27,300 nucleotides of DNA from a virus (Duplodnaviria > Caudoviricetes). Below the pieces are notes generated by a model. That model was not told the DNA's origin and ran no database searches. It saw nothing but the letters and a program-made list of their open reading frames with translations. The position numbers and the translations under genes were made by a program. Positions 1 to 27,300 of the stretch are shown one piece after another (position 1 is the first letter of the stretch; every line of letters begins with the position of its first letter). The stretch covers positions 1 to 27,300 of IMG/VR virus record IMGVR_UViG_3300020045_008364; one strand, 5' to 3'.

Positions 1-119
1 ATATACCTACGTTGTGATTGGTCTAATGACTTAACAGCTTCAAGATTTCTCTTGTGCCATTTATCGTAATCCCACATTACATGAAACTCGGTACCGTAAT
101 CAATTACTCTTAAACTCAT
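1..119 (-). CDS. Partial CDS (N-terminus only; runs off the window edge), unknown function
   Basis: ATG at 119 overlaps the TGA of 116..328 (ATGA); frame is open to the edge: MSLRVIDYGTEFHVMWDYDKWHKR... Confidence 0.55.
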   Translation of the reverse strand, partial: MSLRVIDYGTEFHVMWDYDKWHKRNLEAVKSLDQSQRRY

Positions 120-328
120 TCTTCAATAATTATTTTATGTTTTTCAATCCATTCATCTGCTTTTTGTTCCCAGACCTTTTTATTTCTTAGAGAAGCAGAA
201 CCATATTCTTGACTCCAAATTTTTGTATATTCACGTAAACCAGTGAGTATATAAGCTAATTCTTTCAACTCTTTTTTAAGAGCTTCTTCATTATCAGCAT
301 CTATGTGTATGTGAAATTTTTTACTCAT
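116..328 (-). CDS. Hypothetical phage protein (70 aa)
   Basis: ORF overlaps both neighbours within the minus-strand operon. Confidence 0.7.
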   Translation of the reverse strand: MSKKFHIHIDADNEEALKKELKELAYILTGLREYTKIWSQEYGSASLRNKKVWEQKADEWIEKHKIIIEE

Positions 329-2918
329 ATTCTACCTCTTCTTTTGTTTTTATACAGTCAAACAAAGTAGGTGTATTCATTTTATGGTAAGCAGCATTTA
401 CATAAAATACACCATCTTTAAAATAGCTACTATTCAATTCAGTTGATATACTTTTTCTACCCATTTGCATAGCCATGTATGGAGTAGAAAATAAACCACC
501 AAATGGATCATCTACCAATTCCCCTGGCATGGTAAACCAATCAATTAACCTCTTAATAATATCAAGTTGAAGTGGGCAAATGTGTGTTTCTTTCTTACTG
601 CTTACCTGCTTTGTGTTAAGTGTATTCATTCGGTTAACATCGCTCCAAACTGTATCATCATTTGAGTGTAGTGGTAAGGTGGTGTAAAGCCTACTTAACT
701 TACCAGCTTGTTCTAATTCCCTACAAGCCTGTACATGCTGTTCGTAATTATAGCCTTCTTTTAATCTTTCCTTCCACAACTTTTGCAAGTAACTTAAATC
801 ATACTTTTTAATCTCATCAAAAGAAAGTAATCGATTGCCATCGCTCCGGTGGTAGCTACTGGCATTTACTTGATGTGTAGCCAAATCATATTCCTCCTTA
901 TCCTTTGTAACTGGTTCATCTGCATAGGAATTATTGTTATGGCTTGGAGCTTTGCGGAAAATCAAAATATATTCAGGCGAACCTACACCGTTCCTTGTAG
1001 CATCTTTACGCTGCTCTTTCCATGTAAGCCTATTGGTTTGATTGTTCTCGGCAACTACATCTGTAGTTACTGTTATTTTACCAGTTAAGTAAAACCCATG
1101 CTTTATAAAGTGAGCTACAGTTTGACCGCTAAAATCATCAACAGTTGTAAACTTAGTACCGTTTTGATAACTGTACCTAATTCTATCTTTTACATGAATA
1201 GCAGCTATACGACCTGGCTTTAATGTTCTTAAAAGATGTGGTGTTAAGTAATCCATCTGTACAAAAAACTTATCATTACCGTGGTTGTGCCCAAAGTCGT
1301 TGTAATAAGGCGTGTATTCGTAATGATTTGCAAACGGTATTGATGTAATACCTAAGTGAATTGAGTTATCAGGCATTGACATCGTTTCAGGGATCGCGTC
1401 TGTATTAATAGCTGTAAATAATTTGCCTTTTTCTTCAAATCTTTCATTCATAATACTGCGTTTTAGTTTTTCCATTGTATTTGTATTTGACAATCCATTT
1501 TCTTTGATGATTTTAATCATTTCACCAACAAGGTGGTCATGTTGTTTCCATTTTTTTTGCAATGTTTTTAATATCTCCTGTTCTGATTCGGCATATATAA
1601 TGTGAATTTCACATTCAAACTCCTGCTGAAACCTGTAAATTCTATGTATTGCCTGAATAAATGCGTTAAACTCATAACCGATACCTAGAAAAATTGCTTT
1701 ATGGCAGAAATATTGAAAGTTACAACCCTGGCCACTTATTTCTGGCTTTGTTGCCATATATTGTATTTTTCCATCTGCAAAATCAACAATATTACGCTCC
1801 CTGATATCCATGTCTTGAGTTCCAAAGACTTCAACTGAGTTATATTTATTCTTTGGAATTTCTTGCATTATTGCGTGTCGTTCTTTTTCTAAGTCGTGCC
1901 AAATAATGTAATTCGAATCCGGATCTGCATCAATTATTGATTTCATTTCCAGAATTCTTGAATCAAGACTGTCACGTTTTTCCCTTGAAGCATCTTTAAG
2001 TCCTAAAGCTGATTCCCGAAACATTTTAACCTGTCCGTCTTGGTCTAACCCTGCTGTTTTGTGGTCTACTTTTACCTTGTGGTATATTATTTTCAAAGGA
2101 GGTAAGTCGTAACCAGTATCATCATATCTTAAATCAGAAGGCTTTGTAATGAATAATGCCCAGGTTGACATCCACAACCAAAATTCTTTTTCCTTGTGTG
2201 GGTATATTGTAAGATTGTTTGCCTGAGTTGAATCTCTCTTAAAGAACCGTGTTAAAGCTTGTCCGGTGTCCATTATTTCCAAGTATCCGGCATAATGAAT
2301 GAGTTCCTTGTATTTGTTAGGCGAAGGTGTCGCTGTGCAAACAAATTTATATTTTACCCCTTTGAATTTGTCCAAGAATGTTTGATAAGTTTTAGAGCCG
2401 TATGACCTTAAAACTGAGGCTTCATCTAAACTCGTAACTATGAAGTATTTCGGGTTTATATTACCGTCCCTTACGCGTTCGTAATTAGTTATCAAAATAC
2501 TACCGTCGGGAGCACTCTCACATTCTGCCTGAGTTTTAACGTAAATCAAATCAATACCTAATTTACGTTTTGCATCCTTAAAAAATTCTTGACGAACTCC
2601 CAAAGGACAAACAATTAAAGCCTTATATTCCCTATATGGTTGAGGTTCTATTTCAGGATCTAAATCATATGTTTTTTCCTGTTCTAAAATATTTTTACAA
2701 ATTAAAAGTTGTTGAATTGTCTTTCCAAGTCCAAAACTCTCAAATAATGCTCTCCTACCCCCTTTTATAGCCCAATTTATCGCGTCCCTTTGATGAGGCT
2801 TTAAAACAGTACCATCTAAAAATTCAGGTAAACCTACATCAAATATGAATCCTGTCTCAGGAGCTATGCAGACCTTTGATAGTAAAAAATCATTATATTC
2901 TTCTTTTTTTGTACTCAT
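321..2918 (-). CDS. SNF2/SF2-type helicase fused to an N6-adenine/N4-cytosine DNA methyltransferase
   Basis: N-terminal Q motif LKPHQ, GLGKT, LDEAS, TATP and QAIHRIYRFQQ helicase motifs; C-terminal TSIPF (SPPY-like motif IV), HICPLQ and DPFGG (SAM-binding motif I), in beta-class order. Confidence 0.85.
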   Translation of the reverse strand: MSTKKEEYNDFLLSKVCIAPETGFIFDVGLPEFLDGTVLKPHQRDAINWAIKGGRRALFESFGLGKTIQQLLICKNILEQEKTYDLDPEIEPQPYREYKALIVCPLGVRQEFFKDAKRKLGIDLIYVKTQAECESAPDGSILITNYERVRDGNINPKYFIVTSLDEASVLRSYGSKTYQTFLDKFKGVKYKFVCTATPSPNKYKELIHYAGYLEIMDTGQALTRFFKRDSTQANNLTIYPHKEKEFWLWMSTWALFITKPSDLRYDDTGYDLPPLKIIYHKVKVDHKTAGLDQDGQVKMFRESALGLKDASREKRDSLDSRILEMKSIIDADPDSNYIIWHDLEKERHAIMQEIPKNKYNSVEVFGTQDMDIRERNIVDFADGKIQYMATKPEISGQGCNFQYFCHKAIFLGIGYEFNAFIQAIHRIYRFQQEFECEIHIIYAESEQEILKTLQKKWKQHDHLVGEMIKIIKENGLSNTNTMEKLKRSIMNERFEEKGKLFTAINTDAIPETMSMPDNSIHLGITSIPFANHYEYTPYYNDFGHNHGNDKFFVQMDYLTPHLLRTLKPGRIAAIHVKDRIRYSYQNGTKFTTVDDFSGQTVAHFIKHGFYLTGKITVTTDVVAENNQTNRLTWKEQRKDATRNGVGSPEYILIFRKAPSHNNNSYADEPVTKDKEEYDLATHQVNASSYHRSDGNRLLSFDEIKKYDLSYLQKLWKERLKEGYNYEQHVQACRELEQAGKLSRLYTTLPLHSNDDTVWSDVNRMNTLNTKQVSSKKETHICPLQLDIIKRLIDWFTMPGELVDDPFGGLFSTPYMAMQMGRKSISTELNSSYFKDGVFYVNAAYHKMNTPTLFDCIKTKEEVEYE

Positions 2919-3547
2919 CTTTTAATTCTTTGGTTAATTATTCTACTTACTGTTGATGCATGTACTCCAACTTGCAACGCAATTTCTTTTTGTTGCATGC
3001 CTTGCAAATGCAATTCTTTTACTTTTTTAATAAATATTTCTCTCTCTGATGCGTTATTTATTATTTCCATATTTGCATCAATAGGAATCTTAATTGCATT
3101 GCGTTGCAATGTGTTTTGCAATGGCTCTGCAATTTCTTGCTTTTCCTGATTCTCTGGCTTAACATAAAAGTAAAATATAATTGCTAGGAAAAGGTAAAAA
3201 CCATAATAAAACCCGGATATTGCAAGCCAGATATCACCATGCAATGGATAACACAATAACGCAATTCCTATTAGTTCCATGCTTGCAACGCTTATTGCAA
3301 ACTTCCAGAACTTCGTATCATTGCGCTGCAAAATATCCATGATTGCGACAATTGCAATTGCAAAAGTCAAACCGAAAATATAAGGAACATACACTTTTGC
3401 ATCGAAACCGTTTTGCAATACAAAGAGATTTTTAAAGTATTTGTCCGCAAGGAATAAAGGCAATAAGGAGTAGGCAAATGCAGTATGCAATATAAAAAGT
3501 GTGATTGCAATGCAGCTAAGTCCGAAATAATACAAGAATTTCCTCAT
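2915..3547 (-). CDS. Multi-pass membrane protein with C-terminal helix-turn-helix
   Basis: About four hydrophobic segments in aa 1-130; C-terminal GMQQKEIALQVGVHASTVSRII is a typical HTH. Confidence 0.75.
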   Translation of the reverse strand: MRKFLYYFGLSCIAITLFILHTAFAYSLLPLFLADKYFKNLFVLQNGFDAKVYVPYIFGLTFAIAIVAIMDILQRNDTKFWKFAISVASMELIGIALLCYPLHGDIWLAISGFYYGFYLFLAIIFYFYVKPENQEKQEIAEPLQNTLQRNAIKIPIDANMEIINNASEREIFIKKVKELHLQGMQQKEIALQVGVHASTVSRIINQRIKR

Positions 3548-3667
3548 TACTTTCTTATTTTAAGGATATGCAATTCTTCTGTTTTTCCGCGTCTGAATAT
3601 CCTGAATGAATATGATTCAGTTGTTGCAATAATTGTTTTTCCGAAATCAATTGCAGCTTTGTGCAAT
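2955..3667. repeat. Dispersed cluster of the palindrome TGCA/TTGCAA
   Basis: Hand count of about 27 TGCA, 12 of them TTGCAA, in about 710 bp, versus about 3 TGCA in the preceding 700 bp. Confidence 0.75.
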
Positions 3668-3699
3668 TCTGGATAGGTGTCGTATTCGATTGTTGTCAT
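3547..3699 (-). CDS. Small hypothetical protein (50 aa), absent from the ORF track
   Basis: MTTIEYDTYPELHKAAIDFGK...KIRK*; exactly fills the gap, with ATGA and TAATG overlaps. Confidence 0.65.
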   Translation of the reverse strand: MTTIEYDTYPELHKAAIDFGKTIIATTESYSFRIFRRGKTEELHILKIRK

Positions 3700-4427
3700 A
3701 ATTCGTTGTATAAGTTAATTTTCATTCCTTTTTCTGCGATAAATACTTCTTTACCTGTTTCCTCTTGAATTCTGCGCTTAAAAAACTTGCTATCAGAATT
3801 CGAGTCGCTTACATGGATAAGGATAATTTTATTCGTATATCTCAAATCGTTCGCTTTAAACATATCAATAAGCGTTTCTAAGCTCATATGATTCTCTTTA
3901 ATGCGTCTCATTAAACTAATGTCTAATTTGCCATTCATTACCCTATTTTCAAGTAGTTCTTCTGAGTGATTGCATTCGACTATCCAATGATTCACGTTTG
4001 AGAAAGTGAAAGGTGAATAATTTGTATCACTCATAAAAATGATATTTCCGGTGTCTGGATGAGTAATTTGAAACCCCTGGCAAATAACATCATGAACCAA
4101 TAGAAAAGAGTTTATAATGAATTCATGAATCATAAAATTTTTCAAAGGCTCAATTTTTACTGCAAATGGATTCCAAAAATTTAGTTCATCCCAGGTTAAT
4201 TTATGCGAATAGCACTTTATCGCTACTGATGTATAATCAGATATGTACTTTGAGTGATCTTTGTGTGAATGACTCAGCAATAAGCCTTTTACTTTCCTTG
4301 TATGATAATTCATAGCCTTTTTAGCCTCAAGAAAACTAATACCAGCGTCAATAATTAACGCGGTATTAGAATTCTGTAAAATATAAGAATTACCTGATGA
4401 CCCGGTTCCTAATATCGTTAATTCCAT
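3696..4427 (-). CDS. Metallo-beta-lactamase-fold hydrolase (YycJ-like nuclease)
   Basis: GTGSSGN, IDAG, HSHKDH (HxHxDH), HD, SDT, ECNH, later H motifs; this family commonly neighbours phage recT. Confidence 0.9.
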   Translation of the reverse strand: MELTILGTGSSGNSYILQNSNTALIIDAGISFLEAKKAMNYHTRKVKGLLLSHSHKDHSKYISDYTSVAIKCYSHKLTWDELNFWNPFAVKIEPLKNFMIHEFIINSFLLVHDVICQGFQITHPDTGNIIFMSDTNYSPFTFSNVNHWIVECNHSEELLENRVMNGKLDISLMRRIKENHMSLETLIDMFKANDLRYTNKIILIHVSDSNSDSKFFKRRIQEETGKEVFIAEKGMKINLYNEL

Positions 4428-4606
4428 TATTGAATAACTATAATTGCTATTTCTGAAGAATCATCATTTGAATCTCCTGCTTCAGTTATTTCAACTTGAG
4501 AAATCATTCGGTATTCGGAGAACATGCTTTCTGAATCAATCGGAGTGTAAACATAAAAATCCCCTTCGATTTCATTCAATTTACTAATAAGTTCAGATTT
4601 TAACAT
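4427..4606 (-). CDS. Small acidic hypothetical protein (59 aa), absent from the ORF track
   Basis: MLKSELISKLNEIEGDFYV...IVIQ*; fills the gap, TAATG overlap with the MBL gene. Confidence 0.65.
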   Translation of the reverse strand: MLKSELISKLNEIEGDFYVYTPIDSESMFSEYRMISQVEITEAGDSNDDSSEIAIIVIQ

Positions 4607-4610
4607 GATA

Positions 4611-5660
4611 TTAAAAATTTGGCGTTTCTGGTATATCTTTTGTTTCTTCCGCTTTCTTTGTTTTCCCGTTCTCTTTTTTAACAGGTTCAGGCTTTGCGGC
4701 TTCTTTTGTTTCCGGAGCGTTTGATTTTATTTCGTTAGGGGGCAGTTGTTTTGCAGCTTCTTCAAGTGATATTGAATTCTGAGTACTGCTTTGAATCGCT
4801 TCTGGGTTTCTTTTATTTTCCTCAGCTTCAAGTTCGATTAATTTCATGAACCCGTCATCAATTTTTGATGAGTCAATTGTAATTGAATTATAAGCGGCCC
4901 GGTAAATTGTTTTATAACACATCTCTTTGTACCAGCCTTCAACTTTTTCAGTCCCGACTTTCTTTCCATCTTTGTAAACCGGTTTCACTCCTCCCCAAAA
5001 TTCCGGTGATGCGTATTCCGGTTTACGTTTTTCAATTTCTTCTTTTGTAAATATCACTAACCTGTTTTTTTCAGGATGTTCCCTGAATACATGGTAATAA
5101 AAGCCTCCTTTTAATTCCCCCCTATCAAAACTGTCTTTTACTTCAAATTCGTATGATTCAACGTTATTCTTCGTACTTTTTTTAATTTCCCTAAAAGTAT
5201 CGTTTTTGAAAACCAAATCAACAATCACCTGGTCGGGAATATCAAGGCCGTATTTTGTTGCCTTGATCTCAATCCCTCTATAGCCAATAATGAAGGTAAT
5301 GTCGTACTTATTTGTTTTGTTGTTTTTAAAAGGTATTGTATTGATGTGGTTTGGCTGCATAGGGTCTAATCCTACGCGCGCGTATGTTACTACATCATTT
5401 GCCAGTTTTTGCAGGTTGATATTATCCCAGACTATCGGCAAGTCATCCCGTTTTTTTTCATCCTTGCTGAGTCTCTTTACTTCTGAAATCTTTAAGACTG
5501 AATCGATATGGATGAAATAGTTCTGGCAAAGCCTCTTATGAAAGTCTGCCATTTCTGGAGTCTTAATTGCACTGACTCCGAATTCTTTCAAAACCAAATC
5601 AGTAAAACGACTTGAGTAACTTGGTTTTTGTACTGCTAATTCTTTGTTTGTGTTTTCCAT
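4611..5660 (-). CDS. recT: RecT/Redbeta-family ssDNA-annealing recombinase
   Basis: GLDP...IPF...IGYRG, V...D.F, and WYKEMCYKTIYR motifs; charged disordered tail ending PNF; context with SbcC-like ATPase and MBL. Confidence 0.8.
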   Translation of the reverse strand: MENTNKELAVQKPSYSSRFTDLVLKEFGVSAIKTPEMADFHKRLCQNYFIHIDSVLKISEVKRLSKDEKKRDDLPIVWDNINLQKLANDVVTYARVGLDPMQPNHINTIPFKNNKTNKYDITFIIGYRGIEIKATKYGLDIPDQVIVDLVFKNDTFREIKKSTKNNVESYEFEVKDSFDRGELKGGFYYHVFREHPEKNRLVIFTKEEIEKRKPEYASPEFWGGVKPVYKDGKKVGTEKVEGWYKEMCYKTIYRAAYNSITIDSSKIDDGFMKLIELEAEENKRNPEAIQSSTQNSISLEEAAKQLPPNEIKSNAPETKEAAKPEPVKKENGKTKKAEETKDIPETPNF

Positions 5661-5666
5661 GATTGT

Positions 5667-5849
5667 TTAAGATTTATGTTTTAATTCTTGTTTAAGAGCT
5701 TGTAAATTTTCTTCGATGTAAACTCCGACTTCTTTTGTGTACTTCTTTTCATCCCAGAGCCACAACAAATACGCGGCGGGAACATTTACCATCTTTCGGC
5801 CTTTATAAACCCCGAATGTCATTTTGGAGTTGTTGTCTAGTTCAGGCAT
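5667..5849 (-). CDS. Small DUF3820-like protein
   Basis: MTFGVYKG...VPAAYLLWL matches the MPFGKYKG...P..YL.W pattern. Confidence 0.7.
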   Translation of the reverse strand: MPELDNNSKMTFGVYKGRKMVNVPAAYLLWLWDEKKYTKEVGVYIEENLQALKQELKHKS

Positions 5850-6114
5850 TTTCTTGTTTTAAAAGTTCGTCGGCAAAATCATAAGCATTAATTATAAGAG
5901 CTTGTCCAAAAGCAATCTCTTTTTCATTAGCTTCGCGTTCTAATGCTGAAGTCAATATTTCTGAAGATAACAACCCCTGCATCGCAGCGCAAGCAGCATA
6001 AAAGCGTTTTGACATTCCAATAGGTTCGTGACCTCTACCAACAATAGTACTAAACGCCTGCGAATCTACCGGAAACGCTGGTTCCTGTCCTAATTTATTG
6101 CTCATCATGTTCAA
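5842..6114 (-). CDS. Conserved small phage protein
   Basis: PAFP...GMSKRFYAACAAMQGLL...AYDFADELL resembles the widespread GMTLRDYFAAKAMQG phage family. Confidence 0.7.
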   Translation of the reverse strand: MNMMSNKLGQEPAFPVDSQAFSTIVGRGHEPIGMSKRFYAACAAMQGLLSSEILTSALEREANEKEIAFGQALIINAYDFADELLKQENA

Positions 6115-8056
6115 TTTTAAGTGTCATTTGCCCTTCTTTTTTAAATAGCCGTATTACTTGAGTGTTCATCTCAAGTGGGTAAGAGATAGATTCGGCATTA
6201 TCAATGAAACAAGGAGCTTGGATATCAAAATGTTCGCTTAAAACATTAATGATATCTAACCCGGCATTGATTCTACCTGCATAGTTAGCGGAATTGTAAG
6301 GAACTCCATTGATGAGGGTAATGCAGGTTTCTTCTTGCCCTCCGTTCATGAGCTGATTATACATTTTGAATTGCACATACTTAAATTTAGCGTTTATATG
6401 CGATTCTATGAGGCTTATCTTCTTTTCAGTGAATTGCTCGATTGTGAATATTTGACGTTCTAAATCGGCAATTTTCTGCCCTTTGTCGCGTATTTCTGAT
6501 TCTATCTCTGCAATGCGATTATAAGAAGTTGCGATTAGTTCTTCATTTCTGAGTTGATTTTTAAACTCATCGATTTCATCAATCAATCTAAATTTCTTTA
6601 ACAGCAAATCATTATCGCTTTCAGGAGTTACCGCTTCAGGGATGAGACTCTTTTTTTCTTCGAATTGCTTTAACAGTGATTGGTATTCTTGATTCTCAAA
6701 AAGTGTGGTTTCAATTGATTTAGGAATTTGATTACATTTTTCAGTCAATTCTTGTATTTCAGATTCAAGTAATAAAATATTTTCCTTTTGGGAATCAATT
6801 TGGCTATTTAAACCATCGTTCAGCCGTTTTAATGTTGTAATTTTTTCTTTGAAAGATTCGGCTTTCTTTTCAATTTCCTTAATATCTGATACTTTTTGTT
6901 GATTAAAATTGAGCTTTAAGGTATCAATTATTCCTTCGTAATTATCCAGCGTCCTGCTGCATGTCGGGCAGATTGTTTTCGAAGCATCAAGTTTGAACTC
7001 ATTGTCACGAATTTGATACCATTCCGTGCGCAATAGGGCTATTTTTGATTCAATGCTTGATATTTCAATGTTATTTGCTTCCAAGTCTTTTGAATAGTTC
7101 CTGATTCGGTCTTTAACCATTTCAATTGATAATTTCTTAGATTCTATTGATTGCAATTCATTTCTTCCAAGCGAATCGATTTCTGCCTGTAATTTTGCTT
7201 TTAAATCATCAAGTTTATTTTTAAGCAATAACAGTTCTTTCTTTTGCTCCTGGACCTGCTGATTTTTTGCCTCAAATGCTTTCATGTTTGAATTAATCTG
7301 AGATTCGATCTCAAACAACATGCTTTCAGCTCCTTTTTGTTGCTTGCGAATAGAATCAAAGTCGATTTGTTGAGGCATAGATGACTTCTGTTCGTCAATC
7401 CTTGGAGGTAATAATTTGATTTCATCATTCATTTTACGGACCATAACAGATAGGTTTTTTTTCATTTCCTGTATGTCTTTTCCGTTAAATTCCTGGATTA
7501 AAGCCTCAAAATCAGGATTGCCATTAGCTATTTCTATGTCCGATTTTATGGGACAAATATCAAAAAGAATTTTTCTTTTGATAATCCAGTTTTGTGATTC
7601 AAAATAAGTCGGGTCGGTGCAATATCTGAACTTTTCGATGGATGAAATCGAATCAACAAATACATCATAGTTTTTTTTCGGGATTGCTATTCCCTCCATG
7701 TAATAAGTGGTTTCGTGTCCGGTTAATTCTGCTTCAAGTTCACCTTTTTTCTTTGTCCATTTTTCTTTAAAAACTTTCATCATAATTGTTTGTCTGCCAT
7801 TGATTTCAAACCAACCCTCAACTTCAACATCCAGATTGTGAAGAAAATCATTTGTAGTTTTATCAATTGGTTTAATGGCAAAATCTGCTTTATCTTCTGA
7901 GTCTTTGCCGAATAATAGCCAGGTGAATGCATCAAGAATTCTGGTTTTACCGGCTGCATTTTCACCGTAGATTATAGTTTTGTTGCTTAATTGAATTTCA
8001 AGTAGTCCTGAGCCTTTGAAATTCTTTAATCTGAGTTTAGATAAATGAATTTTCAT
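6095..8056 (-). CDS. SbcC/Rad50 (SMC-like) ATPase
   Basis: LKNFKG, Walker A GENAAGKT, long coiled coil with central CPTC zinc hook, Walker B FIDNAE. Confidence 0.9.
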   Translation of the reverse strand: MKIHLSKLRLKNFKGSGLLEIQLSNKTIIYGENAAGKTRILDAFTWLLFGKDSEDKADFAIKPIDKTTNDFLHNLDVEVEGWFEINGRQTIMMKVFKEKWTKKKGELEAELTGHETTYYMEGIAIPKKNYDVFVDSISSIEKFRYCTDPTYFESQNWIIKRKILFDICPIKSDIEIANGNPDFEALIQEFNGKDIQEMKKNLSVMVRKMNDEIKLLPPRIDEQKSSMPQQIDFDSIRKQQKGAESMLFEIESQINSNMKAFEAKNQQVQEQKKELLLLKNKLDDLKAKLQAEIDSLGRNELQSIESKKLSIEMVKDRIRNYSKDLEANNIEISSIESKIALLRTEWYQIRDNEFKLDASKTICPTCSRTLDNYEGIIDTLKLNFNQQKVSDIKEIEKKAESFKEKITTLKRLNDGLNSQIDSQKENILLLESEIQELTEKCNQIPKSIETTLFENQEYQSLLKQFEEKKSLIPEAVTPESDNDLLLKKFRLIDEIDEFKNQLRNEELIATSYNRIAEIESEIRDKGQKIADLERQIFTIEQFTEKKISLIESHINAKFKYVQFKMYNQLMNGGQEETCITLINGVPYNSANYAGRINAGLDIINVLSEHFDIQAPCFIDNAESISYPLEMNTQVIRLFKKEGQMTLKIEHDEQ

Positions 8057-8886
8057 ATTGTAATATTATTTATTGGTGATTGTATTTTGCTTATCAAATT
8101 ATCGCTTAGATGGCAATAAATCATGGTAGTTTTAACGTTATTGTGGCCTGCTATCTTTTGAATGAGGTTTATGTCCGTCCCTTGCTCTACCATGTGCGTG
8201 AATGTGCAATGTCGAATAAGATGCGTATAAACACGTTTTGAAATGCCTGCTTTACTTGCGAGTTGTTTCATTATTTGAAGAACGCTAGTAGTAGAATATT
8301 TCAGGCTAAATTGGCCATTTAAAACATATACTTCTGAATGTTCCTTACGATAATAGTTTTCAAGTAATGGAATTATAGTATCAGGTAAAGCTATCTGCCT
8401 ATCCTTATTACCCTTTGCAGCAATTATATTTATAATTTTACGGCTCCGGTCAATATGAATCCATTTCAAATTTATTAATTCAGAAACACGTAATCCGCAC
8501 GAATAAATGAGTGCTATAATTACTTTATGTTTAATGTTTGAGCAAACATCGAACATCCGCTGTATTTCATCCCGACTAAGAACAATCGGAAGTTTTTTTG
8601 ATTGTTTTGGATATTCAACTTTATTAAGTTTATTCGGTTGGTTACCAATTTTATCGTAAAATAATTTTATCGCAGATAAGTAAGATTTATGTGTATTGGG
8701 TTGTTGGAATTGGGTAAGAAACCGTTTTATTTTATCAGCTGAAATTTCGGAGGGTTTGGTAGCTTCTGATTCAAAATATTGTAAAAATTTACCAATGCAT
8801 GAAACATAATTTTTGATACTTTCCGGAGAATACCGTTTGTATTTCATCCAGTCGGAAAGTTGACGCTGATAGTTTCCGATATTCAT
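8053..8886 (-). CDS. Tyrosine recombinase (XerD/IntI-like), putative cassette integrase
   Basis: N-terminal SAM-like domain (YS..SIKNY), KKLPIVLS, YSCGLRVSE (R), KGNKDR (K), HLIRH, GHNNVKTTMIY (H, Y); all catalytic residues present; lies beside the cassette array. Confidence 0.92.
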   Translation of the reverse strand: MNIGNYQRQLSDWMKYKRYSPESIKNYVSCIGKFLQYFESEATKPSEISADKIKRFLTQFQQPNTHKSYLSAIKLFYDKIGNQPNKLNKVEYPKQSKKLPIVLSRDEIQRMFDVCSNIKHKVIIALIYSCGLRVSELINLKWIHIDRSRKIINIIAAKGNKDRQIALPDTIIPLLENYYRKEHSEVYVLNGQFSLKYSTTSVLQIMKQLASKAGISKRVYTHLIRHCTFTHMVEQGTDINLIQKIAGHNNVKTTMIYCHLSDNLISKIQSPINNITI

Positions 8887-8889
8887 TTT

Positions 8890-8944
8890 TTAATTAGTTA
8901 AATAATAAATAGTTATAAATGTTAAATACATATAATAGTTATAG
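8890..8944 (+). other. attI-like site; predicted crossover G|TT at 8938-8940
   Basis: Non-hairpin AT-rich segment upstream of the integrase; AATAGTTATA repeated at 8908 and 8934, TAGTTA three times; 8938-8952 pairs with the end of cassette 1. Confidence 0.65.
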
Positions 8945-8948
8945 CCAA

Positions 8949-9254
8949 TTAAAAAATCGGGTCAAAGTGAGTTGGTGGTTTATAATTAGCCTTATCTTTT
9001 TTAGGTGGTTGTAATTCGATTGGAAGAAATTCTCCATATTCCTGAATCATTCTGTATTTCAAAATGTGACTACATTCATTCTCAACTTTAAAATCCTTAC
9101 AAAACATATTCCAATGAACTCCACGGCTCAGCCCTTTATTTGCTTTGCTCGCTTTTGTCCAATCTTTTACACCTACTTTTGCTTTCTCCAACATATCAGA
9201 AATTTGAATGTTTGTTATTTTGTGAGAAAGCTCTTTTGCGAATCTATCATTCAT
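8949..9254 (-). CDS. Cassette 1 hypothetical protein (101 aa)
   Basis: Single ORF filling the space between GTTATAGCC (8938) and GGCTATAAC (9281). Confidence 0.75.
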   Translation of the reverse strand: MNDRFAKELSHKITNIQISDMLEKAKVGVKDWTKASKANKGLSRGVHWNMFCKDFKVENECSHILKYRMIQEYGEFLPIELQPPKKDKANYKPPTHFDPIF

Positions 9255-9274
9255 AGTTTTAAAAAATTAACTGG

Positions 9275-9402
9275 CTATAACACAGCATAAAATTAATGCG
9301 GGTATAGTGCCAAATTGTAACTGCTTCCTTTTATCAAGTTTTTAGCGTGGGATAGGTTCGCAGCTTTGAAATCCCACACTAATCTTATGCTCACCGTTAG
9401 CA
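9275..9402 (+). repeat. attC-like site 1 (128 bp)
   Basis: CTATAAC; arm AGCATAAAATTAATGCGGG (9284-9302) pairs with CCCACACTAATCTTATGCT (9373-9391); then CACC-GTTAGCA. Confidence 0.85.
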
Positions 9403-9810
9403 CCCATTCGAAAGACGCAGCAGCACATCGGCATGGCACGGCTTATTTAATGAGCAAAAACATGATAGATTTTTACCTTTAAGAATTGAATAATCTGGAA
9501 TTTTTGGTAACCAATTAGGTAATTTACCAGTAATCCATTGTTCGTATAATTCAACAATGTCATTAATTGTGAACCCACCCGAAACACTCCAATAACACCA
9601 GGGATCACCTACTATCTTATTTGGTTTAAAATATAATATCCAATCATCAGGAGTTAATTTAAACGGATTGCCAAACTTTGTCGGTCTGCCAACATAAATA
9701 GTATTTTCAGGTGTTTTATATCCTTTAGCCCTCGAACGCTGAAAACGAACGGGTGCTAACACACGGTTAGCGCAATTGCCGTTTTTGTGGGTATTTGAAG
9801 TTTCTGCCAT
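9397..9810 (-). CDS. Cassette 2 DUF4326-family protein
   Basis: YVGRPTKFGNPF and LKGKNLSCFC...PCHADVL motifs; starts inside attC2 and stops at the TAA within the GTTA core. Confidence 0.85.
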   Translation of the reverse strand: MAETSNTHKNGNCANRVLAPVRFQRSRAKGYKTPENTIYVGRPTKFGNPFKLTPDDWILYFKPNKIVGDPWCYWSVSGGFTINDIVELYEQWITGKLPNWLPKIPDYSILKGKNLSCFCSLNKPCHADVLLRLSNGC

Positions 9811-9883
9811 TTTATTAAGTTATTTATAGTTTGATAATTAAGTGCTATTTAGTCGGCAACTTCGCCAACCGTCAACGTTAGCC
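9754..9883 (+). repeat. attC-like site 2 (130 bp)
   Basis: TGCTAAC; arm ACGGTTAGCGCAATTGCCG (9763-9781) pairs with CGGCAACTTCGCCAACCGT (9854-9872); then CAAC-GTTAGCC. Confidence 0.85.
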
Positions 9884-9889
9884 ACAATA

Positions 9890-10414
9890 CTACGAGCGTA
9901 CCATCTTTGACAGTTGTTCTGTAATATCAATTTCTAATTCTATTTTTTGAGATATATTCATTTCTTCACAGATAATGTATGCTGGTAAATTAAACAGCTT
10001 GCTTTCAGCAAAAATATGAACACCATCTCTAAGTGGGGTGTCTAATCGACCATCTCTGAAATGCGATTTAAAAGTTCCATCACCACCATTTGATGTTGTT
10101 TGTGAAATTGGAATAAACAGCATTGTGTCATTATGTGTTTCAGCATAATGTTTGTAAACAATGCCGTAATGCCAAAGAACATTATACCAATTGTCGTCAC
10201 CTCTCCAATTTTTTACACGCTTAAATCTCATTTCTAAACGTGGTACTGGTAGTTTTTTCTGCAATTCACTTTCTTTAAAATATTCGTGCATTTGATACTC
10301 TAATTTTTGTAAATCAGAGTTTTTTTCGAGAGCTTCAATTTTTTCTTGCAACTCTTCAATTTTTGTTTCTTTTTCTTCAATTGTTTCGTTCAATCTTTCT
10401 TCTAATGTTTTCAT
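9890..10414 (-). CDS. Cassette 3 hypothetical protein with N-terminal coiled coil (174 aa)
   Basis: Single ORF between GTTAGCCAC (9877) and GTGGCTAAC (10460). Confidence 0.75.
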   Translation of the reverse strand: MKTLEERLNETIEEKETKIEELQEKIEALEKNSDLQKLEYQMHEYFKESELQKKLPVPRLEMRFKRVKNWRGDDNWYNVLWHYGIVYKHYAETHNDTMLFIPISQTTSNGGDGTFKSHFRDGRLDTPLRDGVHIFAESKLFNLPAYIICEEMNISQKIELEIDITEQLSKMVRS

Positions 10415-10453
10415 AATAATATGATTTTAAAATAATTACTAAATAAGTACTGT

Positions 10454-10581
10454 GGCTAACAATGTGTATAATTAATTGGGGTTGCAGTGCTGTTTTCAGT
10501 GTTCTACCTCGCCAGTAGTTCAGTATATTTTGATAGGGAGTGCCACGTAATCCCCAACTAATCATACACGAACCGTTACCG
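10454..10581 (+). repeat. attC-like site 3 (128 bp)
   Basis: GGCTAAC; arm GTGTATAATTAATTGGGG (10464-10481) pairs with CCCCAACTAATCATACAC (10552-10569); then GAACC-GTTACCG. Confidence 0.85.
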
Positions 10582-11316
10582 GTAATGCTCCAGCACTCCG
10601 ATCAATTGTTTTCCTATATAATTAGTAAAGGCTGGTGGAATTGCCTGAGATAATTCGGCTTGCCCCATCCAATCAATATCCATGCTTTTTGAAACAAAAT
10701 CAACGCCTGAAAAATGACCGGTGGCGGCCGCATAATGCTTGTTTTCATCAGGTTTTCTGCCATGTTTTACAACTCGTTTCATGTGCTGGCATCTCATTTC
10801 CCAAGGGTTAATATTTATTGTCCAGTTTGTTTCAAAAAGTCTGTGCCTTATAATATTTAAACCAAACATAGTTCCGCATAACATAAATGGTTTATTAAGC
10901 GGTGCGCCTGGTACATTTTCAATTATAAAAAGCTTGCCTGTTTTTATTAGCAAATCTCTCAATTCTCCAATTTGGTCAGGCCAATTTTCATTAGTTCCGG
11001 CAGTTTTAGTAATTGAACTATATCTTTTACAAATAGGCCCAGCATGTATAGCGTCGAATTGACTTATAAAATCAATATCTTTTAAAGCATTGAAGAAATC
11101 ACCTTTTATAAATTCCATGTAATTTGGAAATTTTGGCTGCTCTTCAATGTCTAACCCAGTCACTTTAAACCCTGCATCATAATAGCCTTTAGAACTTCCA
11201 CCAGCCTTACACCCACAGTCCAGCAAACGAAAAGCACTACCGGTAACATGCGGTAATACGCAAACCGGGGTTTCGTTCTCGTTGGATAAGGTATTTATGT
11301 GCAAAATTTCGTTCAT
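10576..11316 (-). CDS. Cassette 4 short C5-cytosine DNA methyltransferase-like protein
   Basis: LLDCGCKAGG (motif I-like), GLDI, HAGPIC (PC motif variant), IIENVPGA (ENV), LCGTMFGL, RHRLFE, QAIPPAFT (motif X-like). Confidence 0.75.
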   Translation of the reverse strand: MNEILHINTLSNENETPVCVLPHVTGSAFRLLDCGCKAGGSSKGYYDAGFKVTGLDIEEQPKFPNYMEFIKGDFFNALKDIDFISQFDAIHAGPICKRYSSITKTAGTNENWPDQIGELRDLLIKTGKLFIIENVPGAPLNKPFMLCGTMFGLNIIRHRLFETNWTININPWEMRCQHMKRVVKHGRKPDENKHYAAATGHFSGVDFVSKSMDIDWMGQAELSQAIPPAFTNYIGKQLIGVLEHYR

Positions 11317-11371
11317 CGTATAAAGTTTTTCTGTAATTAATCCCGGTCAGCGCATACCGCCAACGTTAGGC
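11241..11371 (+). repeat. attC-like site 4 (131 bp)
   Basis: CGGTAAC; arm GCGGTAATACGCAAACCGGG (11250-11269) pairs with CCCGGTCAGCGCATACCGC (11342-11360) with one extra base; then CAAC-GTTAGGC. Confidence 0.85.
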
Positions 11372-11557
11372 AACATAAAGAGACCAGCCGTCATTTAGAT
11401 AGTCTTTTCCTTTTGCCCACTCATCTGCGAAGATTTTACAACCATCTTCAAAAATGATTTTATTGCCTTGCATTGTCAAATACTCATATTTTGTAAAGTA
11501 TTGGTGTGTAACCTTAATACCTTTCCTTGCTTGTTCTTTTGCTTCCTCAAATGTCAT
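11366..11557 (-). CDS. Cassette 5 small phage protein (63 aa), weak DUF2829/Tad2-like N-terminus
   Basis: MTFEEA...GIKV...GW pattern; stop is the TAA of the GTTA core. Confidence 0.65.
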   Translation of the reverse strand: MTFEEAKEQARKGIKVTHQYFTKYEYLTMQGNKIIFEDGCKIFADEWAKGKDYLNDGWSLYVA

Positions 11558-11575
11558 AGTTTAAAAATTTACGTT

Positions 11576-11643
11576 GCCTAACACTAAATATAAAATATAC
11601 GGGTGTTAGTGCGTGTTTGATCGGTATTACCTTTAATTAAGTG
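11576..11643 (+). repeat. Truncated attC-like site 5 (left half only)
   Basis: GCCTAAC-A followed by ATAAAATATACGGG...TAGTGC resembling the left arm of attC1; no complementary right arm found. Confidence 0.6.
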
Positions 11644-11645
11644 TC

Positions 11646-11740
11646 GTGTAACACGTGCTATACGTCAGTTTTGCATTAACCTTTTCGGTAACTTGACAAT
11701 TACTACAAGCAAAACCGAACGCATAGCACCACCGTTTTAT
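11646..11740 (+). repeat. Terminal, shorter attC-like site 6
   Basis: GTGTAAC; arm GTGCTATACGTCAGTTTTGC (11655-11674) pairs with GCAAAACCGAACGCATAGCAC (11709-11729); CACC-GTT at 11734 abuts the stop of the HTH gene. Confidence 0.75.
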
Positions 11741-11967
11741 AATCCGCAAATATCATCCGCCGTACATTTAAGTTCTCGGCAAATTATAACCATAGCCTCC
11801 TGACTTAGTGTTTTTGTTTTACCTGTATACAGATTCTTTAAATTTTCTGTTTTTGTTCGCTTTGAACTTTCTGCCCACAGTTTTTCAGATAATCCGTTTT
11901 CAATTTCTTTAATTAATACGCCTTCCTTGATGGCCTTTAATTTAACTAATTCTTTTATATTAAACAT
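11737..11967 (-). CDS. Cro/C1-type HTH regulator
   Basis: 76 aa; NLYTGKTKTLS...IICRELKCTADDI is a typical XRE-family C-terminus; lies near the start of the early operon. Confidence 0.7.
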   Translation of the reverse strand: MFNIKELVKLKAIKEGVLIKEIENGLSEKLWAESSKRTKTENLKNLYTGKTKTLSQEAMVIICRELKCTADDICGL

Positions 11968-12091
11968 TTTTAAAAATTTTATTATATCCTTCTATCAATT
12001 CTCTATTTTTTAAAATGATTCTATCGCATTCGTTCAGTGTACGCTTGCTAGTTTCTATCATTTTTTTAATATTGTTTATACGAGTAATCAT
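11960..12091 (-). CDS. Possible 43-aa protein
   Basis: MITRINNIKKMIETSKR...FLKNV*; begins just downstream of the putative promoter and overlaps the HTH gene start. Confidence 0.45.
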   Translation of the reverse strand: MITRINNIKKMIETSKRTLNECDRIILKNRELIEGYNKIFKNV

Positions 12092-12109
12092 AAACGTTTT
12101 TTATATATT

Positions 12110-12150
12110 ATACTACAAATCTACAAAAATGTTTTGTTATTATGCTAAAA
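12110..12150 (-). promoter_or_regulatory. Bacteroidota primary-sigma promoter for the early operon
   Basis: Minus strand TAGATTTG at 12123-12116 matches the -7 consensus TAnnTTTG; an imperfect -33 (TTAG) lies about 21 bp upstream; intergenic position after a terminator. Confidence 0.6.
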
Positions 12151-12180
12151 TTTATAGATTATTTTTTAAAATTTATATAA

Positions 12181-12220
12181 ACAAAAAAGCCTGAAAATAA
12201 TTCCAGGCTTTTAATTTTTT
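12181..12220 (-). terminator. Rho-independent terminator ending the late operon
   Basis: Minus strand AAAAGCCTGGAA-ttat-TTTCAGGCTTTTTTGTTT just after the stop of 12222..12593; T-tracts on both strands. Confidence 0.8.
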
Positions 12221-12221
12221 A

Positions 12222-12593
12222 TTAGGCGGACCTTCGTTTCATCTCAACTGCAATCAGGTCGACAAACAAATCCGCTATTTTACGGGCGATCCGTTGCTCA
12301 TCCGTCTCATCAACATTTTTAATGTCAATGATATAATTTAAGGCATCTGTAGCCCTCTGAGCAGCTTCATTGTACTTTCCTTGCAAAGCCAAATCACCGG
12401 CTTCCCTAAGAGGGATTTTTACAGTATCAACAATCTCATCAGCAACGTTATTGTCCAGTACCGGTACAAGCACCTGAATGGCCAAATCACTAGCACCTTC
12501 AACGATGGCGTTTTTAGGATTAATCAAACGATCTAACCCTTCAACTACAACTTCTTCAAGTTGTTTACTTAATAAACCTTTTTCTTCACTCAT
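12222..12593 (-). CDS. Hypothetical protein (123 aa)
   Basis: Last ORF before the terminator. Confidence 0.75.
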   Translation of the reverse strand: MSEEKGLLSKQLEEVVVEGLDRLINPKNAIVEGASDLAIQVLVPVLDNNVADEIVDTVKIPLREAGDLALQGKYNEAAQRATDALNYIIDIKNVDETDEQRIARKIADLFVDLIAVEMKRRSA

Positions 12594-12610
12594 TTTTTTA
12601 AATTTAGTTA

Positions 12611-12880
12611 TTATTTTTTCTTGTAACCTCCATCAACAGGAAGTTTTGAAATTCCTAAAGCTGTTAACCCTAATGATAACAAATTTACCCCAATGGCAGC
12701 TAATCCAACCGGCATGGTGGCGGGGAAGAACACACAAGCTAATTTTATTACAAGTCCTATCCCGGCTGCACCTAAACCAACTTTTTGAATCGGTTTAAAA
12801 TAATCAGGACTGGGTTGTTGTAACCTTTGAACTGTTTCAGTTTGCTGGATTTTCGAAACTAAGTTTTTAATCGTTTTCAT
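12611..12880 (-). CDS. Putative holin (two TM segments)
   Basis: SPDYFKPIQKVGL followed by two hydrophobic helices and a basic C-terminus; end of the late operon. Confidence 0.6.
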   Translation of the reverse strand: MKTIKNLVSKIQQTETVQRLQQPSPDYFKPIQKVGLGAAGIGLVIKLACVFFPATMPVGLAAIGVNLLSLGLTALGISKLPVDGGYKKK

Positions 12881-13296
12881 TATATTTTTATTTTATGAAA
12901 TAAGTCAATCAATGTATTAATGACTGAAGAACCTACAACCACCCCAGCCACTATCCAGCCAATATATTTCAATATTTGAAGAGTGATAGAGGTATTTTTT
13001 AAATCCGGGTTTCTGGATAAAAATCGTTCCTTTTCAGTTGTATCCTCCAAATTCTTCACTTTCCTCTCAACCTCCATAATAGGACAATTATAATGACGTT
13101 CTTTTAAAATCTTTAAATCCTGTTTCATTTCTGAGTGTGAATTTAAAGCCTTAGCAACCTCACCCTCAAGGAAAGTTTTGTTTTCCTTGAGTTTAGTATC
13201 AATCCTTTGCATATCCTGTGTATGGGTTGAAATAAAAGCCCCCAACTGTCCTTCCAATCTACCCACAATTAATTCGATGTTTTCCATTGTTGTCAT
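12880..13296 (-). CDS. Coiled-coil protein with C-terminal TM segment (lysis-module associated)
   Basis: Hydrophobic C-terminal IGWIVAGVVVGSSVI; coupled to the holin-like gene. Confidence 0.6.
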   Translation of the reverse strand: MTTMENIELIVGRLEGQLGAFISTHTQDMQRIDTKLKENKTFLEGEVAKALNSHSEMKQDLKILKERHYNCPIMEVERKVKNLEDTTEKERFLSRNPDLKNTSITLQILKYIGWIVAGVVVGSSVINTLIDLFHKIKI

Positions 13297-13349
13297 TTTA
13301 GGTAATAATATAATGGTTGGATGAATAAATATAGTAAAAATTTTTCGTA

Positions 13350-14558
13350 TTATTTGGGAACTATTTGAATTTCATATCTATCCTTGGATATACATGAGTT
13401 CAAATAATCTTTCAAAAGTTTAGCCACCCCAACAGTATCATATTTGATTTGTTTATATTCCACTGTATCATAATATGGAATTGTATCATAATAGGGAATT
13501 GGTTCAGTAATTGTACCGGACGCAGGGTCAATCCGGTTTACAGAATATGCTGGAATTTTACTGTAGAAATTAAATACAGTAGCTAATGAAGGATTTGTGT
13601 AAAAAATATTATTATAAATGGAATCACCCACAGCGGAACCCCATAGATATTTAATACCCCCATTTGTGAAGGTATTATCATATATTACATTATGCCAAGC
13701 ATCATTCAGATATATACATTCTGATTGTCCAATAAAATCATTTCCGAAAGCCTTTAAATAACACGGTTTTGCGTCACGTTCATAGATGGCGTTAGCTCCG
13801 TTTATGAATATGTTATTATATATTAAAAATTTGTTTTTAGGTTTTAAATACATCCCTGAATTTGACAATTCCCCCACTCGGCTTTTCCTTGCTATTACTA
13901 CGTTATCATGATAATCAAGAGTACCCATCACATAATCATTGGAACCTACGATTGTACAAAATTTATGAACTGAAGTGGAATGATCCATTAAACAATGATG
14001 AATATGAATATTATTTTGCCGATAGGCAAGTTGAATACAATCCCCTCCACCTTCGGCCTGCCACATATTTGGATTTGTAAACGAGCTATATGAAATATCC
14101 CAATCATTTGTATTTTGACCGTAAATATTATCATCATAAGTACTATCTATAGAACAATACTTAATTATTATTTTTGAATTAAATCCTTGGAAAGCCCTGA
14201 TGCCCCACTTTGTTTTTTTTATTTTGCAATTTAAAATTGAAACGGTTCCGGAGTCTGAAATATAAATGCCTGTTGTAGTTGTTAATCCGGGAGCTGGTTT
14301 AATATCTAACCCTTCAATGATTACATCTCTGGTTCCGTATATTCTAAGCACGTGAGAATCAGCGTTACCTATCCAAATTATTTTCTGAGCAGGAATATAG
14401 TCGTAATCGTTTCTTACTATCAAGCTTGTCGACGTGTACAAAACGTCATCAACGAAGTAATAGCTTTCAGAAATAGGTTTAAAAGTTTTCCAATCAAGTT
14501 TTTGACCGAATCCCAGCATCGGGATAATAAGCAAAATAAACAGTACATTTTTTTTCAT
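13350..14558 (-). CDS. Secreted right-handed beta-helix (pectate-lyase-fold) protein, possible depolymerase
   Basis: Signal peptide MKKNVLFILLIIPMLGFG; Asn/Ile-rich repeats (GIYI, DNIY, GDCIQL, IYNNIF, IYDNTF). Confidence 0.75.
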   Translation of the reverse strand: MKKNVLFILLIIPMLGFGQKLDWKTFKPISESYYFVDDVLYTSTSLIVRNDYDYIPAQKIIWIGNADSHVLRIYGTRDVIIEGLDIKPAPGLTTTTGIYISDSGTVSILNCKIKKTKWGIRAFQGFNSKIIIKYCSIDSTYDDNIYGQNTNDWDISYSSFTNPNMWQAEGGGDCIQLAYRQNNIHIHHCLMDHSTSVHKFCTIVGSNDYVMGTLDYHDNVVIARKSRVGELSNSGMYLKPKNKFLIYNNIFINGANAIYERDAKPCYLKAFGNDFIGQSECIYLNDAWHNVIYDNTFTNGGIKYLWGSAVGDSIYNNIFYTNPSLATVFNFYSKIPAYSVNRIDPASGTITEPIPYYDTIPYYDTVEYKQIKYDTVGVAKLLKDYLNSCISKDRYEIQIVPK

Positions 14559-14560
14559 AA

Positions 14561-14758
14561 TTATAATAAATTTTCGTTCTTAAAATATTCAGGATATTTC
14601 ATTTTTAAAAACTCATCGTAATGTAATACTGATTGTGAGGCATCAAGTCCGGCACAGAAACAACTCATAAAATAATCGTGATTAAATTTTACAGTATCTA
14701 AATATTTAGGCTGTAATTGCTTTTTCACTTCTTCTAAAAACATTTCAAAGTATGACAT
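14561..14758 (-). CDS. Hypothetical protein (65 aa)
   Basis: Tightly packed in the operon. Confidence 0.6.
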   Translation of the reverse strand: MSYFEMFLEEVKKQLQPKYLDTVKFNHDYFMSCFCAGLDASQSVLHYDEFLKMKYPEYFKNENLL

Positions 14759-14761
14759 ATA

Positions 14762-15271
14762 TTATTCTGTTAAAAATCCGATTAAAATTATCAAACAGGA
14801 AACAATCTCTATCCAGGTTGTATGATTTTTTACTCCCTTCTTTACGATCGGAATAGGCATAATTATAAAAGCAGCAAGTAAAAATCCAACTGCGAAATAC
14901 ATGAAGTGTGAACTAAAGAAATTCTGCCAGTCAATTTTTACAACCATAGCCGCAAATCCAAGGACTATTCCACCGCTTGCACCAATTACATGATTCCGGC
15001 TCTGGATAGCATCATTCTTAGTATTCGGAGTAAAGAACACAACGAGAATAAAAATTGCTGAGAACATTAATAAAGTCGAATAGCTTTTCGCGTAATAAAT
15101 AATCGGAACAGTTAACCCGACTATGAAAAGTTGAAATATAAATCCAAGCTTTTCGTCCCTGAGTGGGTAATAAGTATCTGATATTGATTTCCTCATCCCT
15201 ACTTTTAAATAGGCAAAAATGCAATACGAGATTAATACAAATAGACTAATTATTATAAGGTACTTTTCCAT
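14762..15271 (-). CDS. Multi-pass membrane protein (about six TM)
   Basis: Hydrophobic segments throughout; SISDTYY, H..GA and WIE motifs. Confidence 0.75.
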   Translation of the reverse strand: MEKYLIIISLFVLISYCIFAYLKVGMRKSISDTYYPLRDEKLGFIFQLFIVGLTVPIIYYAKSYSTLLMFSAIFILVVFFTPNTKNDAIQSRNHVIGASGGIVLGFAAMVVKIDWQNFFSSHFMYFAVGFLLAAFIIMPIPIVKKGVKNHTTWIEIVSCLIILIGFLTE

Positions 15272-15839
15272 ACTTCTTATTTTTTATGAGTAAGTAATTT
15301 ACGTGAAAATAAACTGAGCCGATTGTTTCTTCGCTTACGAGTTCCGGCCTTGTCTTTAAATTTGCTATCCCAGAAATACTTAACCGGTCTGTTAAATGTA
15401 ATCTTGATTCAAGGTTACATCCGACTGACTGTACTATCTGACCTTGGTTCCAAATACGGGTTGTTTCAATACCTGCCAGGAAGGCTAACTTTCGGTCGAT
15501 TATTTTGTAGTTTAATCCTGCTCCTAACCCGGTGTATTCAGCCCACTCAAAACGCTCTACCACTATTTCAGGTTCAAATCTGCCTATACTGTAGTAAAAC
15601 CGTTGTCTGAAGTCTAACTTTAATTCGCTCATCATTTTTGCATCTACACCGGAGCTGACAGTTAGTCCGTAGTATTCCGTGTAATCCTTATCCCAATAAT
15701 GAGCGTAAGCAGGAATTGATAAGATAGCCGCAATTCCTGAGTAATACGTAAACTTCCACGCATTCGTAGAAAAGAAATCCTGAGCCTGTAATGTACAGGC
15801 CAGGATTAAGGTTATTATTGTTAGTTTTATTCTTATCAT
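15246..15839 (-). CDS. Exported protein, possible outer-membrane beta-barrel
   Basis: Signal peptide ending LQA-Q; alternating strands YTGLGAGLNY, VGCNLESRL, GSVYFHVNY. Confidence 0.55.
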   Translation of the reverse strand: MIRIKLTIITLILACTLQAQDFFSTNAWKFTYYSGIAAILSIPAYAHYWDKDYTEYYGLTVSSGVDAKMMSELKLDFRQRFYYSIGRFEPEIVVERFEWAEYTGLGAGLNYKIIDRKLAFLAGIETTRIWNQGQIVQSVGCNLESRLHLTDRLSISGIANLKTRPELVSEETIGSVYFHVNYLLIKNKKYGKVPYNN

Positions 15840-17269
15840 TATTTAGCTATTTGCCAATAGATTATTGAAGAATCCGTTGCTGAGCTAGAATTTACAACAA
15901 ATGAAGTCCCTGCCGTTTTTGTTCCTACAGATAAAAATCCTTGTGTCCCTACTGGAGTTTTGCAGGTTAGTTGAATCTCAGAAGTTGATTGAACCGCTTT
16001 TGTGGGTATTGCAACCGTTCCGTTTACCAACGTTGCTGTTCCGGAAGTTGGGATTCCAGGAATTTCAACATGTATATTTTTAGACAGATTGCAAAGTCCA
16101 GATGTAACAAGTGTTGACGATACAAGGTTTGTATAGCTCCCGTAAATTGTATTGATACTTAAATTTGTGTTTACCAAATCACTAAACCCAGCCGCTACAG
16201 TAGTACAGTTATTTAGATACAAGTTTGAAATATCTACCTTAGTATTTTTTGCAAGACTTAAAGCAGTTGTTGCATCTGTCGTTAAACTAAATCCTGTTAA
16301 AGTGTAATTTCCTTGAAAAAATTGTACCCCCGTAGTTGTATTTCCGACGTAAGTTGAAAATGCGTTCGGAGTATTCAGATAATAGGATGAGTTAGGATTG
16401 TATACTATTCCTATTGAACCTCTTGTATTTAATTTATTTACAATTGAGCCACTTAGAATAATATTGTCAGAATTTACAGTAATACCTGGTTTTGACGCAT
16501 CAGAAAATAAAACCGCTGAGTTTTGAAATAATAAATTCCTTTCACAATCCTCAAAATGTATACTATTATAAAAATTGCAATTATAAAATGTTATACTATT
16601 TTTAGTTGCAAAATGAACTGTCCCAGTGCCGGGCTTAATGAAATTAATTTTTTCAAATGTTAAATTAGCCCCAGAAATGTTTGGATTATAATACCCTGAA
16701 AATAATTCATCAAATCCGCGAAAATCTAAGTCGGAACATGTAAATGTAACACCTAAACTGTATGCCTGAATAGCACTTTCACAAAGCGGGTTTGTTTGAA
16801 GTGTAGTTGCTGTATTTGAAACAACCGGTTCGAATACACCGTCAGGAAATATAATGTACTTACCAATTAATTCGTTAGGTATAAATGTTTCACCTGATAT
16901 TATGTAATTATAATAATCGGGATTTCCAGGGGTCAACATAAATGGATTTTTAAAAGGCGTTGCATTTCCGAGCACATAAATAGCAGCATTGTATCCAATT
17001 TTTAATCTACTTACCTCTTGCTTTACAGGCAGCCAATCAAATACGTAATTACCATCTGTAAACTTAACAGTGATGGGTGCATTAGGATACAACTCACTAT
17101 CAATAGATTGTAATCCTTTTAAAAATGAATAATAAGGTAAAGTATCAGAACCATTTCCAGTTGAATCATCGCCTGAAAGCGAAATATGAACTTCCCGTGA
17201 CTGTGTTTCCTGCGTATAAGTTACTAAACTTAAACACGCAATAATTAAACTAATAATTAAATTTTTCAT
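15839..17269 (-). CDS. Signal-peptide-bearing beta-helix tailspike/fibre-like protein (paralog B)
   Basis: More likely start MKNLIISLIIACL at 17269 than 17326; GDDSTGNGS..PY motif; C-terminal SGTATLVNGTV...GTSFVVNSSS..D...YWQI module resembling phage fibre ends. Confidence 0.65.
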   Translation of the reverse strand: MKNLIISLIIACLSLVTYTQETQSREVHISLSGDDSTGNGSDTLPYYSFLKGLQSIDSELYPNAPITVKFTDGNYVFDWLPVKQEVSRLKIGYNAAIYVLGNATPFKNPFMLTPGNPDYYNYIISGETFIPNELIGKYIIFPDGVFEPVVSNTATTLQTNPLCESAIQAYSLGVTFTCSDLDFRGFDELFSGYYNPNISGANLTFEKINFIKPGTGTVHFATKNSITFYNCNFYNSIHFEDCERNLLFQNSAVLFSDASKPGITVNSDNIILSGSIVNKLNTRGSIGIVYNPNSSYYLNTPNAFSTYVGNTTTGVQFFQGNYTLTGFSLTTDATTALSLAKNTKVDISNLYLNNCTTVAAGFSDLVNTNLSINTIYGSYTNLVSSTLVTSGLCNLSKNIHVEIPGIPTSGTATLVNGTVAIPTKAVQSTSEIQLTCKTPVGTQGFLSVGTKTAGTSFVVNSSSATDSSIIYWQIAK

Positions 17270-17279
17270 ATATTTTATT

Positions 17280-18998
17280 TTAAAGTGGAGTAATTGATTC
17301 TGTTGCTGATTGTAATTTGATATCATACACTATATAATGTGTCGTAGGAGTTATGGAAGGATTGCTATTTACATTCAGTGTAATCTTACCAGTTCCATTT
17401 GTTACCGACCATGTATCTGTAAATGTACCTGTACTTAATGAATTACTTTCAAGTGCTGCGTCCTCAATAACATTAGAGGTTATAGTAGCTACTTTTGAAA
17501 CAGCCGTAAAATTAACTGTTCCTGAATGTGATGTATAGTCTGTTCCATCCGTCGATATAATAGTATAACTTATTGTGCCTCCTGTATAACTGTTATTAGC
17601 TAGAGAAATATCGCATATATCAACAGCTGAACCTTTCGTTAATGTTTTACGGCTAAAATTTTTAGGGATACCCGGAACGCTTATATAAACATTTCTTTGA
17701 GGATTAATAAATCCACCTGCAAAAATAGTACCTGCATATAAGTTAGTTGGTGTCCCGTAAATATTATCAATTGTAATATTGAGATTTTTTGTTACATCAG
17801 TCCCATTTAATAGATTAGTACAGTTTTTAACGTATATATTATTTATGTATAAATCCGTATTACCTGTTATTGATATTGCTGTCGTAGCATCTGCTATTAA
17901 TCCGGATCCTGCTATGATATATTTTCCATTATTAATCAGTATCCCAGTCGTTGTATTTGAAATATATACATCAAAAACCCTTGCAGGGAATAAAGAATAA
18001 TTAAACACTGTATTGTTATTATATGCTAATCCAGTACTTCCGCGTGTTCCTGATTTAATAAGTGTACAGTAATTTAAAAAAATATTATTGCAATTTATGG
18101 ATACGACGGGACTTGAAGTCGACGAAGCAATAAAACTACATGACGCAAATCTACATATCCCACCGCCATCATCGAATGTAAATGAACCTCCTGTAAATGC
18201 ACAATTATAAAAATCTGTGTTGTTTTTTAATACAAAATAAACTTTACCAGAGGGTCTTACAAAATTAATTTTATCGAAAGTTATATTAGCTCCACCTATA
18301 GTTGGGTCGTATGAATCAGCAAATGAAAGGCTAGCGCCCCTAAAGCTTAAATCACTACAGGTAAACGTAACTCCTAAACTGTAGGCTTGCGTTGATGCAG
18401 CAGCCCCTATTGTTGTTTGAAGTGTGTTTGTGGTATTTGCCGCTATTGGAGCAAATGTACCGTCTATAAATCCAAGATACTTGCCTATCAATTCATTTGC
18501 TGTAAATGTAGTGCCTGTTATCGTATAATTGTAAGCATCAGGACTTCCGGCAGCTAATGTAAAAGGTGATCCAAAAGCATTTGCAGAGCCGTAGACGTAT
18601 ATAGCACTATTAAAACTAGCCTTAATACGATTTAGTTCCGGAAATAACTCTTGAAAACTAAACACATAATTTCCGTCAGCTGGTGATATAGCAATTGAAG
18701 AATTAGGATTTAATACATTTTTAACGTCTTGTAATGCTCTTAGTACAGTTGCGAAAGGCAATCCTACACTTCCATCGCCTGTTACGTCTGACCCGGTTGT
18801 CGCTATGTAAATAGTACGCGATACTGTTTCATCCAACTCTATACTATCGAGCCTACCAGTTACAAAATCAAATCCGTCATTCACCCTATCAACAAGAGTG
18901 TCCATATTTGCCCCGGAACCGGAACATGATAAATCTCTTACCTGCGAATAACTACAAATAGAGATTATTAATCCAATTGTTAAAAATATCTTTTTCAT
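17280..18998 (-). CDS. Signal-peptide-bearing beta-helix tailspike/fibre-like protein (paralog A)
   Basis: MKKIFLTIGLIISICSYSQ; IYIATTGSDVTGDGSVGLPFATV..AL motif typical of beta-helix protein N-termini; collinear similarity to paralog B. Confidence 0.7.
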   Translation of the reverse strand: MKKIFLTIGLIISICSYSQVRDLSCSGSGANMDTLVDRVNDGFDFVTGRLDSIELDETVSRTIYIATTGSDVTGDGSVGLPFATVLRALQDVKNVLNPNSSIAISPADGNYVFSFQELFPELNRIKASFNSAIYVYGSANAFGSPFTLAAGSPDAYNYTITGTTFTANELIGKYLGFIDGTFAPIAANTTNTLQTTIGAAASTQAYSLGVTFTCSDLSFRGASLSFADSYDPTIGGANITFDKINFVRPSGKVYFVLKNNTDFYNCAFTGGSFTFDDGGGICRFASCSFIASSTSSPVVSINCNNIFLNYCTLIKSGTRGSTGLAYNNNTVFNYSLFPARVFDVYISNTTTGILINNGKYIIAGSGLIADATTAISITGNTDLYINNIYVKNCTNLLNGTDVTKNLNITIDNIYGTPTNLYAGTIFAGGFINPQRNVYISVPGIPKNFSRKTLTKGSAVDICDISLANNSYTGGTISYTIISTDGTDYTSHSGTVNFTAVSKVATITSNVIEDAALESNSLSTGTFTDTWSVTNGTGKITLNVNSNPSITPTTHYIVYDIKLQSATESITPL

Positions 18999-19231
18999 GC
19001 TTCAAGTATTTCTTCGTGTTTATAATATTTTTCTTCTAATTCTGCGATTATTGTGCAACTGTATGTTGTTGCACAGTTGTAAGTTGTGTTACAATCATAA
19101 GTAGTTATTACCTGATTTGTATCAGCCGGTATAATTACCACCCTATGCATAAAATAAATAGGTAACATGCCGTTTTGGGCTGATAAATCGAGCCCTACAC
19201 AAACTAAAATTATGATGAGTATTTTTTTCAT
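18995..19231 (-). CDS. Small exported protein with three TTYxC repeats
   Basis: Signal peptide ending LSA-Q; TTYDCNTTYNCATTYSC. Confidence 0.65.
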   Translation of the reverse strand: MKKILIIILVCVGLDLSAQNGMLPIYFMHRVVIIPADTNQVITTYDCNTTYNCATTYSCTIIAELEEKYYKHEEILEA

Positions 19232-19461
19232 GGTCGAAAAGTATAGATTGTTTGAAATTCATCTCGCAAAATTAAGCTATCACCGACAAAAAATAATTGT
19301 TTGTCAGGATTTTTAATCTTGGTTTCATGTCCCCAATAGTCTTTTAAATATACAGTTTTTTCAGTACACCAAGTTACAGTGTAAATAAAGCGATTTGTTA
19401 CCGACTGCTGAACCGAGCAGGAAACAAATAAGAAGGTTAATAATATTAGTAGTGTTCTCAT
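19228..19461 (-). CDS. Small putative lipoprotein
   Basis: MRTLLILLTFLFVSC lipobox-like N-terminus. Confidence 0.6.
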   Translation of the reverse strand: MRTLLILLTFLFVSCSVQQSVTNRFIYTVTWCTEKTVYLKDYWGHETKIKNPDKQLFFVGDSLILRDEFQTIYTFRP

Positions 19462-20636
19462 GGTACTAAATAAATAGGGGTTATTACAGCAGAAAAATAT
19501 TTAATAGTCGGGTCGTCATTATCGGTAGTGTTTCGAATCCTAAAAGAAATCCAATCGTCACCGTCACAATAAAATGTTGTTGGAGCCGAGCCATTACCTA
19601 CGTCTGATGAGCTTGTATATCGTTGCTGTCTAGGTATTTCGATAACTCCATTTTTAAACGTAGCAAATTCCCAAACTTCATTGTTTAAACCCGACATTGT
19701 AATAGTATAATCTACAGCGTAATATCCTATAGTTGTTACATGCACCGAGTCACCTGCTACAGTTAAACCTTCTGAATATTTTGATGTGAATCCGGTTATC
19801 TTATACCAAATGTTTTGCGTCGCTGAAATAGTTAAATCAGTTGCTCTATAGATATGATTGAAAGGCATTTTTCCGTATTGGTATCCATTTGTACCGGTTG
19901 CGAAAACTCTTGTCGCGTCTGTATATTGATTAATTGTTCCGTCACTTCTTAAAGCCAGGGAGTCGTTATTTGAGCCAATTTTTATTTTTGCTGTCATTGG
20001 CATATCACCACTCTCCCAACTGTATATCGTATCTATTGTCGTTCCGGCTATAGTTAAACTATCCAATTCAGCATGTGGAGCAATAAGACCACCGGCTGTA
20101 ATTGATGTCGAATAACCACTTTGTATAAATTCTAAATAATTATGATTTATTACGGAGCTATCAATTCCATTTCTAAAAATTAAAAATGGCGTAGTGCTTC
20201 CCCCGCTGCCCAGAGCGTTTATAGTATACATTCCTGGAAAGTAGTCTGAACCGTCAAATCTACGAATTGAAAATGAACTCATGTAAATTTTAGCAGTTTC
20301 TGCTTTAATAGAATCGTTAATAGTTATCATTCGCCAGGTAGAATCTATCCGGGTCAACGGAATTGATGTACCCCATGTGCTGGAACCTGAATAATTAGCT
20401 AATCCAGCGGTAGTTGGCCATGTCAAAGAACCTCCTCCAGATGTCTTAGATAGATTTATAAATGTTAGCCCGGTATCAAACCACAACGAATCGTTATACA
20501 TGAATACGCGTCCAGTTTTTATTGATGGAAATGAACTTAATTCTTTGTAAGTAACGCTTTCTAGAGTTGGATTAAGATTTTGCCCAATTCCATAAATACT
20601 TAATAAAAGCATTGATATAACTAAGATATTTTTCAT
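19458..20636 (-). CDS. Signal-peptide-bearing fibre-like protein with C-terminal C1q/BclA-like beta-sandwich
   Basis: MKNILVISMLLLSIYGIGQ; Ser/Thr/Gly-rich; C-terminal GYYAVDY...FKNG...GDDWISFRIRN pattern. Confidence 0.6.
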   Translation of the reverse strand: MKNILVISMLLLSIYGIGQNLNPTLESVTYKELSSFPSIKTGRVFMYNDSLWFDTGLTFINLSKTSGGGSLTWPTTAGLANYSGSSTWGTSIPLTRIDSTWRMITINDSIKAETAKIYMSSFSIRRFDGSDYFPGMYTINALGSGGSTTPFLIFRNGIDSSVINHNYLEFIQSGYSTSITAGGLIAPHAELDSLTIAGTTIDTIYSWESGDMPMTAKIKIGSNNDSLALRSDGTINQYTDATRVFATGTNGYQYGKMPFNHIYRATDLTISATQNIWYKITGFTSKYSEGLTVAGDSVHVTTIGYYAVDYTITMSGLNNEVWEFATFKNGVIEIPRQQRYTSSSDVGNGSAPTTFYCDGDDWISFRIRNTTDNDDPTIKYFSAVITPIYLVP

Positions 20637-20638
20637 GT

Positions 20639-20968
20639 TTAAACCTCCACTATTGTTAAGTAAGCAAAATTTCCACTGCCTAAAGATGTTATTGTAAATC
20701 CATTTTCATCAAAATCGGTTACTTCAATACCTATTCCCTGGTAATCTATAACAAGTGGTTGAAGTGAAAGAAATGCTGATGAATATGTGATTACTTGACC
20801 TACTGTTCCGTTGCATGTCTCGCTCATTTTAGAGCGCAAAACATTTTTATATAAATTACTGTTTGCAATTCTGTAATCGATCCCTGATTTAACAATATAC
20901 TGATATCCGTTTGTTGGATCTGTTGTTTCAGGAATTGAAGCATCCATTATGTTTACTTGGTCTGCCAT
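20639..20968 (-). CDS. Small tail-associated protein
   Basis: Follows the spike gene; ITYSSAF...NGFTI resembles fibre-tip beta modules. Confidence 0.5.
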   Translation of the reverse strand: MADQVNIMDASIPETTDPTNGYQYIVKSGIDYRIANSNLYKNVLRSKMSETCNGTVGQVITYSSAFLSLQPLVIDYQGIGIEVTDFDENGFTITSLGSGNFAYLTIVEV

Positions 20969-20972
20969 TTTT

Positions 20973-21503
20973 TTATGTTGTTAATAAGTTGTTTATTTTC
21001 GAATTTGTAATGTCTGCTGTTGATTCAATAGCTGGTATTATATCAGGTATTGGAGTTGGAATTGAAGGAGCCCCAGGAGCAGCAGTCGCGTGAACGTGTT
21101 GGTTAAAAGCAGTTACCAAATCATTGAATTTGTCATTTAGTTCATCAAATTGAGCTTTTAATACCGAATATCTGACAAGGTTATCAGTATTTCCTCCCAG
21201 TTCTAAATTACCAGTATTTTTAAGGTGTAAACTAAAAACTTCGTCTCCTGCTGAATTTACTGAATAAAGCCTCATTTCTCCTTCTGCTGTTAAAACATTA
21301 TCATAAATAATTCCTAATAATACTTTTTCACCTTTTACCCCTGTATCTGAATAAATACCCCTATAGTTTTTAAAAACGCGAGAATCAATTCCAAACGGTG
21401 TCACATTAAAAACAGTCTTAATATCACTGTCTCCAAGTCCCAAAATTTTAACAATTAAGCGGCCTTTTTCTATAGCTGATGATATGATTTTCGATAGTAT
21501 CAT
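20973..21503 (-). CDS. Baseplate central spike (Mu gp45/P2 gpV-like)
   Basis: PFGIDS, GEMRLYS and the C-terminal HVH (HxH) apex motif; follows the hub gene. Confidence 0.75.
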   Translation of the reverse strand: MILSKIISSAIEKGRLIVKILGLGDSDIKTVFNVTPFGIDSRVFKNYRGIYSDTGVKGEKVLLGIIYDNVLTAEGEMRLYSVNSAGDEVFSLHLKNTGNLELGGNTDNLVRYSVLKAQFDELNDKFNDLVTAFNQHVHATAAPGAPSIPTPIPDIIPAIESTADITNSKINNLLTT

Positions 21504-22540
21504 TCAAATATATTTTTAGGTTCATTCGTATTATAGCACTCAGGAAGTACGCAACTTATTGTTGCTGATGTGCCTTCATGGTTTCCTGAATAATCTACTT
21601 TTTCAACAAACCATTTTGTTCTATTGTTAATAAAATTTGACGGACTTAGTACTTCAATAATTTGATTTGGTTTAATGATAGTTTCTTTTTTTCCGTCCGA
21701 CCATTTCCACCTATCAGTCTGAATTGTAAGAGTGATATTCCGAAGTTCTGAGGCGCGTATCATTTGAACGGTCGGATCAGTGTCGTTATTGTCGCCACTT
21801 GTTTGTTTGTTAACAGAAGGTCGGTACTTTGTGATAAATGAATTTGAAATTGTTTTCACCCCTGGGGTATCGATTTCAATTGTTGCTTGTTTCTGAACTG
21901 TAATTTCAGAGTGCATTCCCTGTCCATTTACCGACAGGCTTATCGAAGTTGACGGCATCCCTTCGTAATAATAAGCCACAGGCGGGTTGATTATATTTAC
22001 CGACGTGAATATAATATCGCCGGTTGAATTGTGCGTCACGACTATATTTCTTTGAATTGCCAGTTCCGTAACGTAGTCTTTTATTTTTTGGTCCGGTTCC
22101 GCTGTTGATTTTTCGTATTTTTTGTTCGCTTTAACGAAAACTGAAGAATCAACTATAAGTTTTAACCCGAATGGTTTTATTAGTTTTTCGGTGATTTCTT
22201 TTAATGTCAATTTATCTGTCTGTAAAGGGTACAAGCTCAAGGGAATTTCGCAATCTTCAAGTACTCCTGCTTTCGAATATCCTGATATACCCCCTAATGT
22301 CTGTTGATTTTCAACGGATGTGGATGTACTTAAAGCGGTTCCTGTTAGTAATATTTCATCACCGAAAAGCACTTGGACATCATGAAAAGACAATGGTCTG
22401 AATAACTCTTTTTGTTCATCCGTCAAGATAAGTCCTGAAAACGAAAAAGTAGAGGCCATTGAATTGTATTCTAAACTCAATTGAAATTCGTTGAAAAAGT
22501 CAAATTTCTTACCTGATATTTTCAGACTTAGTTCAGACAT
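21500..22540 (-). CDS. Baseplate hub (Mu gp44-like)
   Basis: 346 aa; FSF, ILLTG, GYSKAGVLEDC, LIKPFGL motifs; gene position. Confidence 0.75.
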   Translation of the reverse strand: MSELSLKISGKKFDFFNEFQLSLEYNSMASTFSFSGLILTDEQKELFRPLSFHDVQVLFGDEILLTGTALSTSTSVENQQTLGGISGYSKAGVLEDCEIPLSLYPLQTDKLTLKEITEKLIKPFGLKLIVDSSVFVKANKKYEKSTAEPDQKIKDYVTELAIQRNIVVTHNSTGDIIFTSVNIINPPVAYYYEGMPSTSISLSVNGQGMHSEITVQKQATIEIDTPGVKTISNSFITKYRPSVNKQTSGDNNDTDPTVQMIRASELRNITLTIQTDRWKWSDGKKETIIKPNQIIEVLSPSNFINNRTKWFVEKVDYSGNHEGTSATISCVLPECYNTNEPKNIFE

Positions 22541-23738
22541 AGTATATTATTTTTCTGCCTTTCCTGATATTTAATAACTCGTTCAATCCTATATTATTAG
22601 TCTTTATGAACTTATTCAAATTTACATCTTTTTTATCAAGTCCGTAAAACTTATGTGTTAATAAAATTGGATTACTATCTTTATCAAGCGTATACTCCCT
22701 TTCTTGTTTTGCTGAAAAAGCAATATCATATAGGTTTGACATCGTTAAACCTGCCAATTTATTTAATTCATTAAGGCCGTCAAATGATGGTATGTATGAA
22801 TCATCAGAATCTGCCCTATCTGTTTGTAATGAATCTAAATAAGTGACATACTCGTTATATACTTCTGATAACCTATCTTGCTGATTGAATACCAGCACGC
22901 GGGTATCGTAATCATCTGTAATATTTGTCGAAGATGCAACATACATGGCAGCAACCAAACCCCCTGCGACCGCTTCAAATTGGTTTTTATTGCCTGTAAA
23001 CGTATCGATAATTGTATTAAACGCTTCTTTTAAGGCTATGAATCTTGCTTCTATTGTTTGTTCAATCGTTGCCGGGTAATTGATTATAGACTGAATTGCC
23101 CTCAAAATAGTTAACCCGGATGATGTCACATTTGTTATTTCAATTACTGCATCCGATACAGCTGTTTTAAATTCTTTCAGCTCCTCGCCTGTCTTTATTA
23201 TTTTCGAAAGATAAGTATCAAGTGTTTGCACGTCATTTTGTAAAGAAACTTTTTCCAGTTCTTTTGAATTATTAAAAGCATTTGCCTGGGCCTCGTTTGT
23301 TATCACTAATTGACTTTCAATTTCATCAACAAAAACAACGGAAGTCTTAGGGTATGCATCTGTTATAGTCTCTATTACGGTTATGCTGAATTTTGATACA
23401 TTAAGTCCTGAATTATCCTGCTTTAAATTTAGCGGTTGACATTTAAAATCACCATAAAATGGGTGTTTTATTGTCCATATCCTTGAATCCCTAGCTGATT
23501 GTTCGAATGAGTTTCCGATTGTCACGGCGTTTTCACCGTCAAAATATAGTTCTAATTCAAATTTTCTACCTTTTGGTTTCTGCCTTAAAACCAGTGAGCC
23601 CTCAACATTTACAAACTCGAAAACAGAGGCATTATATTCCACTTCTTTTGAAGCGTTTTTCCACTTCGGTTCCCACGACTTCCCGTCTCCGGTTGTAATC
23701 GTTAAGGTAATATTTTCTATGTCATCTATCCAGCTCAT
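22533..23738 (-). CDS. Mu gp43/DNA-circularization-like tail protein
   Basis: GRKF.L...F.G and HPFYG N-terminal motifs; C-terminal LysM-like segment (FYG...FIKTN); precedes the hub. Confidence 0.7.
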   Translation of the reverse strand: MSWIDDIENITLTITTGDGKSWEPKWKNASKEVEYNASVFEFVNVEGSLVLRQKPKGRKFELELYFDGENAVTIGNSFEQSARDSRIWTIKHPFYGDFKCQPLNLKQDNSGLNVSKFSITVIETITDAYPKTSVVFVDEIESQLVITNEAQANAFNNSKELEKVSLQNDVQTLDTYLSKIIKTGEELKEFKTAVSDAVIEITNVTSSGLTILRAIQSIINYPATIEQTIEARFIALKEAFNTIIDTFTGNKNQFEAVAGGLVAAMYVASSTNITDDYDTRVLVFNQQDRLSEVYNEYVTYLDSLQTDRADSDDSYIPSFDGLNELNKLAGLTMSNLYDIAFSAKQEREYTLDKDSNPILLTHKFYGLDKKDVNLNKFIKTNNIGLNELLNIRKGRKIIYYV

Positions 23739-24457
23739 TTTAATGCTTTTTCAAATCGTTTCTTCGCGTTCTTAACATAAAATCCGGTTTGTTTTTTGAA
23801 AGTGTATTCGGAAGCCGGTCTAACAAATGGACTGGCTTCAAAATTAACACTTCTGTTTTTTTCATAATCAGCGATTGGTGTGGCATCAACTTTTACGCCT
23901 CTGTTTTTTCCGGTTCCTGAGAAATTTACAGATTTAATATCAAATAAAGTCTTTTTATTCCACAACAAGTATTTATTTTCCCTAAAAGCTACAATAGACT
24001 GAGCTACAAAATTAGATTTTCTTGTACGTCCAGAACTTGGCTTTCCTTTTACAATTCCTTTGGTTCCAATATAATTCTGCTTTCTTACCCGTTTTGACTT
24101 GCTTCCTCCCGTACGCGCCTGATTCATGTAAATCATAGACCTTTTTGGAATTGTCCCCCCGAATTCCTGCTTAGTTAATTGCCTGGCTGCTGTACTTTCT
24201 TTCGGTGTTATACCTACTTGTGATTGCATTTTGTTAATATCCCAGCCATTGGCCTTATCTACCCCTGAATATCTTTTGAAAAAAGCCGGGTTTCTAAGTA
24301 TGAATTCTTTGTCAGCAAATTTTAATAATGTATTTTTCTTAACATCAAAAGCCATGTCATTCAAAGTCTGCCTTATCACAATAGGTAAGTTTGACCTGTG
24401 CATGTTCCTTAATTGTTCAGTGAACCTTTTGACTTCTGTGTTATCTATATATAGCAT
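23735..24457 (-). CDS. Basic phage morphogenesis protein (tail completion-like)
   Basis: RQTLNDMAF...PFVRPA; K/R-rich; inside the tail module. Confidence 0.5.
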   Translation of the reverse strand: MLYIDNTEVKRFTEQLRNMHRSNLPIVIRQTLNDMAFDVKKNTLLKFADKEFILRNPAFFKRYSGVDKANGWDINKMQSQVGITPKESTAARQLTKQEFGGTIPKRSMIYMNQARTGGSKSKRVRKQNYIGTKGIVKGKPSSGRTRKSNFVAQSIVAFRENKYLLWNKKTLFDIKSVNFSGTGKNRGVKVDATPIADYEKNRSVNFEASPFVRPASEYTFKKQTGFYVKNAKKRFEKALK

Positions 24458-25176
24458 CAGTTTACAAGTATTAGTTGCCGTCCGTCCATCGTTCCAATAT
24501 TATTGCCATTCATATATACAAGCTCACGCGCGCTCGTGTACGTGAGGGTTAATATAGCTACCGTATTCACAGGTTTAAGCATCAAAACCAACTGTCTGAA
24601 TGCCTTAATTGAATTAATAGGAATACTACCTGTAATGTAAAACACACCTAAATACGTATCGATTGCAAATATCTCCCCTATGTCCACTGAATTGGCTATC
24701 AGATCGCCCGCAATAGCTTTTCCGTGCTTGGTTGTTAATCCATGTTTTGTTCCTAAGCTATGAACTACCGCTGTGGTTGCTCCGACTTCCGTAAAGTTTT
24801 CCGTGACTGTCACATCATAACCAGCTAACTGTAGTTGAGCCTCCAAATACCTATAATTTTGACGGTTCAAAAAACCCCCAGGGAACTGCATTTTTCTTAA
24901 TATCGTAGACTTTCTGTTTTCTAAAGGCACATATCCCGTACCTCCTGAAATATTCAATCTACGTTCCCACTCACTCGCATCATCTTCCGTAAAGTTTTCA
25001 TTATCTGGAATAAGCCTATCTAGAGTAGATAAACCAAATTGCAGTGCCCTTTGTTCTGATTTTCCGAGCGCATAAAGCATCTTATAAAATACCCCGCCGT
25101 ATGGTAACTTCCACGCGCGACCGGTTGGTAATAATTGCTTTGTCAGCTTTAGTATGTCGTTAAAAGTTATTGTCAT
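24457..25176 (-). CDS. Baseplate wedge protein (Mu gp48/YmfQ-like)
   Basis: QLLPTGRAW, EWERRL and LKPVNT motifs; directly after baseplate J. Confidence 0.8.
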   Translation of the reverse strand: MTITFNDILKLTKQLLPTGRAWKLPYGGVFYKMLYALGKSEQRALQFGLSTLDRLIPDNENFTEDDASEWERRLNISGGTGYVPLENRKSTILRKMQFPGGFLNRQNYRYLEAQLQLAGYDVTVTENFTEVGATTAVVHSLGTKHGLTTKHGKAIAGDLIANSVDIGEIFAIDTYLGVFYITGSIPINSIKAFRQLVLMLKPVNTVAILTLTYTSARELVYMNGNNIGTMDGRQLILVN

Positions 25177-26369
25177 GGTGTCAATAAATCTTCAAGATAA
25201 GGATAGTTTCCGTATGTTATTGTTGTGTTTCCGAATGTGTATTGGCTGTAAACTACCGCTCCTATAGTTATTGTAATATTCGAAAAATTAATGTCTTCAT
25301 CAATTGCGCTAAATATTGCTGCAATAAGTGCTGATTGATAAAGAGTATCATGTCGATTATCTCCATCTGCTCCGGCTATGTAAGGCCGAATGTTATAAAG
25401 TAACGCTTCAATAGCTTCTGTTATAGCTGCAATTACCGGGGCTGATTTGTCTGATAAATCACTAATTGTGACAGTCACACCAATCGGCACTACTGGCAAT
25501 ACCTCAACTACTGCCTGTAATGGTCTCCGGCCTCGTTCGTTAAGTGGCTTTGAAGTGTCTGGGTCGATTTCAATTACTTCTTCAATATCTGTTAACATAC
25601 TTGCAGGCGGAACCCCTTCCGGGTTGCCTGGTAAACTATTTTCTGGCAATGCTTCAACAAAAACTTGTACGGTATATATAGCCCCACTTTTTGTATAAGG
25701 ATATACAGTTCTTACCCCGGTTGCATCTGCTGCCCATATACGGTAATCCGTAGCCGCTCCACCTTGTGGCTCTAGCTGAAACGATTCAACTATCAACCTT
25801 CTGTAATCTTCCAAACTTTCAGCATCAATTGCAGTCACATCTACGGTTGCAACTATTGCAAGTGCATTTACATTTGCAATCGGTGCGGTCGCTTCCAGTT
25901 CGTCACTTACTTGCAATGCGCTATCTGCTCCCGCTTCTAATGCAATTACTTCTATTTGTCCGGTTGTGCCTATTAGTGTTACTTCCGCCTTTACTTCGTA
26001 CATTTTTTCCGGGCTGGTTGAATCCAATGCGCTCTTAAATGTCAACCCCTTAACTATTACCCCTCCAATTGCACCCGTTACATTTAATGTGTATTCACCT
26101 GCAACTGCTGGGTAAGGATTGCGACCTAATTTTACCCGTCCGAATCTTTCGAGCGTGCCCCCTTGAAATTCCGAATCTGCGGTATCAACAAATATGTTTT
26201 TCTGAACCGCTGCGATATGTAGGTAAAACAGTTTTAGTTTAGCTGCTTGAACTATGGCTAATACCCGAAGCAATACTTTACCTATCCAAGTTCTTGTAAT
26301 TCCTAATTCAGTTCGTAAGTCATTTTCAATGCTTGTCTGAATCTGTGCCAGTGTTGGTATATCAGCCAT
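25173..26369 (-). CDS. Baseplate J-like protein (Mu gp47)
   Basis: IPTL..I, FVDTAD, DAESLEDYRR, PQGGAATDYRIWA...GV motifs. Confidence 0.9.
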   Translation of the reverse strand: MADIPTLAQIQTSIENDLRTELGITRTWIGKVLLRVLAIVQAAKLKLFYLHIAAVQKNIFVDTADSEFQGGTLERFGRVKLGRNPYPAVAGEYTLNVTGAIGGVIVKGLTFKSALDSTSPEKMYEVKAEVTLIGTTGQIEVIALEAGADSALQVSDELEATAPIANVNALAIVATVDVTAIDAESLEDYRRLIVESFQLEPQGGAATDYRIWAADATGVRTVYPYTKSGAIYTVQVFVEALPENSLPGNPEGVPPASMLTDIEEVIEIDPDTSKPLNERGRRPLQAVVEVLPVVPIGVTVTISDLSDKSAPVIAAITEAIEALLYNIRPYIAGADGDNRHDTLYQSALIAAIFSAIDEDINFSNITITIGAVVYSQYTFGNTTITYGNYPYLEDLLTP

Positions 26370-26815
26370 TATATAGTTATTTCTTCAATTAATTCCTGTT
26401 TTGTTGCTTCCCAATAAAAATCAACTTTCGATTGATTTATTTTATCGGAAATCTTTAATTTGTCTGTTCCTGTCAATTCTGCAGTGCTTTCAATTGTTGC
26501 TAGTTCGCTCATGAACTCGATGTCTTTTTTTGCTTCCCGTTCAATTATTACCCGGCCTGAGCTATTCAAAGATACTTCACTTAATGTTCGCTCAATGGAA
26601 CTATTCATTTGCGCCGAAGTTTCAAGAAATGAATTACCCCACCAATCGAACCGCTCAACGCCTTCAATTTCTTCGCCTGTTGTGGAAGCTTCCGTATTGC
26701 CTCCGAAATGTGATAGGTAAGGCATGTTAAACAAACTGTCAGTTGTTTCAATATCTCCTGCGTTTATTACTAATTCTCCTCCGTTTCCGGATTCATATAT
26801 CATGATGTCGTTCAT
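26369..26815 (-). CDS. Baseplate protein (Mu gp46-like)
   Basis: Acidic 148 aa with WWGN motif; precedes baseplate J. Confidence 0.7.
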   Translation of the reverse strand: MNDIMIYESGNGGELVINAGDIETTDSLFNMPYLSHFGGNTEASTTGEEIEGVERFDWWGNSFLETSAQMNSSIERTLSEVSLNSSGRVIIEREAKKDIEFMSELATIESTAELTGTDKLKISDKINQSKVDFYWEATKQELIEEITI

Positions 26816-26967
26816 TCGCTCATAAATTTTTCGTTTAAAATACCAGCTTTATATGGTACAATTGCCATTGGCATTTTTGTAAATAAATCTCTGTAATAGC
26901 TTATACCGTCTTCTTTAAATCGAAAAATATAAATCCATAATCTATTTTTATACATCTGCACTTTCAT
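26812..26967 (-). CDS. Small hypothetical protein (51 aa), absent from the ORF track
   Basis: MKVQMYKNRLWIYIFRF...MSE*; ATGA overlaps at both ends. Confidence 0.55.
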   Translation of the reverse strand: MKVQMYKNRLWIYIFRFKEDGISYYRDLFTKMPMAIVPYKAGILNEKFMSE

Positions 26968-27300
26968 CGTGTTTGTGTTGTTACCGGTATTTTAGCCGGG
27001 TTCATTTTTACGTTTGCTTTTTTATCGGTCTTATTCGATAGCTGGATCTCAAGTTGGTTCCTTGTTATTTCTTCGTATCTGTTTGCAGTTCCTTCCTGAG
27101 CCGCAGCCGCTACGTTAACAGGCTTTTCAGTGTTTACGTTTAGTTCCCCTTGTGTTTTATCTGAAAATTTATCAATAAGTTTCATTACCGGAGCAAGTGC
27201 CGCCTTAGAAATCTTTTTTATCCATTCCCATACAGCCTTTATTTTTTCCCAAACCCACGAAAAAGCCTGTCCTAAAGCATGAAATGCAACTCGTATAGGT
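26964..27300 (-). CDS. C-terminus of a probable tail tape-measure protein (partial)
   Basis: Frame stays open from 27185 to the window edge: PIRVAFHALGQAFSWVWEKIKAVWEWIKKISK, with amphipathic Trp periodicity; upstream of the baseplate genes. Confidence 0.65.
   Translation of the reverse strand, partial: PIRVAFHALGQAFSWVWEKIKAVWEWIKKISKAALAPVMKLIDKFSDKTQGELNVNTEKPVNVAAAAQEGTANRYEEITRNQLEIQLSNKTDKKANVKMNPAKIPVTTQTR

Follow-up and report, generated by a model that had tools for sequence, protein, structure and literature searches.

The array beside the tyrosine recombinase gene of this phage stretch (27,300 nucleotides, referred to as the window) raises the question of why each of its five cassettes carries its own pair of inverted repeats, all failing to match at the same single place. 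The 15-bp repeats are probably the ends of mobile cassettes in an integron-like phage array. When a cassette is released as a circle, they are predicted to come together as the outer stem of a hairpin in single-stranded DNA, whose bottom strand the Xer-sized recombinase encoded next to the array would likely recognize by the fixed T·G pair.

Organization of the array and its inverted repeats

The features of the array are as follows, the inner wobble being a second A/G position within the hairpin:

8053..8886, minus strand: tyrosine recombinase gene, 277 aa (Pfam, NCBIfam: Phage_int_SAM_4 + Phage_integrase)
8927..8940, plus strand: attI-like docking site without hairpin, 52 nt upstream of the recombinase start, motif conserved across loci; crossover likely between 8938 and 8939
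8938..9395, plus strand: cassette C1; left repeat 8938-8952 (A at 8948), right repeat 9267-9281 (C at 9271), hairpin 9282-9395 with inner wobble A at 9296
8949-9254, minus strand: C1 ORF, 101 aa, no family
9396..9876, plus strand: cassette C2; left repeat 9396-9410, right repeat 9746-9760, hairpin 9761-9876, inner wobble 9775
9397-9810, minus strand: C2 DUF4326 ORF, start codon within its own cassette hairpin
9877..10574, plus strand: cassette C3; left repeat 9877-9891, right repeat 10446-10460, hairpin 10461-10574, inner wobble 10475
9890-10414, minus strand: C3 ORF, 174 aa, no family
10575..11364, plus strand: cassette C4; left repeat 10575-10589, right repeat 11233-11247, hairpin 11248-11364, inner wobble 11263
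10576-11316, minus strand: C4 DNA-methyltransferase-like ORF, start within its own hairpin (phrog_363, E 7e-25)
11365..11649, plus strand: cassette C5; left repeat 11365-11379, right repeat 11568-11582, then the first half of a hairpin only
11366-11557, minus strand: C5 ORF, 63 aa, phrog_3474
11650..11736, plus strand: terminal hairpin site; AAC 11650-11652, inner wobble 11667, GTT 11734-11736

The sequence-only reading had described five cassettes with 15-bp inverted repeats and one A/G mismatch at position 11, and all ten 15-mers were recovered at these coordinates. Each pair matches at 14/15 positions, with A in the left repeat and G in the reverse complement of the right repeat at position 11, and complementarity ends at position 16 in C1-C5. 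These five are the only pairs of at least 14/15 within 60-2500 bp among the 651 GTT and 424 AAC sites of the window, while the 13/15 level yields two unrelated pairs; dinucleotide shuffling of the window, repeated 60 times, gave no such pair in 50 cases, one pair in 10 and two in none. Pairing occurs within cassettes and not across the present junctions, as proposed, the junctions matching at just 5-9/15 positions. The placement of the crossover at GTT also held, with unit boundaries at GTT in independent assemblies and homologous loci: sequence pieces from other runs start at 8938-8940 (C1) and 9393-9395 (C2), a complete C3 unit (9875/9876-10578) is present between other flanks in runs X2 and X6, and the C3 homologue in loci L255/L256 begins at the same GTT. 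The description of the repeats as terminal had to be abandoned, because contigs from other samples contain C3 together with its distal hairpin of ~115 bp between foreign flanks; the mobile unit thus extends past the right repeat and takes in the hairpin that follows.

At the far end of the array, the terminal hairpin site is fused to the C5 half-hairpin; it is 82.7% similar to a site in locus L002 and folds with z = -2.4. The stop codon of a small HTH gene marks the end of the array, and run X4 shows a loose end behind 11736. It is doubtful that positions 11640-11652 are the remaining end of a sixth cassette, since lost, because they continue the C5 hairpin loop in locus L047, which matches 11578-11650 at 89% and then proceeds with a full hairpin and a new cassette.

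The C1 protein search found no viral locus, and no transposase family matched among the cassette genes. Rfam gave no relevant match in window positions 7500-13500 at E up to 1 and, across the array loci at the gathering threshold, one unrelated family (DUF805b, in 10 loci). Flavo-1, an Rfam candidate for the array hairpins, was unsupported by these searches. TAnnTTTG, a -7 promoter motif of Bacteroidota, is absent from the five junction regions and the attI region.

Conservation in homologous arrays

Conservation of the wobble was examined in 99 distinct homologous cassettes from 55 loci. The left repeat carries A at position 11 in 98/99 cassettes and the pair is A/G in 92/99, with neither a Watson-Crick pair (0/99) nor C/T (0/99) in any of them; gapless right ends have G in 78/80. 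The statement that there is one mismatch, always at position 11, is correct for all five window pairs but too strict for their homologues, in which an extra base precedes the G (15/99), a second mismatch occurs at position 10 (19/80 gapless pairs), and three gene-less units at attI lack A/G (A/A, A/A and A/C at position 11). When first cassettes were chosen by attI alone, A11 was present in 100/106. Array junctions keep A/G in 43/55 cases with other positions near chance, and the wobble outlasts cassette reshuffling. Sequencing error as the source of the mismatch is ruled out by the 55 loci and by a cultured phage, Polaribacter phage Leef_1 (MT732473), which has an array of this kind.

The attI-like motif (consensus TACATAT-N4-GTT) is present in 107 distinct loci with varied first cassettes and a similar distance to the recombinase, lying 48-55 nt upstream of it in 96/107; a search of 12 further loci found no such motif. 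The attI left half has no fixed base at the mirror position. The longest ORF lies on the bottom strand in 100/104 cassettes. No exact excision joint or circle was found in contigs, three joints with 21-base sides having been left out.

A protein-coding effect was considered, given that position 11 is a third codon base near the stop in C2, C4 and C5; with the stop at positions 2-4 in 3/5 window cassettes, position 11 is synonymous there. Yet A11 is found in 18/18 cassettes of this kind and also in 81/82 with the stop elsewhere, and A/G occurs in 34/36 cassettes with an ORF through the right repeat and 54/59 without one. A coding artefact, unsupported when tested, is hardly credible.

The repeat could also be a relic of cassette birth, with one end copied from the other and A/G produced by fixed editing or deamination. 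Such an origin would account for pairing that is specific to each cassette even though array junctions do not require it, and some arrays do have methyltransferase cassettes, such as C4. However, position 11 has variable neighbours (A 69, C 24 and T 6 at position 10; T 61 and G 27 at position 12), so that no sequence-specific editing enzyme fits and deamination in a fixed sequence context is ruled out. A neutral relic should also turn Watson-Crick at times, which none of the 99 has done, and the mirror wobble of the inner arm, described below, would need a separate cause. A relic is accordingly regarded as very improbable.

Covariation, inner-arm wobble and strand folding

The covariation check confirmed extended complementarity: repeat positions 4-10 and 12-15 covary, with mutual information at 12-15 of 0.73-1.58 bits versus shuffle maxima of no more than 0.34, and chance level at 16-18. 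The inner arm of the hairpin contains a mirror wobble that the earlier reading had overlooked, with A/G at position 15 or 16 in 113/133 sites. The two arms are most alike in base profile at an offset of +4 (r 0.64; next 0.37), repeat position p corresponding to inner position p+4, and each likely recombinase half-site therefore carries one wobble. Inner arms covary with a one-sided offset of 2-3 nt, on the array strand only and with predicted box limits. Extrahelical bases at fixed places are absent, as inner arms are gapless in 71/133 sites and their indels are scattered, the commonest being an extra T at 13-14 (19 cases). A wobble favouring the top strand is also present in 27/133 inner arms.

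Ordinary double-stranded recombination, in which A11 and G11 are each favoured by a different type of half-site without ever forming a wobble pair, would suit an enzyme without the IntI insertion whose closest match by sequence and fold is XerA, as well as array junctions that fold weakly. Binding of this type needs no complementarity between a cassette's own ends, yet the variable positions covary strongly; the inner arms covary too, with their offset confined to one strand. This explanation is quite improbable.

The wobble had been assigned to the bottom strand, and computed folds favour this strand. In the circle form, folded in silico on both strands, the bottom strand was more stable than the top in 57/57 sites, by a mean of 3.6 kcal/mol. 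The same was found for 4/4 window units, with a gap of only 1.4-5.6 kcal/mol, and the circle-form top strand also folds the outer stem well. In the array form, outer pairs mostly have a probability <0.4, and four array junctions have folds about as stable as those of shuffled sequence (z -0.2 to -1.4); because of this, excision is not explained by the fold.

Within the same single-strand system, the wobble might merely bias fold energy to the bottom strand and be unread by protein. G:T pairs do so in classical attC, with 1.24 per folded bottom strand versus 0.39 on top (Nivina 2016); the uniform bottom-strand preference and a second, less fixed A/G wobble at inner positions 10-12 are in line with this. 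For an energy bias, however, any place or polarity would serve, yet position 11 has A/G in 92 cases and C/T in 0, and inner arms have A/G in 173 and C/T in 5, although both are bottom-strand wobbles. The two fixed wobbles, moreover, mirror each other. A purely energetic role is thus unlikely.

The recombinase

Residues R133, K158, H222, R225, H248 and Y257 are invariant in 31 aligned sequences and, from knowledge of the tyrosine recombinase family, are presumably catalytic. Profile TIGR02249 is matched only at 4-179 and 243-314, below its cut-off, leaving profile positions 180-242 unmatched. The IntI insertion is missing, as seen in a gap relative to IntI4 and IntI1 and in 59-62 residues between two anchors versus 100-107. 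The closest protein in sequence and fold is XerA (5hxy, 4a8e), and the AlphaFold model (pLDDT 84.9) has XerA and IntI4 as its nearest folds (TM about 0.5). Size, domain architecture and the best hits by sequence and fold link the enzyme to XerA, XerC and XerD; unlike Xer proteins, it is phage-borne, lies beside a variable cassette array and falls below all Xer cut-offs (XerA 192.6 < 220, XerC 153.5 < 335, XerD 158.2 < 330 bits). The family comprises 2128 proteins at E 1e-60 or better, of 3647 candidates, and includes the phage clade beside arrays. In a midpoint-rooted tree of 78 of 217 distinct proteins, which gives no order of events, the attI-motif clade is separate from archaeal proteins with support 0.997.

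Relation to known systems

The array is built like an integron but does not qualify as one. As in the classical integrons used for comparison (class 1 and 2, Shewanella; VchIntIA, PDB 2a3v), the recombinase adjoins a hairpin-less docking site and reads away from the array, and GTT-bounded cassettes, each with a distal AAC...GTT hairpin, are exchanged as units. The bottom strand is computed as more stable, with G:T pairs, as in classical attC. Among 23 control genes entered, 15 gave clear end pairs and 8 no clear pair or candidate. The contrast drawn with R boxes of about 7 bp was overstated, since classical ends pair over 7-12 bp, and left position 11 is often A there as well (11/15); what stands is that none of the 15 has A/G at 11, which is fixed in the phage sites together with renewed pairing at 12-15. 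The proposal of a site class distinct from classical attC is borne out. In classical attC, five to six bases lie unpaired between the R and L boxes of each arm; the phage sites, with box limits placed by prediction, show a spacer offset of 2-3 nt and may differ in this respect. In the L arm, classical attC also has two or three bases that are extrahelical at set positions (Nivina 2016), whereas the phage inner arm has none at a fixed position. In classical integrons genes point away from attI and are expressed from Pc; phage cassette genes, in contrast, face backwards. Unlike IntI, the phage recombinase has no insertion in the catalytic domain, a part called essential for integron function (Smyshlyaev 2021). 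XerCD is able to recombine single-stranded substrates (Nivina 2016).

Short imperfect inverted repeats around a mobile gene also recall IS elements and MITEs, unlike which the repeats differ between cassettes, start with a common GTT core and do not lie at the unit ends, C3 running ~115 bp past its right repeat. Intergenic hairpins near small genes are likewise known among Rfam structured motifs of Bacteroidota. The IntegronFinder 2.0 report gives a single complete integron in Bacteroidetes proper, in Salinibacter ruber M1, and no description of this site class was found in the mainly openly accessible literature searched.

Proposed mechanism and implications

Recognition of the wobble by the recombinase is suggested by these sequence comparisons. 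Points against it are the three gene-less units lacking A/G, the inner arms whose additional wobble favours the top strand, the attI left half with its unfixed mirror position, the good outer-stem fold of the top strand, the weak folds of the array form, and the view of Smyshlyaev 2021 on the IntI insertion. Two protomers would flank a lopsided spacer of about 6 nt versus 8-9 nt, each meeting a T ten bases from the cut. This T would pair with A in double-stranded attI and with G in the folded bottom strand, while the folded top strand would place C opposite A at the same position. As the sole arrangement that is paired on one strand and different on the other, G·T would replace the extrahelical bases of classical attC and thereby fix the orientation of insertion. 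Because the full 15-bp stem exists only in the circle, it would favour insertion over excision.

More broadly, the balance of evidence leans toward Bacteroidota phages carrying a widespread second kind of integron, in which folded single strands are recombined by an Xer-sized enzyme that lacks the IntI insertion and reads, in place of flipped-out bases, one T·G wobble in each half-site, and in which backward-facing stored genes are read through by the phage operon. Tools for finding integrons rely on attC models and the IntI insertion. The array also brings to light a reservoir of phage genes open to exchange, including methyltransferases. The cultured Leef_1 makes the system directly testable. 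If this view is correct, single-strand cassette recombination would be possible without the domain thought to define it, and if the enzyme reads the wobble, it would offer a minimal model for strand choice by a simple tyrosine recombinase, with a bearing on the origin of integrons.

Inverted repeats and the position-11 wobble

The five window cassettes (C1-C5) had been described as each carrying its own 15-bp inverted repeat with one mismatch, always at position 11. Each of the five end pairs matches at 14/15 positions with A against G at position 11, which gives a T·G wobble on the bottom strand, and pairing is absent from position 16 on. It is also internal to each cassette, as proposed, since the match drops to 5-9/15 across the present junctions. 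Among the 651 GTT and 424 AAC sites of the window, no other pairs within 60-2500 bp are this good, and of 60 shuffled windows 50 gave none and 10 gave one. At window 9397-9810 and 10576-11316, an ORF starts inside its own hairpin (the AAC...GTT structure behind the right repeat) and runs through the right repeat, making the site coding as well; 38/100 bottom-strand ORFs do likewise. A codon effect was rejected as the cause of the mismatch.

The array lies upstream of the following gene, around whose relatives 242 loci were fetched:

8053-8886, minus strand, tyrosine recombinase of 277 aa, with five small minus-strand genes upstream of it

Homologous sites were called from the inner hairpin only, ignoring outer repeat and mismatch type. 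Sites with at least 14/17 matches on the array strand numbered 24 at arm offset 2, 54 at offset 3, 3 at offset 0 and 2 at offset 1; the opposite strand gave 3-6 per offset under the same criterion. Positions 4-9 match 6/6 in 39/95 pairs between consecutive sites, versus 1/204 across single sites. Solely on the basis of 5 or 6 matches at these positions, 99 distinct cassettes from 55 loci were picked. Their left base at position 11 is A in 98/99, the A/G pair is present in 92 (ungapped in 77, and with an additional base ahead of the G in 15), and a Watson-Crick pair occurs there in none of the 99; among the remaining seven, two have an ungapped G at 11 and the other five appear mispaired or decayed. 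Positions 12-15, not used in selection, match 3.54/4 versus 1.76 +/- 0.09 for shuffled partners and show high mutual information, against zero at position 11 and chance level from 16 on. Conservation, extended complementarity and covariation, all put forward as checks in the sequence-only reading, are thus found in the homologs. The rule of a single mismatch is less uniform: it holds in all five window cassettes, whereas homologs show the extra-base variant and variants at position 10, where a T·T mismatch accompanies the wobble in 19/80 gapless pairs. The wobble is retained at 43/55 reshuffled junctions, persisting because both of its bases are fixed.

At 107 distinct loci, the recombinase start has a conserved hairpin-less, attI-like motif ~52 nt upstream of it; 12 further loci yielded none. 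First cassettes at this motif have A at position 11 in 100/106, and in several of the remaining six the GTT seems to have been picked wrongly. In two fetched arrays, L008 (script positions 9231 and 9774) and L018 (2175 and 2789), one cassette left end is present twice, which suggests duplication through re-insertion.

Predicted folding and strand preference

When C1-C4 are closed at GTT in silico, the bottom strand forms the complete 15-bp outer stem at -22.7 to -28.0 kcal/mol. On the top strand this stem also forms, less pair 11 (-18.6 to -26.3 kcal/mol), and in homologs the bottom strand is computed to be more stable in 57/57. Array forms fold to only -14.5 to -17.5 kcal/mol (z -0.2 to -1.4 against shuffles), with outer pairs mostly improbable. 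Because the cognate stem forms fully in the circle, insertion of circles would be favoured; the array-form outer arm is roughly 4 bp, and excision is not accounted for by the cognate-stem model.

In 113/133 sites an A/G pair also stands in the inner arm, 15 or 16 bases after AAC. All five complete window hairpins have one. The base profiles of cassette left end and inner arm agree best at offset four (r 0.64; next 0.37), so that repeat position 11 corresponds to inner-arm position 15. Together, this mirror wobble and profile match indicate that the folded site is a predicted dyad, with two similar half-sites flanking an asymmetric spacer. The 133 inner arms share no fixed extrahelical base. 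A strand mark read by the protein is the best-supported explanation of the wobble and a fairly probable one; a wobble favouring the top strand, also held by 27/133 inner arms, counts against a pure strand-mark picture.

Short gene-less units make up 8 rows (7 loci) among the 106 first units. Three of them, directly at the attI-like site, lack the G:

L003, 49 bp, A/A at position 11, cut by the contig end
L026, 33 bp, A/A at position 11, followed by a symmetric GC-rich hairpin
L035, 76 bp, A/C at position 11, followed by a symmetric GC-rich hairpin

Of the others, L013 and L179 retain G at 11; the reading is less clear for L074, and L051 allows both. As the three listed units occupy attI without the wobble, it is not strictly required there. 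A role in orientation, needless for a unit without a gene, would fit these exceptions, and the mini-units are possibly parasitic or inverted-duplication products.

Boundaries of the mobile unit

The repeats had been taken as terminal, a view that contigs from eight public runs, aligned to window 8000-12000, contradict. The C3 left edge (9874-9876) is seen in 7 runs from 6 studies, and two contigs span 9875/9876-10578, a stretch that reaches the next GTT and includes the C3 gene with its right repeat and hairpin. The surrounding sequence differs from the window on both sides in run X2 and on the left side in run X6, so the mobile unit continues through the hairpin beyond the right repeat. Further pieces start at 8938-8940 and 9393-9395, and one ends behind 11736. 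These boundaries assign each hairpin to the cassette lying next to it towards the recombinase. Contigs of the eight runs contained neither a cassette circle nor an exact excision joint.

Two phages (L255 836-1394; L256 3979-4537) carry a homolog of C3 (87.5%) that begins at the same GTT within an ordinary operon and has lost right repeat and hairpin; it resembles a cassette that has become fixed at a secondary site. At window 11583-11736, the C5 half-hairpin is joined to the terminal hairpin site precisely at an AAC, for which a deletion or off-strand crossover is proposed.

Genomic setting and cultured phages

As a virus record, the window is linear and has an estimated completeness of 54%. 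Gaps among the five array genes are roughly 50-160 bp, and smaller where a gene start sits within a hairpin. The best five recombinase matches in named genomes comprise four Bacteroidota (Pedobacter, Ginsengibacter, Chitinophagales, Flavobacterium) and one Saccharimonadales bin, pointing to a Bacteroidota host. Window 321-8056, all minus strand, encodes an AAA protein, RecT, a metallo-beta-lactamase-fold gene and a SNF2-methylase fusion in line with array and recombinase; single-stranded DNA linked to RecT could feed cassette hairpin folding. An inverted repeat of 22 bp with a loop of 4 nt (12175-12222) separates the array region from the genes that follow and is probably a terminator.

Among cultured phages, Polaribacter phage Leef_1 (L246) has a related recombinase (36%) and at least four wobble-type end pairs. 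Its array lies upstream of the gene at 5992, and the annotation lists only an integrase and hypothetical genes; the main text of the Leef_1 paper (PMC8776804) contains neither "cassette" nor "integron". Records of Polaribacter phages Freya_1-10 range from 44.0 to 48.9 kb, varying with integrase distance from the record start. Shewanella phage M16-3 (L245, MZ568829) carries at 60-4930 a classical integron integrase, a LexA site and several classical-ended cassettes. Within the texts accessible to the literature search, no published description of a wobble-marked site class was found, and the available portions of Ghaly 2021 (PMC8618304) and PMC13700133 hold nothing on such sites.

Relation to classical integrons

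Canonical R boxes of ~7 bp had served as the contrast. As a control, 23 genes were taken from arrays of class 1, class 2 and Shewanella; the ends could be paired clearly in 15 of them, over 7-12 bp, with 12 bp in aadB, aac(6')-Ib and sat2. Long end complementarity is therefore common to both systems, and the contrast was overstated. Position 11 differs: A/G occurs in 0/15 controls and Watson-Crick pairs in 8/15. The left base is A in 11/15, and C-A stands at positions 10-11 in 9/15 classical left ends (L251, L254, L250, L245), like the conserved A here. The left A may be an old contact common to both systems; G at 11 together with the renewed stem is what sets wobble sites apart. The accessible text of Nivina 2016 (PMC5027507) defines attC through its extrahelical bases, its spacer and its terminal structure. 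It also reports that bottom strands carry more G:T pairs, and names no fixed position for them.

In 100/104 cassettes the gene is on the bottom strand. The window recombinase lacks the IntI-specific insertion, which is taken as the IntI hallmark (Smyshlyaev 2021, PMC8138268; Neron 2022, PMC9024848). Array and recombinase are integron-like in build and are not classed as an integron. The wobble is a real feature and a general one, the mark of a distinct class of sites within this integron-like system.
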